This document shows positions 1-64,000 of a stretch of 64,000 nucleotides of DNA, piece by piece. Below the pieces are notes generated by a model. That model searched no databases. It saw only the letters and a program-made list of their open reading frames with translations, and was not told where the DNA came from. Within the stretch, counting starts at the first letter, position 1, and each line of letters starts with the position of its first letter. The position numbers were made by a program, and so were the translations under genes. This DNA comes from a virus. Taxonomy: Duplodnaviria; Caudoviricetes. The DNA is taken from positions 90,700-154,699 of the IMG/VR virus record IMGVR_UViG_3300021387_000090. One strand, given 5' to 3'.

Positions 1-114
1 CCTTCATGGCTGCATCAAAACAATGTTGATGAGCATATTTACCTTTATACGGCACACTAGACTCTGCAGGGGAGATATTCTCCCCGCAGAGTACGCATTT
101 TCTTGGACGCATAA

Positions 115-1185
115 TTACAATAATCCTTGTAATTCATTCAGAATAACTTCTACAGCTTCCTGCTGTTTAGGGGTACAATTTGAAACTAAAGCGCCTTTAC
201 CAAGAACTGCTTCAACTACTTCCGTAAGCTTTTCTTTAGAACCGTATTTCTCAACAATCTTCATGCCAGTTTCCTGAACTTCTGTCATAAGATCATCAAA
301 ATCCCGCTTTTCAGTTTCAAACATAGCGTCTCGTTCTTCTTTACTTACTGCCTTAATACCATCGGCTTTTTCCTGACGATCAATTGCATTATAGTAAGCC
401 TGAATTAGATTATCTGCTGTAAAATCTTCAATCACAGGATCGAAGTATTCATTTCTTGTTCTAGCAAAATACTCATCAGTTCCTGCAAGCATTAAAGAAG
501 AATGAATAGGTTTCCCAGTATCGGGATCTACACCATTACCTTTTACATATCCAATCACATCACTGTGATTAAGGATGATAGGAAGCATTCTCTTTCTATC
601 CCCAACAGGGAAGAATCTACCATCTTCATCTGCAATAGCGTGTAAGATAAAAATCACATAAAAACCGCTACCAATAATCTTAAGCATTGCAGACTCCCAT
701 TCAGCCTTTAAGTCACCCCAAAGGCCATAGCCACCATTGCCCTCTTTAATTTTATTAACACCTTCACTATTTGCTACATACTTCTCGCAATAAGAATAAA
801 GGACTTCAACTTCATCTAAGATAAAGCCTTTATACTTCTTGTGCAGAGCGTCATAATTCTTAGGGTCTGAAACCGTTTTAACAAACTTCAAAAAATCACC
901 CCAAGATTTAATAGACGTAAAAGCTACATTGTTCAGTCCACTTAATCCTGATTTACCAAAAGCCAAATATAAAGGATCTGGCATATCAACGGCTACGGGT
1001 GTCTTACCTAAACCGCCCAATCCGTACCAACAAGCAATGAAATTATCAAGTGATCTCGTTACTCTAGATACCTTGGCGTTTAAAATATCATCAAGCGAAA
1101 AGGCTGCAACTTTTTTAGTTTCTTCTACCAGTTCTTCAATTCCTACATTTTCGTTTTCTTGTTTCTCTTTTGCTTTAGTAGCCAT
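115..1185 (-). CDS. Sak4-like/AAA_24 P-loop ATPase (ssDNA annealing/recombination protein, SPbeta YorG-like)
   Basis: Walker A-like YGLGGLGKT, Walker B FILDEV, conserved GGYGLWG and D(V)IGY segments; lies next to an SSB-like gene. Confidence 0.8.
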   Translation of the reverse strand: MATKAKEKQENENVGIEELVEETKKVAAFSLDDILNAKVSRVTRSLDNFIACWYGLGGLGKTPVAVDMPDPLYLAFGKSGLSGLNNVAFTSIKSWGDFLKFVKTVSDPKNYDALHKKYKGFILDEVEVLYSYCEKYVANSEGVNKIKEGNGGYGLWGDLKAEWESAMLKIIGSGFYVIFILHAIADEDGRFFPVGDRKRMLPIILNHSDVIGYVKGNGVDPDTGKPIHSSLMLAGTDEYFARTRNEYFDPVIEDFTADNLIQAYYNAIDRQEKADGIKAVSKEERDAMFETEKRDFDDLMTEVQETGMKIVEKYGSKEKLTEVVEAVLGKGALVSNCTPKQQEAVEVILNELQGLL

Positions 1186-1219
1186 ATTCTATTTCACCTC
1201 GCTTCTATTCACTTTTAGA

Positions 1220-2104
1220 TTAAAATCCCAGATCAAGAGTTCTTCCACGACTAGCGCCACTAGGTTTTGCAGTTTTCTTCGCAGTAGCATTAGCCTGTTC
1301 TTTCTGGCTCTCAATGCGATTTTTTCTTTCCTGAATACAAGCTTTGATTACTTCAGCGTCATAAGGCTTTTCAGGCGTTACACCTTCTTCATAAGGTTCA
1401 CTGGCACCAGTAATAATAAGTTCATTCTTGTAACTAGTTCTGGTTTCAACCTTCGGCTTACCAATAGCTACAGGAATTTCAATAGTCTTAACAACACGAT
1501 TGTTTACAACATCACCGAAAAATCTTACAGTCTGTCCTGCTTCAAATGTAGATTCAACAGCATCCGCAACCTCTGTATCTGCAACCAGAGTAAGAGGCTC
1601 AATACCATTCTCATACATAGGAACCCAACCCTTAACCAAAATTCTTCCAGTTTCTTCACCATCAGTGGTCATTTCTGGAGTCATCTGAGAGATAAACATT
1701 TCTACATCAAATGTCGCATGATAATTGGCATCTGCAGGATTGGCAATTCTATTAAAGAAATTAGACTTATACGATACAATATCATTTCCGCTCTGTACGC
1801 TATGATACAAATTCAGATCACCAATGGTACGAACAATATCTGCATCAGCTTCACCAACGGCAGCAATTGACTTATATTCATTCATCACAGTTTTAATTCC
1901 AGGATAGGCACGATTATCTGTATTCACTTTTGTCTTTTCTCGAATATTAATTGGGAACTGAATGAAATTTACGTCTGATGTCTTCAGAGTCAATTTACCT
2001 GAAATCATGTTCACTCCATCTTTCATCTCTTCTTTCAGATCCATATCCGAAAGGATACCTTCAACACTCACTTTTGCAATTGCCTGTCTAATATTTGTTT
2101 CCAT
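1220..2104 (-). CDS. Putative single-stranded DNA-binding protein (SPbeta YorF-like)
   Basis: 294 aa, beta-rich, flexible C-terminal tail ending in DLGF; directly upstream of the Sak4-like ATPase. Confidence 0.55.
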   Translation of the reverse strand: METNIRQAIAKVSVEGILSDMDLKEEMKDGVNMISGKLTLKTSDVNFIQFPINIREKTKVNTDNRAYPGIKTVMNEYKSIAAVGEADADIVRTIGDLNLYHSVQSGNDIVSYKSNFFNRIANPADANYHATFDVEMFISQMTPEMTTDGEETGRILVKGWVPMYENGIEPLTLVADTEVADAVESTFEAGQTVRFFGDVVNNRVVKTIEIPVAIGKPKVETRTSYKNELIITGASEPYEEGVTPEKPYDAEVIKACIQERKNRIESQKEQANATAKKTAKPSGASRGRTLDLGF

Positions 2105-2141
2105 TCTTTAAAAACTCCTTTTTCTATGTATTTTCTAATCT

Positions 2142-2342
2142 TTAAAACCAACGAGTGTCTTTATTTATATCGAGGCTGGGATCCTCGTTATATTCTACAA
2201 TAATTATTTCATTGCATTCTGGACATTGACATAATTTAGTTGAATAGCCATATCCATTTTCATCCCACCATTGAGGTACTTCTTTTAAAATTATTTTTGT
2301 CTTACAACTTCGACATATTCGGACTCCTTGATCGCTTTTCAT
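2142..2342 (-). CDS. Small zinc-ribbon protein
   Basis: CRSC...CPEC motifs; AGGAGA RBS upstream. Confidence 0.5.
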   Translation of the reverse strand: MKSDQGVRICRSCKTKIILKEVPQWWDENGYGYSTKLCQCPECNEIIIVEYNEDPSLDINKDTRWF

Positions 2343-2384
2343 TCTCCATTATAAATCTCCTTTCTTAAGTTAGTCATGACATAA

Positions 2385-2459
2385 TACCCAGAATCGGATT
2401 TGAACCGATAAGCACGATATTTTGAGTATCGCAGGTCTGCCAGTTGCCGTCATCTGGGC
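2385..2459 (-). tRNA. tRNA-Leu(CAA) with short variable loop
   Basis: GCCCAGA/TCTGGGT acceptor, CGATA-CT-CAA-AA-TATCG anticodon arm, ATCGG-TTCAAAT-CCGAT T arm. Confidence 0.8.
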
Positions 2460-2463
2460 AGGT

Positions 2464-2564
2464 GAGAAATAGAAATAAGGCCGTGTTAAAAAGGTATTGT
2501 TAGCGCTCCAATCGGGGTCGATTAAATGGTAAACCCGTTTCCCCATACCTCATCTCTATTTCTC
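2464..2564 (-). ncRNA. Unassigned structured RNA with 18-bp closing helix
   Basis: GAGAAATAGAGATGAGGT pairs with GCCTTATTTCTATTTCTC using G-U wobbles on the minus strand; two internal hairpins; lies between tRNA genes. Confidence 0.45.
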
Positions 2565-2580
2565 TTTGGTAGCTAACCAG

Positions 2581-2719
2581 TCGGAGTGATAGGATTCGAA
2601 CCTATAACACACAGTTCCTTGTTCCTATGAAGTAAGTGTTATACTGCTTCATTTTACATGAGAATAATAATAACACTCAAATATATTATACTGTTGCTCT
2701 ACCGTTAAGCTACACTCCG
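2581..2719 (-). ncRNA. tRNA scaffold whose anticodon loop is replaced by a permuted Y-RNA-like module
   Basis: CGGAGTG/CACTCCG-A acceptor, GCTT-AACGGT-AGAGC D arm, ACAGT/ACTGT anticodon stem, ATAGG-TTCGAAT-CCTAT T arm; insert contains TATTC-TCAT..ATGA-AGCAG..ACTTC. Confidence 0.75.
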
Positions 2720-2877
2720 TGGTGAGGTTAAAGTCCCTCAACTACACATATTACCAAGTTGGCCTATTGTCTTACATCCCTGTTCACCATTAATGTACAT
2801 TAAAATATTCTATGACTACTAACGAAGCAAGTTTTTCAATACTGCGGATGGTATTCATTTGTTCTCGACCGCTATCA

Positions 2878-2950
2878 TCGGAATAGAGAGACTTGAACTC
2901 TCGCCTCATCGGTTAAAAGCCGATTACTCTACCAACTGAGTTATATTCCG
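2878..2950 (-). tRNA. tRNA-Lys(TTT)
   Basis: Canonical cloverleaf; ATCGG-CT-TTT-AA-CCGAT anticodon arm. Confidence 0.9.
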
Positions 2951-2986
2951 AAAATAAATTATGGGTAAGGATTTGTACCTTATTAT

Positions 2987-3298
2987 TCATCCAGACTTAT
3001 CTGTAAGTTCAAAAAATTTATAACCATGATACAAAAAATAAATATAATCCCAATTCGTATCATAATTATCATTACCGCACCAGTCTTCTCTGTTAATTTC
3101 TATATCCAAAATTTTCGCAAGTTTTTCAAGATTAGTTATCTGAATTGCTTTTTCGTGAAATGTGTCAGCAACTGTAATTGATTCAAAGGATTTTCTTCTC
3201 ATTTTTTCGGCTTTAATCTGCATATTCAACCATTTATATGCGTTGTCCATTTCTCTCATTTTCATTCTTTCTCCAAATAATTTTTTGGTTAAACTCAT
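2987..3298 (-). CDS. Hypothetical protein inside the tRNA cluster
   Basis: 103 aa ORF with phage-like composition. Confidence 0.55.
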   Translation of the reverse strand: MSLTKKLFGERMKMREMDNAYKWLNMQIKAEKMRRKSFESITVADTFHEKAIQITNLEKLAKILDIEINREDWCGNDNYDTNWDYIYFLYHGYKFFELTDKSG

Positions 3299-3486
3299 AA
3301 TAAATACAGGAATGAACTAACATTTGCAGTCTTCGCTAACATACCAGTCAATGTGTACTCATGAGGGGCATACCATTTTCCACTTGAGGCCCATATTCAC
3401 TTATATACCGCACCGAAAGTTATCTACGGCTTTTACACTCGTAACTTTAATCCGTCGATTGTGCCCACGGCCATCCGTGCGGTTTA

Positions 3487-3585
3487 TTATGCGGGTAAGG
3501 ATTTGCACCTTACATGAGCAAGTTATTTACCGTAATTTCACATGCTCTTACGGACTATGTGTCTATCTATTCCACCACCGCATAA
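3487..3585 (-). ncRNA. tRNA-like RNA with aberrant, expanded anticodon domain
   Basis: TTATGCGG/CCGCATAA closing stem, GTGG-AATAGATAGA-CAC D-like arm, GTAAGG-TGCAAAT-CCTTAC T-like arm; no 7-nt anticodon loop. Confidence 0.6.
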
Positions 3586-3632
3586 CGTAGTCTTTCCTAC
3601 TGTCAGATCCCTCCACTTTGCACAAGTGAAGA

Positions 3633-3833
3633 TCGGAACGACAGGAATCGAACCCGCAATCAAGTTATCAACTTGTAAGCCGTTTCAAACCTTTATTTTG
3701 ATACGAGGAATTAGTATCATTATCACGCTACCCTCGAATGGTTACAAGTCCTACGCTACCTTTTATAAGAACAAAGGGATGGTGATTAGCCAATTACATC
3801 TTCGTCCATGTCTTCCTATTCCATCACGTTCCG
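3633..3833 (-). ncRNA. tRNA scaffold with a long insert in place of the anticodon arm (201 nt total)
   Basis: CGGAACG/CGTTCCG-A acceptor, ATGG-AATAGGAAGA-CAT D arm, GCGGG-TTCGATT-CCTGT T arm; internal ACTTGTAA/TTACAAGT helix. Confidence 0.65.
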
Positions 3834-3892
3834 AAGTGAGAGATGGGTAATTACATCCCTTATTGGTAGTCTCTCATTCAGTTTTCTACCAC

Positions 3893-3964
3893 AGCTGAAG
3901 GTGGGACTCGAACCCATGACCCTTCGCTTGCAAGGCGAATGTTCTCCCACTGAACTACAAGCCC
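3893..3964 (-). tRNA. tRNA-Ala(TGC)-like with unpaired acceptor stem (pseudo-tRNA)
   Basis: Good D, anticodon (TTCGC-CT-TGC-AA-GCGAA) and T arms, but 3' strand CTTCAGC does not pair with 5' GGGCTTG. Confidence 0.7.
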
Positions 3965-4074
3965 ATAAAAGTAGTTTTTTTATAGAAGATGCTACTAAAC
4001 TTCTTGTTATCCTTGTTGCACTACCTATAATTTTAAATGCCCAATGGACCATACCTCCATTCGATAGGATAAAA

Positions 4075-4148
4075 TACTTCTAAAAGGATTTGAACCTTTA
4101 TTTCTATTGATAAAATAGAAAGTCTAACCGAACTTAACTTATAGAAGT
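4075..4148 (-). tRNA. AU-rich tRNA-like gene, apparent anticodon TAT (Ile)
   Basis: ACTTCTA/TAGAAGT acceptor, TCTAT-TT-TAT-CA-ATAGA arm, AAAGG-TTCAAAT-CCTTT T arm; atypical C at position 37. Confidence 0.55.
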
Positions 4149-4375
4149 ACCAAATAATAAAAATCTTACTCAACGCCTAGACATTATTAAGGGGTCTGCG
4201 TTGCCTTCTTCCTTATCCTCATCCACTCCTCAGATTTTTATTAAATAAAATAATTAATTAATTAATTGAAGAGAAATCACACCTTTTTCTTCATATGGGG
4301 GTGTCTATTTAACATATAGATACGTTATCAGATATATCATTTCACTGATAAAAAGATTCACTTTGGGGAATCTAG

Positions 4376-4756
4376 TACGGGTAGTGGGACTTGAACCCAC
4401 ACTCTCTTGCGAGAAACGGATTTTCTTACTACACTATGTCACCATAGCCATCTTAATGGATGTTGTAGTCTGGACTATGTTTTTACCATATCATTTCTGA
4501 CTTAGGTAGATGGTATATAGTCTCTACACATTTATAGATAGGGTTCGAGCGTCAATGATAACATGTTCATTCCGTCAGTCTCTCTTTTAAAAATAAACGA
4601 ACTAAAACGATTACTTCCCTATCTAATTTAGCTCGGCGTTCTCTTAGCCATTCACCGAATTAGCCATCTCCACTTATATCGTTTCCGATATAAGGCTCTC
4701 TTTTAATGTCTGCTAAGACGAAAGTCCGTTGCGTCTGCCTATTCCGCCATACCCGC
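4376..4756 (-). tRNA. tRNA-Leu(TAA) interrupted by a group I intron
   Basis: 5' exon GCGGGTA...ACGGACTT, 3' exon AAAATCCGT...GTGGGTTCAAGTCCCAC-TACCCGT-A; splicing restores ACGGA-CT-TAA-AA-TCCGT; long variable arm present. Confidence 0.9.
4425..4721 (-). mobile_element. Group I intron without ORF in tRNA-Leu anticodon
   Basis: Follows an exon U and ends in G; P/Q/R/S-like elements AATTCGGTGAA, AACGCCGAGC, GTAGAGACTA, AACATAGTCC. Confidence 0.85.
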
Positions 4757-4842
4757 ATATTATTTACTGCCCCAACTCTTCCCAAAGACAGTATGTCATG
4801 CCCATGATCCACGACTTCCATTTCACTTCATTATATTTAACC

Positions 4843-5136
4843 TCAATCCTCTTTCCTTTTCATTAGCCACATTGTAGGCTTGACTTTCTGAAAACCACAT
4901 TTCTCATAAACGTGGATCGCTCTACTGTTATCATCATTTACCCACAAGCAGTTAATGTCATAATCCTTAATAAACTTTTCAACAATCTCTGTCCCGTACC
5001 CTTTTCCTTGATAAGGCTCATAAATAGTCAGCCGTGACAACATCTTACCCTTAAGGTCAACTTCGGCTTCACCTATTTTTACGTCATCATCAAATAATTC
5101 AAATTCTTGATACAGTTCGTTCGTTTTATATCTCAT
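4843..5136 (-). CDS. GNAT family N-acetyltransferase
   Basis: Motif A YQGKGYGT and N..AIHVYEKCGF. Confidence 0.85.
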   Translation of the reverse strand: MRYKTNELYQEFELFDDDVKIGEAEVDLKGKMLSRLTIYEPYQGKGYGTEIVEKFIKDYDINCLWVNDDNSRAIHVYEKCGFQKVKPTMWLMKRKED

Positions 5137-8100
5137 CGTCCCTCATCTCCCCCCGTATACGATGCAGGAAGTGGCATCCACGCAATTACATCTGCATTCA
5201 TGTACCAACTTTGACAATCACCATCACCATTCGTACATTCTTCGTACCAACCCTCTAAGCAATAGTAATCATCTAATTCTTCATTATATTCTTCACAACT
5301 ATCATCTGGTAAATCTGTCCACTTATCTTCAATCTTAATAGTAAATCTGGGAATCCAGCATCCAATAGTTTGAAAATATCTATATCCATCTGGCCACGCT
5401 TTACCACGACATTGCATAATAACTTTTACGTTAGGATCTGGCATTGTTTCTGGTGTGCAAGGAATCCATTTTTCTTCTGACAAATCGCATGGTTCTAACT
5501 GCTTTCTTGTTTCATAATGATAGCTTTCACACTCTTCCTTCCAACAATCTGTGTTACAATGATTAGTGTTTGAACGCTTAACTCCTAAATAACCCAAAAT
5601 TATGGCACGTTCATTAGGACACATATTCATATAAGCCATTTTTTCTGATAAAGCATCTGCTATCTTTTTCAGTTTATCTTCAAGGTCTACGGTGGGCAGA
5701 CTTCTCACGGTACTTGCGGTTGGATACTTGCCAGAGCGCCAACCATCTGACAACATCTTGATGACATCATCCTCGTTGATCGCTCTCATGCTTGTTCACC
5801 TTCTTCCCTCATATCAGCACCGCACATACAGCAAAATCTAGGTTTTTCATCATCATCAAACCATTGAATAGGATTTCCGCATATATTGCAATCTGCAATA
5901 TTATGACCGTTATCATTTCGGTGATTTATCCATTGCCCCTTTTTCCGATTTAGTTCATAGACAGGCGCTTTCTCAATCGCATTATTTAACTTTTCCCATA
6001 GCCAACCAGCATCTATAGGCAGACCAGCAACAGACATTACTTCTACGGCATTACACATATCATTGTATAGCACCTCTGCATCAATCAACCACATCACGCT
6101 CACCTTCTTCCATCTTTGCGCCACAGTTCGGGCAGTAGTTTGAAGTTTGACTATCTGCCCACCAGCTGTAAACACTCCTGCATTCGCTGCATTTATAGCA
6201 GTCTCCGATAAATATCCACTTCCCTTTCTTTCGCTCTGGTTCAACTTCTATAGATACGTGTCTACCGTCAATAGAAACTCTGTACAAACCGCTCTTACGA
6301 AACACAATTCCATATCCCACATCGAAAGTAGTATAAGTATATGTCTTGTTTTCAAACGTTATCGGCTCATCAACACCAACCGATATAGGCTCTCCACCTA
6401 CAAATTCAGCCATTCTACTCACCTTCTCTCCTATATGGCTCTGGCAGTGGCATCCATGCAATCACATAACTATTACAACGCCCAAGCACATCACTTACAA
6501 ACGCAGGATTTTCATGATAATGTGGATTTCCAAGCGTATATTCCATGATGGTTATACAGTCTTCTGTTTGCACTAAATAGTGTCCACCCTTTTTTGGCGG
6601 CCTCTCACTACACGGAATCCACCGCTGCTCTGGCTGTGCGGACGGAATCTTATCCAGATCGCATTTGACAGTTGTCAAAGCACAGTTAAAACCATTCGAG
6701 TGCATCCAATGCCCAAATTGTGAAATATCAGGATCGTCCATATAAGCTATGAATTTTCCGTGCGCTTCATACGCATCTGGATTTGTGTTGACCGTTTCTT
6801 TTCGGAGACAGTATTCAACGGCACTTCTCGGGATCGTGTCTTTTGTAAAGTCATCCATCACTTGTCACCTTCTTCCCTATACGGTTCTGGCAATGCACCG
6901 TCTTTGTACATCCACCAGTAGACACTCTTATATGTATTTTTCTTCCACTGCCACCGATGAATGTTTTCTTCGCCATTGATGTGACCGAAGCCTCTGTATG
7001 TTCCGAAGTCCCATGTGCCTTTTAACCCCTTGACAATAACCACTTTGCCTTCTTCGGGTAGCGTGTCTTTTGTCACCGGAATCCACCGATGTTCTGGCTG
7101 TGCGGATGACACATCATCAAGACAGTCAACACATTTGTCGTGGAAGTCAGAAAAAGATTCCCCATCTTCCCATATAACCCTTGCTACCTTCAGTTTTGCC
7201 GCCTGTCTACTAATAGCATCATCTTTCATAATGATCCTCTATCCTTCTTTTGCAACGTGTACATGGAGATGGATATCCGTATTCAACTTCATTTTCCCAT
7301 TTACCCAAGTGCTTACATCCTTCACAGGTTTCTAGCTGTGCGGTAGGCATATCCTTGATAGTTTGCTCAATCCTTATCATATTCCAACATCCAATATCCA
7401 TCAGCACGATTTATATTTTTATTGAGCAATTCGTCAGCGTCTATTGGCCTCATTCTTCGCCCTCCTGTCTAATGTATCCGCAATTCGTGACAGCTGATAC
7501 GCGATATTTCTCAAATCTGTATGGTAATCGTGTCCATTCGGAATGCTCAGTATTATCGCCAAAGATACCATCGCACCAGCAATGAATATCATCCCCTCCA
7601 CTTCTGTTCACCTTCTTCTCTGTACGGCTCTGGCAGTGGCATCCATGCTAATACTGCTTTGTTTGTAAGTGCGCCAAATTCTGACCACCATTCAATCTTT
7701 CCGCTTCTTGGATCAGCAGACCTTTTTGCTTTGATTACCTTCTGTTCGTAACCTTTAATTTTAAAAGGCTCCTTAGTGATAAGCACATCATGTCCTTCTT
7801 CAGGCAACCTTTCAGCACATGGAATCCACCGCTGTTTCGGCGTGACGAACGGTAATTCATTTAACGCCTTACAAATTTCATCTGTATACAAAAATTCCGC
7901 ATGATTTGGTCTATCCAGAATTTCCATCAGTGCATCAATTGCCGCATTTCTGCTCACCGCATTCTCGCACGTTTCTGGCTGTTCCTCTTCGCACAATTTC
8001 AGAAAATCAAGCTTCGACTTCTCTTTTATGTCCAATGTCCCCAATTCGTGTGTATAAACTGGTCTGTCATACAGTTCATCGAGATATTGATAAAACACAT

Positions 8101-8570
8101 CTAACTTTTTGCCTTCAAGCATACAGATCCCAGTATGTGCCATAACGATGGCCTTTTCTCTATCAGTCATTTGACACCTTCTTCCCAGTATGGTTGTTGT
8201 ACACTAACGAAATAACCGCTTCCATTATATCACCGACCGTATCCTGAAAAATTGGATGATCGATTTCGCAACCCCAGATGTGACCAAACATATCCTGTAA
8301 CTCATTTTCAAATTCTTCTCGTGTTAATCGTGCGGATGGTAGTTCAGATAATATATCCTCTATGCTAGAAGATATAGTTTGACCATCACTTTTAAAATCA
8401 AGAATTGCATCATAATTTTTATGTACTGCATCAATTGCCTCTTGTAAATAGATCGTATCATCCATTCGATCTATCTTCTCTGTATGTTTCATTGTATCTA
8501 CGACTCCATACCTTGTTTTAGGCTCAAGAGCAATAATGGGCGCTTGGAAATATCCGTCATCACCGTGCAA
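5133..8570 (-). repeat. Tandem run of ~9 mosaic paralogous ORFs (DUF551-like WIPxxERLP...AWMPLPEPY and zinc-ribbon modules)
   Basis: Recurrent motifs ISRxAAI, LPSAQPE, RWIPC, WMPLPEPYREEG and YCPNCGAKM in ORFs 5133-5789, 5786-, 6081-, 6415-6861, 6858-7229, 7219-, 7589-8170 and 8163-; overlapping start and stop codons. Confidence 0.75.
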
Positions 8571-8612
8571 AAAATTTTTTTTGCTATATTGATCACCTTT
8601 TTCTTTCCCCTC

Positions 8613-8927
8613 TTAATAACTATCCCCAACTCTGTATTTCCAAATCACGGTTTTATAAAAATCCCAATTGGTTTTTACCATTTCTAATGAAACTGTTCTC
8701 CAAGAAACACCATGTTGCGATTCATTATGTTCTCGTTCCATAATATCAGTAATTTCTTTTACGATTTTCATCGCTTCTTCATCAGAATTTACATCATAAA
8801 TTGTAAACTCAAACCCAAACCCATTATCAATTCCTTTATAATAAATATCTATATTATCATTTACTTTAATTCGTAATTCTATAGGTATTGTTAAATCTTT
8901 AGGAATATAAAATTTAATAGCACTCAT
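8613..8927 (-). CDS. Hypothetical protein
   Basis: ORF with GAGG RBS in operon context. Confidence 0.6.
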   Translation of the reverse strand: MSAIKFYIPKDLTIPIELRIKVNDNIDIYYKGIDNGFGFEFTIYDVNSDEEAMKIVKEITDIMEREHNESQHGVSWRTVSLEMVKTNWDFYKTVIWKYRVGDSY

Positions 8928-8930
8928 TGT

Positions 8931-9242
8931 TTACCTCAAATTCTCATTGTACACTATTTCATCATTGGTAATAATAGATCTTACCATCCAATCATAACCA
9001 CAAAAACCACGATTAGATTTTCTTAATTTATTCGCTTCTTTAGCATCAATAATTCTACAAGTAATACAAGCAGTCCATCCATCGTTCCATCCATAATAAA
9101 ATGATTTTCCATTTAATTCTTCACATCTTTTTTTACCAATCTGTCTATCTGTCTTAGTAATGATATGAATATCTTTTTCCCCAGACCATCTACCATTCCA
9201 ACTACCACAATTAGGCATTGATAATTCAAAACAAAGAATCAT
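8931..9242 (-). CDS. Conserved phage hypothetical protein
   Basis: F.LSMP..GSWNGRWSG and GFCGYDWMV.SI motifs typical of phage hypotheticals. Confidence 0.6.
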   Translation of the reverse strand: MILCFELSMPNCGSWNGRWSGEKDIHIITKTDRQIGKKRCEELNGKSFYYGWNDGWTACITCRIIDAKEANKLRKSNRGFCGYDWMVRSIITNDEIVYNENLR

Positions 9243-9786
9243 TTCTTCTCCTCATATGTCTCAATTGTTGTACCATAATAGTGCTTATCAGGATATGATC
9301 TTTCCACAATGATATGATAATCAGTAATATCATCTTTTACGAAACTATGAACCATTAAAAGATCATCACGGTCTAAGAAGAATATACAATGTTTTACAAT
9401 CCACCAAAGTATTTTACTCATCATCTATCTCCGTCATTTTTGCACCACAATAGGGGCATTCCTTTTCTAATGGCTTTGGATGTTCTACACCATAACATCT
9501 ACCATTACCACAATGAGTACATTCATAATATGGATCACCACCCGGAGTACATACACCACGGATTCGAATCCATTTCGCTTTCAAATCAGATTCAACAATA
9601 GGACAGGAATCAGGACAAGCAATATATAATCCAGAGTGCGCACTAATTAATTCCTTTGTTACTGCACATTGAATAGAGTCATCAAACGGATTCCATTTTG
9701 CTAAATAGCACATATCACACGAAGATGGTTTGTCTAATCCTCTTATAAAAACTGACATTATATAACTCCTTTCCTGTTGTAGTAAA

Positions 9787-9860
9787 TTGGGAATGTGAGA
9801 TTCGGACTCACGACACACGGCTTATAAGGCCGCCGCTCTAACCGACTGAGCTAATTCCCA
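9787..9860 (-). tRNA. tRNA-Ile(TAT)
   Basis: TGGGAAT/ATTCCCA acceptor, GCGGC-CT-TAT-AA-GCCGT; T loop TCCGAAT. Confidence 0.85.
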
Positions 9861-9861
9861 C

Positions 9862-9952
9862 TGGCGGGGCCTGAAGGATTTGAACCATCGCACGACTTTC
9901 ATCGCCTAGCTGATTTCAAGTCAGCCCTCTTCAACCACTTGAGTAAGACCCC
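9862..9952 (-). tRNA. tRNA-Ser(TGA)
   Basis: GCTGA-CT-TGA-AA-TCAGC, long variable arm, G73 and encoded CCA. Confidence 0.9.
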
Positions 9953-9956
9953 AGAA

Positions 9957-10029
9957 TTGCCAACCGTGGAATTGAACCACGACCTCTTCCGTTATAGCTG
10001 GAGTGTGCTATCCTTTACACCAATTGGCG
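9957..10029 (-). tRNA. Degenerate tRNA, anticodon undetermined (possibly decayed fMet)
   Basis: Good D and T arms, C1:A72 mismatch, distorted anticodon arm TCCAGCTATAACGGA. Confidence 0.5.
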
Positions 10030-10161
10030 TTTGCCTTCCATATCCTCACAACTGTTCGTGTGTTGATCAGACACAACCCTCGTACCTACACTCTTGCTAA
10101 AACCCGCCTTGTTGACTCTACTTTTTGAAAGGCACTATAATAAAGGATCCTTATTAACTAA

Positions 10162-10686
10162 TTAAGGCCATTCACCTAATGGCTTACCTACATTAGCCAC
10201 ATCAGTACAGAAATGCACTGGAATATTTTCAAATATTTCTTTTGCAATATCCTGATACAAAGTGGATCTCATTCCATTAATATCACCAAGATTGTCATTA
10301 TAATACTGAACCACCTGATTCCTAAATACAACAAAATCCATTTGCATTGCATAAGGATTATCTACCGAATGAAAATAAGATACAATAGGATTATTCTTAA
10401 AAGCTGCCTGAATAAGTTCAAATGGACTCATTTCATTTGTGGGATTAGCAGGAATAACAATAATCTTAATACAAACATTTCCGAAATATTTCTCAGAGGG
10501 GAGAAGCTGTGTTAATGCATCTGCTTTTTCACTACCAGTCACATACAACTTGATCTCATCTGTATTTTCATTAAAAACAATTTTAATATCAGGATCTTCC
10601 TTAAACAACTCTTCTAACTCGTTATAATACTCACACCAAGGTGGTGACAAATTCAATTCATTACTATTTCTAACTTCTTCGTCCAT
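10162..10686 (-). CDS. Conserved hypothetical protein
   Basis: 174 aa ORF with AGGAGA RBS. Confidence 0.7.
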   Translation of the reverse strand: MDEEVRNSNELNLSPPWCEYYNELEELFKEDPDIKIVFNENTDEIKLYVTGSEKADALTQLLPSEKYFGNVCIKIIVIPANPTNEMSPFELIQAAFKNNPIVSYFHSVDNPYAMQMDFVVFRNQVVQYYNDNLGDINGMRSTLYQDIAKEIFENIPVHFCTDVANVGKPLGEWP

Positions 10687-10790
10687 AGTTTTTAATCTCC
10701 TTACTTATTATTTAAACCATAACTCTATTTATCTTTGCGGTTATTTGTCGTTTGGTGGAAATCATTTTCTTTTTTTGAGTCATGATTTAG

Positions 10791-10863
10791 AGCCGCCAGA
10801 GGGACTTGAACCCCCAACCTGCTGATTACAAATCAGCTGCTCTACCAATTGAGCCATGACGGC
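10791..10863 (-). tRNA. tRNA-Thr(TGT)
   Basis: Canonical cloverleaf; GCTGA-TT-TGT-AA-TCAGC. Confidence 0.92.
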
Positions 10864-10918
10864 AAATGGATGGCCTGATTACCCATCCTGCAGCAGTTTG
10901 CTCCTGCTTGCCAAGTTA

Positions 10919-11014
10919 AAGCTGAGAATAATAAAACGAGTTTATATAATACAACACCCATCATCAAAAAAACTTACCTACTTGTTAGAAGTAACTCGTT
11001 TTCCGCTTCAGCTT
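10919..11014 (-). ncRNA. Y-RNA-like unit A (non-tRNA cargo loop)
   Basis: AAGCTGA-AGCGG-AAAACGAGTT-ACTTC ... AACTCGTTTT-ATTATTC-TCAGCTT; downstream of Ro60 gene. Confidence 0.75.
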
Positions 11015-11034
11015 ATCTGAAAGGACTTTTTATC

Positions 11035-11140
11035 AACCGAGAATATTTGAAGAGTTCATATGGGATTCGAACCCACTTAGTTAGATTTACAGTCTAGTGA
11101 TAAACCAAATATCGAAGTAACTCTTCAGGCCGCTTCGGTT
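11035..11140 (-). ncRNA. Y-RNA-like unit B (D, anticodon GTA/Tyr and T arm cargo)
   Basis: AACCGA-AGCGG-CC-TGAAGAGTT-ACTTC, GATA-TTTGGTT-TATC, CTAGA-CTGTAAA-TCTAA, GTGGG-TTCGAAT-CCCAT, AACTCTTCA-AATATTC-TCGGTT. Confidence 0.8.
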
Positions 11141-11158
11141 ATATTAATATTCATGTTA

Positions 11159-11272
11159 ATAGCCGAGAATAATGATAGGGTTTTATACCTTGGGATTCGA
11201 ACCCAAATAATCCAATTACCAATTAGAAGCATTACCATTATGCGAAGTAACCCTAACAACCGCTTCAGCTAT
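11159..11272 (-). ncRNA. Y-RNA-like unit C (D, anticodon GGT/Thr and T arm cargo)
   Basis: ATAGCTGA-AGCGG-TTGTTAGGGTT-ACTTC, GCAT-AATGGTA-ATGC, TCTAA-TTGGTAA-TTGGA, TTGGG-TTCGAAT-CCCAA, AACCCTATCA-TTATTC-TCGGCTAT. Confidence 0.8.
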
Positions 11273-11288
11273 ATAATTTATCATCATA

Positions 11289-11421
11289 ATAGACGAGAAT
11301 AAGATAACAGTTTTTTAGTATCTTTCAATTGGAATCGAACCAATAATAGTTTTCTTAAAAGGAAAATGACTTAACCGTTTGTCTATAAAAGAGAAGTAAC
11401 TGTTATAACCGCTTCGCCTAT
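11289..11421 (-). ncRNA. Y-RNA-like unit D (complete tRNA-Lys(TTT)-like cloverleaf cargo)
   Basis: ATAGGCGA-AGCGG-TT-ATAACAGTT-ACTTC, acceptor TCTTTTA/TGAAAGA, TTTTC-CTTTTAA-GAAAA, ATTGG-TTCGATT-CCAAT, AACTGTTAT-CTTATTC-TCGTCTAT. Confidence 0.8.
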
Positions 11422-11427
11422 ATTTTA

Positions 11428-13092
11428 TTACTGTTTATTTCGTTTTCTATTATCTTTTTCTTGATCTTTCTGATCCCATAACTTGATCATAGCATCAGCA
11501 AAAACAAGTTCTTTACCAGTCCAACCATACATAATGTTTGTTCTATATCCGTATTCAGGAACCAATACATTACTGTATCCCGCAGTTTGTACACAGAACA
11601 CATTTACTTTAGGATTAACTTTGTTTCTGTATTCCTGAATAAGTTTGGCTACATCAATGTAAGTTATTCCACAGCAAAAACCAGCTTCTCTATATTCACG
11701 CTCACCTTGAAGTGTTCCATAAAGCCCACCATGACCAGCTTGCATATCTGAATAGATAAAGATATTATCCCAATGTTCTTTCTTTTTGATGGCGTCTCTA
11801 AAGAAAATCCAAACACCATTTTCTGTACCGCCACCGACATCTCTACTCCGTCCACTGGTAATTTTTTCAGCCTGTGTTAATACACCATTCCGTTTGGAAA
11901 TGGGCGTAATAATTAACTCATCCCCAAACTTACCAACATACCCCTCGTCGCTATTCTTGGCAGTAATAACAGAACTTAGATTATCAATCTCCGCAACAGT
12001 CACGCTACCATACTCAGAATTAAAAGCGCCCCATGCAGATCCGCTATTATCAGAAAGACACATTGTCTTACCTTTTAGCTTCGGCATATTATCACAAGCA
12101 ATATCAATACATTCTTCCAAAGCATCAAGTACTATGGGCTTATGATATATGTCTGCCTTTTCAAGCATTTTATATGCAGACCAATAACGGAAAGGGAACT
12201 GCTTTCCATTGATTACACCTTTCTTCAGATAATCAAGGATTCTTTTACATAAATCAGCATCCAAAATCTCTGTAAAGATATTCCTTAAATTACGAAGGAG
12301 GCTCATGTGATTAAGAACTTTGGCATCCCAAATCTCTCTCCAAGTTTTTCCTGCGGATTTTAATCTTTCCCACGTTGACTCATTATCTTCTACTTTAATT
12401 GTACCAGTGGTCATTAATTCATCAATCACTGAATTATTTGCATGACAAATTCTTACGGTATCAATCATGCCCACGTTTGCGTTTTTATATTTCGCCAGTT
12501 CATATCTGGTTCCATTCTTCAAACGCTTTGCCCAAGATCTTTTTAAAATAGAAGGAATATGATTCTTCTTTCCGTTTCTATACAGCCAATAAGTAAGCTG
12601 AGAACTAGGTTCGTCTGCTCTACTCATTACCTGATAATTAATTTCAGAGAAAAGACCGGGATGTTCTTCGTCAAACTGTACTCTCTTTGGATGCATTGCA
12701 GCACGAACCATAATCACTTGCGGATTCAACCGCATATAATAATCTTTTCGTAATTCCAAAGCCCAACGAATGGTAGCTTCAAAATCTGCATCCAGAGCGT
12801 CATCAATAACTGTTTCCATTACTTCAGAAGTCTTTTTACCATTCCACTGATCACCAATTACAGCATAATCAGCAAAGGTTCTATTCAATGTAAAAATACC
12901 ATCAAGGACTCCTTTTTGGGCAAATTCACCAGTTCTATAATACTGAGGTTCGCCCATGATCGAGGATGCTGTAACCATTTTCATTGTTTCCACGGGAGAA
13001 AGTCCATAAGATATACCCCCCATATAATTGGTTTGGGCCTTTTTTGTTTCTGTAGTTCTCTTTTCTGTTACCGCTCTAGCCATTCTACTCAT
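11428..13092 (-). CDS. rsr: Ro60/Rsr-like TROVE-domain RNA-binding protein with C-terminal vWA domain
   Basis: 554 aa; TROVE hallmarks SLLRNLRNI and QFPFRYWSAY; MIDAS-like DNSGS and IYSDMQ; flanked by Y-RNA-like repeats. Confidence 0.9.
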   Translation of the reverse strand: MSRMARAVTEKRTTETKKAQTNYMGGISYGLSPVETMKMVTASSIMGEPQYYRTGEFAQKGVLDGIFTLNRTFADYAVIGDQWNGKKTSEVMETVIDDALDADFEATIRWALELRKDYYMRLNPQVIMVRAAMHPKRVQFDEEHPGLFSEINYQVMSRADEPSSQLTYWLYRNGKKNHIPSILKRSWAKRLKNGTRYELAKYKNANVGMIDTVRICHANNSVIDELMTTGTIKVEDNESTWERLKSAGKTWREIWDAKVLNHMSLLRNLRNIFTEILDADLCKRILDYLKKGVINGKQFPFRYWSAYKMLEKADIYHKPIVLDALEECIDIACDNMPKLKGKTMCLSDNSGSAWGAFNSEYGSVTVAEIDNLSSVITAKNSDEGYVGKFGDELIITPISKRNGVLTQAEKITSGRSRDVGGGTENGVWIFFRDAIKKKEHWDNIFIYSDMQAGHGGLYGTLQGEREYREAGFCCGITYIDVAKLIQEYRNKVNPKVNVFCVQTAGYSNVLVPEYGYRTNIMYGWTGKELVFADAMIKLWDQKDQEKDNRKRNKQ

Positions 13093-13109
13093 ATTATTTT
13101 CTCCTTTTA

Positions 13110-13204
13110 AATTCGTGAATATTTAAGAGTGCTTAAAAATATATGTAGGGAAGATTTCAAGTCTTTTCTTTATAATTGAAGTAACACTCTTACCGCTACG
13201 AATT
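13110..13204 (-). ncRNA. Y-RNA-like unit E (Ser TGA anticodon-hairpin-like cargo)
   Basis: AATTCGT-AGCGG-TAAGAGTGTT-ACTTC ... AAGA-CTTGAAA-TCTT ... AGCACTCTTA-AATATTC-ACGAATT; ends just before the Ro60 RBS. Confidence 0.75.
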
Positions 13205-13225
13205 GAGACATATGTTCGCCTCACA

Positions 13226-13297
13226 CTGGGCTAACTGGATTCGAACCAGCGAATGCAGGAGTCAAAGTCCTGTGCCTTACCGCTTGGCGATAGCCCA
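13226..13297 (-). tRNA. tRNA-Gln(TTG)
   Basis: Canonical cloverleaf; CAGGA-CT-TTG-AC-TCCTG. Confidence 0.92.
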
Positions 13298-13348
13298 TCG
13301 TTCTATGTATATTCTAATCTTAAACCCTTAACTCTTACTACATCATGG

Positions 13349-13378
13349 ATTATATCATATTACCCAAGCCTTTGTCAA
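13349..13378 (-). promoter_or_regulatory. SigmaA-type promoter for the tRNA-Gln / Y-RNA / Ro60 operon
   Basis: TTGACA-18nt-TATAAT with extended TG. Confidence 0.75.
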
Positions 13379-13437
13379 TAGCTTTTTTCTCACTAAATGT
13401 ATTTTCTATTCTTTAGCCCCGGCTTTAAACCGGGTAC

Positions 13438-14322
13438 TTAAATCAAATAACTTCTATACTGTCGTAAAAAATCCCATCTAAAGCGGCTTATATTATATTG
13501 ATTTTTTACTTTATCATACAATTCCTGTGTAGCAATTACTGTATATGGCTGTATATTATTTTGCTTTGCCAAACAATTAATATAATGAACTATACCAGCG
13601 GTTACAATATCTGTTACAGAACAATTATATTCCATTTCTTTTAATGCTTTAACCACCTGCGCATAGATCTTTTTGTATCTTATAATAGGATCAGTTGAAG
13701 AATCCTTCTGATAAAAATCTTTTAAGATCCGACCATTATCAATAAGATCTCTCGTAGAATGGCCCCAGGGTACAGAGTCTTCTTCTTTTGCTTGATGGAT
13801 CACTTTCAATAATTCATCAGAAATTGTAACTGTCCTGTCAATCAATTTCAATTCATGTCCATTAATATCCTCTTCTTTTGCATCAAGAAGATCCCGAAAA
13901 TTATTTTTGCCGCCAACTTCAAATAGCATCAGCATAACATATTTCATTCTTGCTGTTCGAAGTTCTTTAAGATGCAACAGAAAATCTTCACGAGTAATAA
14001 GCTGATCTTTGATTCCTTTTTCAGTAAGAATATTTTCAATTTCTGTACTGTTTATTCTGCGGGCTTCATTTACTTTACAGTATCCTTTCTGGATGCACCA
14101 ATCTATATAAATTGTAATTATGTTTTTGTACTTTTCTATGGTATAAAAGCGTTTACTTTCTGTAGTCTGAAGAAGAAATAATATTTCTTCTTTTGAAAAA
14201 TCACATACGTCTTTTTCAAACAATTCCTCAATTTCAGAAATAGAACGGAACAAAGAATCAGTTAAGTCATTACGGTTTATATCCGAATTTATAAAATCAT
14301 TTTTTCTATCTTCGTTATACAC
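13438..14322 (-). CDS. SPbeta YopR/MrpR-like repressor (tyrosine-recombinase fold, catalytic residues not evident)
   Basis: MYNEDRK..F start, E..FEKDVCDFSKEEI and YIDWC motifs; adjacent to a YopQ-like gene. Confidence 0.65.
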   Translation of the reverse strand: MYNEDRKNDFINSDINRNDLTDSLFRSISEIEELFEKDVCDFSKEEILFLLQTTESKRFYTIEKYKNIITIYIDWCIQKGYCKVNEARRINSTEIENILTEKGIKDQLITREDFLLHLKELRTARMKYVMLMLFEVGGKNNFRDLLDAKEEDINGHELKLIDRTVTISDELLKVIHQAKEEDSVPWGHSTRDLIDNGRILKDFYQKDSSTDPIIRYKKIYAQVVKALKEMEYNCSVTDIVTAGIVHYINCLAKQNNIQPYTVIATQELYDKVKNQYNISRFRWDFLRQYRSYLI

Positions 14323-15112
14323 CGTTTACCTTCTTTCTTAATTCTATCTTATTATATTCTATTTGCTGTTTAATAAAATCAGTTTCTTCTTGATCGTTAT
14401 ACTTTGTTAGCCTAATAGGGAAAGACATGTCTTTAATTTTATTTTTCAGAGCATCTGACATTTCCTGAATAGCAAGTATCAACTCAAGACCATCAATTAC
14501 AAATAGTTTATCTTTTAATTCTTTTATAACAAATTGGTTTTCTGACTCATAGTATTCAAATTTTATCAATTCAGAAAAAATATTTGCAGTAATTATAGGC
14601 GCTTTAAAACTATCATCGCCAATACTCTTTATAATTAAACGAATCGACTCTCTTAAGTAATGATAATAATAATCATTACCATCTTTCTTCCCTATTAATT
14701 GTGTCATCTTATTGATATTATTTGAAAGGCAATCATGTTCAACCAATGTCAGAAGTGTACTGTAATCAACTTTCCCTATCCATTCTTTCTCAGATACCTG
14801 CACACAATTTATTTTTACAGGTAAGTAATCCATAGATACTTCATAGCAAATATTTTGCTTTGCATTAATTTCTTCTTCAGAAAATAAATTTGTTACCCAA
14901 TGTGTGCCGCAAGCAAAATCCGTTCCATTAGCCAACATAAAAATCTCATCTTCAGTAGCTTTAAAGAACTCTCTTGTTGCTAAACGTATGGATTCTTTTA
15001 AAGGTAAGTTGTAATTTTTGACACAATAAAAGCCTATCTTCCTTTGAGCCGACATATCCATCTTAATACTATCCAAGTATTTTGCATATTCGCTCAGACA
15101 TTCGGTAAACAT
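14315..15112 (-). CDS. YopQ-like / DndB-ParB-like protein (degenerate)
   Basis: IITANI ... VIDG motif and position next to the MrpR-like gene. Confidence 0.45.
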   Translation of the reverse strand: MFTECLSEYAKYLDSIKMDMSAQRKIGFYCVKNYNLPLKESIRLATREFFKATEDEIFMLANGTDFACGTHWVTNLFSEEEINAKQNICYEVSMDYLPVKINCVQVSEKEWIGKVDYSTLLTLVEHDCLSNNINKMTQLIGKKDGNDYYYHYLRESIRLIIKSIGDDSFKAPIITANIFSELIKFEYYESENQFVIKELKDKLFVIDGLELILAIQEMSDALKNKIKDMSFPIRLTKYNDQEETDFIKQQIEYNKIELRKKVNGV

Positions 15113-15136
15113 AAAGCCCTCCTTTCAGTCTACTTT

Positions 15137-15165
15137 ATATTATCATACTTCCGTTTTTTTGTCAA
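15137..15165 (-). promoter_or_regulatory. SigmaA-type promoter upstream of the YopQ/YopR-like pair
   Basis: TTGACA-17nt-TAATAT with extended TG. Confidence 0.6.
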
Positions 15166-15249
15166 GCGATCTACATAGTATTTTCTATTCTATTTTATCT
15201 TAAAGAGGTGATGAAATTGTTTCAACCTCATCACCTCTTTTATTATTAC

Positions 15250-16284
15250 TTAAAAAACAAAATCAGCTTTTTCTTCTCTTTCAACGGAATCCGTCAAATA
15301 TTTTGTCAGATCCTGAATCATGGCATCATATCTGTTCTGCACGGCCTCCTTTCTTGCAGAACCAGATCCAACATAAGTTACATACTGTTCTACAAGATCA
15401 TATCGCCCATCACAGAAGAAATCCTGAATCCATTTAATCAGTGTCTCTTTCTCTACAAAACCATCTTTCAGCACCTTATTAATTACAGGAACAAGACTAA
15501 GAAGATGAATTCTGGTCACAATCCGTTTCTGTACCTTCTTCTTAAAGCAACCCACATAAGCTTCATAAATAATATCATAAATCTTATTCAACTGATCTAC
15601 ATCATCCTGAGACAGTTCAGCGTCATTCATAACTTCACGGACTGTCTTAGTACTAAGATCCGTTTCCTCATTATTAATAAGTACATAAGACTTCATTACA
15701 ATCTCTTCATTTGCATACTTAGCCATGGCTGCCTGAGTAAAAGTAGAAGTAAACAACTGATGCTGACCGATTTCTTTTACCTTGTCAAAAGATTTTGCTT
15801 TAACTCTCGTCAACTCAATTCCAGACAACGGCTTACCATTATTTAGTCTAAAAAACAGTTCGTTTACTTCTTCATCAGTAAGGCCAGAGAAAGACCATAC
15901 CTTTACCTGATACTGATCAATGAGATCTTTTACCTCTTCAGGCAATTCAGAATATCTAAAACCTTCAAGTCCCATTTCTTCTGTCCCATGGTCTGTATCA
16001 AAAGTGATATCTGGAACTTTAGTCAAAGCAAACTCATCATTTCTAAACGCTGCGATAGTAGTTAATCTCTGTTTTCCATCAAGAACATCATAAATACCAT
16101 CTTCTCTTGTGGTAATAATCGGAGGCATAGGGAATCCGTACAGCATCGAATGAATCAGCAAAGATTTCTGTTCCCGATTCCAAGCAAGTCCTCTCTGTAC
16201 TTCATTCTCTACAGTGATTTTATTATTCTTAAGCATAGTCATAATCTGTTTCGCGGTCCAGCTTTTAGAATCAAGATCAAACAT
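15250..16284 (-). CDS. DUF262 (GmrSD N-terminal, ParB/Srx-like) domain protein
   Basis: VQRGLAW, SLLIHSML.G.P.P, DGKQRLTT and FFRLNNGKPL motifs. Confidence 0.85.
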   Translation of the reverse strand: MFDLDSKSWTAKQIMTMLKNNKITVENEVQRGLAWNREQKSLLIHSMLYGFPMPPIITTREDGIYDVLDGKQRLTTIAAFRNDEFALTKVPDITFDTDHGTEEMGLEGFRYSELPEEVKDLIDQYQVKVWSFSGLTDEEVNELFFRLNNGKPLSGIELTRVKAKSFDKVKEIGQHQLFTSTFTQAAMAKYANEEIVMKSYVLINNEETDLSTKTVREVMNDAELSQDDVDQLNKIYDIIYEAYVGCFKKKVQKRIVTRIHLLSLVPVINKVLKDGFVEKETLIKWIQDFFCDGRYDLVEQYVTYVGSGSARKEAVQNRYDAMIQDLTKYLTDSVEREEKADFVF

Positions 16285-17291
16285 TATATATTCTCCTTTA
16301 GTATTGTATTATTAGTTGTTTTGAGGAACCCATAGCCAGTTAACTTCGGCTATATATCCTGTTTTACCTTTGCGTTCGCCAGTTAGATATATGAAACGAC
16401 AATCGTATCCTTTGTATCCTATTTCTATAATTTCTACTTTGTTTCCCGATCTAGTGTAAGCAATATCACCTACATGATACTCTTCAGGAATTTTCTGTGT
16501 CAAACCCTTTTTACACATATCTAATCTCCAATTACATTCTGTTTACATCCATCAAAATACTAATCATTTCATTTGTCCTCCTTCCACAGTACGCTTTCAT
16601 CAAATTGTTCTCCACATTCATCACAATAGAACAACCATTCTCCAGTATGTTCATATTTAACAGATCGAAGTTTGTGACCAATTGTACCATTGTCACGAAG
16701 ATAAAACACTGTTCCATAATTCCCAATAGCTTCAGCCACAATCCTACCACCACATTTTGGACACCTATTTTTAACTTTCATTTTGCTTCTCCGTTACAGT
16801 CTCATACATAATCTCATTAATATCTTGAGTTAATCAATCAATAGCCAAATGGATGCTCAACATCCCACTCTGCAGCGGCTTTATTTTGCTCTTCCAAAAG
16901 CTTGTTCCAAATTTCCATATATTCAGTTGGCGTAAGATCATCTGGCATATCTTCCCAGCTTGAACCCGGATCCGTTTTCGCATAATGCCTGAACATTTTC
17001 AGATCATCTTCCGCTGTCTTAATATCCATTGGTTCAACCGTTCTAGCTTCCAAAAACAAATTATTTACAAAATCGAATTTATTCATTGTTTTACTCCCCT
17101 TTCTGATTTTTTCCACTTCTTTATAAAAATCTTCCCATGAGTTAAATTGCATATTATTTACGCCATACTTTTTTATTATTTTTTTTACATCATCCCAAGA
17201 TGAAATTGATTTTGGCATAGATATCGCTTCAGGCGTTTTACCAATTCCTCCCGGGCCATAATAAAAATAATTACCACTCATTATTATCACC

Positions 17292-17708
17292 TCACGGTTT
17301 AATCAAATGTTTATCAATAACAAACTCTCGAATCTTACACCATTCCTTTAATGGGATACCTCCACAATCATACTTCTCTTCTAAGTTGTAATAACACTGA
17401 CGGAAATAACGGTCATCGTGCCATTCAGGGAAAATATCTTTTATATCCCATTCAAGGTTTCTATTAATTCTCCACTGTGTAAATTTATTCCAATCACATT
17501 CATATCCTCTATTTTTTATTTCTTTATAAACGTGCCATGCGAAGACATTGAACTGTGCCTCTGGGTAATCAAGAACTTTATTTACAAGGATATGATTAGG
17601 AGAACTCTTGATTGCAATTGCCTTTGCTATAGCGCAACACTCTTTCCATTGAGAAATCAACTGTTTCCTAGGAAGAATTGGAATTAAATCTTTATGCCAT
17701 AATCTCAT
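17292..17708 (-). CDS. Pyrimidine dimer DNA glycosylase / endonuclease V-like protein
   Basis: MRLWHKDLIPILPRKQLISQWKECCAI N-terminus typical of the Pyr_excise-like family. Confidence 0.75.
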   Translation of the reverse strand: MRLWHKDLIPILPRKQLISQWKECCAIAKAIAIKSSPNHILVNKVLDYPEAQFNVFAWHVYKEIKNRGYECDWNKFTQWRINRNLEWDIKDIFPEWHDDRYFRQCYYNLEEKYDCGGIPLKEWCKIREFVIDKHLIKP

Positions 17709-17723
17709 TTTTCTTTCCTTCTT

Positions 17724-17921
17724 TCAAATGTTTAATTCAGAAGTCATAAACTCAATAGCTTCTTTCCTTGCATCATTTCTTTGAGTAATATAAATACTTG
17801 TGGTAGAAATACTTGCGTGGCCCACTGCTTTCCGTGTTGCTTCAATATCGCCACTACTAGCTTCATAATACAATGAAGTAAAAGCAGCTCTTAATTTATG
17901 AGGACTGATTTCATAACCAAG
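17724..17921 (-). pseudogene. C-terminal remnant of a second tyrosine recombinase
   Basis: Translates as LGYEISPHKLRAAFTSLYYEASSGDIEATRKAVGHASISTTSIY...; no intact N-terminus; upstream ATG frame stops early. Confidence 0.75.
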
Positions 17922-18031
17922 CTAAGCATAAACTGTCAACACTCAAACAAATGAATACCAATCACAATAAAGCTTAAGACAATTTCGATATTAGACTTCA
18001 TATATAATTACTCCTTTTTTTAAAAATACGT

Positions 18032-19018
18032 TTACAGTAAATTACTCATAATATCAGATGCCTTTTTAGTTACATCAGCCTGACCACGAATATATCTTTC
18101 CGTAGTAGTAGGAGAATTATGTCCCATTGCTTTCTGTACGAAATAAATATCCTTTGTTGCCTCGTATAATTGCGTACCATACGTTGCACGAAGTTTATGA
18201 GGTGTAATATGTTTTCCGTTAATATCACAAGCATACTTGGTTACAATTGCACAAAGACCATCATCTTTCAACCTATCACCATACTGATTCAGAAACAAAG
18301 CAGAAGTCTGTTTACCGTTTAAAACTGCGTCTCTACGCTTAAGCCATTCAACAATAGCGTCTTCGGTTCCTTTATTCAACTGATAATCTTTTACCTTCCC
18401 GCCTTTATCTGTAACCCAAAGTATATGTCTCTCTAAATCTACATTCTCTACGTCCAAACTTTGCATAGCTGATCTTCTAATACCAGTAGTAAGAAATACA
18501 AGAATAATAGCATAGTCTCTTTCTTTCATACGCATTTGACAGCGTTTAGCGTTTTCACTACCAACCCCCTCTTTAACGGAGGTAAGATATACTTTCAATT
18601 CTTCTTTTGTCAAAAAGCTTTTTGCTCTTTTTTCAATAGTCTTTTGGCTTTCAATAGGTTTTGGACGAGCAATAGAATCCATATAATTAGTTGGCAAAAT
18701 ATTAACTTTAACTAAATATTCATTATACAACTTAAGAGCATGATATTGTTGAATCATAAAGCTGCTTGTTTTAGCTTCACCATTTTCATCATAAGCGGTA
18801 CTACTCATAAAATAAGTAAAATCATCAAACCCCAATTCATTTGGCTTCTTATGTAAATCATGTAAAAGTCTATCTGCAATGGCGATATAACGATATACAG
18901 TATTCAAAGATTTATTAATGCGAAGATAATTATAAAATCCTCTTACATCAGGATGCGAAAGTAAATAATTTTCAATAGTATTAATACGATCATTTTTCAT
19001 TTCGTTGTAACCAGTCAT
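18032..19018 (-). CDS. Tyrosine recombinase/integrase (XerC/D-like; SPbeta YopP-like)
   Basis: Catalytic set TGIRR, KGGK, HKLR, MGH and ERY present. Confidence 0.9.
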   Translation of the reverse strand: MTGYNEMKNDRINTIENYLLSHPDVRGFYNYLRINKSLNTVYRYIAIADRLLHDLHKKPNELGFDDFTYFMSSTAYDENGEAKTSSFMIQQYHALKLYNEYLVKVNILPTNYMDSIARPKPIESQKTIEKRAKSFLTKEELKVYLTSVKEGVGSENAKRCQMRMKERDYAIILVFLTTGIRRSAMQSLDVENVDLERHILWVTDKGGKVKDYQLNKGTEDAIVEWLKRRDAVLNGKQTSALFLNQYGDRLKDDGLCAIVTKYACDINGKHITPHKLRATYGTQLYEATKDIYFVQKAMGHNSPTTTERYIRGQADVTKKASDIMSNLL

Positions 19019-19030
19019 TATTCGGCCTCC

Positions 19031-20299
19031 TTAATTTTTTCTTCGCTTTGCCTTGCGCTCTTCTTCTTTTTTCTTATCACGCTCTATTTTCTCTTTATTA
19101 TATTTCGCACTAGAATATTGTAAAGCTGAAATTTCAGGATGAACAAGACCCAATCTGCCAAAAATTTCGTATTCGATGACAACACTATTAAGATGTTCTT
19201 TATCTGTTCCACTAAAAAATTCACGATATCCTTTACAATAAACCAATGAAAGCCTACTAATAATCGAATCAATAACGCTAGTTACTCTTCGATAATCTCT
19301 ATATTTATCATCCCAATTCGGCAATTCATTATATTCCCAAAATTTATTTCGGAAATCATCTAATATATTTCTAATAAGTCTTACATACGGATCTACCTCT
19401 TCTTGCATTGAACGTAATTTTATATCTTTTCTAATTTTATCTTCCCAATCTGGATCATATGGAAATAAATTATAAGGATCCATTTTCTTTTTCAACTTCT
19501 TATCTTTAGAATACTGATAAGCTTTAAGCTGGCGGGGCTGTTCTTTTTCAATTTTTGCATTTGTTCGAATATTAACTTCTGCCTGAAATCCCAAATCTTT
19601 TGTTAAATCTTCTAAAACTTTTAATGCTTCTTTATATTCCATCATAGCCTGAATTACATAAGGCTTCATTTCATCGCAACAATTTGGTTCAGTATTCCAA
19701 ACATTGGCATTACAAAAATTATTTTTTTCTACCTCTTTTCTGCGTTTAACTTCTTCGTCCCACTCATTTTCCTTCTTTCTTTTTTCTTCCTCAATAAGCT
19801 TGGGAGAAGCGCTCAACAAATGATGTCCTTTCCCATAAATCTGATCCAGTTCCATTACATATCTATAATATGCAGTTTCTCTTTTTTCCCGATCTTTAAT
19901 TTTCTCAATTTCTTCAAGTCTATGGATAATCGTATCAAGATTATCCATAGTTCTCAGATATGATTGATAATCATAAGAAAAATATGCGTATCCATATTCA
20001 AATACATGATTGGATCTATTAATATAATGATGAGCAGGAATCATTAAAATATATAAGCATATTAATCCAATAATATAAATATATCCACCATTAAACAGTG
20101 GCATAACGATCCCTAACCCAATCCAAAGTGGAGCATAAAAAGTCAAAACATACATTACTTTTAGAATTGGCTCTTTAGACAAAGCATTTCCAATTTTAGC
20201 ATCTTTTAAAAATCTACTAGTAAAAATAGGAAGATTATGACCATATTCTTTTTCACCCTGACTAACAAAATTATCTTTCTTAGTCAATTCCTTACTCAT
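19031..20299 (-). CDS. Membrane-anchored hypothetical protein
   Basis: Two N-terminal hydrophobic helices followed by a charged domain. Confidence 0.65.
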   Translation of the reverse strand: MSKELTKKDNFVSQGEKEYGHNLPIFTSRFLKDAKIGNALSKEPILKVMYVLTFYAPLWIGLGIVMPLFNGGYIYIIGLICLYILMIPAHHYINRSNHVFEYGYAYFSYDYQSYLRTMDNLDTIIHRLEEIEKIKDREKRETAYYRYVMELDQIYGKGHHLLSASPKLIEEEKRKKENEWDEEVKRRKEVEKNNFCNANVWNTEPNCCDEMKPYVIQAMMEYKEALKVLEDLTKDLGFQAEVNIRTNAKIEKEQPRQLKAYQYSKDKKLKKKMDPYNLFPYDPDWEDKIRKDIKLRSMQEEVDPYVRLIRNILDDFRNKFWEYNELPNWDDKYRDYRRVTSVIDSIISRLSLVYCKGYREFFSGTDKEHLNSVVIEYEIFGRLGLVHPEISALQYSSAKYNKEKIERDKKKEEERKAKRRKN

Positions 20300-21060
20300 C
20301 TCTGCCCTCCTTTCCTACACTCACACATTAGTCTGCCTTGAATTATGATATTGGTTTCCATATTCATAATTATAGCCGTTCTCTTCTTCACTCTTCACCC
20401 AACGACATTACCGCTCATTGTTTTCCAGAACTCGTTACCTTTATATTCCTTGAATCCATGTACCTTCTTGCATACAGGACACCATAGATCCTTAATATGT
20501 CCCTTTTCTCTCTGCCTATACATTCTTGGTAAAGGCATTACGGTTTCACATCCAAGACCAACAAAACGAGATGACTTATAAATATTGTTTCTTCTTTGCA
20601 TTTTATTACCTTCTTTCCTCATTATAAAGTATTCCATCTTCTCTGTCAAACAACTCGTTAAACCACTTAAGTTCCTCATTCTCAAAGAAACTATCAATAC
20701 GAATATTATCTCTAATCTCTTTTAGCTTCTCAAATAGTTCTGCTTCATCCTGTGTTTCAGTCCGATTCCAATCAACCCATACAGTTTCAAATGTGTTGTT
20801 ATCTTCACACCTCATATAAATATCAAACCGCTTTCCATCTTCATCGTGCCATTTATTAATAGCAATAACAATCTCTCTATCAATTTCGCTTTCACCATCT
20901 ACCTCATCACTCTGAAGTTCAGCAATGATATAATAGCCTACATAGTCTGTAATATTATTGGTATCACCAAGATCAACGGCATCAGAAGCAATCTGTCTTA
21001 AGGTCGCATCAGAGTAATCAATAAGTTCCAGTTTATTAATATTCATTTTAATCTCCTTTT

Positions 21061-21489
21061 TTAACTGCACTTTTTCAAGAATGACTCTATCGCTTTTAAA
21101 AGTTCAATTATATCTTCTTTGTTTGAATAAGTACTAATTCTTTCTGCGAACTCAAGACAATTGTTAAAATATGGATTTTTTATCCTTTCCTTAAAAACTC
21201 TCAATGCTTGTTCAGTTTCTTTAAAATCTATTGTATCAATTCTAAGTTCCATATTTTCATTGCCAGATATAAATGTTTTTAAATATTCCTTATCTTCATC
21301 ATTAATTTCTTTATCAATATAATCAATTGGGAATCCATAATAACTTGATATAGCATTCTTCATTTTATCAGAGATTTTTAGTTTTCGATTTTCCCATTTA
21401 GAAAGTGAACTAATATCTCTTTCTAAAGGTTTAACAAAATCTTCTCCCTTAATTCCTGTCAGCAACCTCATGTATCGTAATCCAATCAT
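21061..21489 (-). CDS. XRE-family HTH transcriptional regulator
   Basis: LRYMRLL...SSLSKWEN...ISSYYG pattern. Confidence 0.65.
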   Translation of the reverse strand: MIGLRYMRLLTGIKGEDFVKPLERDISSLSKWENRKLKISDKMKNAISSYYGFPIDYIDKEINDEDKEYLKTFISGNENMELRIDTIDFKETEQALRVFKERIKNPYFNNCLEFAERISTYSNKEDIIELLKAIESFLKKCS

Positions 21490-22886
21490 TATCTGTTCTC
21501 CTTATATTTCATCTCCCTTACCATGGCTGAACTACAAACACATCGCCAATACTCTTATAATTCTCAATAGAACTCACATACATCCAACCTGAGATCATGT
21601 TACCATTTTCTTCGGTCTTCTTAATCCGTCCCTTTGTATCAGGGTACATTTCTGAAAGCTTTTCAATTGCTTCTTCGTAGCTTTTAGCTAATACGATACC
21701 CCTGTCACCATAATCTCTTTCGTATACCCATCCATATTCCTTCAACAACTCATTTAATGCAGTAATCATAATCATTCCTCCTCACAGACAGCAATAACAA
21801 CACGGCTCTTCAATAATGCTGGTATCCATTGTGCATCTTATCTTATTACTCATCCAGAGATCTCCCTTATCTGATCATAAGTATTATCCAGTACTTCAAT
21901 AATATTGTCCATAGTATCAATCATTTCCTGCATCGTATCCCCACGGTCACTATCTCTAATACCATCTGGCAGATTATCATAAGCTTCTTCTTCGTCATCG
22001 TTTGCTCTGGCTATAATTAACTTCGCTTCATAAATCATTTCTGCTGCCTGTCTCAGTTTATGTCTTCTATCTTTATTCATAAGTCCTCCTTTATAATCGA
22101 CTTTTGACAATTAGCGTCCGTTGGATTAAATATTTAAACGAATATATCTTCATATCCGTCTTCAGGATTGCAGATCAATCTGCCTTTCCAATCTTCAATA
22201 ATCACTTCACAACCTATCCAATCTATAATTGTTGTTTCAGGATGTTCTCCATCTACATATTCAAACAATCTATCTGCAATTGTTTTATTCCCTCTAGCAA
22301 TACGCAGAAAATCTTTTGCATTGTACCAATCTGTATTACCAAATGCTACTTCATCATCTGGTGCATAACATGGTGATGACAAGTTATTGTAATATGCGTT
22401 CCAGTTCTTATAGATATGCCATCCATCGCCATAGTAGGCTTCCTTCTGAAACCCATCCAATGTTAAGCGACCAACTGTTTTAGGCAGTTCCTTCATAAAT
22501 CGACTTCCTTTCTTCGAATGAAATTGTGAACAAAGTGTGAAATTTGGATCGAATGGGTGTACTATAGATTTAACTATATTAATGATGTTTTTAGGTACGT
22601 TTATTGATTCGAAATTCAAAGCCCTTATTTTACTTGGCTTCCGGGGCTTTAAACTCATTTATTTTCGTTTTTGCAAAAGTGCAATATTTGCACTTTGAAA
22701 ATTAATACGACTATATTTTAACCTTTTATTCAACTTACTCATTTCCTTAATACTTATATAAAGAAATCTACCCATAACCTTTTCGGTTGATAAAGTTATC
22801 GACCATACCCCTTTATCCTTTCTCCTTACAATTCCTGTAGTAAGAATTAAGCATAGAATTGATCTCTGTACTCTTTAACCTCTCTA

Positions 22887-23138
22887 TTAATTCATCTTGT
22901 TCAGCAATGCCTGAAGACCTTCCAGTTCCTTACCACTAAGTGTGATTCCCTTGCGACATACTTCCTTCCCAGTATCATCTACCTTCCAGTACCTGAGATC
23001 ATATTTTTCAGCGCCGCCATTCCATTTCATGTATCTCAACTTCATTTCCCAATCCTTGTCAGTGCAAACTGTTCCACACTCTTCCAGAACTTCATAGGTA
23101 AAATCATTATTCTTTTCTGTAGTCTTTTTAAATGCCAT
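22887..23138 (-). CDS. PC4/YdbC-family ssDNA-binding protein
   Basis: MKWNGG..KYDLRYW...KGITLS.KEL motif; likely start at MAFKK after AGGAG. Confidence 0.8.
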   Translation of the reverse strand: MAFKKTTEKNNDFTYEVLEECGTVCTDKDWEMKLRYMKWNGGAEKYDLRYWKVDDTGKEVCRKGITLSGKELEGLQALLNKMN

Positions 23139-26100
23139 ATTATTTATTCTCCTTTTTTTCATCTTCATTATCTTTAAGTCCGGCACTACTCATAATCCAA
23201 AATGCAATTCCAAAGAGCAATCCTGATACAAAAGTGCAACCAAATGTATTTTCATTTGGTTCAGCCATAACACTAATCCACAATAATGATGCGGCGAAAA
23301 ATACAACAACAAAGGTTAATGCACAATAAATTATTCTATTCATTTATTCCTCCTCAGTGATAGTCCTCAGTGATAGTAGGAAATAATTCAGAATTTCCTT
23401 CGGGCCATAGATGATTTGCCTTTTCAACAGCTTCGTCTTCATTCTTTGCAAATACATCAATAACGACTACATAAGTTAATCTGTACTTTTTATTTTCTTT
23501 TTCTAGTTCTTCCATCAGATAATAATCAGCGCCACCTTTATATTTCTGATCAAGGATATTTCTGATAATGTCTTCTTTGGTAATATTGTAGTCTACTTTC
23601 TGATATACCATAGATCCGTAAGGATCTTCACAATAACAAACAATATATTTACCTTCTGGAATTTTATAATCAAATTCTCTTATATGATCTTTTCTTTCTA
23701 AACATTGTTCGTGGAACATATCCTTAGATCTATTACAAGGTACATATCCTATAATTTCAGCGTCTGGATAAGCGTCATAAAAATCAGCATCATCCCTTCC
23801 GTCCCAAAAATAATATTCATTATTACTTGCTTTAAATAAAATTCTATCATTTTCGTGAGTCATTTTCCTTACCTCCTTAATTATAATTACACACAATTGA
23901 TTCCAAATTATCTTCAATATTGATTAGTTCGTATGCAAATTCAATCCATTCTCTTGTACAGATAAACTGAATTAAAGAAGGATCCTCAACAAGACTATTC
24001 CTTGAAAAACTTGTTATATGATTTTTTAATCCATGATGTTTATGGCAAAGCCAAAAATCAATCATAGTTTTATGATCATAACCCTGCATAATTTCTACAT
24101 AATATTCGTCAGCAACATCAATTCGTTTTACTTCACCCTCATTCGGCAGATCAATCTTATACTTATCGTTCATTTTTATCTCCTTTCTTTTCCTTTTCAT
24201 TATATTAATTAATCATACCAACAGTACAAATTTTCAATATCGAATTCATCTGCATATCTAAAAAGATCGGTAAAATCCTTTATCGTTTCCATATCTTTTT
24301 CAGCATATGTGCCATCTACACCCTCAATAGACACTCTATAATCATGTCTTTCAGGCGAGACTACATATCCATACGCTGTGAAGCCGGGATGATCTACCAT
24401 GAAATCATAGATGTCTTTAATACAAGGAGCGTCGTTCTGCTGTTCTTCTGGATCTGCAAAATGTTCATCTAAAAGAGCCTTTAAAGTATCTACATTCATT
24501 TCTTTAAAATGATAAATACCACCCCACCTATATTTTTCAATATCTGCCTCTCCAGAAATAAGTTCGTCTCTTTTTTCCCAATCTTTGTTGTATTCAAATT
24601 CCATTTTATTACTCCTTTCTAGTATAATTTATTAGTTGTTATTATTATCAATACCATTCCTGATAAAAGAAAGCATTACTCTTTGTCCATCTAGGTTTTC
24701 TGAATTTATATCCATACTTTCTGCACATCTTACTGATCTCGTTCAGCATATCATCACTAAGACTGTGCATCCCACAATTCTGAATTTCTTTCGTGGTTTC
24801 TTCGAAGTACATATCATAAATCTTTTCCTGAAGTTCGTAAAACTTACGCCAGTAAGCCACTTCTTTTTGCTTGTATACAATAAGATGCCTCGGCTTATTT
24901 ACGATATAATTCTCAAATTCTTCGTTAGTAAAATTAACAATAATTTTCTTTTTACGGTAATCGCTAGATCCATACTCATATTCAATATCAGCAGTATTAC
25001 GATAAGAAGCTCGGAATAAATAGTAATCATCAGGAATATTATGTTCCCTTTTTACCTTTTCCAGATCGCAGTATTTAATATTAACAGGAACAGTAATAGT
25101 ATATGGAAGAAGATCTTCAATAAATTCTTCGTTTTTCTGATCAACTTCTTCCTTAATATAATAGGAGAAATCAGGAAGATCAGAGATCTCTTTATAACTC
25201 ATATTATTCAGCATTGCAATTTCCTTCTTGGTCATCTTCTTAACTTCATACATCCACATATCAAGTCCCATATTATTCTCCTTTTATTGTTATTAAACAT
25301 CACAACTAATACCGTAATAACAAATCCATTTTCCATTTACGTTGAATAAGCTATGCCAACTGGTAAACAACTGGCCTGTACAGTCATAAGGCGAAGGATA
25401 ATAAAATAATTCTTCGTTTTCATGGAACCATTCTTCCGCATCAAATTTTGTTTTTACATATTCAGGACATTCGACCCTTAAGATATAACCATCAATTCCA
25501 TAATCATGGATAATTCTTCTATCAGAAACAGTTTCCTTATTTCTTTTACGGATTTCTTCTTTAATCTGTCGAATGAACTGCTGAATAATTGGATTCATGG
25601 TGCGGTCTTTATTTATATATTCAGTTTTTAATATATGTAAAAATTCATATAAACGTCTTGTCGTATAATCTGAAAACATATTTATATAAGACCCCCTTTC
25701 TATTTAATTTTTCTTGTAATACTTTGTATCAAAAATCTTTTCAACCATACAGAACTGAATAATTTCAATAGAACTGTCAACATTTTTTGCAATCTCTCTG
25801 GTAAGTCGAACTAGATCCTGAATAAATTCCTTTGTCATCAATTCATTTTCTTCTAATTCATCAATATCTTTATCTGTAATAGATACGGCCTGTCTATAGC
25901 CAATATCTAACAGATGTGCGGTTGCCATTATGAATACATCTAAACGGTTGTTATCATAAATTTTCTTCAGATTCTTATACATCATTTTCTCCTTTTTAAT
26001 CTTCAATTCTCTTATAAATTACCATTACTTTAGTAACGCCATGCGGCATTGGCATAGGCTTAATATCAATAATGTTCATCTCGTATTTTTCAAGAAACAT

Positions 26101-26258
26101 ATTAAGTTCCTTTGCGTGTATATCATCTTGTTCAACTTCAAATAACTTTACACGAATACCAGACATTTTGTAGTAACCATAATTCGTGTTATAATTTTCC
26201 ATTTTTATTTACCTTTCTGGGAGACGGATTGTTAGTCCGTCTCCCTTGGTGTGTAAGA

Positions 26259-27194
26259 TTAAGCGGCTTTAATCAATTCATAAGCCTTATCCATAAGTGC
26301 ATGACCATCAATTACATTCATAAACAGATTCTCTTTGTAACTCTTAGTCAGTCGCAGTGGCTCAGAATGAGTTACAAAGTCACTGACTGCATTCAGGAAT
26401 CTATAACCAGATTTTTCAATATCTCTCAGATCAGGTGCCTCCTGATAGCGATACATCAGTTCCGCTCTCTTCTCCGTGATATTCAGAATCTTTCTCTTCG
26501 TATCATTTTCTTCATCCATAGGGAGAAGCGCATCAATGAACTCTTTTACCTTGTCATCGGTCAGCTTCTTCAACTTCAGTTCTCCAAATTCTTCTTCCAT
26601 TTTGTCCAGATAATTTTCTGCTCTGGAGAGAGTTTCATAAGCTTCCTGCAGCTTTCCCTGAACGTCTCCCTTGTGCATACAAGACCACGACCGGGATGCA
26701 CCGTTCAATGCCATATTCAAGGTATTCTGGCAAACCACGCGAACATTTGTCAGTGCTACTTTAATGGCTCCAGTACCATCATGGCTGTTAGTGAACACCA
26801 GATACGGCAGAAACTGTTCATCGGTCATCATTCTACCTTCCATTTTTGCAAGCAACCAAACTCGCTTACCAGAGGAAAGAGAGCCAGCAGTTTCATACTT
26901 AACACCCTCGCCCAGAAGAGCATCTGTAAAGTCAAATGCTTCTTCGTTCTGGCAAATACGATAACGGTTAGTAACCATACCAAGAGGTTTATTATCAATA
27001 TCTCTTACGTTAATTTTGAACCCCGGAATCAGAATGCCTGTCTCTTTATCTACCACATCATGCTGAATTACTTTCCAATCGAGTCCTGCCAACTTAATAG
27101 CATCTTTCGAAGTAGGGGCCTCCTGTACAATAATTCCCTGATTATGCCACGGTACTTCACGAACGCTGAACATATTTTCCACACAAGCTGCCAT
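26259..27194 (-). CDS. DUF932-family phage/plasmid protein
   Basis: REVPWH, YETAGSL..GKRVW, NSHDG and RVVCQNTL motifs. Confidence 0.85.
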   Translation of the reverse strand: MAACVENMFSVREVPWHNQGIIVQEAPTSKDAIKLAGLDWKVIQHDVVDKETGILIPGFKINVRDIDNKPLGMVTNRYRICQNEEAFDFTDALLGEGVKYETAGSLSSGKRVWLLAKMEGRMMTDEQFLPYLVFTNSHDGTGAIKVALTNVRVVCQNTLNMALNGASRSWSCMHKGDVQGKLQEAYETLSRAENYLDKMEEEFGELKLKKLTDDKVKEFIDALLPMDEENDTKRKILNITEKRAELMYRYQEAPDLRDIEKSGYRFLNAVSDFVTHSEPLRLTKSYKENLFMNVIDGHALMDKAYELIKAA

Positions 27195-28580
27195 GATAAT
27201 AATCTCCTTTTCTTTGTTTTATATATTGTTGTTTGTTTTGTTTGTTTGCTTTGTATTATCTACTCTATGAACAATTCAACTCATATCTGCTTTGTCTACA
27301 CAAATCAACCTGTCTTCCGTCAAATCTTCATTGAATTCACTTTTCCAGAATTCATAGAGGATTCCCGTATTATCCCAATCGCAAATATCATGCCAGATAA
27401 TTCCAGCACCATAATAACCGAAAATTAACGAGTGATTCTCAAAGAATTTCGTACATGCAATTCCATACCATCCAATAGGTTCTCCCTCTTTATATAGATC
27501 TTCAGGTGTATCAGCAGTAAAACCGATTTCCTTCTCGGGATGTTCCATTGCATAATCAATCAGTTCCTGTGGTGTAACAAATTTCCATTTAATAGCTCCC
27601 ATTATTGTACCCCCTTAGAAGTAAGAATAGACGCTAACATCATGGTCAATCCATTTGTCAAAGGTCAGATTCAATTTCAATTTCTCTACCACGTTCTTAA
27701 GCAATCCCTTATCCATATAAGTGAGATCCAGAACTTCAACTTCAGGAACCATTTCCGTATATAGAATATGATCAATCTGATATGCGTTCTCTTCACCAAT
27801 GTCATATCCGAAGAGTGTGTTCAACCAAGCGTAGCGATCAATATCAAACATGTCCAGACCCTCCATAAGATTCTTGATATAGAACTCACTTGCATCACTC
27901 TTCTCATCAATATCTGTTTCCCAAAAAATATCGTTATCGAGCAGTACACCAATAGCTTCTTCTCTTGTCATTGTTATAATGTTCTCCTTTCTTACTCACT
28001 CACTGCAAATGTCACCACAATACAAGCCACCAGATTTATTTGCTCTAGTCATAAGTCGCAGGAACAGCGCCATAAGATCCTTGAAGTTATCATCTTCAAT
28101 GTAGTAGTCATAATTCTCTTCATCGCTAGGCAACATTTCAAGTTCGCCGTAAGGAATATCCTCGTCAGCTACACCAACTATGAACCAACTCATTAAAATA
28201 TCTTCGTCATTGATCTGCCTTGCAATAAACTCCATTGCCTTGACCATCTTCATACGCTCTATGTTCTTGTTCATTCTTCGACCTCCCCAAAGATTTCTTC
28301 ATATTCATCTACGTCCAAATATCTTTCTGCCCACTCTTTTGCTTTCTCAATTGTAAGCGGATAAATACGCTCACCGCTCTTCCAACAATTATTGCCACAT
28401 AATTCTGCATATCCAGTTGCGGGGCCACCAAAAGCATACATAAAATACTCACCCGTTTTCTTTCTATACAGTTCTTCTTCCCAAAACGAGAAATCATTCC
28501 GTGAAGCATTAGAACAAGCATACCCTAATTTCGTTGCGGTTTCCGTATCGTACTTCTTTCCTTTGATAATTCGCTTCATA

Positions 28581-29081
28581 TTATGCCGCTCCTTTCTTTA
28601 CCTTAATTACTTTCTTATAAATCGTTACATCATAACCCATACTTTTTATCAATTCTGCATACCAATCTGTTCTTGCGTTTCGCTGATATGTATCCCTACT
28701 AGATGCCTTACCTACGCCAGACTTATCGCCCTCATAAACCGTAAAATAAGCAGTTTCGCTTATATCACATACAGTTTTGATAATATGTTCTACTATGTCA
28801 TTCTCCGCAATAACATTCAGTACATTGCTACATACTCCATAATCAACTTTACCTTTTGGTAATGTGGATTCAGGAAGATTATATGGATCATAGGGATAGT
28901 ATTTGCATCCTTGCTCTTCTACTTTCTGTCTAATGTGTGCAATATACTTACCACATCCATAATCCAGAACGGTACTTCCCTTGTTAAATACTATCTTACT
29001 AAAAACGGCTGGCAATTTATTTTTGTTAATAGATGTGCCAGCCGAAGTGTATCTTTGAGTTTTCTTTGTTTCTAACACCAT
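28581..29081 (-). CDS. Class I SAM-dependent methyltransferase
   Basis: VLDYGCGK, YDPY and CSNVLNVI motifs. Confidence 0.8.
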   Translation of the reverse strand: MVLETKKTQRYTSAGTSINKNKLPAVFSKIVFNKGSTVLDYGCGKYIAHIRQKVEEQGCKYYPYDPYNLPESTLPKGKVDYGVCSNVLNVIAENDIVEHIIKTVCDISETAYFTVYEGDKSGVGKASSRDTYQRNARTDWYAELIKSMGYDVTIYKKVIKVKKGAA

Positions 29082-29133
29082 TTTACCTCCGAAATATGTT
29101 TATGTCAAGCATTTTTCTTTGTATTATCTATTC

Positions 29134-29901
29134 TTAATGAGCATAAACAGCGATCTTATCTCCCTTTTTACCTCTCCTGCATCGCTTGCACATGGAACAA
29201 GTCACGCCAGTTTCATGTCCGTTCTTATCCACAGCAGGACAATGGAACATATTCTTCAGTTCAGGATCTGTTCCATCATCATAATGGAACTCTGCGAATC
29301 TACGAGGATTTGCGTAATTATTGTGCCATTCGCTTACCCAAGGATGAAGATTCGGAACGGCCTTTTCCAGATCACTACCAAATTCATCTTCGATCTCTTC
29401 CAACCATTCGTATCTCTTGGTGTAGAAATAGAAAGTAGTTTCAGGATTTCTCTGAATGAATTTGATTGTTTCCATCATGTATTCATAACTGAAGAACTCG
29501 CCACCAACATGAATTCGCATGACTTTAATTTCGTTTCTGTCAATCGCAGTCTGCAATTCAGCAAAGAATGTACTAGGATCTTCCCTTGCAAGCATAGTGT
29601 TCTCACCCCATGCTTCAATTACTCTATTATGATGCAGTTTGGCAGAATTGATTGCATAACAACATCCCTTGCAACCATCACAGCAATCATTGCAAGTTCC
29701 TGCAATGTTGGTTAACTGTACACCACATTTTAATGTCAGAGGTTCGTCACCGGGAAGAAGACTGATATTCCATACACTTTTGCCAAGCTTCTCATTTCCC
29801 TGTGTAATGTGTACATGAGTATTTTCATCAATATACAGATAATACACAACACCATTGGTCAGCTTATACTTTTTTGTGTTGGGGTTTTTCTTCCTTGCCA
29901 T
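29134..29901 (-). CDS. GP88-like (radical-SAM-like) phage protein
   Basis: GNEKLG, C...C..CCYA, RIHVGGEF, FYTK and C..CKRC motifs. Confidence 0.7.
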   Translation of the reverse strand: MARKKNPNTKKYKLTNGVVYYLYIDENTHVHITQGNEKLGKSVWNISLLPGDEPLTLKCGVQLTNIAGTCNDCCDGCKGCCYAINSAKLHHNRVIEAWGENTMLAREDPSTFFAELQTAIDRNEIKVMRIHVGGEFFSYEYMMETIKFIQRNPETTFYFYTKRYEWLEEIEDEFGSDLEKAVPNLHPWVSEWHNNYANPRRFAEFHYDDGTDPELKNMFHCPAVDKNGHETGVTCSMCKRCRRGKKGDKIAVYAH

Positions 29902-32900
29902 AATATAACTTCCTTTCTTTTGATATATTTTATAGATAAGAAAAAGAGCCAGTGTGAACTGACTCTCTTCCTTATTATATAGTTACCTTGTTTATCTTGC
30001 CCTATGCAGCCGTATTCCCTTCAATAAACAATGTTTCAAATAATTCAATATATAATTGTTCGATGCATTTTTCACACAATATCACTTCCCTTCCGTTGAT
30101 TGAAATTTTATATTTCTCATTTCTAATCACTTCTCCACAATTTTCACACGGTTCGACACTTTCAATTTTGTTAATCATTTTTAAATTTCTCCTTCTCCAC
30201 GCACCTTGTTCGAACGTATGTTCGATTATTATTATACTCGTTTACTTTGGGATTGCAAACATTTTTTCCATATGGATATAATACATTCTTAATATTTAAG
30301 ATGCGTGAGCGTCAGGCGGCATATAATTTACATACTTTTTATTTAACACATATTCAACCTCCTTATTTCCATAGACTTTATCTGTTAAAATCTTATTATA
30401 AATATCTGTTCCCTTAATACCGCATAGATATTCAGGTTCAGAACTATTAAAAAAATCTTCAGTGGATTGTTTTATCTTTTTGGCTTCTTTATTATTAGGG
30501 CACTTTTTCAATCTGTCATAGCTATGACACCAATCAAGAATGGCTTGTGTTACAATAGCAGCGGCTACTTGACGATATGCGTGATCAACACTACCAGATT
30601 CTGGTGGTTTTGAATTAATTGGTGTATGCAATCGTGTAATTCCCCGTTCGGGTGACATTCTGTAACAATTCATTATTCAGTCTCCCTTTATCTTATTCAT
30701 AGTAATATCTCCTCTTCTTAACCTTGCAACCACTGCACAGCTTTGCATATGCAGGTAGATCAAACATAGCGTCTTTCATGGAATGATAATCACGACTTAC
30801 TTCTGCACCAGAACCATCAACAATAATGAAACGGTAATAATACTTTCTCTTCATATTATGTTCTCCTTTCTAGTTTCCGTACATTAAATCCTTTGCGACA
30901 CTGATCTTGAACGCACGTTCAAACCAATGCCAGATTTCTTCCCTATGGGTTCCTCTCGGGAAACAATACCAATCCTGATCAATGGTTTCGCTTTCAGGAT
31001 TCATAGGCACATCTTCGAGTGAAGCCCACAAATTTCTTGCAACATTAAGAATATAATCTTTATTTAGTTTAATTCCCCATTCATTAAAAATAGAAATCAT
31101 TTCACTTGCAAGAAAGTAATAATTATCTTCCGTAATGCCATCCTCTATATCAGAATTCAGAATAAACGTATCTATCGTATCAGCAATCATACCAATAAAT
31201 TCTCTGCTATCATCATAGTTGAATTTCGTCATTTTATTTTTCCTTCCTATTAAATTAAAAGAGTTCTGCAATTAAGACATAAACCATTTCATCTGCAATC
31301 TTCTTGTGATTATTCATAGTCAACAGATCGTATGCGTCCTTTGCGTTTTCAGGTTCAGGAGATTCTTTAATAATTTTGTCGAGCCTTTCTCTTTGCCAGT
31401 CAAGGCATTTATAAAGCATGAACTTCCGTTCGAACGTGTCCATGTTTTCAAACTGATTATCAAGTCTTTCATAGATCGTAGGGTTTTCCATTATATCATC
31501 CTCCATTCTACAATATGAGTTTTAGGAACATAATTGCGTGTCCCTTTTACCTTGAACCAATATGTTTTGAACTGGTGATTTGGTTCACACTTCACCAGTT
31601 CAAATTCCTTTCCTGTAAAACTTTTCGCAATAATCTCTGTTCCATACGGCAGGTCTTTCAGATCGTTTTTCTTTCGTTCTTTTGTCTTCTCATTATACTC
31701 ATGGCACTTCTTACGCCATGAGTTCGCCCATTCGTTTTCCGTTGGAGTAAGAAGATTCAGAATAGATTCAGGGCATCTGCAAGCCATTGGCCCCATTGTT
31801 TCAGAGATTTCCTTATACAGGAAATTGCATCCCGATCTTTTGTCTTGAGAAGTCAGAACCACATATCCCACAACTTCCTCTTCATCTTTTGGTTTGTGAT
31901 ATATTCGGATGGCAGCATAGTATGTACTGCCAACCATTCTGCTTTTCACTACGGAAACATCCCGTTCAAGGCTGTGCCAAGTAAAAATTTTATCCAATTC
32001 TTCTTTTACTTTTACTTTCCCATTAGGATAAGTATTAGTACACCAAGTTCCTGTCCAACCCATAAAGACCTCCTTTTACTTTGTATATTCTATTTTCCAA
32101 TCGTAATTTTTAGGAAGAGGTGTAACATACCAATAACAAGCATCCATGTAATCAAGATAACAACCATACCTAGCAAGAATTCCTTGCAGTTTATGTACCT
32201 GTATTCCCCTCTCTCCATAATTTAATTTCTCATAAATCGAACCATCAACAGACATGGACAAAATGTTAATATCAGGAAACCACTTACAAAAATCTTTGTG
32301 ATGTATTACCTTCACGAATTTTTTGTAGTGACCAGTTTTGAAATCACCATTCCATGCCCAACCCATTTCTTTCCCGTTATAGAAGATCCATGCTTCTTTT
32401 CCGTTATGTGTTATCCACGACATAACTTCTCTTGCCATATGTTCAATATCTTGTTTGGTAAGGGTTTTGGTGGTACGAATCCTTTCATAATCTTCCTTGG
32501 TATATTTCCTGTACATTACCACTCCTCCTTTACGATTTCTGTTCTTCCATAAAGTGTTCTTCTGTGTTGGCAATTGTTTCTTTTATCAAAACACTTAAAG
32601 TCTCGTCATATGCGTCAATGCATAAGTCGCAAATAGGATTCATAGGACAGGCTCCGCAACCGATTTTATTTTCTGTTAAACACTTATTATGATCAGAGCA
32701 TTCATAACACTCTATCTCTTCTTTGTTACTCTGATCACAAGCTTCTGCGATTAAAAGCATGGCAAACGCCATTTTATCTTCCCAATTTATTTTGAGCATA
32801 CTTACTTCTCCTTCCTATTGTTATATAATTCTATGACAATTGCTTTGACGTTGTATAATGCCCATTTAACCAGTTCAGAATCGCTTTCTTTAGACATATT

Positions 32901-34831
32901 ATCTATTGCTTTCAGAATGTCGTCTTTATATTCTTCGAGTCTGTCCATAATCACATCTCCCTTGTAAGTGATTTTCTTTGCCATTAGCGTTCCTCCTCAT
33001 TCTCATCTTCTAATTTGTTATCCATCTCTTTTGCATACAAAGTAATTACAATAGATTCATTAGCCCATTCTTCAATGAAGTCTATACTATATTCATTTTC
33101 GTCATCGAACAGATCAGATATCTCATATGGTCTACCATCTTTTTCAGCAGCTTTTAATGCTCTCCGTTTTAATTCTTCAAAGGTTTCTTTTGCCTTTTCA
33201 AAAGTAGAGCGATAATAGACAGCACTACTATCCCACATACGACCATCAAGATATTCATCACGATATGAACTTCTTTTCACTTCATAAAATTTCATTTCCT
33301 TCTCTCCTTATAAATAAGTCCACGGCTGTGCGTTCAACACATCTGCAATCTTACTCATTTTAATATTGAACGGTACTACTTTTACCAATGATTCTCCCTT
33401 GAATTCTGGATTCTTGGAAATATCTGTTGGTTTCCAGATCAACCAGCACCAAGTATCCTGCTGAAAAGTATATCCATTGATCTCGGTTCCCTTGGAAAGA
33501 GTATCGTGAACATACTTTTTACGTTCAGACCATTTTCCAAAAGTAAGAAACTTTAGTGCTTCAGTGATGATTTTGTTCTCTTCTTCTCTGGTCATTTGCT
33601 TTCCTCCTTGATTAATAATACATCCAACCAGTATTCCAATAATCAGTGTGATATTTATCAATCCCACCATTCTGATTGATAAAAAGATTCATTTCTCTTT
33701 CAGGAATGATATAATCTAATCCAAGATTGTCCATAGCATATTTCTGAAGATCTTTTTTCCCTTTCATCGTGCCATATGTGTTGGTAATACGAACACACAG
33801 AGTTCTATAAACCCGTTTTCCATTTTTAATTTTGGGAGGACAGACAGCATCCCAAGTCTGTCCATGATCCAGATGAACGATCAGCGTTCCGTTATTCAGA
33901 TAAATATCTCTGGCTCCAGTTGCCAGTACTTCTCTGATAGTCCTCATTTACTTTCCTCCTCGTAATGAAGTTTCTGCATGAAATCAATCATGCTTTCAAG
34001 ATCCAGAAGTTCATTTTTTCTTCTGTCAAGCATTTCCTGTCTGAATCTGATTCTGCTTTCGTTTACGTTATCTTCCACAGCATCATCATAATCATGCTGT
34101 GCAGAACGAACCCAATCTTTCTGAAACTTGATCTGTTTCAGCAGATACTCAATGATCTGTTCGATGTTTTCCTTTTTGTTCATTTGTTTGCCTCCTTTTT
34201 CTTCAAGATATATTCGTCATCGTTTTTAGGTGATCTATGATAAACCATATCATATCCCAATGCTTCAAAGATTTCCTTCATCGTAGACAACCCACAAGCA
34301 CCATTTACCTTGCCATCATACTGACGCAAACCGTAATATTCTTTTTCCTTGTCGAGTGCTTTCAACTCTTCAGGAAAAGCATTGTTCATAAATTCACCAA
34401 AACACCAACCACACATATCATAGCCGCCACCATCACAACGGCCTACCTTGGCTCCATCAACAATACAGGTACAAATATTATATCCGTAAGTGTCTCTTGC
34501 CTTACTTGTTGTCCATTTCCAGTACATCAATACAGGATACCCTGTATCTAGTACCGCTTTTACTTTGAGTGCATTTTCCTGCGTCTTCGTCATTTTCCTT
34601 GCCATAGTTATGACCTCCTTTTTATGTGTATTATTTGTTAATGGGTAACATAATTCATCACCTATTAAAGGAGGTCGGCAAGTCTAAGTTTCACCTTGCC
34701 GTAATAGATGATGAATTACATCACTCATTAGCAAAGCGAACGTGTGTTTTGTTTCCGTTGTGTAAGAATCATAACACACGTTCGCTTAAATGTCTAATAC
34801 TTATTTTATGTTACTCTGTATCTTCTATTCT

Positions 34832-35794
34832 TTATGCGATGTATCTCCCCTCTACGTTCTTATCAATCAGGCGTTCAATTCCCAGATTATTGCACACCAG
34901 ATCTTCCAGATACAGAGCGTTTGCGTTGCTCGGTTTGCGGTTCACATAATATCCCTGTGCAACCGCTCTGAACTTCACAGGATCCCATCCACGAAGAACT
35001 CTGGCAAGTTCTGCCTTGACCAGTGGATTACTACCATGTGCAGCCAGAACATTTCTGACCATACGGAAGGAATGGTTACCTAAACCAGTTCCCACAATAT
35101 TCCATTTCGCTTCGATCAGGATATCAACTACGTCCTGAAGGAAGTTTTTTCCGTATGCTTCGGAAATCTTCGCCGCTTCGGAATACCCTGTTAAAGTTCC
35201 CTTCGGCTGTCTCCCTCTGTTTGCGTTAGTCTTGAACTGGATACCGTTGGTATTCTTTATAACCTCGTCCAGATCAACATAAGCCTGAATACCGCACAGA
35301 ACCTTTGCCTTGTGCTGATTGATAGGGGACATGGGATCAACGCCCTCCTGCTGTTTGTAGAAAGCGTCTGCTTCTTTGATCCTTCTTTCTTCAGGTGTCC
35401 CAGAATAGAAGCGGATCTCACACTCCAGATTCTCAACTCCATTTTCCTTTGCAGCAAGGAACCGATGAACACCATCAATAATGTAGAACCGTTTTTCTTC
35501 TTCGTGATCAGATACCAGAAGAGTGTCCATCTTTTCTTTATTCCATTTTGTGATAAGATCCTTTACCTTTTCGGGATTCAAGGTATCCACTCTCTGATAT
35601 CCTTCATCAATATCCATACAATCTGTGGGAATACTGGCGTAATACTTATCCCCGATCTTCTGCATATTTACCTTGACCATTTCATAGAGACGATCAGTAA
35701 AGGCTTCTTCCGCAGTCTTGGTAACAGCAACTTCGTTTTCGCTTTCGTTCTTAACCAGACCAGCCACCAGATTGAACAGATTTCTCTTTGCCAT
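34832..35794 (-). CDS. ParB-like N-terminal domain protein
   Basis: ID..YQR and IIDGVHRFLAA motifs. Confidence 0.7.
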   Translation of the reverse strand: MAKRNLFNLVAGLVKNESENEVAVTKTAEEAFTDRLYEMVKVNMQKIGDKYYASIPTDCMDIDEGYQRVDTLNPEKVKDLITKWNKEKMDTLLVSDHEEEKRFYIIDGVHRFLAAKENGVENLECEIRFYSGTPEERRIKEADAFYKQQEGVDPMSPINQHKAKVLCGIQAYVDLDEVIKNTNGIQFKTNANRGRQPKGTLTGYSEAAKISEAYGKNFLQDVVDILIEAKWNIVGTGLGNHSFRMVRNVLAAHGSNPLVKAELARVLRGWDPVKFRAVAQGYYVNRKPSNANALYLEDLVCNNLGIERLIDKNVEGRYIA

Positions 35795-38700
35795 AATATG
35801 ACCACCTTTCGTGTATGTGTATGAATTTTATTGTGTTTTTATTTGCTTTGCCTTGGGGTTGCTATTCAGTTGTAATAATTATCAGTGATTAAAACGGATG
35901 TACCATTGTGCCGCTAATCTTAGGGGTAAATTTCATTTCTGTCCCCCCTTATTCGTAGTCATCTAGTTTTATCTTGTCTGTAATTGCCCACAGAATCTTT
36001 TTGAAGACCCCGGCATTCTGGATCTTCCAATATTCCTTGATTCTCCGCTGACGATCAGCGGAAGAACGAATAGGAGATACCTGAATATCAATTCCCTTCA
36101 GCGGCATTACATTAGTGTTGATCATAGTCATTTTAGATTTCCTCCTCTATTCTCTTTTTGATTTCCATACGTTCTCTGAAAGACTTTTCCCAGAAATCGG
36201 GATACCGTTCTTCGCATTTTTTGTACAATAGCTTCCTTCTTTCTTCGTATTTACGGATGTTTTCTCTTGTAACATCCTCACGAATAGAGAAGCATTCCTT
36301 TGGATACATCATCAGTATGCCTCCTCGATCTTAATAATGTCTTCCTTTGGAATACTCATCACGTTAAACCTATCACGGTAGCCGTATAACAGGCCACCAA
36401 TTTCCCACGTTCTATCCAAATATACAGTCCGCTCATGGTCAATCCGTTTGAAGTCAAACGGTTTGCCTTTCTCAATAAAGGTGATCTTTTTCATTAGATT
36501 TCCTCCTCTTCTTTGATAATCAGGTCTTCGTCTGTGGGTAACAGAATGTTCTTAAAACTATCTGCCTTGGCGAAACAGATCTCCTCCGCATCGTCAATGC
36601 GGTTCAGACTCTTTACCAAAGCTTCTGCACACTTTTTACAAATTGTTACATTGGAACATTTAATATATCCATCATTATCAACATTCCAACGATCATCCGT
36701 TTCTGTTGCAGGACGAATGGTAGATATTCTATAACCAGAGACACCAATAACTTTCTCCATTGCGTCATATGCACCCATAGTATTCTCTTCACCACGATCT
36801 TTCATTTCCTGAAGCTGTGCCCTGATTACCTCCATTGCACGGGAATACAGATCACAGAATACACACTCTTTGGTTTCCATCTTCTGCACACGCATCTTCA
36901 TCATTTTTTCTTTTGCCATCGTATTATCCTCCTTTGGATTATGTGGTTTATGGTTTGCCTTACGCAATCAGAGCAGAAATACTCTGAAATACAACGACTC
37001 CGATCTGAGATGGTCTAAAATGTTTCTGTTCAGTCCGTCTCAATTCATGCTCCATTTTCCTCTGTCTTGCAGTGACCATAATGTGGTCACGTTCAGCGTT
37101 AGACGCTGCTCTTTCGAGTGCATCCAGAACATCGTTCCCGTAGCACAATTCCTTTGCTACGGTTTTGTACTGATTCTTTGTCATGCTAATACCTCCACTC
37201 CTGTAATTACAAATTGATGGTCTAACCGATCACCAAAAACCGTATCCCTTTCAAGCTGACAAGGGACAAGTGATTCCATCAAAAAAGAAGTTGAAGGAGG
37301 CGTAATTCGTTTGCCTTTCAACTTCTTTCGTATTGTATAGATAAAATACTTCTTCGGAGCGTCTGATTTTGCTACGAAGAAATCTTTTCCGTTCAAACAG
37401 AACGTGAACCCGATCATACCACAAGACCCCCTCCCTGTCGTTCACTGATGCCGTAGTGAACAATCTTGAAAATGATCTGCCTTGCCTGATCAATGTTTAC
37501 CTTCAGGCGTTCAGCTACACCATAATCAGACAGGATACCAGACGCAGGATGATGTGTATCTCCGTTGTACATTATTCCTTTCAGATCCCGATACATTTCA
37601 ACATACCGGGACTTGTCAAGATCTTCGTTGACGTAACCAGCGCAATTCCGTTCTCTTTCAGGATCCCCGCACTGATCACGATAGATGCAATCAATGCAAA
37701 CACTCGTTTTCCTTGCCATAACTAGCCTCCTTGTTTGTTTGATTTATTTATTTTCTCTTGCGGTCAATGATATAATCGAACCGCTCAACTATATCATCTT
37801 CTGCAGTAGAACCGGGCTGATAGATGCAGATGGTCAGGATGACATCATCCTTCCTTGCACCTTTTACATTACGATAGGAAATATAGTTGTACTTATTTCC
37901 GTTGCCGTAGATTTTGCCGTTTTTCTTATTATCTACTACTTTGCCAATCGTCTTTTCAATGATAATGTCATCACCACGGTTGGCAAGCAGATCGTAGGAA
38001 AGTTCCTCGGTGTAATACTCACGTACTACACCAATACTTTCCTTTGCAACCAGTTTCTTATAGAAACGGTACGGTGTGATGCCAATCGTTTCCGTTGCCG
38101 TTGAAAGGATCGTGGAAGTAATCCCAACTGCAAGCATAAATTTTTTCAGTTCCATAGGTTCATCCTCCTTTTTTGAACAAACTGGTTAAGAGTTTCTAGC
38201 AGGTTTTTTACAATCCAATCAACGAAAGTAATTTCCGTTTGGCTTTCCTTTGCGTTGGTCAGATGACCTAAACCCACTCATTCAGGAATCGAACCTGACA
38301 CAAGTTATTCCGTCCTTCGTTTCGCTTGCGGTATCCGTCTATACATGGAGGGATTAATTTTCTTTGTATTATCTAATCTTATTTAGACAATCTCCCATTT
38401 CTGAGCAAAATGGAATTTATCTCCGATTTTTGTGGTGATCGGTGCGGAAACCATCTCCTTTCCACCGTAACCATTGATAATTGCATAATCATTTTCCGTT
38501 GCAGGAGTTTCTTCACCGTTGGACCATTTGCAGATCAGAACTCCGTCCTCTTCCATCAAATAGTAGCCGTCATTAGTTTTAGGAAAATAGCAGGAATATC
38601 CCGTATACTTCCGTTCCGTTGGACGCTCTGCGTCTTCTCTTGCAAACCGTTCCTTCTGGTTTGCTTTCCGTTCCGCAACATCACCACGAAATGCATCTCT

Positions 38701-40140
38701 ATTATAGAGACGGTAATCCCGCAGATCCCGGCAAGTTTCCAGATATTGCTTTCTTCCCTTGCGGCGTTCCTTGCGGTTCTTGCCGTAGAGGGATTTCTCT
38801 TTCTTCAGGCAACGGTAATGGTAGGCTCTGTTACGAACCTTGTATTTTTCGGAAAAAACGAATTCCGGGACAGAGGTTGTCTTGTCCTGTTCCTCTGCTT
38901 TTTCCTGCTCCATTTTGTTCAGGGATTTCATATCAATCCCTAACATTGCCAATACTTCTTCTGCGGACATAAGTTCCTCCTTTTCTTGTAATAAAAAAGA
39001 ACCCATTGTTAGGGTTCTCTATCAAACAGGTCTTCTGCTTCAAAAAATTCTTCTGGTGATTCTGCGACTCTGTATGGAATTTCCCAATAGTCAAGTATTG
39101 GCAATAATTCCGCTTTCGTTAACAAGAAATCATAGGGGAAGTATAAAACATATGGTGGTTCCCCATAAAATACTCGAAGGATTCTTCTTGCGCTTCTAGC
39201 ATATTTCATAATAGACATAATCATTATCAATCTATATGCTTTTTTATCTATGATGATGCAGCTATCCAGCATCTCTTTTTCACCTCCTTCAGGTATATAA
39301 TACCATCCCAGAGGTTACGTTACAATCCCCAAAAGCTTTTCAGGGTCATACCCCAGATTCTTGAGCGTGATCCATGCAACATCCTTGCGGAGTTGCTTTT
39401 TCTCCTGCTCTTTCGTGGGATATACAATTCCAAAATGACCGCAATCTATTGCTTCGATAGCGTTGCGCTCTTTCATTTCGGCGACTCTGTATTTCTTCAG
39501 TTTTGCCATTTTTTCGGCATACCATCCACGAGATGCCATATTATTACACCTCCTCCCCGTTAAACAGGGATACCCACTCCCAGACTTTAGAGCCCCGGTA
39601 AACTAACCCGGACTCTACCCCATTGACAAACAGAAGGAACATTTCTCCTTCTTCTTCAGCTACAATCCACTGCCACTGCATGATAGGATGCAGTTCTACA
39701 GTATCTGCCCATGTTACATGGGCAATTGCACGCTCTGCTCTTTTCAGAGCAGCAGTTTCCACAGCCTGATATTCTACAAGAAGCATTACCACTCCTCCTT
39801 CTCTACTACCGTGATAGTGACTACCACGGTGCGGTTATTATCCTTGTCGTAGTGGCATACGCACATATTGCGCCCCATAGTCTGAGCGATACGGGTTGCT
39901 CTTTCTTCGGCATACTTCTCCTTCGGGGAGATGCCCCACAGCTTGCCTGTAGCTTCTTCTTCAATTGCGAATACACCACCACGGCAGACGGCAAACTTGT
40001 CTTTGGTCATATTACTCCTCCTTGAAAATGGTTGACGGGTTACAAGAAAACCCGGTCACGGAGTCGAACCGTGTACCGGGTGAAATAGCACCCCCGAACC
40101 GTTCGGGTGACTTTGAGGAAAGGCAGAGAAAGGCAGAGAA

Positions 40141-40851
40141 TTACTTCTGATTCTTCTTCGCTTTCTTCGCTTCACGGCGGGCCTTTGCATCGTCACGATG
40201 TTTCTGGAACATATCCTTCAGCGTCTCCGAGTACAGGTCAGCCTTCATCTGATTGTACTCGAATCCGAGGTCTACACACCATGCGTACAGATACCGCATG
40301 GACAGACCTGCATCAATACCTCTTGCCCAGTTTTCACCGTCAAGGACGATCTTCGGCAGAGAGTTCACTCGTCCATGATGCAGGGCATCCTCCAGTTCGA
40401 TGATACGAACATCGACACGCCCCTTAGAATCACGTACTCCGGGAACACCATACCCGGCGAACCAATTTGCAAGAGCAGATACCCGCATGGCAGAAGTCGT
40501 GGCGGCAGTCCACTCCTTCTTCAGCTTCCTGTCCTGTTCGGAATTATAGGAGAACTTCACCTCCGGCAGACCGGCGGCGGCTGCCAGCTCCTCCTTTTTC
40601 GTGGCAATTGCCAGAGCATTCGCAAGGATTTCCTCCTGCTTCGCCTTAACCTTCTCCTCGGAATACAGGAGACTGCCTTCGCGGCGCTTCTCCTCCGCAA
40701 GCTGGTCCGACAGCTTCGGGACCTTCTTCTCCAGTTCCTCAATCTCCGCTTTCAACAGTTCCCGCTTTTCAGCTTTCAGGAGCGTCTTAGATGCGAAGTC
40801 ATTGATACGTCCGAACAGAGTGATACCTTTTGCATACAGATCCATAGCCAT
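40141..40851 (-). CDS. Hypothetical coiled-coil protein, first long gene of the minus-strand arm
   Basis: 236 aa, AAGGAGG RBS, GC-rich codon usage. Confidence 0.65.
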   Translation of the reverse strand: MAMDLYAKGITLFGRINDFASKTLLKAEKRELLKAEIEELEKKVPKLSDQLAEEKRREGSLLYSEEKVKAKQEEILANALAIATKKEELAAAAGLPEVKFSYNSEQDRKLKKEWTAATTSAMRVSALANWFAGYGVPGVRDSKGRVDVRIIELEDALHHGRVNSLPKIVLDGENWARGIDAGLSMRYLYAWCVDLGFEYNQMKADLYSETLKDMFQKHRDDAKARREAKKAKKNQK

Positions 40852-40963
40852 AATGTGACCTCCTTAAAATGAGACTGGACACAATTGTCCTGCGGACTTT
40901 TTCTGGTATCCGCACGGGTTCCCCGGAAACAAGCCCGGTTGACCGCATACCCAAAATTGTATA

Positions 40964-41031
40964 GCGGAGTGCGGTGGAGTCGAACCACCATGAACGTGTC
41001 CAAACCCGGTACACGCTCCCACTACACTCCG
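40964..41031 (-). ncRNA. Degenerate tRNA-like element lacking a D arm
   Basis: CGGAGTG/CACTCCG closing stem, GCGTGT/ACACGT hairpin, GGTGG-TTCGACT-CCACC T arm. Confidence 0.45.
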
Positions 41032-41503
41032 AGAGATTGACATACTAATCCACGGAAAACGCCCATGCCTCCCGGCAATAGCGCCCCACCTATCGACCGA
41101 CTCGTCCGGTTGAGTTAATTGAACGGCTCTTTCGTCCGCTTTTCGCCAACGCATACGGCTCCGAAACAAGGGTTGACAGCTTGACATTCATAGGTCCACT
41201 GTTCCGCAAGTTTTAGACACCTAACTGCCCTTCGGGTACTTCTGGCAGTAGTACCCTGTTTTGGTGGCCCCTTCGGTGGTTTCATATGTGTAGAAACAGG
41301 CGGGCGTTTCACAACGGCACCCTCTCCCGCAAGTCAGACACGCTCCGCACGCTGATTCCTCTACGGGTCAGATTCTATTGTACACGGGGACTCCCTCCCT
41401 ATGGTGCAGGACGCCTAGATTTCCTGCTAGTTAGGCAAGCCTATAGTGACTATGGACGGCAGGTCTCCCTCTATCACCGTTTCCAGTGCGTCCATATGTG
41501 GTT

Positions 41504-41555
41504 CGAGAACTAACCGCTCCCTCTCCCGATTGCCTCCGAGAACTAACCGCTCCCT
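41504..41555. repeat. Two 19-bp direct repeats CGAGAACTAACCGCTCCCT (33-bp period)
   Basis: Exact copies at 41504 and 41537. Confidence 0.85.
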
Positions 41556-41878
41556 TCGGACACCTATATAATACCACACTCCCGGCCTAACCCTAATTTT
41601 CGGGGGGGTAGTTCTAAAATGAGCCGAGCGCACGGGCTTTCAGCCGTATTAAGCCAGTCCATTTTTACACTGACTGCAATTTTCATCCCCCATTTCCCCC
41701 TATTTACCCCTTTTTTTAATCCTTTTTCTTTTTCTAAAAATTATAACCATATCTTTCCTACCCATTTTATTCATCACCTTTCCCACATCGCTCCACAAAT
41801 CGGATCAATTCCCTTAAATCCCAACCCGCATCCTCCACCATATACCCACTTTTCTATATACTTTTAAAAGAAGCCCCC

Positions 41879-41908
41879 TTGACTTTACCTCATTTTTTGT
41901 GCTATAAT
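41879..41908 (+). promoter_or_regulatory. SigmaA-type promoter at the start of the plus-strand arm
   Basis: TTGACT-18nt-TATAAT with extended TG. Confidence 0.6.
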
Positions 41909-42012
41909 ACCTCAAACAGATTAGAATATACGGCGTTTTATTAACTTCATCTATTTATCTACATAATCCGACAAATTCAAAATAACGCCTATATTATTGA
42001 TGTTCTCATTTT

Positions 42013-42077
42013 TTTGTCTCTAATGGGTGTACTATATATATATTAGACCCTATTATAGTACACCCACTCGAGACAAA
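42013..42077. repeat. Long interrupted inverted repeat
   Basis: TTTGTCTC..TGGGTGTACTATA / TATAGTACACCCA..GAGACAAA. Confidence 0.8.
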
Positions 42078-42185
42078 TTTCACACTTTGTTCACAATTAG
42101 AATCAGATACTTATAACAATACACGCTATAATACACGCCATATGCCAAATAAGCGCCGTAGCTCAATACAGAAAGGAGGGGGGGT

Positions 42186-43295
42186 ATGTTTTATTCTATA
42201 GAAGAAAAGGATTCCTTAATAGAAGATACCGAGTATATAAATAACAATACTCCCTCTTCTTTTAATGATGATTCGTATGATTTATTTAAAGGAATACCAT
42301 TCTCAGCAGATCATGGACGGTATTATCCTCAGATACAAGAACTCAATATAATTAATCTTAAGCAGAACTCTGTATATTCGTATAAGCAATTATGCTCAGT
42401 ATTAAATCAACCAAATAAAACAGGATCATCAAAAAAGAGACAGCTGCAGGAATTTGAGCGATTCTTTCAATATACGAAGTATGGCACTAAATATGTGATT
42501 AACGAGATATATGATGAACCATTACCGTACTTACCTAATACGGTAAGTAATTCATTATATGTAAGCAGTTTAATTGATGTAATATTAAATTATTTATCCC
42601 ACTGCCCTAATTCAATATTATATACTTCAGTCTCTGAATTAGCTTATATCTGTGGATTAAAGAACAAGAGTTACAATTTATTTAAATCATATGATATGGA
42701 TACATTAATCAAGAGATATAATGCTCCAAGATCATTAGTTGAGTTATGTTTCTTTAGGTCTTCATCGTATCACCAGAAAATTGTATATTCTTTATTAAAG
42801 TCGTTAATGTCAAGAGGTATTATTAATTCGTATATTAGTTATCAGATATTCCAGAAAGCTGATAATGAAGATCGTTTTATTATAAGAGATGCTACGAATT
42901 ATGATATAAAGAAGATACTATATATAGAAGACAAGGTTTTAAATAAGATGAATATGACCAAGAATCAGATATGGTTAAAAGAAGATACAAGGGATACTTA
43001 TTTTACTCTATTAGATATTACAATCAAAGAAGAAGAACCTCTATGGCTTACCTATAAATCAATTATTAAAATCGAGATTCCTGATTGGGTATATAATAGG
43101 AAAGAAGTCAACACAGAGCATAGCAGGAAAGAAGTAAATCAAAATGTATTTAACTATTTATGTGAAAAGGTAGAAGATAATTATAAACATAAAATTGAAT
43201 ATGTAGCAAAAGAATCTAATCTGGAACCTAATATCTCATGTTCTATTCCTCAACAAATTAAAGATATTCTATCTTCTATTATTCTTTTAGATTAG
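42186..43295 (+). CDS. Hypothetical DNA-binding protein
   Basis: YKQLCSVL..P.KTGSSKKRQL.EFERFF...G.KYVI.EIYDEP domain common in SPbeta-like phages. Confidence 0.55.
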   Translation: MFYSIEEKDSLIEDTEYINNNTPSSFNDDSYDLFKGIPFSADHGRYYPQIQELNIINLKQNSVYSYKQLCSVLNQPNKTGSSKKRQLQEFERFFQYTKYGTKYVINEIYDEPLPYLPNTVSNSLYVSSLIDVILNYLSHCPNSILYTSVSELAYICGLKNKSYNLFKSYDMDTLIKRYNAPRSLVELCFFRSSSYHQKIVYSLLKSLMSRGIINSYISYQIFQKADNEDRFIIRDATNYDIKKILYIEDKVLNKMNMTKNQIWLKEDTRDTYFTLLDITIKEEEPLWLTYKSIIKIEIPDWVYNRKEVNTEHSRKEVNQNVFNYLCEKVEDNYKHKIEYVAKESNLEPNISCSIPQQIKDILSSIILLD

Positions 43296-43437
43296 ATAAT
43301 ACATCGTTTTTAATTTTACATATTGACAAATAAGGTAAAATATGCTAATCTTATTGTAGGTTAATATAGTTATTGCCTGAGATTAGATAATACATAGGTA
43401 AATAATAATAATACATAGAAAGGAGTACTATTATGTC

Positions 43438-46400
43438 ATGAGTAAGTTTTCTGGAAAATGTGATTTTTATGATTCTATAATGATTCATGGCCTACCCCGA
43501 ATCCTCTCTTCCGATATTTATATAGGGGATAATATAATCCCTCTGCGGATTGATACGGAGAAAGACTGTATACCTTATTATCCATACTTAGTTTCAACCT
43601 CTGCTATGAATAAAGAAGGTAAAAGTACAATAGTTCTTACTTCCCGATCTTATGTAGATATAAATGAAGAAGAACAACTAAACAATACCTTAAAAACTGT
43701 CCTAAGAATCTATAATCGTTGTAAGAGAAATCATGTACCTTTTGATGAAGAAATTACTTTAAATCAAATGAAGTTTTTAGTAACTGAAGACTATGAACGT
43801 GAACTGGTACACCGTGTTGCGTTATATGGCAACAAAGCTACAATTAGTGATATACATAAACCTTTTCATAACTATTACAGAGATCTTTTATTTGATGAAA
43901 TGATCTCAAATGGGTATGATAAGCAAAGAGCATATTATTGGGTATATAAGAAATTCAAATCTTTTAAAGGAGAATAATTATGGAACATCTTGTAATTCAT
44001 TATAATGATGGGAATAAAAAGGAAGATCTCTATTTTAATGTAAAGACCAATAAGGATGTGTTGAATATTATTATGAATGAAACAGCCCCTGAGAAGTTAT
44101 GGGCCAGAGGTTGGGTTAACAACAAAAATTATATATGGAACGAGGTAAGATAAAAATGGATAAGTTTAAAATCAGAATTGGTGACTATGAGTATCTTGTT
44201 ACTAATAGTGTAATAGAAAAAATATGTAAGATACTTTGTGATGAAAAAATAGATGGTTCTTTAATTACTAATTCTGCACTTGTTCTTAATAAGAAAGAAC
44301 TGGATGCTATCACTGAAAGGATTCAATGGTTCTATGAAGTAAATAAAGATAAACAGCTTCAAGAAGCATTAGGTGTAATAGCAATTATTGACTTTATAAT
44401 CGAATCAAAGACAAATAGCAAGGAGGTAAAATAATTATGGCAAGTATTTTTAAATTTAGTGGGTATATGGTTGCCCCGAATGATGAGATTGACGCAAAAG
44501 AGTTTATGGATGGCCTAATTGAATTTGCAGAAATGAATGATATGTATGAGGGGCCGTTAGTAACTGAAGCAAGAAAGTTTGAATGGGATGATGATCTTTT
44601 AATCAATGATACTGAATGTCCTGATGAAGTATTTGAAATGTACTTTGATGGTACTATTAAAACCTATGACGATTTTGAAAAAAATGAATTCGAAGAGGAT
44701 GAAGAGGAAATTGATTGTGAAAAGTGTGAATGTCGGGATGAATGTGATATGTATCATTGTGATGATAGTGATGATAGTGATTCCGAAGATGACGATGATG
44801 TAACTATATATATTACTATTTATGACGGTATTGATGATGAGGAAGATGAAGATCAAGAGAAGCAGGTTGAATTGAAGAGAGCATCTGATAAGGATGTAGA
44901 TCATCTGGTTAATCTTTATCTTGATAATATGAACAAATACAACAAACATTCTATCCTGACCGCAGATAAACTGTTAGACAATGAATCTGAATTTTGTAGA
45001 GGCATTATGCTGTCTGATAAGGAAATTGCTCTTTTAAAGAATAAGATGAATGACTTTAAAATCAATGAAACTAAAAAAGATGCCATTTCTCTCCTCTCCG
45101 CTCTTGAAATGTTGCTTGCAGATGAGTAAATAATGTGGCAAGCCTTTCTGCTGTTAGTCTGTCTATGTGCTTCAGCAATTTTAATTGCATTTACTACTAT
45201 AGTGATTCTTTATACTGCTGAAGCCATAAAAGACTATATTAATTTTTGGAAGGATGATTGATTAACATGATGAAAATAATCAGTAACAGAATTCAATGTA
45301 AGCATTGCGGGGATATTATAGAATCCAAGACAGTGCATGACTTCAAGTTCTGCAAGTGCGGCTGTGTAGCTGTTGATGGTGGACATGATTATTTGAAGCG
45401 CTGTTTTAAATATTCTTGTGATGATTATTTGGATTTATCAGTATGTGAGAGGTATGACGATGAATGATATTGTAAAAGCAATAATATACCTTATTATTGC
45501 AACTCTAATAACTTTCTTTATTTTAGCTGGGCTTACTTACCTCATATGTTTAGGTTTTGGCCTTACATTTACTTGGATAAAAGTATTAGGTATATGGGCT
45601 ATATATATTATTCTAAATACACTTGTTGGCCCAGCTTCACGAGGTAATTAAAATGTCACAAATGTTGTTAACTAATTGTCCTAATTGTGGCGCTCCATTA
45701 AATTCAGATGGTTATTGTTCTTATTGTAATACAAAGATCAGATATGCCAATGAAGTGGAGTATAGAACTTTTCTTTATAATGGATGTATTAGAGATATAT
45801 TGCCAACTGAGATATTGTTCAAATTTAAAGCTGATGATGGGACTATGCTGATACTACCATTTATTGGTAAACCAGAAAATATTGAAATTACTTATGATGA
45901 CACTTGTTGCATAGATTATTATGGTAATACAGTAGCCAAATTTCATAGCACTCCATCAATCAAATTTGATTTTGTTGGAAATATAAAGCCGCAACCTTTG
46001 GGAACTGTAACGACACATTAAGGGGATATAAAATGATTAATGATAAGAATTGGCAAGTAGGGGATATCGTTTATTGGGTACATAAAGATGGTTGGGAATC
46101 AACTGTACATTGGGGTAGAATTGATGAAGTATTCTCTGATGCTTTATGCATAGATTATCTTGAGCCTTATGAGCGCCGTATGGTTAACGGTATTCCTATT
46201 GATGAATTTGAATCAGAAACAGATTACAGAAAATTACCAAAAGGTTGGAAACCTTTAATGCCTTATGATTCGTTATTTACTATTACATATAATCCGTGGC
46301 CTGTTGCTTTGTCTAATCTTCGGTATGATAATCCTGATCAGATAAAGAAAGCATATGAAGATGGGTTACTTGTAAAGTCCTCTTCTATCTTTAAAGGTGA

Positions 46401-48629
46401 AATTACGGCAGATATTACTGATAAGGGATATAGGATTATCAAGCGATATCCTGTCTGGTATATGAGTAATCCACATCGTCCTAACACAGCAACTGTGCAA
46501 TACTCTAATGCATATAGATCATTTGTAGAAGCAAAAGCTATATGTGACGCACAGATTCAGGAATTCAAACGTCAAGCTTCTCTTTCTGATTTGGAGTGGT
46601 CAATTGAACAAATTGATAATGATCTAAATCGCTGGCAGACTTTGTATGGTAAGACGGATGAAGAAAAGAAAGAACTACGGGATAAATTACTTAAGATGGA
46701 CAATCTTGAAGATCTTGAAACAAGAATCGCTGATGGCGATATTCAGTGGAAATATTGGAAGAATAAAAAATGGCATGATATCGAAAGTTGAGAGGTGAAA
46801 TATGAATAGAGATTTGGATGGAGTATATTTTAGAATCGAAAGAGACGGTAGTTATCACAATGTCTGTTTTTCAGACTTAAATGAATTCGAACGAGATAGG
46901 ATGTTGCAGGATAGGTCTGAAGAATGGCTAAAAGAATTGTGTTGTATTCTTGCAGATGCGTTAAAGGAAATTGGTGATACGTTTGATATTGTTGGCGAAG
47001 AACCATCAGAGGAGGAAGAATAATGAAACTGGTATATGTATTAGACATTGATCCTGTTGATGGATCTGCGGAAGAATCATTAGAAATTGATGGTCAAGAA
47101 TTTGCCAAACATTGGGATATGGTTGGCAGTCATGCTGAAACAGACGCTGCCCCATATGCGGAACTTGCAGAGGGGTATGCTACAGAGAGTATGTTAACTG
47201 CATGTGATTTTTTTGATTCTGCAGATCTTGTATATGAACTTCTCCCTATAGAATATTCAAACTATAGAATATTCGAATGCTGATTATTGGGGGTAACCGT
47301 TATTATGAGAGTGGGTAATAAGGTAATTCGTGGAAGACGTTGGCGAACGCAGGAAAGATGGCAAGACAAGATTCGAGCAGAAGAATATGGTAAGCGCAAA
47401 TATTTAGACCATTCAAAAAAGAGTCGAATAAAAAAGAAGCAAGAGCGAATTAAAAACAAGAGACTTTGTAAGAAATATCCATGGCTTATCCCTCGTAATA
47501 GATTCTCAGATAAGATTTGTTGGGTAGCTCATCCTTATGATTACACAGAATTAGACTCAATGCCTAATGGTTGGTGTAAAGCTTTTGGAGATCTATGGTG
47601 CGAAGATATTCAACAAATTCTTGAGAAGAACAATTATGTTGATAAGTTAAGGATTATGCAGATCAAAGAAAAATTTGGGCAGTTGAGAACATACTTCGGC
47701 CCCATCCCAAAAGAAATGGACGATCTCATTTGGGCTTATGAGCTTATTTCAGAGTATGTTTGTGTCCGCTGCGGAAGGTTGGACTCCCCCATCATCAATA
47801 ATTATGGTTGGTACGAACCAATTTGTAGAACTTGTTATAATAAACAGACCTGGCGTGAAGAACCTTATGGCGAAAGATTGAAAGAAGCTGGGATAGAAAG
47901 TTTAGAAGACATGAAGATTCCAACAAGCTTTGTTATTCGCAGTTGCAGCAAAGATGAAACTGCGGAGCTAACTATTGATATTTCTGATTTAGTGGCGAAG
48001 ATTCGTTATAAAAACAGAAAAAGGAGAAGCAACATTGAATAAGAGGCTTCGTAAAAAAAGAGGTATTTATACCAAGTTCAAAGATAAAGAGACTTATAGT
48101 TTGGATTATACAATAGCGCAGTTTGTTCTACCACGACTTAAGCGGTTTAAGGAACTTGACAGAGGATGCCCCACAAAATTTTTCTTGGATGCAGATGGTA
48201 ATTCTCATTTTGATGATGAAAAATGGGAAGAAAAGGCTCATAAAGAATGGCAAGCAATTCTTGATTGTATGATCTATTCTTTTAACCAGATTGTAAACGA
48301 GTTTGGTGGCCCTGATAAGTTAGAGAATGAATCTTTTGAGGATTATAAAATTAGATATGCACAATGGCAGGATTCTATACAGAATGGTCTAAATTATTTT
48401 GCAAAATACTTTATGGACTTGTGGTGGTAAGGGGTAAATAATCATGGGTTATTATGGAGAATTTAGTTATAATTTAGCATATGATGACGGATACGCTCAA
48501 GGCAGTTTTACAACAGCAACTTGGATGATTAGTTTAATTAAAGATTATATTAAAGATGAATCAATGATTAATGGTGAACATTTGTTGTATTATATTCAAG
48601 ATAAAATTCGTAACGAAAGCAAGACATGA
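43438..48629 (+). other. Operon of ~14 hypothetical proteins upstream of the RNA polymerase
   Basis: Co-oriented ORFs following a TTGACA-17nt-TAATCT promoter near 43323. Confidence 0.65.
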
Positions 48630-48657
48630 TTTAATAGGGAAAGGTAGGTGATACCCT

Positions 48658-51600
48658 ATGGGTCAATTTGGGTATAAGATACGAAATTATCAAGCGGGGT
48701 CAATTTATGGATTAGATATTGGTGTACGAGACAGATATGATTTTAAAGATGCAATGCTGACTAATAGCTTGTTTTTGGATTTCTTAAAACAAAATGGTTT
48801 ACAGACTCATAAGGAAGAAAGTACACGAGATGTTATTTGTATCGAATTTAATTATGGGGTTCATAGTTATAAAGATGAACTCGCCTCCATAAAAAGACGA
48901 ATCAAACAAGCTGATAAAGATCATGCCAACGGGCAATTAAATGATAAAGATTATACCAGTTATATAGCTGCGATGAATGTCTTACAGGATCGTGCAGAGG
49001 CTGTTAAAGATAAATTTGTCAAAAAAACTAGAGAGCAACTTCGGGAAGAATATTACCAAAATGGTGTAAGTATCACTTATGATACTCATAATAAGAGAGG
49101 CGATGTAATCAAGTCAGAAACCATTCATTATAAAATGTTATACAGGACACCGGGTAAGGCCAAGAAAGGATCCTGTATGTTTATAAGAGATGAATTATTT
49201 GATGCAGCACGAAACTTTTTATATATGGGGATACACCTACCTGAAGAAAATGCTCCTATAGTTGAGATTGGCGCTTATTCTTCTCTCGTTACAAGTACTA
49301 TCGTAGATAGGATTCAAATTAAGCCTGAAGAGATTCTTATACTCAAAGATGTTGATGCTTATTTTAATACTAAGGTGATTAGTGTTGAGTTGGACGAGAA
49401 CAAGCATTGTGTAGCAGTTCCTAAAGATAATTATCAAGTAAAAAATACTTTGTTTGATGGTCAGGCTTTAATTGATGAATCCATATTTCCAGAGTGGGGG
49501 GAAGGTTATCTTCTATTACGACATCATTTCTGTAAGATGGCTGCTTTCAGATCTGATATTCAATTGTTTTTTCGAGACTATTTTGGTGATGATTATGAAT
49601 CCGCTGTTGTTACAGATATGTGGGGAAATCAAAAGCCAGCGAAGGACATCAAATTAATCACTACTGATAACGCTCTCAAATGGCTTAAGTTTAACATTGA
49701 TTTTGATTATTGGTCAGACTGGGTTAGAAAAAATGATTGTATGTTTGGTATAGTCAAGACTGCTCATAAAAGTAAATTTGGTGATGTACAACGAATGAGT
49801 TACCAGATGGTCAATGCCCTAGATATAAATAAGATGGAATCTATCTGTAAATGTACAGTTGATTATATATGTGAATTAAAACAAAATGATGAAGTGTTTC
49901 TTGATTATCTTAGGAAGAATCAAAATTTTTCAAATGATTTTGAAGTGTTGGTAGCTTTGGTCGAACATAATCCAGAGTTTGTAAGATGTGATTATTATAG
50001 AGAAAGAAAAGCCGAAATAATTAGAGGATATATTAATACTGTAAAGGGCGGGAAATTAATTCAAAATGGTGATAATCTCGTAATTGTTGGTTCACCTTAT
50101 GCGATGCTGCTTCACGCTGTGGGTGAAGATGTGAATAAAGATGATACGTTTCAGATTGAAGAAGGAACAATTCAATGTTATACAGAACGCTTTGATGATG
50201 GAGAATATTTGGCAGAATTTCGTTCGCCGTTTAATAGCAGAAACAATTTGGGATATTTACATAATCATTATTCTGATAAGATGAAACGCTATTTTAATTT
50301 TGGCAAACAGATTATTGCTATAAATATGATTGGTACGGACGCACAAGATATGAACAATGGCTTAACATACTGGGCCAGCATACAGTAATGTATGTAAGAA
50401 ATATACGGTGAATTTTTGGAAAGCTAAGTATAAATTGAAGAATGGGAGGAAAATGATTGATTCGATTATAGTTGACGGTGAAGAATATAGATATTATGAA
50501 TTAAGGGGCAGAGGGAAATATGTTAGCAAATCGGGCAAAGCAATAAATCCAATAAGGAGAAATCAAGAAGTTACTATTCATCACAATGCTGATGGGTATC
50601 CTTGTTTTGGCGGCGGTGTTCCTGTACATTTATATGTTGCTCATGCTTGGGTCCCGGGTTATTTTGATGGGGCCGAAGTAAATCACAAAGATTTTGATCG
50701 AAATAATTACTCTGCTGATAATTTAGAATGGATCACTCATAAAGAAAATATAGATTATACTGTATTGAATAATAATGATGTAGTTTGTAAAAGCAAGCAA
50801 GGGATTAGAAATGGAAGAGCTACTTTTTCTGAGGATGAAGTATATTTAATTAGAAGACTCTATGATCAAGGAACTAAAATTGCCGATATATTAAAATTAT
50901 TTCACCCTGAACTTGTTACAGCTAAACAGTATAAATCTTTACATAGTACTTTTTTAAATATTGCCAAGCGCAATACTTGGAAGTCGTTACCAGAAAAATA
51001 ATTTGAGTCAATTTATATATGCTAATCAAAAGCCAAGCTTATTGAATACCATAAAAGTAAATAGGAAGGTTTAGAGACTAGACGATGAGCAGGTATAGCA
51101 ATAATTCGTCCACGAGCGCCGTATCTCCTACCATTTAATTGGGGAGAATGATATAGTCCGACACTCCGGGGAAACCCGGAGTTGCCCAGAATAAACAGTC
51201 TGGGACATAACAATAAGCAGATCAGGACTCGGATAGTTTATACGTTACCGATCAACCAGAGGTAGTTTCTTGTGCTAAAGAATTTTATAGAGACTATCCA
51301 ACAATAGTAAACAATATTCCTAAAGAAAAAAATCATTATTCTAGTTCGTTACTTGATTTTGCACGAGTAGATAATAACCTCATGGCAAGCCAGCTTGCAA
51401 TAGGTGAGTCAAGTAACTTAGCACAGATTGCTTTATCATATACTTTTAACAAGGAATCGACAGAATTAAATGATGCGGTTTGTATCTTAAGTGTTCTTGC
51501 TCAGTGTGCAATTGATAACGCAAAAAGAAAATACGATATTGATATTACAGAAGAAATCAAATTAATTAAAAGAAAAATTGATATACCTCATAATGGTTAT

Positions 51601-52116
51601 CCTTCTTTCTGGAGTGTAATCCGTCCAGAATTTAAACGAGCAAAAAATAAGAGCAAAATTAATCGAGAATTAAAATGCCCTATGAATTATATATATCGTA
51701 TTAAATTACCCAACGCTGCACCAAAGACTTCTACCATGGCAATGAGCGAGTTTTTTATTAAGCATGAATTTGAAAATGATCGAGGCAGTCTTAGGAAATC
51801 AAAAAGAGTGGAGCAGTTAATTGAAAAATATTCGCTTAGATTATTATTGGCTTCTCAGTCAAATGAAGATGATAATTATGATTTAATAATGATTTTACAA
51901 GATGATTTTGATAAACTCATTGAGAATATTCGAACTACTTATATTTCTAATAATTATGTTGGGCTTATCTCCAGATTAATAGATCGTGCGTTTAGAATAA
52001 CGCCTAATTTTAGCAGACACACCAATGCGAATACTTCTAGTAATAAGGCACTTTTATTAAAAACTCTCTACAAAGTAAATCCAAAAGCCTTTTTACGCTG
52101 CTTTAAAGGCGAATAA
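48658..52116 (+). CDS. yonO: YonO-like single-subunit DNA-dependent RNA polymerase; join(48658..50362,51218..52116), 867 aa
   Basis: YKMLYRTPGKAKKGSC, NTLFDGQALID, LLRHHFCK and FRSPFNS motifs; splicing restores NNG-S-DQDSD; exon lengths 1705+899 are in frame; upstream of HU and terminase as in SPbeta. Confidence 0.85.
50363..51217 (+). mobile_element. Group I intron in the RNAP gene, carrying a homing endonuclease
   Basis: P1 TGGCT|TAACATACTGGGCCA with U-G pair at the splice site; GCTAATCAAAAGCC, TTAGAGACTA and GATATAGTCC elements; terminal G. Confidence 0.88.
50453..51001 (+). CDS. Intron-encoded HNH homing endonuclease
   Basis: VHLYVAHAW, EVNHKDFDRNN...NLEWITHKEN; GGGAGG RBS before ATG 50453. 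Confidence 0.88.
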   Translation: MIDSIIVDGEEYRYYELRGRGKYVSKSGKAINPIRRNQEVTIHHNADGYPCFGGGVPVHLYVAHAWVPGYFDGAEVNHKDFDRNNYSADNLEWITHKENIDYTVLNNNDVVCKSKQGIRNGRATFSEDEVYLIRRLYDQGTKIADILKLFHPELVTAKQYKSLHSTFLNIAKRNTWKSLPEK

Positions 52117-52338
52117 TGTGGTAATTCAGAAAAAATCACCTTTAAAAAACCTAATAAAATGAGTGTTTTATCAAAGTCAAAATTTCTGGATAAATGATAG
52201 AAAAAATAGGAATATTTGGAGTATATCACCGCTTTCTCCTCCGATGCGGTATATAAACACGGAGTCATGACTATTAACCTTTTAAGGGCTGTAGGTTAAA
52301 ACAGCCCTAATATTATTGAATACAAAGGAGTAACTAAG

Positions 52339-52611
52339 ATGAATAAGACAGAATTTTACAAGGCGGTAGCCGAAAAGACAGGTATGACGATTAAGGATAC
52401 TAAGACAGTTTTTGAAACAGCGCAGGAAGTATTGTTTAATACTGTAGCTGCGGGTGATGAAGTAAGAATGTTTGATGGTGTAACTTTCCAGAAGGTACAT
52501 AAGGAAGCTCGGAATTCTCGTAATCCTCAGACTGGAGAGGCAATAGTGATTCCTGCAAGAAATGTACCAAAGGTAAAGATTGGAAAGGCTTTTAAGGAAG
52601 CAGTCGCTTAA
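52339..52611 (+). CDS. hup: HU-family histone-like DNA-binding protein (YonN-like)
   Basis: MNKTEF..AVAEK and ARNSRNPQTGEAIVIPA...GKAFKEAV. Confidence 0.92.
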   Translation: MNKTEFYKAVAEKTGMTIKDTKTVFETAQEVLFNTVAAGDEVRMFDGVTFQKVHKEARNSRNPQTGEAIVIPARNVPKVKIGKAFKEAVA

Positions 52612-52654
52612 TAGAGAATACACTTAATACTTATATCTATATTGTTCTATTGTT

Positions 52655-52685
52655 AAACCCGAAGTATAAATACTTCGGGTTTTTT
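52655..52685 (+). terminator. Intrinsic terminator
   Basis: AAACCCGAAGTAT/ATACTTCGGGTTT hairpin followed by a T run. Confidence 0.75.
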
Positions 52686-52757
52686 GGCCTTTTAGCTCAA
52701 TGGTAGAGCATTCGGCTGTTAACCGAAGCGTTATTGGTTCAAGTCCAGTAAGGGCCG
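52686..52757 (+). tRNA. tRNA-Asn(GTT)
   Basis: GGCCTTT/AAGGGCC-G acceptor; TTCGG-CT-GTT-AA-CCGAA. Confidence 0.9.
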
Positions 52758-52987
52758 TTATCCTCTTCAAGAGGAAATATTATGAAAGAAAAGGATTAAA
52801 CATGATTAAGATTAGTCAAAAAGAAGCGGAATACATCCGTTCCAAAGGTATGGATTATTTAATTCATATTTCCAGTGCGACACATAAGAGTCGTGCAAAA
52901 AGATATTATTTAACGGAAGATAAAAAGGCAATGCGGCTAATTAGGGAGTATAGGGAGAATTCTGTAACTTCAACTTTTGGTTAAAAT

Positions 52988-55981
52988 TTGAATGAGGAAT
53001 TTTCTATGTATAAGAAGTATAATCCAAATCCAGCGCACAAAAGAAATGGTGACTGTATTATAAGGGCAGTTACAAAAGTAACAGGAAAATCATGGGAACA
53101 AGTATATGCTGAATTAGCTATACAGGGTTTCGTTCTATATGCTATGCCGTCAGAAAATGATGTTTTGCATGAATATCTATATCAATTAGGTTTTGATAGA
53201 TTTATAATTCCTAATAGCTGTCCAAAATGCTATACAGTGCGTGATTTTACATATGATCATCCTTATGGTGAATTTATCTTAGGGACAGGATCTCATGTAA
53301 TAGCAGTAATAGATGGTGATTATTATGATAGTTGGGATTCTGGTGAAGAAATCCCAATTTTTTATTGGAGGAGGTAATTTATGGCTATAACAAATTTGGC
53401 GAATGGCTACCAACCAACGACTGCGGTTAATGGTAATAATTATGGGAATAATTATGGTTACTCTTCTACTCCTACCCCTGTAAATTCAACATCTCTGACT
53501 CCTCCACCTGCCATTATTGGTTTTGTTCGCGGGCGAATGGGAGCGGGTGCATATCCGATTATGTCTTCTAATACGACTGCTTATTTATTTGATGTTGAAG
53601 ATCAAACTAAGTTTTATATTAAACAAACAGATGCCTTTGGTATGACTATGCCTTTGCGGCAATGTACATATCATGAGGATTTTATACAGTTTCAACCGAC
53701 TCAAGTAGCTATACCAAATGTAGCACAAGAAGTTGATGAAAGTAAAGAGCCAATAAATAATTCTTCTATTTCAAAAGAAGAATTTGATGAACTAAAGGCT
53801 CAACTTGCAGCATTAACAGATACTATTCAAAAACAGAATTTCCAGCAAAACAAACCTAGAAAGGAACGAACAAATAATGTTTAATTTTCCTAATAATAAT
53901 ATGGGTAATATAAGTAATGTTATTAATTCTTTGATGGGTAATATAAATAATGTTATTAATTCTTTGGGTGGTGCTACACAAATGATGCAACAATTTAATC
54001 AATTTAAAAATAACTTGCAAGGCGACCCAAGGTTACAAGTTCAGAATTTATTAAATTCAGGACAAATGAATCAAAATCAATATAGTCAATTATTGTCATT
54101 GGCACAGACATTAAATCAAATGATGCCAAGGTATTTTTAGCTTCAAAGGAATATCAAGATAATCCAGAGAGTTTTTTGAATAAATCAAAACGGATAAAAC
54201 CATGCGCAAGGTTTATTATATGGAACTTTTTGTTTTATTTTGAAAGGAGCATAATATGGCTATTATGTCTGATTCTATGGGGCCAGCTGATATCGCTGCG
54301 GTAACTGGTAATAATGGTAATGGTGGTTTCAATGATGGATCTATTTGGATTTGGGTACTCTTCCTCTTCGCATTAATGGGTGGTTGGGGTAATAATGGAA
54401 ATAACGGTGGCGGCGGTTATATGGCCTATCCTTATATGGGTAACACAGTCCAAAGTGGATTTGATCAAGCGGCAATTATGAGCGGCCTTAATGGCATTAC
54501 TTCTGGCATTTCTACTGGTTTTGCTAATGCTGAAGTAAGTCGTTGTAATGGGCAGACCAATATTTTGCAAGCCTTAAATACGAATCAAGCAAATTTAACG
54601 AATCAATTAAATACTATTGCAATGAATCAGCAAAATTGCTGTTGTGAAAATAGAGCGGCTACTGCTGAAGTAAAATATGCAGTTGCTAATGAAGCGGCTG
54701 CTACACGAGCAAATACTGATGCTAAAGTCCAGATGGTTATGGATAAGTTGTGTCAGCTTGAATTAGATGGCGTAAAGCAGAATTATGAGAACCGTATTGC
54801 GGGTATGCAGAATACTATTGATGGACTGCGTATTCAGGTAAGCAATGCTAGATTTGATGCTTCTCAGGATGCTCAAACTGCCACCATTCAGGCAGGACAG
54901 AGAAGCCTCGCTAATGAAGTAGAACAGTATGTCCTTCCTACTGCTAGACCTGCTTATATCGTACCAAACCCTAATTGTTGTGGACAGAATTATTATGGAT
55001 ATGGTTGCGGTTGTGGTGCTTAAGAAAGAGGTGGCATATGGCAGAATATAGTGCAAATGCCCGTCAGAATGTAACCACGAATCAAAACGTATTATTTACT
55101 AATGCTCCTGATCCGTGTAATAAAGGGCTAATTATTCATAGAGATGGATCTGGTATTTTTACTTTGAAAGGGATCGTCCCTAATACTTATCAGGGTTGTA
55201 ATTGCTGTAATAATAATAACGTAGCAAGATATTTGGTGACCTATGGGGCGAATATCCAGATTCCAACTGGTGGCACAGTTGGTGAAATTAGTTTAGCATT
55301 GGCTGTGGATGGGGAAATTCTTCCTGATAGCATTGTTCGTGTAACGCCAGCGGCAGTTGATCAATTTCAGTCAGTAAGTCGTACTGTTAGCGTTCCTGTT
55401 CCCCGTGGATGTTGTGAAAACATTGCTATAGAAAATACTAGCACTCAAACTATTGGTGTGCAAGAAGCAAATATTGTATTTTCTCGTCCTGACTTATATG
55501 TAACAAGGTAAGGAGGGAAAATATGGGCAAAAGAAAATTCGAAGAATTAAAATATAGATTGTGTGACGAACTCCAAGAATTGGAAGAACGTCCTAGATGG
55601 TCTGAAAAAGATGTTGAAATGATTGATCGACTTACTCATTCTATTAAAAGTCTTATGAAATATTTAGAGATGGAAGAACAGAATGATTTAGATTATGAGG
55701 GTCAATCTTTTGCTAGGGGAAGATATAATACTCGTTATTATAGAGACGATCAAAGCTATGGGCGTGGTCGAAGTTATGACGGAAGTTATGATGATAGAGG
55801 CTATAATAATTATCGGAGTTATGATGATCGGCCTTATATGGGGCGTAGTCGAGATGATGAGATGGATAGCAGAAAACAAGAATTAGAGCATGAATTGGAA
55901 GCTTTGATGGAGAAAACATCTGACGCTGATGTTAAGGAAGCTATTAAGAAGACCATGGCTCAGATGAAAAAGAATAAATAA
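52988..55981 (+). other. Six-gene cassette of N/Q/G/C-rich hypothetical proteins (52988-53377, 53381-53884, 53877-54140, 54256-55023, 55037-55511, 55523-55981)
   Basis: Co-oriented ORFs with RBSs; QNCCCE motif protein, BclA-C-like beta protein, YDD/GRS-repeat protein; ends at a terminator. Confidence 0.65.
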
Positions 55982-55988
55982 AAATATA

Positions 55989-56024
55989 TGGGGGGTAGGC
56001 TTGATAAAAGCCTACCCCCTTTTT
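55989..56024 (+). terminator. Intrinsic terminator
   Basis: GGGGGTAGGCTT/AAGCCTACCCCC hairpin followed by TTTTT. Confidence 0.8.
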
Positions 56025-56273
56025 GATGATAAGGAGAATAATTATGGAAGCAAAGCGTACTATAAAAACGGATGTAAAATTTAAAGATATCCTGATTAAG
56101 GATAATCAGATTGTAGATTTCGAAACTGGTGTAACTATAGATTTAATTGCCAATTTGGAAGAAATATATGCGGATGAGCCTTTTACATTAACTTGTACAA
56201 CCAAGTCCGAAGAAATACTTGAATTAGAAAATAACGATTAATATATATAGATCGGAATAAGGAGAGATTTGTT

Positions 56274-57503
56274 TTGAACATAGAAAATGAATTAAAATTG
56301 GTTGGTCTAACGCCTGAAGATTATGAGAATTTTCTTCAGGATTGTGAAGATAAAATTAATGGAATGACAGATCTTGATTGGAGTGAAATAATTGAAAAAT
56401 ATAATCTACCTTTTGATCGTAGACGTATATCAGAGTCTATGGGCAGGAATATATTGGGTGGGAACTTTGTTCGTGAATTCTATAAAAACCAACTCGTTAA
56501 TAAATCATCAGATGATGTGGTAAAAGAACTAATATCCAAGGAACAAGATATATATAAGGCTAAACGTAAGCTTCAAGATGAGCGTAATGAATTGAATAAA
56601 GTCCTTCGGGAAGAAGCCAGATATGAAGAAAATCTCAGATTGTTTGAAGAGAGGTTATCAAATATTGGCAAGCAAAGATATCCTTTAGAGTTAGAGCCAA
56701 CTTTTAGTTTTAAGAATAGTGCTGTTGATAATAACACTCTTCTTTGCTGTCTTTCAGATTTGCATATTGGTTTAGAATATAATACTTCTACTGGTAAATA
56801 TAGTGTGGAAATTGCAACAAATAGATTAGCTCAGTATATTGAAGAAATAAAGAAAATTGCTAAACGACATTTTGTAAACAAATGTGTGGTAGTCCTTTTA
56901 GGAGATTGTATAAGCGGTAATTTGCATTTAACACTTCAGATTTCTAACAGAGAAAATGTAGTTGATCAGACAATGACAGCTTGTGAAGTTATTGCAGATT
57001 TTGTTTACAAACTGAAAGAGATAATTCCCACTATTGAAATATATAGCGTTCCGGGAAATCATAGTCGTATTGAAAAAAATAAAGACGATGCGTTGTTGAA
57101 TGAAAAATTAGATAATATAATTCCTTGGTTTTTGGCTCATATATTTGAGCATGATAAAGAAATCTATGTCGGCCTTAAAGAGGCTGATGATACATATAGC
57201 TATTTCAATATTGATGGTAAAGATTATGCTATTCTTCATGGTGACTTTGATGGTATTAGTGATACAGAGGTACAAAGATTCTGTGCCTTTATTGGAAAAT
57301 TCCCATATGCTATTATTATGGGACATAAGCACCACCCAGCCATGAACGAAGTATCAGGTATTAAGGTGATTCAATGTGGCAGTCTTATGGGATCTGGTGA
57401 TGATTATACCAGACGAAAAAGACTTACTGGTAAAGCATCACAAACTGTATTAATTTGTAATGATATGGGGATAGAAGCAATATATCCTATTGAATTGGTT
57501 TGA
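56274..57503 (+). CDS. Calcineurin-like metallophosphoesterase (YonJ-like)
   Basis: SDLHIG, LGDCISG, PGNHSR, HGD and GHKH motifs. Confidence 0.85.
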   Translation: MNIENELKLVGLTPEDYENFLQDCEDKINGMTDLDWSEIIEKYNLPFDRRRISESMGRNILGGNFVREFYKNQLVNKSSDDVVKELISKEQDIYKAKRKLQDERNELNKVLREEARYEENLRLFEERLSNIGKQRYPLELEPTFSFKNSAVDNNTLLCCLSDLHIGLEYNTSTGKYSVEIATNRLAQYIEEIKKIAKRHFVNKCVVVLLGDCISGNLHLTLQISNRENVVDQTMTACEVIADFVYKLKEIIPTIEIYSVPGNHSRIEKNKDDALLNEKLDNIIPWFLAHIFEHDKEIYVGLKEADDTYSYFNIDGKDYAILHGDFDGISDTEVQRFCAFIGKFPYAIIMGHKHHPAMNEVSGIKVIQCGSLMGSGDDYTRRKRLTGKASQTVLICNDMGIEAIYPIELV

Positions 57504-57588
57504 AATAGAGCCGTTAGCACCTCTCATTGAAGTGGCCCATTAACGGCCATTTGTTTGTGCCTTAATAAGCGCTTATTGAGGCACTATT

Positions 57589-57661
57589 GTCTTATTGGTG
57601 TTAGTGGAAAGCATACCAGTCTTCCAAACTGGTGGGATCAGTTCGAATCTGATATGAGACT
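57589..57661 (+). tRNA. tRNA-Gly(TCC)
   Basis: GTCTTAT/ATGAGAC-T acceptor; CCAGT-CT-TCC-AA-ACTGG. Confidence 0.85.
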
Positions 57662-57665
57662 TTAT

Positions 57666-57738
57666 CGCAGATTACGTTGGAACGGCCCCACGATGGGTTC
57701 ATATCCCATGAAACCAAGTTCGACTCTTGGATCTGCTA
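57666..57738 (+). tRNA. tRNA-Met(CAT), initiator-like
   Basis: C1:U72 mismatch, three G-C pairs in anticodon stem ATGGG-TT-CAT-AT-CCCAT; weak D arm. Confidence 0.75.
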
Positions 57739-57771
57739 TTAAGGAATAAAATAGAATAAGGAGGTGGTCAT

Positions 57772-59079
57772 TTGGCTACCAAAAGTAAGAACGCTAAATC
57801 AGCAAAAATGAAACCCATTAGTGAGGTCAAATTGACTGCTGACGAAGCTAGAAAAAGAGTTGTTGAACTTGAAGAAGAGTTGAAATTGGAAAAGGATAAA
57901 ATATGGTGTCATTTATGTGGTAAGAAAAAACGGCCTGAAATGTTTTATATTGATACAGATGCCCGTTCTCAAAGTGGGTACACAGCTATATGTAAAGATT
58001 GTGCCAAGGCTCTCGCTGAAAGAAGAGATGTGAATGGGGATACTCATACTGTAACTAAGGATAGTTTAGCATTGGCAATGTTTTATCTTAACAAACCAGT
58101 GTATGATAGTTTATGGGACTCTAGCGTAGCAGAGTCATTAAATGAGCATAATGGTAATCCTAAAAATAATCCATATACGGCATATATAAAAAATGTCCAA
58201 ATGATTAATTATCTTGGTGACACATATTTAGATTCTGATATTTTTAAAGTTCATATTAAATATGAAGATGAAAAGACTGCCGAAGATGTAATGCGTGGTC
58301 GTGAAGATCAAGATACTTATACAGATTTTCTTAAAAATAAAGCTGATGTTACTCGGCTTCTATCTTACGATCCTTTTGAAAAAGAAGCAATTTCTGATCA
58401 GCCTTTTTTATATTCTCAATTACTTGGATTGTTAGATGCCAGTGAAGAGGGAAACGATGATATGATGCGTACTGCTAGTTGCATTAGTATTGTTCGTAAC
58501 TTTCTTCAATCCCAAAAAATAGATGATACTATTGCTAAATTGATGGGGGATCTCAGCCAAGTGCAAAATAATTCAGCTACTATTAAAAGTTTGCAGGATA
58601 GTAAGGCTAAAATAGTCTCGCAGATAAAAGACCTTGCGGCAGAAAGTTGTATTAGTTTGAAAAATAGCAAAAATGCCAAAAAAGGTGAAAATACTTGGAC
58701 TGGTAAAATTAAAAAGATTCGGGATCTTAATCTTCGAGCAGCTAATGTTAATGGTTTTGATATTCAAACTTGTCGTGGTATGCAACAAGTTCAGGAAGCC
58801 AGTGACGCTTCTATTCTGAAGCAACTAGCTTTGGATGAGTCTGAATGGTCAGATATGGTTGCAGAAATGAGACAAGTCATTGTTGATTTAAGGAAGCAAC
58901 TTGCCCAGTATAAAGAAATCAACAGAATATTACTTCAAGAGAATCTGGACTTAAAAGATTATCTTGAAGATAATAATATGAAACCAGAACAGAAATATGT
59001 AGATTTGAAAAGTATATATTCTGTATTTGCGAATTTAGATGAAGATGAGGAGGTATCTGACGATGCTGACTCAGAATAA
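57772..59079 (+). CDS. Zinc-finger protein upstream of terminase (YonG-like; candidate small terminase)
   Basis: CHLC...CKDC motifs; overlaps the terminase start. Confidence 0.55.
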   Translation: MATKSKNAKSAKMKPISEVKLTADEARKRVVELEEELKLEKDKIWCHLCGKKKRPEMFYIDTDARSQSGYTAICKDCAKALAERRDVNGDTHTVTKDSLALAMFYLNKPVYDSLWDSSVAESLNEHNGNPKNNPYTAYIKNVQMINYLGDTYLDSDIFKVHIKYEDEKTAEDVMRGREDQDTYTDFLKNKADVTRLLSYDPFEKEAISDQPFLYSQLLGLLDASEEGNDDMMRTASCISIVRNFLQSQKIDDTIAKLMGDLSQVQNNSATIKSLQDSKAKIVSQIKDLAAESCISLKNSKNAKKGENTWTGKIKKIRDLNLRAANVNGFDIQTCRGMQQVQEASDASILKQLALDESEWSDMVAEMRQVIVDLRKQLAQYKEINRILLQENLDLKDYLEDNNMKPEQKYVDLKSIYSVFANLDEDEEVSDDADSE

Positions 59080-61108
59080 TATATGGGTTCCAGATAATTA
59101 TGATAAAGATTTCTACCAAGATTATGGGGTATTTGTAAAGCCAATTGATTATCCTCTTTCTCAAAGAAAAATAGATGGACTATTGGCAATTGCAGAAATG
59201 CAAAAATATTTTCAATGTAATCCTGTAAAAATGATAGATATAATGTTCAATATCGAATTATTAGACGGTCAGGCATTAATGGTACAGCGCTCATGGTTTT
59301 GTCCTAATGTCTTATACGTTTGTACAAGATCATATGGTAAGTCTACCGTAATCGATTTGGAAACAATGGCAAAAGATATGGCTTTTACTAATGTATGGAC
59401 ATATATAGCCAGTGGTACAGGGGGACAAGCTGAACAAACCTTTATGACTTTAGAGAAACTTGCAAATGATAATATAGATACTTTTGCGGGATCAACAGGA
59501 TATATTTTTAAAGATGAAATAGAGGTGAAGAATGCTGCGGGTGATGGTTTTAGTCATTCTTCTAATGGTTTTTCATATTCTACTTATAATGGTTCACAGA
59601 CTATTACTTTAAATTCAAATATAGACGCTCGAAGAGGCGCTCGTGGTACTGTAATATTTGATGAATGCGGTTTTTTGTCAAGTGAAATGATTGCGGTCTA
59701 TGGCGCTTTTGCTGTAACTAATAAAAGTTTAAAAACGGGTAAAGATTCTTCAGGTAAATCTATTGACCCAATTAGGCAAAGAACTTTTGCTACGAATCTT
59801 CCTTATCAGAAATTTTATATATCTTCTGCCTCTAGTACAGATACTGAATTTTATAAATTGTATAGAGATTTCGCAAAACAACAAATTATGGGGAATCCCG
59901 ATTTTGTTGTTTTGCATATAGATTGTGAGCAAGCGTTTAAACCAACTCTTCATGGAGAATTAATTACTCCTCTTCTTTCTCGTTCTACAGTTGAATCTGA
60001 AATGCGTAGAAATCCTGAAAAGGCTAGACGGGAATATTATTGTATATTTACTGCGGATGTTGGTGCTGATGCCATTATTCGTAGAGGTGTTATTACTCGT
60101 AATGAAGAAACTCGCAGACCATTGTTAGAAAACGATACAGGGAAAAAGAAATTTGTTCTTGCATATGACCCCGCTAGAACCAGAGATAATAGTGTTATTG
60201 GTGTTGGTGAAATATATCATGATATAGATGAAAATGGTAATGATGATATTAAGATGAGAATTTGTAATTGCATGAATTTAATGGATGTTGGTAAAAAAAT
60301 AAAATCTCCTATGCAAACGCCTGATCAAATTGATTATTTAAAGCAATTAATTCTTAAATACAATGCTAATGCCGATAATTATGAAAATCTTATAGGTATT
60401 TATATTGATGCTGGTTCTGGTGGTGGTGGTGTAAATATTGCAGATTTTCTTATGGAAGATTGGGCTGATAAAGCGGGTAATATGCATCGTGGATTAATAG
60501 ATAAAGAATATTCTGCTGATTATGTAAAACGCTTTCCAAACGCTGTAGATAAAATTCATTTAATGGCTCCGTCTGCTTATAAGTCTGAAATGGCAGAGGC
60601 ATTAATTGAATTGGTGAACCAGAATAAAATTAGTTTTACAGCGCCTTATGATAATAAAGGTTATTTGACTGTATTTGATACCGATGAAGATAAACTTCAA
60701 AAGGCCAAAGAAGAAATAACCAAAAAATTAAAAAAGAAAAAATTGAGTAAAACTCAATTCGATGAACAATTACAAGAAGAATTATCAAAAATTCAATCTG
60801 TTTCCACCCGTATTGAAAAGTTAGATTGGGAAGAGGAAATGGCATTGGCTAACATAGATGCCATGAAAGAGGAGACAGTTAATATTGTTAGAAAGAAAAG
60901 AGAATCTGGTAGAGATTCTTTTGATTTAGCACCTGAAAAAGCAGGAAAGCTAAAAGATGACCGTTTCTATATTCTTATAATGATGGCATACGCTCTTCAA
61001 CAAGAAAGGCGTAAGCATTTAATGAAAAAGAAAGAAACAACTGATACGGAATCTCTTTTAGATAAAATTATTATTCGAGGTGCAAAAAGAGAATCTAACT
61101 GGAAATAA
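59063..61108 (+). CDS. terL: Terminase large subunit
   Basis: CTRSYGKS Walker A, VIFDECG Walker B, YISSAS, nuclease AYDPARTRDNS, IDAGSGGGG and KDDRF. Confidence 0.9.
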   Translation: MLTQNNIWVPDNYDKDFYQDYGVFVKPIDYPLSQRKIDGLLAIAEMQKYFQCNPVKMIDIMFNIELLDGQALMVQRSWFCPNVLYVCTRSYGKSTVIDLETMAKDMAFTNVWTYIASGTGGQAEQTFMTLEKLANDNIDTFAGSTGYIFKDEIEVKNAAGDGFSHSSNGFSYSTYNGSQTITLNSNIDARRGARGTVIFDECGFLSSEMIAVYGAFAVTNKSLKTGKDSSGKSIDPIRQRTFATNLPYQKFYISSASSTDTEFYKLYRDFAKQQIMGNPDFVVLHIDCEQAFKPTLHGELITPLLSRSTVESEMRRNPEKARREYYCIFTADVGADAIIRRGVITRNEETRRPLLENDTGKKKFVLAYDPARTRDNSVIGVGEIYHDIDENGNDDIKMRICNCMNLMDVGKKIKSPMQTPDQIDYLKQLILKYNANADNYENLIGIYIDAGSGGGGVNIADFLMEDWADKAGNMHRGLIDKEYSADYVKRFPNAVDKIHLMAPSAYKSEMAEALIELVNQNKISFTAPYDNKGYLTVFDTDEDKLQKAKEEITKKLKKKKLSKTQFDEQLQEELSKIQSVSTRIEKLDWEEEMALANIDAMKEETVNIVRKKRESGRDSFDLAPEKAGKLKDDRFYILIMMAYALQQERRKHLMKKKETTDTESLLDKIIIRGAKRESNWK

Positions 61109-61159
61109 TCAATTGATTGTTACAAATCTCTATCATGAGGTTTGGTCAAGGAGGTGTCT

Positions 61160-62695
61160 ATGGCACAAGTAAAATCTTCTCCGAAGAAAGCCTCGGCATC
61201 TTCGGCTAAAGAAAATAAAAGATTAACTGTAGCAGAACAAAAACAGTTAATACAAGATTATGAAAAGGCTCAACAAAAATTACAAAAATTTGAAGAGGCC
61301 GAAAGAGATATCCATAAATTAAGGGATGTTAATAAATCTCAAACAAAAACAATAAGTGTTTTTAACAAAGAAACACTTAGACGATATATGCAAAGCTTGG
61401 GATCGAATGAAAATAATTTAAGAAATCTCTCATGGTATTTATTTTATCGTTCAATGACATATATGCGTCTTGTGCATTTTTATGCCAATATGTTTTATTT
61501 GAATGCACGTTCTGTGATCCCTCAATATGATTTGATTAAAATTCCTGATGCACAGAAAACTTTGAAATCATATCAAGAAACTCTTGATTGGATTGAGAGG
61601 ATGCATTTACAACAAGAATTTTATAGTATATATCTTACTTGTTTTATTCAAGATGTTTTTTATGGAATTTATTTAATTGATGAAACTGGAGTATTTATTT
61701 GGCAAATTCCTGCCAATTATGCTCGTATAGATGGTAAATATACAAGTGGTGATTTTGCCATAAGTATGGATGTTAGTTATCTTCGTTCTCGTCAAGAATT
61801 AATTGAATATATTCCTGAACCGTTTGATGCAATGTGGAAAGAATATGAACGTACAGGAATTAAGTGGCAACCAGTACCAGATGAATATGCAATTTGTTTG
61901 AAATATAGATATGAAGATTATGAAACGGTATTACCTCCGTTTTTAGCTGCTTTCAATGCATTAATTAATCTTGCTGATCTGGAAGATATTCAAGCTATTG
62001 CAGACGAACAGGAAATTTATAAAATGATTTGGTTGCAGATGGAAACTATTGGGGAAGATGTTGATGATTGGAAAGTTAATCCTGACTTAATGATGAAGTA
62101 TTTCCAACGAATGATTAATGAAGCGCTTCCTGATTATATTAGTGCCGCAATAGTTCCCGGAAAGTTAAATTCTATTGGATTTGAAGATCAAGCCGCTGGA
62201 GATACTACGAAGGTATCTAATGCTACAAAAACTGTATTAAATACAACTGGCGGTGCTGAAATTTTAAACGGAGAATCCATTTCTGGTACAGAAGCTTTTT
62301 TGTATTCTCAAATTGCAAATACAGAATTTGCAATTTCATCTCTTCTTCCACAGACTCAAGCTTTTGTTAATCGACAATTGAGTTATTTATGTGCGAATCC
62401 TTGTATCGTCAAATTTATGCCTGTTTCAGTTTATACTCGTCAACAATATAAAGAAGATATGTTAAAAGCGGGACAGTATTCATTGCCCACAAAGTTGGCT
62501 TATATGACACTTAACGGTTTTTCAGAGAAAGATACTTTGGCAATGCTCTTCTTAGAAAACGAAGTATTAAAATTGCAAGATGTTATGATTTATCCGTTAA
62601 ATTCTTCTTTTACTAATTCTGGCGTTGTAACGGAAGGTACAGACCCTGAAACAGGTGGTAGACCTAAAAAAGATGGATTAACATCAGAGGAATAA
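61160..62695 (+). CDS. Putative portal protein (YonE-like)
   Basis: About 510 aa directly after terL; LRNLSWYLF, C-terminal PLNSSFT...GGRPKK. Confidence 0.75.
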   Translation: MAQVKSSPKKASASSAKENKRLTVAEQKQLIQDYEKAQQKLQKFEEAERDIHKLRDVNKSQTKTISVFNKETLRRYMQSLGSNENNLRNLSWYLFYRSMTYMRLVHFYANMFYLNARSVIPQYDLIKIPDAQKTLKSYQETLDWIERMHLQQEFYSIYLTCFIQDVFYGIYLIDETGVFIWQIPANYARIDGKYTSGDFAISMDVSYLRSRQELIEYIPEPFDAMWKEYERTGIKWQPVPDEYAICLKYRYEDYETVLPPFLAAFNALINLADLEDIQAIADEQEIYKMIWLQMETIGEDVDDWKVNPDLMMKYFQRMINEALPDYISAAIVPGKLNSIGFEDQAAGDTTKVSNATKTVLNTTGGAEILNGESISGTEAFLYSQIANTEFAISSLLPQTQAFVNRQLSYLCANPCIVKFMPVSVYTRQQYKEDMLKAGQYSLPTKLAYMTLNGFSEKDTLAMLFLENEVLKLQDVMIYPLNSSFTNSGVVTEGTDPETGGRPKKDGLTSEE

Positions 62696-62937
62696 AGGGA
62701 ATGGTGATTAAATATGCCCAAAAAATTTATTTATACATCCTCAAAAGAGTCGGCAGATACTCTAAAGAAGTTAGGATTTATTGTGATTAACGAGTCATCC
62801 AATGGGTGGACTTTTATTTATGACAAAAAAATTACTTTTCAAAAAATAGATAATGTGATTTTTACAAATAAATTATCTGTTTGATCTCCTCTCCTAATGA
62901 GGAGTTTATATTATAAGGGAAAGGAGGTTAACCCGTT

Positions 62938-64000
62938 TTGAAAAAGATAATGACAATTTTTGATTTAGTTAAATTTTGTGAAGAGCAAAATTTCACAGAA
63001 TTTGATTCTAATAAATGTGGGTATCAATTATGTGTAAGTACACCTGCTACTTTTGAGATGGCAGAGGACGATAAAGATGATTCTATGTTATTCGCCAATA
63101 TTAGAGTGTTTCACACAAAACTAAATCGTAATGAATCGAATGTAACAAGGGATGCTATGAAAAATAGCTTATCAAGTTTTGCATATAAACCGATTCTTTG
63201 TAATTTTGTTACGTCAGATGAAAATGAAGATGAATTAGATTTTTCTGGACATGATATGGAAATTGACGAAGACGGAAATGTGGTTTATTTAGAAAAGCAG
63301 GTTGGCTGCATTACTGCTGATGAGCCTGTTATGAAATTAGATAAAGATACTGGTAGATATTATGCCTATGCAAAATGCGCTATTCCTAGAGAATATACCC
63401 CCGCTGCTGACATTATTGAACGTAGAAACGGAACAGATGTTTCTGCTGAATTATATGTAAATAAGATGTCTTATGATGCCAAGAAGAAGGAATTATTACT
63501 TGAAGATATTGAATTAGCAGCGGTAACTTTATTAGGCGCTTCTCATACACCCGGTATGGAAAAGGCTCGCTTACAGATTGAAGATTTTGCTGTAAAGGAT
63601 AATATTTCATTTGAACAAAATGATAAATTGATTGAAACTCTGAATGCTTTAAACAGAACGCTTGAGAGTTTTGATATAAATAAAACTTTCAGAAAGGAGG
63701 AAACGCCCATGAACAAGTTTGAAGAACTTCTTGAGAAGTATGGGAAAACCGTTGAAGATATCACATTTGAGTATGAGAGCTTATCTGACGAAGAGTTAGA
63801 AACCGCCTTTGTGAAAGCTTTTGATGATCCTGATGGCGGCTCTGATCCTGACCCCGATCTTGAAACTGGCGGTTTAGATGATACTGAAGATGCAGATGCA
63901 GATCAGGGTGCGGCAGATGATGTGACTGCAATGATTGAAGCTTTGCCAGAAAATCCTGATGCGAATGATCAATATACTGTTCAGGCAGCTAGAGATGCTT
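62938..64000 (+). CDS. Putative prohead protease/scaffold (YonD-like), truncated by the window end
   Basis: TTG start after AAGGAGG; HTKLNRNES, YKPIL, FSGHDM, VSAEL and TLLG...PGME motifs, then an acidic region; open to the end. Confidence 0.65.
   Translation, partial: MKKIMTIFDLVKFCEEQNFTEFDSNKCGYQLCVSTPATFEMAEDDKDDSMLFANIRVFHTKLNRNESNVTRDAMKNSLSSFAYKPILCNFVTSDENEDELDFSGHDMEIDEDGNVVYLEKQVGCITADEPVMKLDKDTGRYYAYAKCAIPREYTPAADIIERRNGTDVSAELYVNKMSYDAKKKELLLEDIELAAVTLLGASHTPGMEKARLQIEDFAVKDNISFEQNDKLIETLNALNRTLESFDINKTFRKEETPMNKFEELLEKYGKTVEDITFEYESLSDEELETAFVKAFDDPDGGSDPDPDLETGGLDDTEDADADQGAADDVTAMIEALPENPDANDQYTVQAARDA

What the first reader, a model, noticed from the sequence alone, without database searches (positions are those of the whole stretch)
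2581..2719. Circularly permuted sixth copy: Ro-handle module grafted into the anticodon arm of a tRNA scaffold
Seen in sequence: an otherwise canonical tRNA body with acceptor CGGAGUG/CACUCCG and A73 (C1-G72 and A73 are Pro-like). Its anticodon loop is replaced by ~75 nt holding the same module as the Ro60-flanking units in reverse order: helix2' GAGUGUUAU - UAUUAUUC - UCAU [GUAAA] AUGA - AGCAG - U - AUAACACUU - ACUUC. Helix1 is capped by a loop and the free ends are the tRNA acceptor. Inference: this is the topological complement of units B-D. It presents an acceptor end that RNase P, CCA-adding enzyme or a synthetase could act on, with the Ro handle at the anticodon position. It resembles an unpermuted counterpart of YrlA and would be missed or called a pseudogene by tRNA scanners.
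Basis: partly seen in the sequence, partly recalled or inferred. Interest (0 to 1): 0.88.

Follow-up and report, generated by a model that had tools for sequence, protein, structure and literature searches.

The report
tRNA-shaped Y RNA for phage Ro60
A phage gene encodes a small RNA built like a complete tRNA whose anticodon loop is replaced by the hairpin thought to dock the RNA-surveillance protein Ro60: a re-wired, free-ended version of the known bacterial 'YrlA' Y RNAs that I did not find described in print.

Summary
On the minus strand, 2719->2581, lies a 139-nt RNA gene. It has a perfect 7-bp acceptor stem, D arm, 5-bp anticodon stem, T arm and A73 (Rfam tRNA 51.5 bits; ARAGORN misses it). 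A 74-nt insert replaces the anticodon loop. The insert carries, in reversed strand order and closed by a loop, the same module (YGAWGCRG - helix - UUACUUC / helix' - AUUCUC) that ends the five Y-RNA-like units around the phage's Ro60 (TROVE) gene.

The design is conserved. Relatives with 76% identical Ro60 show 12 compensatory pair changes. At least 20 distinct copies occur in about eight viral or metagenomic contig groups, and Ro60 was found in every group that could be checked. U8, A9 and A14 are invariant and the 15:48 tertiary pair covaries. A genome-encoded CCA is present mainly where the same phage's ordinary tRNA genes encode CCA.

It is therefore most likely matured like a tRNA and is not an intron-bearing or decoding tRNA. 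It is the unpermuted, single-chain counterpart of published YrlA, which has a closed acceptor and free ends in the Ro stem.

Ro60 binding, processing and function remain untested. Earlier AI notes of this scan report the same design on other DNA.

The parts
2581..2719 (-). Whole 139-nt tRNA-shaped Y RNA gene (5' end at 2719, discriminator A73 at 2581; no encoded CCA)
   Evidence: Rfam RF00005 51.5 bits, full length. Own model R1 scores 130.8 bits, and it is the only such copy in the 154.7-kb genome.
2713..2719 (-). Acceptor stem, 5' strand CGGAGUG
   Evidence: 7/7 pairs with 2582-2588. 5 of 7 pairs change on both sides against the L001 family. All 16 homologues tabulated pair 7/7 (L007:10344 in the 10344-10484 register), with different sequences.
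2696..2710 (-). D arm GCUU-AACGGUA-GAGC (A14, A15, G18, G19, A21)
   Evidence: U8, A9 and A14 are invariant in 16 homologues.
2690..2694 (-). Anticodon stem, 5' strand ACAGU
   Evidence: Pairs with 2611-2615. 3 of 5 pairs are compensatory against L001/L088 (UAAGA/UCUUA).
2679..2689 (-). A/U-rich 5' linker between the anticodon stem and the handle
   Evidence: It is A-rich in relatives too.
2670..2678 (-). Handle helix 2, first strand GAGUGUUAU
   Evidence: 9 pairs with 2634-2642. There is a G-C to C-G swap in L001. All 9 pairs show both-side changes over about 21 insert-bearing rows, 88% paired.
2662..2669 (-). Internal-loop motif UAUUAUUC (the AUUCUC motif of the unit 3' ends runs on into helix 1)
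   Evidence: The same WWUHCYC motif occurs in 13 of 15 open copies and at the 3' ends of the flanking units.
2649..2661 (-). Handle helix 1 closed by a loop: UCAU[GUAAA]AUGA
   Evidence: The helix-1 pairs common to the window family are invariant. In other lineages helix 1 is 4 to 7 bp with a different sequence. 93% paired.
2643..2648 (-). Internal-loop motif AGCAGU; together with the preceding AUGA it gives AAUGAAGCAG, the clade form of the published (G)NCGAA(N)G / CGAA Ro60-site motif
   Evidence: The NNYGAWGCRG consensus is the same in 15 open and 298 other modules from the fetched loci, which were retrieved through the handle motif or the Ro60 protein. The motif is named in PMC4201824 and PMC12135203.
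2634..2642 (-). Handle helix 2, second strand AUAACACUU
2629..2633 (-). ACUUC of the (U)UACUUC junction motif, kept in every copy tabulated
2616..2628 (-). 3' linker AUAGGAACAAGGA
   Evidence: It contains no anticodon-loop-like remnant.
2611..2615 (-). Anticodon stem, 3' strand ACUGU
2606..2610 (-). Variable region GUGUU (U48 pairs with A15)
   Evidence: The 15:48 pair is A:U in 9 homologues, G:C in 6 and G:U in 1.
2589..2605 (-). T arm AUAGG-UUCGAAU-CCUAU
2582..2588 (-). Acceptor stem, 3' strand CACUCCG
11428..13092 (-). Presumed protein partner: phage Ro60 (TROVE) gene, same strand, 8.7 kb upstream in the direction of transcription
10921..13204 (-). Context: five Y-RNA-like units with the same handle in the usual strand order. 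A is about 13109-13204, B about 11292-11418, C about 11162-11269, D about 11036-11139, E about 10921-11012.
   Evidence: tRNA-order domains lie inside B, C and D.

Best explanation
The gene makes a noncoding Y RNA built in tRNA strand order.

Shown by sequence and comparison: a full L-shape-competent tRNA body (acceptor, D arm, T arm and a short anticodon stem) whose anticodon loop is replaced by a hairpin. That hairpin carries the internal-loop module found at the termini of the Y-RNA-like units next to phage Ro60 genes.

Inferred:
(1) The RNA is cut out of the tRNA-rich transcript by RNase P and RNase Z and receives CCA from the host enzyme, like the phage's own tRNAs.
(2) The hairpin binds the phage Ro60 ring, so Ro60 sits where the anticodon would be, as in YrlA.
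(3) The tRNA body supplies precise ends, nuclease resistance and the same elbow and acceptor docking surface as in YrlA, now with a free 3' end. This would tether Ro60 to a tRNA-recognising partner or simply stabilise the Ro60 ligand.

It does not decode.
For: Anatomy and tRNA-model score.

Same handle motif as the units flanking Ro60, and as 298 other modules from the fetched loci (retrieved through the handle motif or the Ro60 protein).

Conservation with compensation: on a MAFFT alignment with relatives whose Ro60 is 76% identical, 12 pairs change on both sides and 97.7% of cells pair, against 39-46% when partners are slid. Over the wider family, all handle helix-2 pairs covary.

tRNA tertiary signature: U8, A9 and A14 are invariant, and 15:48 is A:U in 9, G:C in 6 and G:U in 1.

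3' end behaves like a tRNA's: encoded CCA occurs in 4 of 4 elements of the two phages whose tRNA genes encode CCA (7/8 and 4/5). It occurs in 1 of 12 elements elsewhere (tRNAs 0/8 to 4/13, and 2/5 on the short L089 contig) (Fisher p about 0.003, by hand).

Ro60 linkage: TROVE is present in every searchable record that holds an open copy. Ro60 lies on the same strand 0.7-11 kb away.

Literature: YrlA places its Ro-binding stem on the anticodon stem. M. smegmatis YrlA is cut by RNase P and receives CCA in vivo (PMC4201824; 10.1101/312249).
Against: The handle is identified as a Ro60 site only by its association with Ro60 genes and a partial match to the published motif (UGAAG rather than CGAAG). 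No Rfam Y-RNA or YrlA family matches anything in the window, even at E up to 10.

The gene lies 8.7 kb from Ro60, further than the roughly 4 kb typical of YrlA. A phage whose Ro60 is 74% identical (L208) lacks it within 10 kb downstream.

Helix 1 is only 4 bp here. Whether Ro60 accepts a loop-closed stem is unknown.
Confidence: 0.65

Rival explanations
1. It is an ordinary tRNA gene interrupted by an intervening sequence that is removed to give a decoding tRNA.
For: A full-length tRNA-model match with the insert exactly in the anticodon loop. A possible large-insert tRNA lies nearby at about 4376-4756.
Against: The 74-nt insert is far shorter than bacterial or phage group I introns, as I recall their sizes. 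It has no Rfam intron match at E up to 10. No choice of cut points leaves a conserved 7-nt loop with U33 in both the window and L001. Some homologues have no anticodon stem at all. The insert carries the conserved Y-handle motifs and covarying helices.
Confidence: 0.03
2. It is a functionless chimera: a decayed product of recombination between a tRNA gene and a Y-RNA unit.
For: Distribution is patchy: absent from L208 and from the phage G locus. Helix 2 resembles that of unit B in the same genome.
Against: Every stem is intact, and the design is kept through compensatory changes across lineages whose Ro60s are only 50-76% identical. Tertiary-pair covariation and CCA tracking argue for selection on a folded, processed RNA.
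Confidence: 0.05
3. The tRNA body is only a scaffold, and the displayed hairpin binds something other than Ro60 (for example PNPase or another host protein). It would be one of several 'tRNA-scaffolded' cargos in this RNA island.
For: The same island, and related phages, hold tRNA bodies whose anticodon region is replaced by unrelated hairpins or folds. Y RNAs also bind PNPase (PMC12135203).
Against: The hairpin's internal-loop motif is the one shared by the termini of units clustered around Ro60 genes. Open copies were found only in Ro60-encoding records.
Confidence: 0.12
4. The free acceptor end is the functional point. The RNA is aminoacylated, or otherwise engaged by factors that bind the acceptor end, and brings Ro60 to them or shields them (a tmRNA-like or decoy role).
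For: CCA tracking. G3:U70 occurs in two acceptor contexts in relatives (L018 family with A73; L032). Alanine identity needs no anticodon (PMC9976931). A phage Ro60-like protein counters a defence system in Bas63 (PMC11482910).
Against: The window copy has G3-C70. Acceptor and discriminator vary freely (A, G, C) among homologues. G3:U70 is not kept between the homologous-looking copies L032:5367 and L145:605.
Confidence: 0.12

Closest known systems
YrlA (Y RNA-like A) of bacteria and phages (Chen et al. 2014, PMC4201824; structure in Wang et al. 2018, 10.1101/312249)
   Same: Encoded on the Ro60 strand. It is a tRNA-like domain with D and T arms, an acceptor stem and tRNA tertiary pairs. The Ro60-binding bulged helix extends from the anticodon-stem position. 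The (C/U)GAA-containing motif is present.
   Different: YrlA is wired as a circularly permuted tRNA: its termini lie in the Ro stem, the acceptor stem is closed by a loop, and there is no free CCA end. Here the wiring is reversed: the Ro stem is closed by a loop and the termini are a normal 7-bp acceptor with a discriminator. No Rfam Y-RNA or YrlA family matched.
RNase P-cleaved, CCA-tailed M. smegmatis YrlA (PMC4201824); phage G YrlA at L207:9783-9935 has the same 7-bp acceptor hairpin with encoded ACCA
   Same: It ends up with an open acceptor stem and a CCA 3' end on a Ro60-bound tRNA mimic.
   Different: That form is a two-piece RNA made by cleavage, and it also has free ends in the Ro stem. 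This one is a single chain by gene design.
Units B-D of this window, and D. radiodurans Yrn1-type orientation (PMC4201824)
   Same: The same handle motifs, and a tRNA-order (D-anticodon-T) domain.
   Different: In those units the handle closes the acceptor side and the anticodon arm is exposed. Here the handle occupies the anticodon side and the acceptor is exposed.
tmRNA and viral tRNA-like structures
   Same: A tRNA-like acceptor and T domain with a free CCA end, joined to a non-decoding lower part.
   Different: There is no mRNA-like ORF and no G3:U70 in the window copy (ARAGORN finds no tmRNA). It is linked to Ro60, not SmpB.
Engineered 'tRNA scaffold' for recombinant RNA expression (cargo inserted in the anticodon stem; from my own knowledge, not checked here)
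   Same: The same architecture, and presumably the same benefit: precise processing and nuclease resistance.
   Different: This one is natural, conserved, and carries a protein-docking module.
Permuted tRNA genes of red algae and archaea (cited in 10.1101/312249)
   Same: They show that tRNA and permuted-tRNA wirings interconvert in evolution.
   Different: Those are processed into ordinary decoding tRNAs.

Membership tests
YrlA-type Y RNA | Encoded near a Ro60/TROVE gene on the same strand (nearly always within 4 kb in Chen 2014) | tested here: met
   Same strand, 8.7 kb away in the window. 0.7-2.5 kb in L103, L007, L088 and L001, and 11.4 kb in L018. TROVE was found in every searchable record with an open copy.
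YrlA-type Y RNA | Bulged helix carrying the GNCGAAN0-1G / CGAA motif on one strand | tested here: inconclusive
   The window has AAUGAAG-CAG, which keeps GAAG but not the G and C. The same relaxed NNYGAWGCRG consensus holds in 298 other modules from the fetched loci, which were retrieved through the handle motif or the Ro60 protein. No Rfam Y-RNA or YrlA match.
YrlA-type Y RNA | tRNA-like domain with D arm, T arm, acceptor stem and tRNA tertiary interactions | tested here: met
   Rfam tRNA 51.5 bits. U8, A9, A14, G18G19 and a canonical T loop are present, and 15:48 covaries.
YrlA-type Y RNA | Permuted wiring: acceptor stem closed by a loop, 5'/3' ends in the Ro-binding stem, no free CCA end | tested here: not met
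   The opposite wiring is seen: an open 7-bp acceptor with a discriminator, and helix 1 closed by GUAAA. 5 of 16 homologues even encode CCA.
YrlA-type Y RNA | Bound by Ro60 in vivo or in vitro | not testable with these tools
   No RNA-protein tool is available, and sequencing runs were unavailable.
Canonical decoding tRNA (RF00005) | Cloverleaf with 7-bp acceptor, D and T arms | tested here: met
Canonical decoding tRNA (RF00005) | 7-nt anticodon loop with U33 and an anticodon | tested here: not met
   A 74-nt structured insert takes its place, and no conserved residual loop remains. ARAGORN makes no call.
tRNA with group I intron | Self-splicing group I core in the anticodon loop | tested here: not met
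   No Rfam intron match at E up to 10. The insert is a 74-nt simple bulged hairpin.
tmRNA | tRNA-like domain with G3:U70 plus a tag-encoding reading frame | tested here: not met
   ARAGORN finds no tmRNA. The window copy has G3-C70.

The most novel reading that the evidence does not exclude
The phage fields a set of Ro60 particles that each display a different face of a tRNA. Units B-D show anticodon arms with the acceptor blocked. This RNA shows a mature CCA acceptor end with the anticodon blocked. The free end would then be the working part. It might be charged in some lineages (the G3:U70 copies). Or it might serve as bait or shield for host factors that attack or read tRNA acceptor ends. 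Either way, the Ro60/Y-RNA system would be a tRNA-centred counter-defence device.
Probability: 0.15. Interest if true: 0.9.

Novelty: new variant of a known kind. Interest (0 to 1): 0.7.

Why it matters
Published work describes YrlA as lacking a free CCA end and resembling a circularly permuted tRNA. It asks whether some YrlAs might be processed to look more like tRNAs, and whether they arose from dimeric tRNAs (10.1101/312249).

This single-chain, tRNA-order Y RNA has ends that follow the CCA convention of the phage's real tRNA genes. It is the missing wiring. It links tRNAs and Y RNAs through a simple permutation, which a tandem array would allow.

It also gives a clean substrate for several tests:
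- whether the tRNA module of a Y RNA is matured, CCA-tailed or charged;
- whether Ro60 needs free stem ends.

On the practical side, ARAGORN did not call these genes as such: it skipped the window and L001 copies and called part of L032 as tRNA-Arg. Phage 'tRNA' inventories and Y-RNA censuses may therefore both miss them.

Tried and rejected

2. Rfam at permissive thresholds over the element and the Ro60 locus gave only tRNA hits and noise, with no Y_RNA, YrlA or intron family.

3. A DNA search of the phage collection with the RNA island found no close relative, only generic tRNA matches.

4. Intron reading: rejected (see rivals).

5. Alanine identity: G3:U70 is seen only in some relatives. 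It is absent from the window copy and not kept between the homologous-looking copies L032:5367 and L145:605.

6. Proline charging: C1-G72/A73 are present, but the anticodon determinants I recall for ProRS (G35/G36) are absent.

7. Phage-encoded RtcB or CCA-adding enzyme as functional context: none in the complete 154.7-kb genome. Phage G, by contrast, has a CCA-adding enzyme near its Ro60.

8. Open copy in Bacillus phage G (within 12 kb either side of Ro60) or in L208 (Ro60 74% identical): none found.

9. My first automatic search for the helix-2 partner picked wrong segments in several divergent members. I therefore rely and on hand pairing.

10. The promoter and terminator scan of 2100-5200 was no better than shuffles.

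11. A large share of the pattern hits in metagenome and genome collections were chance matches in coding DNA or ordinary tandem YrlA arrays. No open copy was recognised among the 52 bacterial or archaeal genome hits.

Full report
**What is there**

Read on the minus strand from 2719 to 2581, the stretch is a 139-nt tRNA-shaped gene. From 5' to 3' it contains:
- a 7-bp acceptor stem, CGGAGUG/CACUCCG;
- U8 and A9;
- a D arm, GCUU-AACGGUA-GAGC;
- a 5-bp anticodon stem, ACAGU/ACUGU;
- a 5-nt variable region;
- a canonical T arm, AUAGG-UUCGAAU-CCUAU;
- discriminator A73.

Rfam's tRNA model aligns it end to end at 51.5 bits, with 72 nt inserted in the anticodon loop. ARAGORN does not report it.

The 74 nt between the anticodon-stem strands consist of an A/U-rich linker, a bulged hairpin and a second linker. 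The hairpin is GAGUGUUAU - UAUUAUUC - UCAU[GUAAA]AUGA - AGCAGU - AUAACACUU, followed by ACUUC. The insert alone folds exactly this way. The cloverleaf-constrained fold of the whole RNA lies 3.3 kcal/mol above the unconstrained optimum.

**Why the hairpin is called a Ro handle**

The ORF at 11428-13092(-) is a TROVE/Ro60 protein. It matches Pfam TROVE at E 7.8e-6 and the solved Thermus phage phiLo Ro60 at 6e-11. It is 60% identical to Bacillus phage G gp540.

Five units around this ORF share one plan: 5' helix 1 - (Y)GAAGCGG - helix 2 - UUACUUC ... cargo ... helix 2' - (U)UAUUCUC - helix 1' 3'. The finding holds the same pieces in the order helix 2' - UAUUAUUC - helix 1' - loop - helix 1 - AGCAG - helix 2 - ACUUC.

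That permuted pattern occurs once in the window, against 0.02 expected by chance. I collected 313 distinct handle 5'-strand modules from the fetched loci, which were retrieved either through the handle motif itself or through the Ro60 protein. The consensus NNYGAWGCRG is the same in the 15 modules from open-acceptor elements and in the other 298. It overlaps the published GNCGAAN0-1G / CGAA Ro60-site motif (PMC4201824; PMC12135203), relaxed from C to U. No Rfam Y-RNA or YrlA family matches anything here, even at E up to 10. The assignment therefore rests on motif and on association with Ro60, not on a curated model.

**Conservation**

Three IMG/VR contigs and several metagenome contigs whose Ro60 is 76% identical carry a 132-134-nt homologue 1.5-2.5 kb downstream of Ro60. 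I aligned these with MAFFT, which is not fitted to any structure. On that alignment, 12 of 34 pairs change on both sides and 97.7% of cells pair. When partners are slid, only 39-46% pair. The both-side changes fall on 5 acceptor pairs, 3 anticodon-stem pairs, 3 T-stem pairs and 1 handle pair.

Pattern scans of the viral, metagenome and genome collections, a covariance model built from this alignment and a strict scripted detector recovered at least 20 distinct copies. All have an open 7/7 acceptor. They come from about eight contig groups: the window/L001/L088 group, the L018 family, L032, L089, L007, L103, L252 and L285. Handle sequences differ between groups. The Ro60s of the groups where one was fetched are 49-76% identical to the window's.

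In the model-fitted alignment, all 9 handle helix-2 pairs show changes on both sides and 88% of cells pair. Helix 1 pairs in 93% of cells. This alignment leans towards the model and also contains ordinary tRNAs.

In 16 representatives, U8, A9 and A14 are invariant. The tertiary 15:48 pair is A:U in 9, G:C in 6 and G:U in 1. That is the signature of a real L-shaped fold.

Two sub-architectures exist:
- Window, L001, L088 and L089:1698 keep a 4-6-bp anticodon stem around the handle.
- L018 and L032 lack that stem. After UUACUUC they have a short hairpin with a 7-nt anticodon-like loop, the 'V' arm of YrlA. L007, L103 and L089:1398 have a short hairpin with a different loop (AUCAGGA-type) in that place.

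**Are the ends tRNA ends?**

Five of the 16 representatives have CCA encoded directly after the discriminator: both L007 copies, both L103 copies and L145:605. Four of the five are in the two phages whose ordinary tRNA genes encode CCA (7 of 8 and 4 of 5). L145 encodes CCA at only 1 of its 3 tRNA genes. In the window, L001 and L088, ordinary tRNA genes lack CCA (1/13, 0/8, 0/8), and so do the elements.

Counting 4 of 4 against 1 of 12 gives a Fisher p of about 0.003, calculated by hand. I read this as selection for the same 3' maturation as real tRNAs. It is comparative evidence, not proof.

The complete 154.7-kb genome has direct terminal repeats, and the window is bases 90700-154699. It encodes no CCA-adding enzyme and no RtcB, so host enzymes would be needed.

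**Link to Ro60**

Every searchable record with an open copy encodes a TROVE protein. Ro60 lies on the same strand at these distances:
- L103: 0.7 kb
- L007: 1.4 kb
- L088: 1.5 kb
- L001: 2.5 kb
- window: 8.7 kb
- L018: 11.4 kb

The design is not universal. Among 80 Ro60-centred viral loci, only about six to eight hold an open copy within 10 kb under my strict criteria. L208, whose Ro60 is 74% identical, lacks one, as does the phage G locus.

**Relation to what is known**

In published YrlA, the 5'/3' ends form the Ro-binding stem, which continues into the anticodon stem. The T arm comes first, the acceptor stem is a closed hairpin, and the D arm comes last. [quoted passage not shown] They speculate on an origin from dimeric tRNAs (10.1101/312249; PMC4201824).

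That wiring is present in related phages: the tandem arrays in L010/L022, L004 and L005, and phage G at L207:9783-9935. The present RNA is its exact circular permutation, which restores tRNA connectivity. Opening the acceptor loop and closing the Ro stem is what reading a tandem YrlA array one half-unit out of phase would give.

The nearest published thing is M. smegmatis YrlA, which RNase P cleaves and which receives CCA in vivo. That is a two-piece RNA (PMC4201824).

The window's own units B-D are different again. Rfam finds tRNA-order domains inside them, so their handle sits on the acceptor side.

I found no paper in the searchable library describing the open, single-chain form. Two Wolin-lab reviews could not be read. 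Earlier AI notes of this scan report the same design next to Ro60 genes of other viruses. I did not examine their loci, but I independently found the design recurring.

**Mechanism, with its status**

Shown: the architecture, its conservation, the tRNA tertiary signature, the CCA tracking and the Ro60 co-occurrence.

Inferred: maturation by RNase P and RNase Z and CCA addition; Ro60 docking on the internal-loop module at the anticodon end; the tRNA body acting as a stabilising, precisely processed scaffold and as the effector-side surface of a Y RNA.

What the complex does is open. Known Ro60/Y-RNA roles are tethering PNPase for structured-RNA decay, and a phage Ro60 assembles with host PNPase (PMC12135203). 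A Ro60-like protein of phage Bas63 counters the ppl defence system (PMC11482910). Charging is unlikely to be the general function, because acceptor and discriminator vary freely among homologues.

**Alternatives**

A spliced tRNA, a dead chimera, and a scaffold for a non-Ro60 ligand are weighed under rivals. The first two are poorly compatible with the conservation pattern. The third cannot be excluded without a binding test.

Noticed in passing
window 2461-2580 (-): The 120-nt spacer between this RNA and tRNA-Leu(CAA) folds into a very stable long hairpin. Its outer stem is about 18 bp, GAGAAAUAGAGAUGAGG.../...CCUUAUUUCUAUUUCUC. MFE is -40.8 kcal/mol, z = -5.7, with 0 of 200 shuffles as good. 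Possibly another structured RNA or a processing element.
   Followed up: partly
window 3633-3835 (-): A roughly 200-nt RNA with a perfect 7-bp acceptor (CGGAACG/CGUUCCG + A), a T arm, and a large multi-hairpin insert of roughly 135 nt where the anticodon arm should be. Rfam's tRNA model does not find it, and the overall fold is not better than shuffles (z = -0.5).
   Followed up: partly
window 3487-3590 (-) and 2955-2990 (-): A tRNA-like RNA with an 8-bp terminal stem and a variant T loop, GUAAGG-UGCAAAU-CCUUAC. A near-copy of that T arm (GUAAGG-UACAAAU-CCUUAC-CCAUAA) lies just after the 103-aa ORF 2987-3298.
   Followed up: no
window about 4376-4756 (-): tRNA-like 5' and 3' halves (acceptor GCGGGUA.../...UACCCGU) are separated by about 300 nt. 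Another reader called this a group I intron, but Rfam gave no intron family match at E up to 1 in this region.
   Followed up: partly
window 3893-3962 (-): A tRNA-Ala(UGC)-like gene (Rfam 45.4 bits) whose acceptor strands do not pair. Mismatches are flagged in the Rfam alignment.
   Followed up: no
window 11292-11418 (-) (unit B); also units C and D: Unit B encloses a complete cloverleaf between its handle strands. It has its own 7-bp acceptor (UCUUUUA/UUGAAAG) and the anticodon loop CUUUUAA, and scores 58.9 bits against Rfam tRNA. Units C and D hold D-anticodon-T domains with the handle taking the acceptor position.
   Followed up: partly
L018:14619-14722(-), L145:1334-1450(-), L146:569-685(+), L032:5727-5854(+); also the roughly 136-nt family GUUGAUG...CAUCAAC in L018, L055, L118 and L145: Related Ro60 phages carry further tRNA bodies (7/7 acceptor, normal D and T arms) whose anticodon region is replaced by long plain hairpins or other folds without the Ro-handle motifs. 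tRNA-scaffolded cargo therefore seems a wider habit of these phages.
   Followed up: partly
L018:13548-13681(-), L032:5367-5495(+), L010:9470-9930(-), L016, L020: The short hairpin after UUACUUC in YrlA-wired and some open copies has a 3-bp stem and a 7-nt anticodon-like loop (CUCUUAA, CUUCUAA, CUUUUAA). ARAGORN mis-calls L032:5429-5496, the 3' part of one such element, as tRNA-Arg(UCU).
   Followed up: no
L207 (Bacillus phage G, NC_023719) 632-1888, 9783-9935, 11245-11930, 16647-16955: Phage G's Ro60 lies among tRNA genes, a phage CCA-adding enzyme (gp522) and a tmRNA. Its YrlA at 9783-9935 has a 7-bp acceptor hairpin with encoded A-CCA, an RNase P-ready design like M. smegmatis YrlA. Five more handle units lie just upstream of Ro60. 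None of the Y-RNA units is annotated in the record.
   Followed up: partly
window 13438-14322(-), 15250-16284(-), 18032-19018(-): An MrpR-like recombinase N-domain protein, a GmrSD-N-domain protein and a phage integrase-family protein lie just upstream of the Ro60 locus.
   Followed up: no

What the first reader, a model, noticed from the sequence alone, without database searches (positions are those of the whole stretch)
10919..13204. Phage Ro60 with an array of modular Y-like RNAs carrying interchangeable tRNA/anticodon cargo
Seen in sequence: five non-coding units flank the TROVE gene, one upstream and four downstream, co-oriented behind one promoter. All share the layout helix1 - AGCGG - helix2 - ACUUC - cargo - helix2' - UAUUC - helix1'. 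The helix sequences differ between copies but stay paired (AAAACGAGUU/AACUCGUUUU, UGAAGAGUU/AACUCUUCA, UAGGGUU/AACCCUA, AUAACAGUU/AACUGUUAU, UAAGAGUGUU/AGCACUCUUA). G-U wobbles favour the minus strand. The cargo differs per copy: Tyr(GUA) D-AC-T arms, Thr(GGU) D-AC-T arms, a full Lys(UUU) cloverleaf, a Ser(UGA) anticodon hairpin, and a non-tRNA loop. Established: Ro60/Rsr binds the terminal stem of Y RNAs encoded next to its gene. As I recall it, bacterial YrlA mimics tRNA in a permuted way, with the Ro stem at the anticodon position and no anticodon displayed. Here the handle sits at the acceptor end and anticodon loops are intact. Inference: a constant Ro handle plus a variable anticodon payload forms a multiplexed RNP system. 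It could act as a set of decoys or tethers for host anticodon nucleases (PrrC and PARIS target tRNA-Lys(UUU); retron Ec78 PtuAB targets tRNA-Tyr), synthetases, T-box riboswitches or ribosomes.
Basis: partly seen in the sequence, partly recalled or inferred. Interest (0 to 1): 0.95.

Follow-up and report, generated by a model that had tools for sequence, protein, structure and literature searches.

The report
Phage Ro60 partner RNAs displaying anticodons
A large phage of rumen bacteria encodes a Ro60-type RNA-binding protein flanked by five small RNAs that share one conserved handle, four of which display look-alikes of tRNA anticodon arms, a form of Y RNA I could not find described and which may act in the phage-host fight over tRNAs.

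Summary
Five co-oriented RNA units flank the TROVE/Ro60 gene (13204-10919, minus strand). All share an outer helix, AGCGG, a second helix ending GUU, ACUUC, a cargo, then UAUUC.

A covariance model of the handle finds exactly these five in the 154.7-kb phage genome. It finds 170 copies beside TROVE genes in 78 phage loci, all on the gene's strand, with strong covariation: 89% of cells paired against 55% when shuffled.

The handle carries the published YrlA motifs (GNCGAAG; YUAY at nt 22-25). In relatives, including Bacillus phage G, the same handle carries permuted YrlA-type domains. So these are Y RNAs.

What differs is the cargo. It is a tRNA body in natural D-anticodon-T order joined at the acceptor end (Lys-UUU, Thr-GGU, Tyr-GUA), or a lone anticodon hairpin (Ser-UGA). 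Rfam YrlA does not match the window.

Across the family, canonical anticodon loops are strongly enriched and are swapped between otherwise conserved units.

The function, decoy or tether for anticodon-recognising proteins, is inference. I rate it a new variant of a known kind. This scan has noted similar arrays on other DNA. Five literature searches found no published description.

The parts
13349..13378 (-). Sigma-70-type promoter (TTGACA, 18 nt, TG-n-TATAAT) upstream of tRNA-Gln, U1 and the Ro60 gene
   Evidence: 12 of 12 hexamer matches with TG before the -10. It is the only perfect site among 20 promoter-like sites in 9500-14000. No terminator-like site was found in that range.
13226..13297 (-). 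tRNA-Gln(UUG), an ordinary tRNA and the first gene of the presumed transcript
   Evidence: ARAGORN; Rfam tRNA 63.2 bits.
13110..13204 (-). Unit U1: a Y-type RNA whose cargo is an anticodon-like hairpin AAGA-CUUGAAA-UCUU (UGA). Its 3' end lies 18 nt before the Ro60 start codon, next to the GGAG ribosome-binding site.
   Evidence: R1 76.4 bits, E 1.4e-14 (in the seed). The orthologues L012:5362-5459 and L093:4362-4459 keep GACUUGAAAUC while the stem and flanks change.
11428..13092 (-). Ro60/TROVE-type protein, 554 aa
   Evidence: Pfam TROVE 25.8 bits against a cut-off of 23. PHROG 850 'RNA-binding protein', E 3.1e-43 over residues 1-529. Nearest solved relative by sequence is the Thermus phage phiLo Ro60, 9KOP/9L5Y, E 6.3e-11, and the aligned stretch includes DNSGS opposite DVSGS. 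60% identical over 99% of its length to Bacillus phage G gp540.
11290..11420 (-). Unit U2: the handle enclosing a complete tRNA-Lys(UUU)-like cloverleaf (11392-11320). It has a 7-bp acceptor stem and no encoded CCA, and sits between unpaired ACUUC (5') and ACUAAAA (3').
   Evidence: R1 38.6 bits, E 1.2e-05, not in the seed. Rfam tRNA 58.9 bits over positions 1-71, GC 0.27. ARAGORN calls Lys(ttt). At most 64% identical to any other ARAGORN-called tRNA of the genome.
11160..11271 (-). Unit U3: the handle plus D arm, anticodon arm (loop UUGGUAA, GGU) and T arm, with no separate acceptor stem. ACU of the invariant ACUUC can pair with GGU just after the T stem.
   Evidence: R1 41.1 bits, E 3.1e-06, not in the seed. 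Rfam tRNA 37.8 bits over positions 10-63. Fold.
11034..11141 (-). Unit U4: the handle plus D arm, anticodon arm (loop CUGUAAA, GUA) and T arm. The second handle helix stands in for the acceptor stem.
   Evidence: R1 39.6 bits, E 7.2e-06, not in the seed. Rfam tRNA 36.4 bits. The orthologues L012:5473-5580 and L011:1937-2045 carry CUUUUAA (UUU) instead.
10919..11014 (-). Unit U5: the handle with a 47-nt cargo that shows no tRNA feature
   Evidence: R1 68.7 bits, E 8.9e-13 (in the seed). No tRNA match. The fold is no better than shuffles, z -0.73.
10790..10863 (-). tRNA-Thr(UGU), an ordinary tRNA directly downstream of U5
   Evidence: ARAGORN; Rfam tRNA 71.4 bits.

Best explanation
The five units are Y RNAs, the small partner RNAs of the phage's Ro60-type ring protein. 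They are most likely made from one transcript together with the protein's mRNA and the flanking tRNAs.

Shown:
- Each unit closes its 5' and 3' ends into a conserved two-helix handle.
- The handle structure is kept by compensatory changes across hundreds of copies.
- The handle is found in this genome only beside the TROVE gene.

Inferred, at about 0.9: the handle is the Ro60 binding site. Its 5' strand carries the published YrlA motifs. The same handle carries YrlA-type tRNA mimics in related phages.

Inferred, at about 0.45: Ro60 holds the RNA at the acceptor end. The tRNA elbow and an intact anticodon arm then project outward. Each particle thus offers one anticodon arm (Ser-UGA, Lys-UUU, Thr-GGU, Tyr-GUA) as a ligand for a protein that reads anticodon arms.

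In a phage, the most likely readers are host tRNA-cutting defence nucleases. The particle would occupy or inhibit such a nuclease, or link it to Ro60-associated exonucleases such as PNPase. Which tRNA-targeting factor is met would be set by swapping the anticodon arm on a constant scaffold.
For: Handle and Ro60 link:
- R1 finds 170 matches at E<=1 in the window plus 78 phage loci holding TROVE relatives. Every match is on the TROVE strand, and 67 of the 78 loci have at least one.
- In the window's own genome the only significant matches are the 5 units.
- On 129 distinct units, 89.1% of cells pair against 55.5% when shuffled (0 of 500 shuffles reach it) and 35-47% when the partner is slid. All 15 pairs show double changes.
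- The 5' strand GGCGAAG in U2 fits GNCGAAN0-1G. UUAC at nt 22-25 fits the conserved YUAY at nt 22-25 of YrlA (Chen 2014; sequence).
- Rfam YrlA (RF02553) hits permuted units of relatives at 28-44 bits, below the gathering score of 69, with E from 1e-06 to 0.06. These hits coincide with R1 matches, including one in Bacillus phage G.

Anticodon display:
- Rfam tRNA aligns U2-U4 in natural order.
- CU-NNN-AA loops closed by at least 4 bp occur in 23 of 129 cargos. Two hundred mononucleotide shuffles give 0.7 +/- 0.8, with a maximum of 4.
- A heuristic classing of the 129 units gives 9 D-AC-T, 3 AC-T, 19 lone or double AC hairpins, 9 permuted, 7 T-only and 82 other.
- U2 orthologues keep the D and T arms but carry different, fully paired anticodon arms: UUU, GCU, UUA.
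- Three tandem units at L168:2445-2814 differ in 8 clearly aligned columns. Four of these lie in the 7-nt loop: CUGAUAA, CUGAGGA, CUGUCAC.

Context:
- The locus lies inside a tRNA cluster.
- The genome encodes an Rnl2-type RNA ligase.
- Hughes 2020 proposes that YrlA might competitively inhibit an anticodon nuclease.
- A preprint reports that a Ro60-like phage protein counters a defence system.
Against: - There is no transcript, binding or phenotype data for any unit.
- Most family members (82 of 129) show no tRNA feature, so anticodon display is not general to the handle.
- U5 has none.
- The displayed anticodons are A/U-rich (UUU is the commonest, about 10 of about 33 loops by my reading). 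That is expected in AT-rich DNA regardless of function.
- Anticodon change between orthologues could be drift or recombination with tRNA genes rather than selection.
- The shuffle control was mononucleotide only.
- In bacterial-genome loci, 5 of 70 handle matches lie on the strand opposite the TROVE gene.
- One strong match (L192, 60.5 bits) lies on a 26-kb viral fragment with no TROVE gene.
- The defence system countered by the Ro60-like protein in the preprint is thought to degrade DNA, not tRNA.
- Salmonella YrlA was not cut by the SOS-induced anticodon nuclease.
Confidence: 0.45

Rival explanations
1. They are Y RNAs, but the tRNA-like parts serve only as a stable, nuclease-resistant fold or as a general dock for tRNA enzymes or PNPase. 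The identity of the anticodon would be irrelevant, a relic of descent from tRNA genes.
For: [quoted passage not shown] The family shows a graded series from full cloverleaf to lone hairpin to no tRNA feature, as decay would give. The acceptor stem of the U2 family shrinks from 7 to 5 to 3 bp across relatives. The displayed anticodons are AT-rich.
Against: Canonical 7-nt CU-NNN-AA loops on paired stems are kept far above chance: 23 of 129 against 0.7 expected. Lone anticodon hairpins without D or T arms cannot supply a tRNA fold. The loop is conserved while the stem covaries in the U1 family. Changes concentrate in the loop among the L168 paralogues.
Confidence: 0.25
2. The handle is a processing scaffold. 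The units are precursors from which working tRNAs or defined tRNA fragments are cut, with U2 acting as a real tRNA-Lys.
For: U2 is a full cloverleaf with a 7-bp acceptor stem (58.9 bits). Full tRNA-model matches also lie inside handles at L076:5296-5369 (59.2 bits) and L025:5168-5239 (51 bits). M. smegmatis YrlA, which has a 7-bp stem, is cut by RNase P and receives CCA (Chen 2014). The phage's other tRNA genes also lack an encoded CCA.
Against: U3, U4 and most relatives lack an acceptor stem with free ends. U1 and U5 have no tRNA body. U2's GC content is 0.27 against 0.52-0.56 for the phage's ordinary tRNAs. The genome already has a tRNA-Lys(UUU) at 2877-2951. The acceptor stem is not conserved in U2's orthologues.
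Confidence: 0.1
3. The anticodon loops pair with codons or other RNA. This would bring Ro60, and with it exonucleases, to ribosomes or to particular transcripts.
For: The loops are canonical and exposed. Ro60 with a Y RNA specialises PNPase for structured RNA decay (Chen 2014 introduction and Hughes 2020 passages).
Against: Three bases give little specificity. No complementary target was sought or found here. No precedent was found in my searches.
Confidence: 0.08
4. The handle does not bind Ro60. It would be a general transcript-processing or insulating stem of phage tRNA operons that merely tends to sit near TROVE genes.
For: The units lie in tRNA clusters. One strong match lies on a 26-kb fragment without a TROVE gene, and a weak one on an 8.8-kb fragment.
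Against: The window's other tRNA clusters (2384-4149 and 52685-57737) have no handle. All 170 phage-locus matches share the TROVE strand. The handle carries the YrlA Ro-binding motifs. The two orphan records are estimated at only 9% and 4% complete.
Confidence: 0.05

Closest known systems
YrlA-type bacterial and phage Y RNAs with Rsr/Ro60 (Rfam RF02553; Chen et al. 2014, PMC4201824, section 4 and passages read; Wang et al. 2018, bioRxiv 10.1101/312249, passages read)
   Same: Both are encoded next to and co-oriented with the Ro60 gene, often several per locus and sometimes in one transcript with a tRNA. Both have a terminal stem made of the 5' and 3' ends. Both carry the 5' motif GNCGAAN0-1G followed by YUAY at about nt 22-25. 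Both have a tRNA-like effector domain with canonical D and T loops. Relatives of this phage carry YrlA-type units on the same handle.
   Different: In YrlA the arms are permuted (V, T, closed acceptor-like stem, D). The Ro stem occupies the anticodon-stem position and there is no anticodon loop. Here the order is D, anticodon, T. The handle joins at the acceptor end and a 7-nt anticodon loop is displayed. RF02553 gives no match in window 9500-13800 at E<=10.
Deinococcus radiodurans Yrn1 (as described in Chen et al. 2014, passages read)
   Same: Its T- and D-like elements have the opposite orientation to YrlA. The stem-loop between them sits at the anticodon-arm position, with a 5-bp stem.
   Different: Yrn1 has no clear D arm, a 6-nt loop and no variable arm. 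The window's units score as tRNA (36-59 bits), have 7-nt loops with U33 and A37, and come as a set with different anticodons.
Thermus phage phiLo Ro60 with Yrl1 and Yrl2 (NAR 2025, PMC12135203, abstract and passages read; PDB 9KOP, 9L5Y)
   Same: It is a phage Ro60 with adjacent Y-like RNAs that have a 5'-3' stem and an internal loop holding a CGAA motif. It is the nearest solved protein by sequence (E 6.3e-11). The authors suggest it recruits host PNPase and may help escape host defence.
   Different: Two RNAs lie upstream of the gene, and no tRNA-like or anticodon feature is mentioned in the passages I read (the word 'anticodon' occurs 0 times).
Bacillus phage G gp540 locus (JN638751.1)
   Same: It is the closest isolated phage: the TROVE protein is 60% identical over 99% of its length. 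Seven R1 matches lie on the gene's strand, five of them in tandem upstream. One has permuted YrlA-type cargo. PMC12135203 states that Chen 2014 reported Y RNA-like RNAs in this phage.
   Different: No natural-order tRNA cargo was evident in the six alignments shown. The record annotates none of these RNAs.

Membership tests
Y RNA (partner RNA of Ro60) | Encoded next to, and co-oriented with, a Ro60/TROVE gene | tested here: met
   All five units lie within 510 bases of the ORF's ends, on its strand. All 170 matches in the window and 78 phage loci are on the TROVE strand. In bacterial-genome loci, 65 of 70 are.
Y RNA (partner RNA of Ro60) | A terminal stem formed by the 5' and 3' ends, with a conserved internal loop or bulge that holds the Ro-binding motif | tested here: met
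   The two-helix handle covaries strongly. The conserved loop is WGCRG opposite WUAUUC. The 5' strand fits GNCGAAN0-1G exactly in U2 and with one change in U3-U5.
Y RNA (partner RNA of Ro60) | Physical binding to Ro60 | not testable with these tools
   Needs EMSA or immunoprecipitation.
YrlA (Rfam RF02553) | Reaches the family's Rfam gathering score (69 bits) | tested here: not met
   No RF02553 match in window 9500-13800 even at E<=10. Permuted units in relatives reach 28-44 bits.
YrlA (Rfam RF02553) | A permuted tRNA-like domain (T arm, closed acceptor-like stem, D arm) with the Ro stem at the anticodon-stem position | tested here: not met
   Rfam tRNA aligns U2-U4 in natural D, anticodon, T order. 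My heuristic of the 5 window units permuted.
YrlA (Rfam RF02553) | GNCGAAN0-1G near the 5' end and conserved YUAY at about nt 22-25 | tested here: met
   U2 has GGCGAAG at nt 3-9 and UUAC at nt 22-25 (one search read against Chen 2014). U-A-C-U-U-C is nearly invariant in 129 units.
tRNA (Rfam RF00005) | Cloverleaf scoring above the gathering score (29 bits) | tested here: met
   U2 58.9 bits (positions 1-71), U3 37.8 (positions 10-63 only), U4 36.4. U1 and U5 give no match.
tRNA (Rfam RF00005) | A 7-bp acceptor stem with free, processable ends that allows charging | tested here: inconclusive
   U2 has a 7-bp stem flanked by unpaired linkers inside the handle. U3 and U4 have no separate acceptor stem. 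Processing and charging cannot be tested here.
Ro60 / Rsr (TROVE protein) | TROVE domain followed by a vWA domain with a DxSxS metal site | tested here: met
   Pfam TROVE 25.8 against 23 bits. PHROG 850, E 3.1e-43. DNSGS aligns with DVSGS of phiLo Ro60.
Ro60 / Rsr (TROVE protein) | Closed HEAT-repeat ring fold | not testable with these tools
Only sequence relatedness to 9KOP/9L5Y could be shown.

The most novel reading that the evidence does not exclude
Phage Ro60 particles would be a programmable set of anticodon-arm decoys. A constant Ro60-bound handle presents swappable anticodon stem-loops or whole tRNA bodies. These bind and neutralise host tRNA-cutting defence nucleases, or other anticodon readers, one specificity per RNA. 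New specificities would arise by changing only the loop, as in the three L168 paralogues. This would give bacterial and phage Y RNAs a defined role in the conflict over tRNAs.
Probability: 0.3. Interest if true: 0.9.

Novelty: new variant of a known kind. Interest (0 to 1): 0.72.

Why it matters
What the tRNA-like domain of bacterial Y RNAs does has been open since 2014.

These units keep the known Ro60 handle but expose real anticodon loops, in several specificities per phage. That narrows the candidate partners to proteins that read anticodon arms. The question then becomes testable with loop swaps, pull-downs and challenge by known anticodon nucleases.

Bacillus phage G is an isolated relative with seven such handles and offers a laboratory entry point.

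It also matters for annotation. ARAGORN calls two of the five units (U2 and U3) ordinary tRNA genes, so phage tRNA counts near TROVE genes are inflated.

Tried and rejected
Things that led nowhere or were set aside:
- Single-sequence folding gave weak support (z from -0.7 to -2.3). Comparative evidence was needed.
- My first partner-finding script found a paired 3' partner for 60 of 78 strict 5' motifs. Some of the 18 misses were real units below my threshold and some were chance motifs inside ORFs. I replaced it with the covariance model.
- The MAFFT alignment A2 put the second helix in two registers. I rebuilt the seed as A3, from 10 of the 17 units, all in one register.
- Reverse test from RNA to protein with a 14-base pattern. 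Only 6 of 80 fetched loci held an R1 match at E<=0.01.
- Of those 6, the TROVE gene was shown in 4 records. L211 and L254 showed it by tblastn. L237 lies on the contig of L014. The record holding L230 showed it.
- The other 2 of the 6 are fragments estimated at 9% and 4% complete with no TROVE gene. None of the 74 R1-negative loci had a TROVE match. The test is supportive but weak.
- The tRNA-like cargos are not recent copies of the phage's own tRNAs. The best identity is 0.64 for U2, 0.58 for U3 and, apart from U3, 0.63 for U4.
- RtcB (PF01139) is absent from the genome. The PF09511 search was uninformative because it rang in none of the control genomes.
- The two plus-strand strict-motif hits in the genome are not R1 matches. 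I treat them as chance.
- I left L013 and L080 out of the R1 search because their units are identical to those of L012.
- Supplementary files of Chen 2014 (Tables S1 and S2, Fig. S1) could not be seen. They list the phage YrlA candidates and could already include units like these.
- The two Wolin-laboratory reviews (PMC10870794, PMC6047535) and Burroughs and Aravind 2016 were not held, so I did not read them.
- My claim that this is not in print rests on searches only.


Full report
What is there.

The window is the last 64 kb of a 154,699-bp IMG/VR virus record with direct terminal repeats. On the minus strand a 554-aa ORF (13092-11428) is a Ro60-type protein:
- Pfam TROVE scores 25.8 bits against a cut-off of 23.
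- PHROG 850 'RNA-binding protein' matches at E 3.1e-43 over residues 1-529.
- The nearest solved relative by sequence is the Ro60 of Thermus phage phiLo (9KOP/9L5Y, E 6.3e-11). A DNSGS metal-site motif aligns to its DVSGS.
- A profile of 15 relatives found only the same two chains.

Five non-coding units flank the gene on its strand: U1 13204-13110, U2 11420-11290, U3 11271-11160, U4 11141-11034 and U5 11014-10919.

Each unit reads as follows: a 6-7 bp outer helix, AGCGG, a second helix of 7-10 bp ending GUU, ACUUC, the cargo, the second helix's partner starting AAC (AGC in U1), UAUUC, and the outer helix's partner.

A perfect sigma-70-type promoter with an extended -10 lies at 13378-13349. 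No terminator-like site lies between 9500 and 14000. The simplest reading is therefore one transcript: tRNA-Gln, U1, Ro60 mRNA, U2-U5, tRNA-Thr and further tRNAs. This is inference, since no expression data exist.

Is it more than chance?

In 80 phage loci fetched through TROVE relatives, the strict 5' motif AGCGG-N4-18-ACUUC occurs 73 times on the TROVE strand and 5 times on the other.

I built a covariance model of the handle, R1. The seed had 10 units: U1, U5 and eight from other phages. I searched the window plus 78 loci, 685,495 bases on both strands. L013 and L080 were left out as duplicates of L012.
- There were 170 matches at E<=1, every one on the TROVE strand.
- By my count from the table, 67 of the 78 loci had at least one match. 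The 11 without are mostly truncated or distant loci.
- In the window exactly the five units matched, at 76.4, 68.7, 41.1, 39.6 and 38.6 bits. The last three were not in the seed.
- The other 91.8 kb of the same genome gave nothing better than 16 bits, E 0.36.

Covariation was counted on the 129 distinct units among the best 150 matches:
- 89.1% of cells pair, against 55.5% when the 3' letters are shuffled (0 of 500 shuffles reach it).
- 35-47% pair when the partner is slid by 1-3 columns.
- All 15 modelled pairs show changes on both sides.
- The covariation score is 0.84, against 0.06-0.13 for the slid versions.

This alignment was fitted to the model, which favours the structure. However, the outer helix is anchored without gaps by the invariant motifs and is 93% paired.

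The family consensus is NNNYYGA-WGCRG ... G(U)U-ACUUC ... WUAUUC-UCRRNNN.

What the handle is.

Chen et al. 2014 (I read section 4 and further passages) define YrlA-type Y RNAs by two motifs. One is a 5' motif GNCGAAN0-1G thought to contact Ro60. The other is a conserved YUAY at nt 22-25.

U2 reads GGCGAAG at nt 3-9 and UUAC at nt 22-25. U3-U5 differ from the first motif by one base. UACUUC is nearly invariant in the 129 units.

In relatives the same handle encloses the published, permuted YrlA-type domain (T arm, closed stem, D arm). Rfam YrlA (RF02553) matches those units below its gathering score of 69, but with E values from 1e-06 to 0.06, at places that coincide with R1 matches:
- L097:2902-3044 (44.2 bits)
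- L033:5294-5429 (41.7 bits)
- L068:2276-2404 (39.8 bits)
- L069, L018, L025 and L020
- L091:1820-1906 in Bacillus phage G

Phage G is the closest isolated phage, with a TROVE protein 60% identical over 99% of its length. It has seven R1 matches on the gene's strand and none is annotated in the record. PMC12135203 states that Chen 2014 reported Y RNA-like RNAs in this phage.

I therefore take the five units to be Y RNAs that share the YrlA handle, with about 0.9 confidence. Binding itself cannot be tested here.

What is different.

RF02553 gives no match in window 9500-13800 even at E<=10, while Rfam tRNA does.
- U2 holds a complete cloverleaf with anticodon UUU at 58.9 bits. It has a 7-bp acceptor stem, U8, A14, G18-G19 and a UUCGAUU T loop.
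- U3 holds D, anticodon (UUGGUAA) and T arms at 37.8 bits over model positions 10-63.
- U4 holds the same three arms with CUGUAAA at 36.4 bits.
- U1 carries only a hairpin, AAGA-CUUGAAA-UCUU. Its loop equals the anticodon loop of the phage's own tRNA-Ser(UGA).
- U5 shows nothing tRNA-like.

The order of arms is natural and the handle joins where the acceptor stem would be. In U3 the ACU of ACUUC can pair with GGU just after the T stem, leaving UC at positions 8-9. In L076:5277-5393 the equivalent bases form a 6-bp acceptor stem (my reading of the sequences).

In YrlA, by contrast, the Ro stem replaces the anticodon stem and there is no anticodon loop. A partial precedent exists: Chen 2014 notes that D. 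radiodurans Yrn1 has the opposite orientation and a possible anticodon arm with a 6-nt loop.

How general is anticodon display?

Among the 129 distinct phage-locus units, a heuristic arm finder gives 9 D-AC-T (3 in the window; others in L011, L012, L040, L076). It also gives 3 AC-T, 19 lone or double anticodon-like hairpins (a few doubtful), 9 permuted, 7 T-arm only and 82 with no tRNA feature.

Rfam tRNA confirms natural-order matches inside handles in L011, L012, L014, L040 and L076, and in L025 and L069.

The strict signature of an anticodon loop, CU-NNN-AA closed by at least 4 bp, occurs in 23 of 129 cargos. Two hundred mononucleotide shuffles give 0.7 +/- 0.8, with a maximum of 4.

In 80 loci from Bacillota genome bins and isolates, mostly from rumen and gut, R1 gave 70 matches at E<=0.01. 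Of these, 65 are on the TROVE strand and 5 on the opposite strand. The 69 distinct units class as 6 D-AC-T, 2 AC-T, 12 AC, 11 permuted, 2 T-only and 36 other.

By my reading, UUU is the commonest displayed triplet, at about 10 of about 33 loops. It is followed by UGA, then GCU, GUU and UAA. This is also what AT-rich DNA would favour.

Are the anticodons interchangeable?

In the U2 family (window, L012, L093, L011) the handle, D arm and T arm are conserved. The anticodon arm is replaced by different, fully or nearly fully paired arms carrying UUU, GCU and UUA.

In the U4 family the window has GUA, while L012, L093 and L011 have UUU. In the U1 family the loop CUUGAAA is kept while the stem covaries.

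The clearest case is in a Ruminococcus-labelled bin. Three tandem units at L168:2445-2814 are 92% identical in column average. They differ at 8 clearly aligned columns, 4 of them inside the 7-nt loop: CUGAUAA, CUGAGGA and CUGUCAC. The third copy also has one 15-nt deletion.

This pattern is what selection for new loop specificities on a fixed scaffold would give. With three sequences it is suggestive, not proof.

Mechanism.

Shown: a conserved, covarying handle tied to the Ro60 gene, and tRNA bodies or anticodon hairpins as cargo.

Inferred: Ro60 binds the handle. The anticodon arm is exposed and serves as a ligand for a protein that reads anticodon arms.

In a phage that carries 11 ordinary tRNA genes by ARAGORN, leaving out U2 and U3, and an Rnl2-type RNA ligase (86.7 bits), tRNA-cutting host defences are the obvious candidates.

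The idea that a Y RNA's tRNA-like domain competitively inhibits an anticodon nuclease was floated for Salmonella YrlA by Hughes et al. 2020 (passages read). A preprint reports that the Ro60-like gp130 of phage Bas63 counters a defence system and guesses that some neighbouring 'tRNA genes' are Y RNAs (passages read).

Against this reading:
- Most family members show no tRNA feature.
- That defence system is thought to attack DNA.
- Nothing here measures binding or phenotype.

I put the anticodon-ligand reading at 0.45, and within it the anti-nuclease decoy at about 0.3. The rivals are a purely stabilising or vestigial tRNA fold (0.25), a processing scaffold for real tRNAs (0.10), codon pairing (0.08) and a handle unrelated to Ro60 (0.05).

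Novelty.

Already known:
- Ro60 with Y RNAs in phages.
- Several Y RNAs per locus.
- tRNA mimicry by YrlA.
- Co-transcription of Y RNAs with tRNAs.

Five full-text searches and the papers read did not show Y RNAs that carry natural-order tRNA bodies or bare anticodon stem-loops with varied anticodons.

I could not see the supplements of Chen 2014, the two reviews or Burroughs and Aravind 2016.

This scan has noted similar handle-tagged anticodon-mimic arrays beside Ro60-like genes on other DNA. One of those notes gave me the Rfam accession, which I then tested.

I class the finding as a new variant of a known kind, with interest 0.72.

Noticed in passing
window 13092-13130 (minus strand): U1 ends 18 nt before the Ro60 start codon, directly next to the GGAG ribosome-binding site. 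If Ro60 binds its own leader there, it could feed back on its own translation.
   Followed up: no
L168:2445-2814: Three tandem, near-identical handle units in a 196-kb contig of a Ruminococcus-labelled bin differ mainly in the 7-nt loop: CUGAUAA, CUGAGGA and CUGUCAC.
   Followed up: partly
window 9957-10029 (minus strand): An odd tRNA-like gene. ARAGORN reports an undetermined type with a two-base 'anticodon', and Rfam tRNA gives only 33.5 bits. It has no handle.
   Followed up: no
window 4074-4149 and 9787-9860 (minus strand): Two tRNA genes called Ile with anticodon UAU by ARAGORN.
   Followed up: no
G000:C1:80269-80733 (minus strand; about 10 kb before the window starts): An Rnl2-family RNA ligase (PF09414, 86.7 bits, open frame of 350 aa). 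No RtcB was found in the genome.
   Followed up: partly
L020:1372-2015 and L014:1-476: ROOL RNA (Rfam RF03087, 284 and 220 bits) lies 1.5-3 kb upstream of the TROVE gene in two related phages, among tRNA genes.
   Followed up: no
L033:6622-7022 and L091:8647-8958: tmRNA genes lie downstream of the TROVE locus in a related phage and in Bacillus phage G. The phage G record annotates its own.
   Followed up: no
L192:613-694: A strong handle match (60.5 bits) lies on a 26-kb viral fragment estimated at 9% complete, in which no TROVE relative was found.
   Followed up: partly
L137:4645-4744, L124 and L126:2455-2610, L135:4828-4967, L132:2614-2708: Five handle matches in Synergistaceae- and Lachnospiraceae-labelled bins lie on the strand opposite the TROVE gene, unlike all matches in the phage loci.
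   Followed up: no
window 13438-14322 and 18032-19018 (minus strand): Two integrase-like ORFs lie just upstream of the locus. One matches PHROG 5830 with a MrpR-type core-binding domain. The other matches PHROG 216 and PHROG 1.
   Followed up: no
L014:6577-6623: An Rfam DUF3800-XI RNA match just above its gathering score (39.4 against 37.8 bits) lies downstream of the unit array.
   Followed up: no

What the first reader, a model, noticed from the sequence alone, without database searches (positions are those of the whole stretch)
11289..11421. A complete tRNA-Lys(UUU) cloverleaf caged inside the Y-RNA handle
Seen in sequence: unit D keeps a full 7-bp acceptor stem (UCUUUUA/UGAAAGA) inside the handle, whereas units B and C have none and unit E has only an anticodon hairpin. 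A separate ordinary tRNA-Lys(UUU) exists at 2878-2950. Inference: D, B/C and E may be stages of tRNA capture and trimming. Alternatively D is a Ro-protected precursor from which a replacement tRNA-Lys is released by processing.
Basis: partly seen in the sequence, partly recalled or inferred. Interest (0 to 1): 0.7.

Follow-up and report, generated by a model that had tools for sequence, protein, structure and literature searches.

The report
Phage Y RNA enclosing a whole tRNA-like fold
Six bases after a phage's Ro60 gene lies a small RNA whose Ro60-type "handle" encloses a complete tRNA-shaped fold with a lysine anticodon; comparison with relatives indicates a tRNA mimic belonging to a widespread Y-RNA variant that I did not find described, rather than a spare tRNA-Lys awaiting release.

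Summary
On the minus strand at 11392-11320, ARAGORN and the Rfam tRNA model (58.9 bits) call a complete tRNA-Lys(UUU) cloverleaf. It has a 7-bp acceptor stem and is nested in a two-helix handle (11421-11289) that starts 6 nt after a TROVE/Ro60 gene.

It is one of five handle units in a single operon. It belongs to a family I recovered beside Ro60 homologues in more than 30 phage and bacterial contigs. Its stems covary strongly: 91% of cells are paired, against 59% after shuffling.

The tRNA arms run in natural order with the handle extending the acceptor end. Published YrlA RNAs are the opposite: circularly permuted and without an anticodon loop.

The "tRNA-Lys" reading is weak:
- Orthologues of unit D keep the D and T arms but carry anticodons GCU, UUA, GCA, UGG, AGG or UUU, and acceptor stems of 3-8 bp.
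- The domain is not a copy of the phage's real tRNA-Lys.
- It has U73, 27% GC and -7.6 kcal/mol, no better than its shuffles.

Most likely it is a Ro60-bound tRNA mimic. RNase P cleavage remains possible.

This scan has noted phage Ro60-plus-handle RNA arrays before on other DNA. I rate it a new variant of a known kind.

The parts
13349..13378 (-). Consensus sigma-70-type promoter (TTGACA, 18-nt spacer, TG, TATAAT; 12 of 12 matches) heading the operon
   Evidence: No terminator-like site was found on either strand between 9300 and 13600.
13226..13297 (-). Ordinary tRNA-Gln(UUG), first gene of the transcript
   Evidence: 63.2 bits.
13093..13204 (-). Unit E: the same handle enclosing only an anticodon-arm-like hairpin (loop CUUGAAA). 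It abuts the Ro60 ribosome-binding site.
11428..13092 (-). Ro60 / TROVE-domain protein, 554 aa
   Evidence: Pfam TROVE E 7.8e-6. PDB 9KOP/9L5Y phage Ro60 E 6.3e-11. 60% identity to Bacillus phage G gp540, annotated as a TROVE ribonucleoprotein.
11289..11421 (-). Unit D, the whole Y-RNA-like unit (133 nt). It starts 6 nt after the Ro60 stop codon.
   Evidence: Model R1 scores 114.5 bits.
11412..11418 (-). GGCGAAG, an exact match to the bacterial Y-RNA motif GNCGAAN0-1G, at the top of the outer stem
   Evidence: Sequence. The motif is defined in PMC4201824.
11393..11400 (-). GUUACUUC, the conserved 5' motif joining the upper handle stem to the tRNA-like domain
   Evidence: It is also present in Bacillus phage G units, which were found through the protein and not through this motif.
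11320..11392 (-). tRNA-like domain in natural order. Acceptor 5' strand 11392-11386, anticodon UUU 11359-11357, acceptor 3' strand 11327-11321, discriminator U at 11320.
11295..11302 (-). UUAUUCUC, the conserved 3' handle motif that leads into the outer stem
11160..11272 (-). Unit C: handle plus tRNA-like domain, loop UUGGUAA (GGU), 4-bp acceptor
11030..11142 (-). Unit B: handle plus tRNA-like domain, loop CUGUAAA (GUA), acceptor at most 1 bp
10915..11016 (-). Unit A: the same handle with no tRNA-like cargo
   Evidence: Model R1 scores 35.8 bits.
10791..10863 (-). Ordinary tRNA-Thr(UGU) closing the array
   Evidence: 71.4 bits.
2878..2950 (-). The phage's ordinary tRNA-Lys(UUU), with discriminator A. 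Used for comparison; it is not part of the Y RNA.

Best explanation
Unit D is a phage Y RNA, that is, a partner RNA of the Ro60 protein encoded immediately upstream. It is cut out of one long transcript: promoter, tRNA-Gln, unit E, Ro60, units D, C, B, A, tRNA-Thr.

Its base-paired 5' and 3' ends form a two-helix handle carrying the GGCGAAG, GUUACUUC and UUAUUCUC motifs. I infer that this handle is the Ro60-binding part.

Its second module is a tRNA mimic: a complete cloverleaf in natural order (acceptor, D, anticodon, T) attached to the handle through the acceptor end. I infer that the functional form is the intact, or at most nicked, Ro60-bound RNA, which presents a tRNA shape to some tRNA-recognising factor. 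This would parallel the way Yrn1 tethers Ro60 to PNPase.

The UUU triplet and the full 7-bp acceptor are lineage-specific states of a fast-changing part of the molecule. They are not signs of lysine decoding.

Shown here: the fold, the gene context, the family and its covariation, and the non-conservation of anticodon and acceptor.
Inferred: Ro60 binding, the tether or mimic role, and absence of release.
For: Context:
- The unit starts 6 nt after a TROVE/Ro60 gene on the same strand.
- There is a single strong promoter and no terminator-like site.
- The motif GGCGAAG equals GNCGAAN0-1G of bacterial Y RNAs.

Family:
- RNA-motif scans alone recovered units in 18 further IMG/VR loci. Ten of these have a TROVE homologue in the fetched stretch.
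- About ten more units lie in bacterial genomes or MAGs, eight of them beside TROVE genes.

Structure (20-unit MAFFT alignment):
- 18 of 21 pairs show compensatory changes.
- 91.1% of cells are paired, against 59.4% after shuffling and 35-49% when the partner is slid. The covariation score is 0.83 against 0.23, reached by 0 of 500 shuffles.
- The acceptor register is real. Mean contiguous pairs are 3.8 in register and 0.3-1.0 when slid. Seven of 35 units have 7-8 bp, against none when slid.

Against a decoding role:
- Orthologues of D share its D arm, variable loop and T arm but carry GCU with 5 bp (L003), UUA with 3 bp (L008), GCA with 4 bp (L016, L019, L031, L035), UUU with 6 bp (L034), UGG with 8 bp (L029, L036) and AGG with 7 bp (L038).
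- Several family units put Ser, Leu or Tyr anticodons on bodies with 4-5-nt variable loops.
- D is unlike the phage's own tRNA-Lys.
- D has U73, 27% GC and -7.6 kcal/mol (z +0.57). The real tRNA-Lys and tRNA-Thr give -23.5 and -30.9 kcal/mol (z -3.0 and -3.7) and are over 50% GC.
Against:
- GUUACUUC, GGUUCRA and AUUCUC are invariant in my alignments partly because I searched with them.
- Anticodon-loop positions 32, 33, 37 and 38 stay tRNA-like across the family: Y32 in 19 of 23, U33 in 19 of 23, R37 in 22 of 23 distinct loops. The loop therefore does something.
- A fifth of units keep an exact 7-8-bp acceptor, and one (L020) encodes ACCA right after it. That is what a processed tRNA would need.
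- A 7-bp acceptor is the reported determinant that lets RNase P cut M. smegmatis YrlA.
- In the L016, L019, L031, L035 and L017 units the loop CUGCAAC is kept while the stem covaries. Anticodon loops are therefore not always free to drift.
Confidence: 0.6

Rival explanations
1. Nicked Y RNA. Host RNase P cuts unit D at the 5' end of its 7-bp acceptor, and possibly the 3' side is trimmed and given CCA. The pieces stay paired through the handle and bound to Ro60, as reported for M. smegmatis YrlA.
For: - The 7-bp acceptor plus 5-bp T stem gives the 12-bp stack that RNase P measures (established knowledge).
- Chen et al. attribute RNase P cleavage of M. smegmatis YrlA, with both halves recovered with Rsr and CCA added in vivo, to its 7-bp acceptor.
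- The unit has a full T/D elbow.
Against: - In natural order, cuts on both sides of the tRNA would free it completely. Only a 5' cut leaves a nicked particle.
- Close orthologues with 3-5-bp acceptors should be poor substrates, so cleavage cannot be essential to the conserved function.
- The bases flanking the cut would be C at -1 and U at +1, not the preferred U at -1 and G at +1 (my knowledge).
Confidence: 0.15
2. Ro60-caged pre-tRNA. RNase P and RNase Z release a working second tRNA-Lys(UUU), for instance one that replaces or resists damage to the host tRNA-Lys.
For: - All cloverleaf elements and the natural anticodon loop CUUUUAA are present.
- None of the phage's genuine tRNAs encodes CCA either, so the host must add it.
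- UUU loops recur in five family lineages: unit D, L003 unit 3 (which has the same anticodon arm as L008 unit 2), L034 and L038.
Against: - The anticodon and acceptor are not conserved in orthologues.
- U73 replaces the A73 seen in the phage's real tRNA-Lys.
- The free 73-mer is predicted to be very unstable, at -7.6 kcal/mol and z +0.57.
- The phage already has a normal tRNA-Lys(UUU).
Confidence: 0.1
3. Anticodon-arm display. The array shows different tRNA anticodon arms (UUU, GGU, GUA, UGA) on Ro60 as decoys or sensors for host anticodon nucleases. Unit D would be the Lys(UUU) bait.
For: - Loop positions 32, 33, 37 and 38 are kept tRNA-like while positions 34-36 differ between units.
- The loops match natural Lys, Thr, Tyr and Ser loops (my knowledge).
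- Each of the three closest phages has one unit with CUUUUAA, though in different unit classes.
- The phage carries an Rnl2-type RNA ligase elsewhere in its genome.
Against: - This rests on only two independent origins of UUU in the close clade, in AT-rich sequence.
- Orthologous units change triplet freely.
- Some triplets are nonsense or unnatural (UUA, CUA, AAG, AGG).
- No nuclease or defence link was tested.
Confidence: 0.1
4. Decaying tRNA pseudogene that happens to sit in the array.
For: Very low GC, weak predicted stability and an odd U1-A72 / U73 end.
Against: - D and T arms are nearly identical across phages whose Ro60 proteins are only 74-76% identical.
- There are compensatory changes in every helix.
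- Matched indels keep the acceptor paired.
Confidence: 0.04

Closest known systems
YrlA, the tRNA-like Y RNA of bacteria and actinophages (Chen et al. 2014, PMC4201824; Wang et al. 2018, 10.1101/312249)
   Same: It is encoded beside Ro60 on the same strand. It has a terminal stem with GNCGAAN0-1G and an effector module with a tRNA D/T elbow. Several Y RNAs are cut from one precursor.
   Different: YrlA is circularly permuted (T arm, closed acceptor hairpin, D arm). It has no anticodon loop, and its handle sits where the anticodon stem would be. Unit D has natural order, a true 5-bp/7-nt anticodon arm, and the handle on the acceptor end. No Rfam family other than tRNA matched it at E up to 10, nor in ten related loci at gathering score.
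Deinococcus radiodurans Yrn1
   Same: The paper describes Yrn1 as having the opposite orientation to YrlA, with an anticodon-arm-like stem-loop between D-like and T elements. Unit D has this topology.
   Different: Yrn1 has no full D arm, a 6-nt loop and no variable arm. Unit D is a complete cloverleaf that tRNA finders accept. I did not test sequence homology to Yrn1.
M. smegmatis YrlA cut by RNase P (Chen et al. 2014)
   Same: A 7-bp acceptor stem inside a Y RNA. This is the precedent for tRNA-processing enzymes acting on a Y RNA.
   Different: There the cut opens a closed acceptor loop and the halves stay joined by the handle. Here, cuts at both tRNA ends would free the tRNA-like part entirely.
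Thermus phage phiLo Ro60 with Yrl1 and Yrl2 (PMC12135203)
   Same: A phage Ro60, the closest solved structure to this protein, with adjacent Y-like RNAs that carry a CGAA motif in a stem-bulge-stem.
   Different: The passages I read do not describe Yrl1 or Yrl2 as tRNA-like. They lie upstream of the gene.

Membership tests
Bacterial/phage Y RNA (Ro60 partner RNA, criteria of Chen et al. 2014) | Encoded within about 4 kb of a Ro60/TROVE gene, on the same strand | tested here: met
   The unit starts 6 nt after the stop codon of the TROVE ORF 11428-13092.
Bacterial/phage Y RNA (Ro60 partner RNA, criteria of Chen et al. 2014) | 5' and 3' ends pair into a stem, supported by covariation | tested here: met
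   All 6 pairs of the outer stem and 4 of 5 pairs of the upper stem show changes on both sides. 85% of cells are paired.
Bacterial/phage Y RNA (Ro60 partner RNA, criteria of Chen et al. 2014) | GNCGAAN0-1G motif near the 5' end | tested here: met
   GGCGAAG at 11418-11412. Sister units have GCUGAAG or ACCGAAG. Distant family members have GUAGUG-type variants instead.
Bacterial/phage Y RNA (Ro60 partner RNA, criteria of Chen et al. 2014) | Bound by Ro60 in vivo or in vitro | not testable with these tools
   No RNA-protein tool is available, and no read data could be obtained.
YrlA subfamily | Permuted order (T arm, closed acceptor hairpin, D arm) with no anticodon loop | tested here: not met
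   The order is acceptor, D, anticodon, T. YrlA is defined.
YrlA subfamily | Match to a curated Y-RNA covariance model | tested here: not met
   In 9500-13500, only tRNA and chance-level hits appear at E up to 10. In ten related loci, only tRNA and tmRNA reach gathering score.
Elongator tRNA-Lys(UUU) | Cloverleaf with 7-bp acceptor, conserved D- and T-loop bases and anticodon UUU | tested here: met
   ARAGORN call and Rfam tRNA 58.9 bits. U8, A14, GG in the D loop, U33 and UUCGA in the T loop are all present.
Elongator tRNA-Lys(UUU) | Discriminator A73, a LysRS identity element (my knowledge) that is present in the phage's real tRNA-Lys | tested here: not met
   U at 11320. The tRNA at 2878-2950 has A.
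Elongator tRNA-Lys(UUU) | Anticodon and acceptor conserved among orthologues | tested here: not met
   Orthologues carry GCU, UUA, GCA, UGG, AGG or UUU, with acceptors of 3-8 bp.
Elongator tRNA-Lys(UUU) | Stability and GC content like the genome's other tRNAs | tested here: not met
   27% GC and -7.6 kcal/mol (z +0.57), against over 50% GC and -23.5 / -30.9 kcal/mol.
Elongator tRNA-Lys(UUU) | Mature free ends, CCA addition and aminoacylation | not testable with these tools
   This needs tRNA sequencing or charging assays.

The most novel reading that the evidence does not exclude
The Ro60 operon encodes a set of Y RNAs that display whole tRNA bodies or anticodon arms. Unit D is the Lys(UUU) member. 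It would either bait or sense host anticodon nucleases on the Ro60 ring, or be released by RNase P and RNase Z as a damage-resistant substitute tRNA-Lys. Either way, Ro60/Y RNA would be a phage counter-defence aimed at tRNA-cleaving immunity.
Probability: 0.12. Interest if true: 0.85.

Novelty: new variant of a known kind. Interest (0 to 1): 0.55.

Why it matters
Y RNAs and Ro60 are conserved from bacteria to humans, yet the role of the tRNA-like module is still unknown. The published bacterial examples are permuted tRNAs without an anticodon loop.

This locus, and the family I recovered around it, shows that many phages and some bacteria instead hang a natural-order tRNA look-alike on the Ro60 handle. 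It can be complete, with an anticodon arm.

Two features of the family are informative:
- Acceptor length and anticodon triplet vary freely.
- The elbow and the shape of the anticodon loop are kept.

That narrows what the partner factor can be reading. It also gives a natural series (3- to 8-bp acceptors) for testing when tRNA-processing enzymes act on Y RNAs.

A practical point: such units are called as tRNA genes by standard finders. That inflates phage tRNA counts and produces apparent suppressor tRNAs (UUA, CUA).

Tried and rejected
- **Literature.** The supplementary tables of Chen et al. 2014 are not held. Two Wolin-lab reviews are not held either. I therefore could not check whether natural-order units were already listed for Bacillus phage G or other phages. 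Full-text searches found no paper describing them.
- **Recent capture of the phage's tRNA-Lys.** Rejected. The two share little beyond universal tRNA positions and the anticodon loop CUUUUAA.
- **Thermodynamic support.** Rejected as evidence; the z-scores are -1.29 and +0.57.
- **RtcB next to Ro60, as in Salmonella.** Absent from the whole 154.7-kb genome. The T4 Rnl1 family search rang nowhere, not even in the controls, so it says nothing.
- **Genome contigs pattern scan.** It returned 32 hits. By my own rough estimate this is about the number expected by chance for that pattern. Only hits with a TROVE neighbour or a model R1 score of about 48 bits or more, roughly ten, are counted as members.
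- **Model R1 hits under about 45 bits.** These are ordinary tRNAs matching the inner part of the model and were ignored.
- **Ro60 tree to polarise acceptor length.** I considered it but did not build it. Too few D-class loci carry a full Ro60 gene.

Full report
**What is there.** The window is part of a complete 154,699-bp phage genome with terminal repeats. On the minus strand one consensus promoter (13378-13349) is followed by tRNA-Gln, a small structured unit E and a 554-aa ORF (13092-11428). Four more units follow: D 11421-11289, C 11272-11160, B 11142-11030 and A 11016-10915. Then comes tRNA-Thr(UGU). No terminator-like site lies in between.

The ORF is a Ro60 homologue:
- Pfam TROVE.
- The only solved-structure matches are the Thermus phage phiLo Ro60 entries 9KOP and 9L5Y, at E 6e-11.
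- It is 60% identical to Bacillus phage G gp540, annotated as a TROVE ribonucleoprotein.

**The observation.** Unit D starts 6 nt after the Ro60 stop codon. ARAGORN calls tRNA-Lys(UUU) at 11320-11392. The Rfam tRNA model gives 58.9 bits over its full length. That is within the range of this phage's accepted tRNAs (33-71 bits).

The minimum-energy fold of the 133-nt unit has these parts in order:
- an 8-bp outer stem;
- an internal loop;
- a 9-bp upper stem;
- a second internal loop;
- a cloverleaf with the 7-bp acceptor UCUUUUA/UGAAAGA.

Two details need correcting. Unit C has a 4-bp acceptor made partly from the conserved motif, and unit B has essentially none. Unit E holds only a hairpin with a 7-nt loop. 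Energy alone is not convincing (z -1.29). The case rests on the covariance score and on relatives.

**Family and structure.** The five units share this layout: outer stem, G-N-C/U-G-A-A-G-C-G-G, upper stem, GUUACUUC, cargo, upper-stem complement, UUAUUCUC, outer-stem complement.

Relatives came from several searches:
- The Ro60 protein led to three near-identical phage contigs (76% amino-acid identity).
- An RNA pattern led to a fourth (74% identity). All have the array just after the gene.
- A looser RNA pattern without the 5' motif found 18 further IMG/VR loci. Ten contain a TROVE homologue within the fetched DNA.
- Bacillus phage G, reached only through the protein, has GUUACUUC-type hairpin units upstream of its TROVE gene.
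- A scan of reference genomes gave about ten credible members, in Ruminococcus, Lachnospiraceae, Clostridia, Christensenella, Saprospiraceae, Verrucomicrobiia and Mycoplasmatota assemblies. Eight of the scan's 32 hits lie next to TROVE genes. The remaining hits are about what chance predicts.

In a 20-unit MAFFT alignment, 18 of 21 predicted pairs show compensatory changes. 91% of cells pair, against 59% after shuffling and 35-49% when the partner is slid. The covariation score is 0.83 against 0.23, reached by 0 of 500 shuffles.

One caveat applies. GUUACUUC, GGUUCRA and AUUCUC are invariant partly because I searched with them.

**Topology.** In every tRNA-like member the order is D arm, anticodon arm, T arm, with the handle continuing from the acceptor end. 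Published YrlA RNAs are the reverse: T arm, closed acceptor hairpin, D arm, no anticodon loop, and the handle in place of the anticodon stem. Chen et al. note that D. radiodurans Yrn1 has the other orientation, with a partial D region and a 6-nt loop. Unit D has that orientation but is a complete tRNA look-alike. No Rfam family other than tRNA recognises it or its relatives.

**Is it a tRNA-Lys?** Orthologues of D are recognisable by the D arm UAG-N-CAA-NN-GGU-W-AAG-N-CA. They keep the D arm, variable loop and T arm almost unchanged, but differ in the anticodon arm and the acceptor:

| Unit | Anticodon | Acceptor |
|---|---|---|
| This phage, unit D | UUU | 7 bp |
| L003 | GCU | 5 bp |
| L008 | UUA | 3 bp |
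| L016, L019, L031, L035 | GCA | 4 bp |
| L034 | UUU | 6 bp |
| L029, L036 | UGG (L029 has an 8-nt loop) | 8 bp |
| L038 | AGG | 7 bp |

Several points bear on this:
- Acceptor length changes by matched indels on both strands, so a helix is maintained whatever its length. Across 35 units the mean contiguous pairing is 3.8 bp in register and at most 1.0 out of register. Seven units have 7-8 bp. A whole tRNA inside the handle is thus a recurrent state of the family, not a peculiarity of this phage.
- Between D and its closest orthologue, by my count, the anticodon arm differs at 10 of 17 positions. The D arm differs at 1 of 19 and the variable-plus-T region at 3 of 22.
- Across the family, loop positions 32, 33, 37 and 38 stay tRNA-like while 34-36 vary.
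- Ser, Leu and Tyr triplets, and nonsense triplets, sit on bodies with short variable loops.
- D is not a copy of the phage's own tRNA-Lys.
- D has discriminator U where the real tRNA-Lys has A.
- D is 27% GC in a genome whose real tRNAs are over 50% GC.
- As a free 73-mer it folds at only -7.6 kcal/mol. That is no better than its shuffles, against -23.5 and -30.9 kcal/mol for the real tRNA-Lys and tRNA-Thr.

**Most likely mechanism.** I conclude, at about 60%, that unit D is a Ro60 partner RNA whose effector module mimics a tRNA. It would work as the intact or nicked particle.

RNase P nicking is a real possibility, at about 15%. The same authors link a 7-bp acceptor to RNase P cleavage of M. 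smegmatis YrlA. But 3-5-bp orthologues show that this cannot be the conserved function.

Full release of a decoding tRNA-Lys (about 10%), an anticodon-arm decoy or sensor role (about 10%) and plain decay (about 4%) are the rivals. The conserved anticodon-loop shape, the recurrence of CUUUUAA and CUGCAAC loops, and one unit with an encoded ACCA (L020) keep the more adventurous readings alive.

**Novelty.** I found no paper in the held library describing natural-order, anticodon-bearing tRNA modules on Ro60 handles. However, key reviews and the 2014 supplementary tables were not available. Earlier notes of this scan report phage Ro60-like genes with handle RNA arrays, and one natural-order case, on other genomes. 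I rate it a new variant of a known kind and moderately interesting. The specific tRNA-Lys story is not supported.

Noticed in passing
window 2581-2719 (minus): Rfam calls a 139-nt tRNA (51.5 bits). It has a normal acceptor, D and T arms. The anticodon loop is replaced by a hairpin carrying the handle motifs in reverse order: UUAUUCUC, a 5-nt loop, then UGAAGCAG and CUUACUUC. So the Ro60-type handle is grafted into a tRNA with free ends, the mirror image of unit D. L003 has a similar 132-nt tRNA hit at 8140-8271.
   Followed up: partly
window 13093-13204 (minus): Unit E ends immediately before AAAAGGAG and the Ro60 start codon. Ro60 binding there could affect its own translation.
   Followed up: no
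genome C1:80269-80733 (minus), outside the window; locus L028: An Rnl2-type RNA ligase domain (PF09414, 86.7 bits) lies in a 350-aa open frame. No RtcB is present anywhere in the phage.
   Followed up: no
L015, L023, L017, L011, L031 (IMG/VR contigs): Model R1 gives many full-length hits per contig, interleaved with ordinary tRNAs. This suggests large arrays of handle-embedded tRNA-like units in some phages. Scores under about 45 bits may be plain tRNAs.
   Followed up: partly
L020:12638-12786 (minus): A family unit with a 7-bp acceptor followed directly by ACCA, that is, an encoded discriminator plus CCA inside the handle. Its anticodon is CAG, on a body with a short variable loop.
   Followed up: no
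L066 (Lachnospiraceae rumen MAG RUG11868, 16.6-kb contig): It carries a Ro60 homologue 65% identical to this phage's, with a family unit just upstream. Together with the Ruminococcus RUG and sheep-colon Clostridia hits, this hints at a rumen or gut Firmicute host.
   Followed up: no
window 9957-10029 (minus): ARAGORN reports a tRNA with a two-base anticodon ('at'); Rfam tRNA gives 33.5 bits. L003 has the same oddity at 3094-3165. There are also two tRNA-Ile(UAU) calls, at 4074-4149 and 9787-9860.
   Followed up: no
L036:1473-1873 (minus): A tmRNA gene (104 bits) lies on the same short metagenome contig as three handle units.
   Followed up: no
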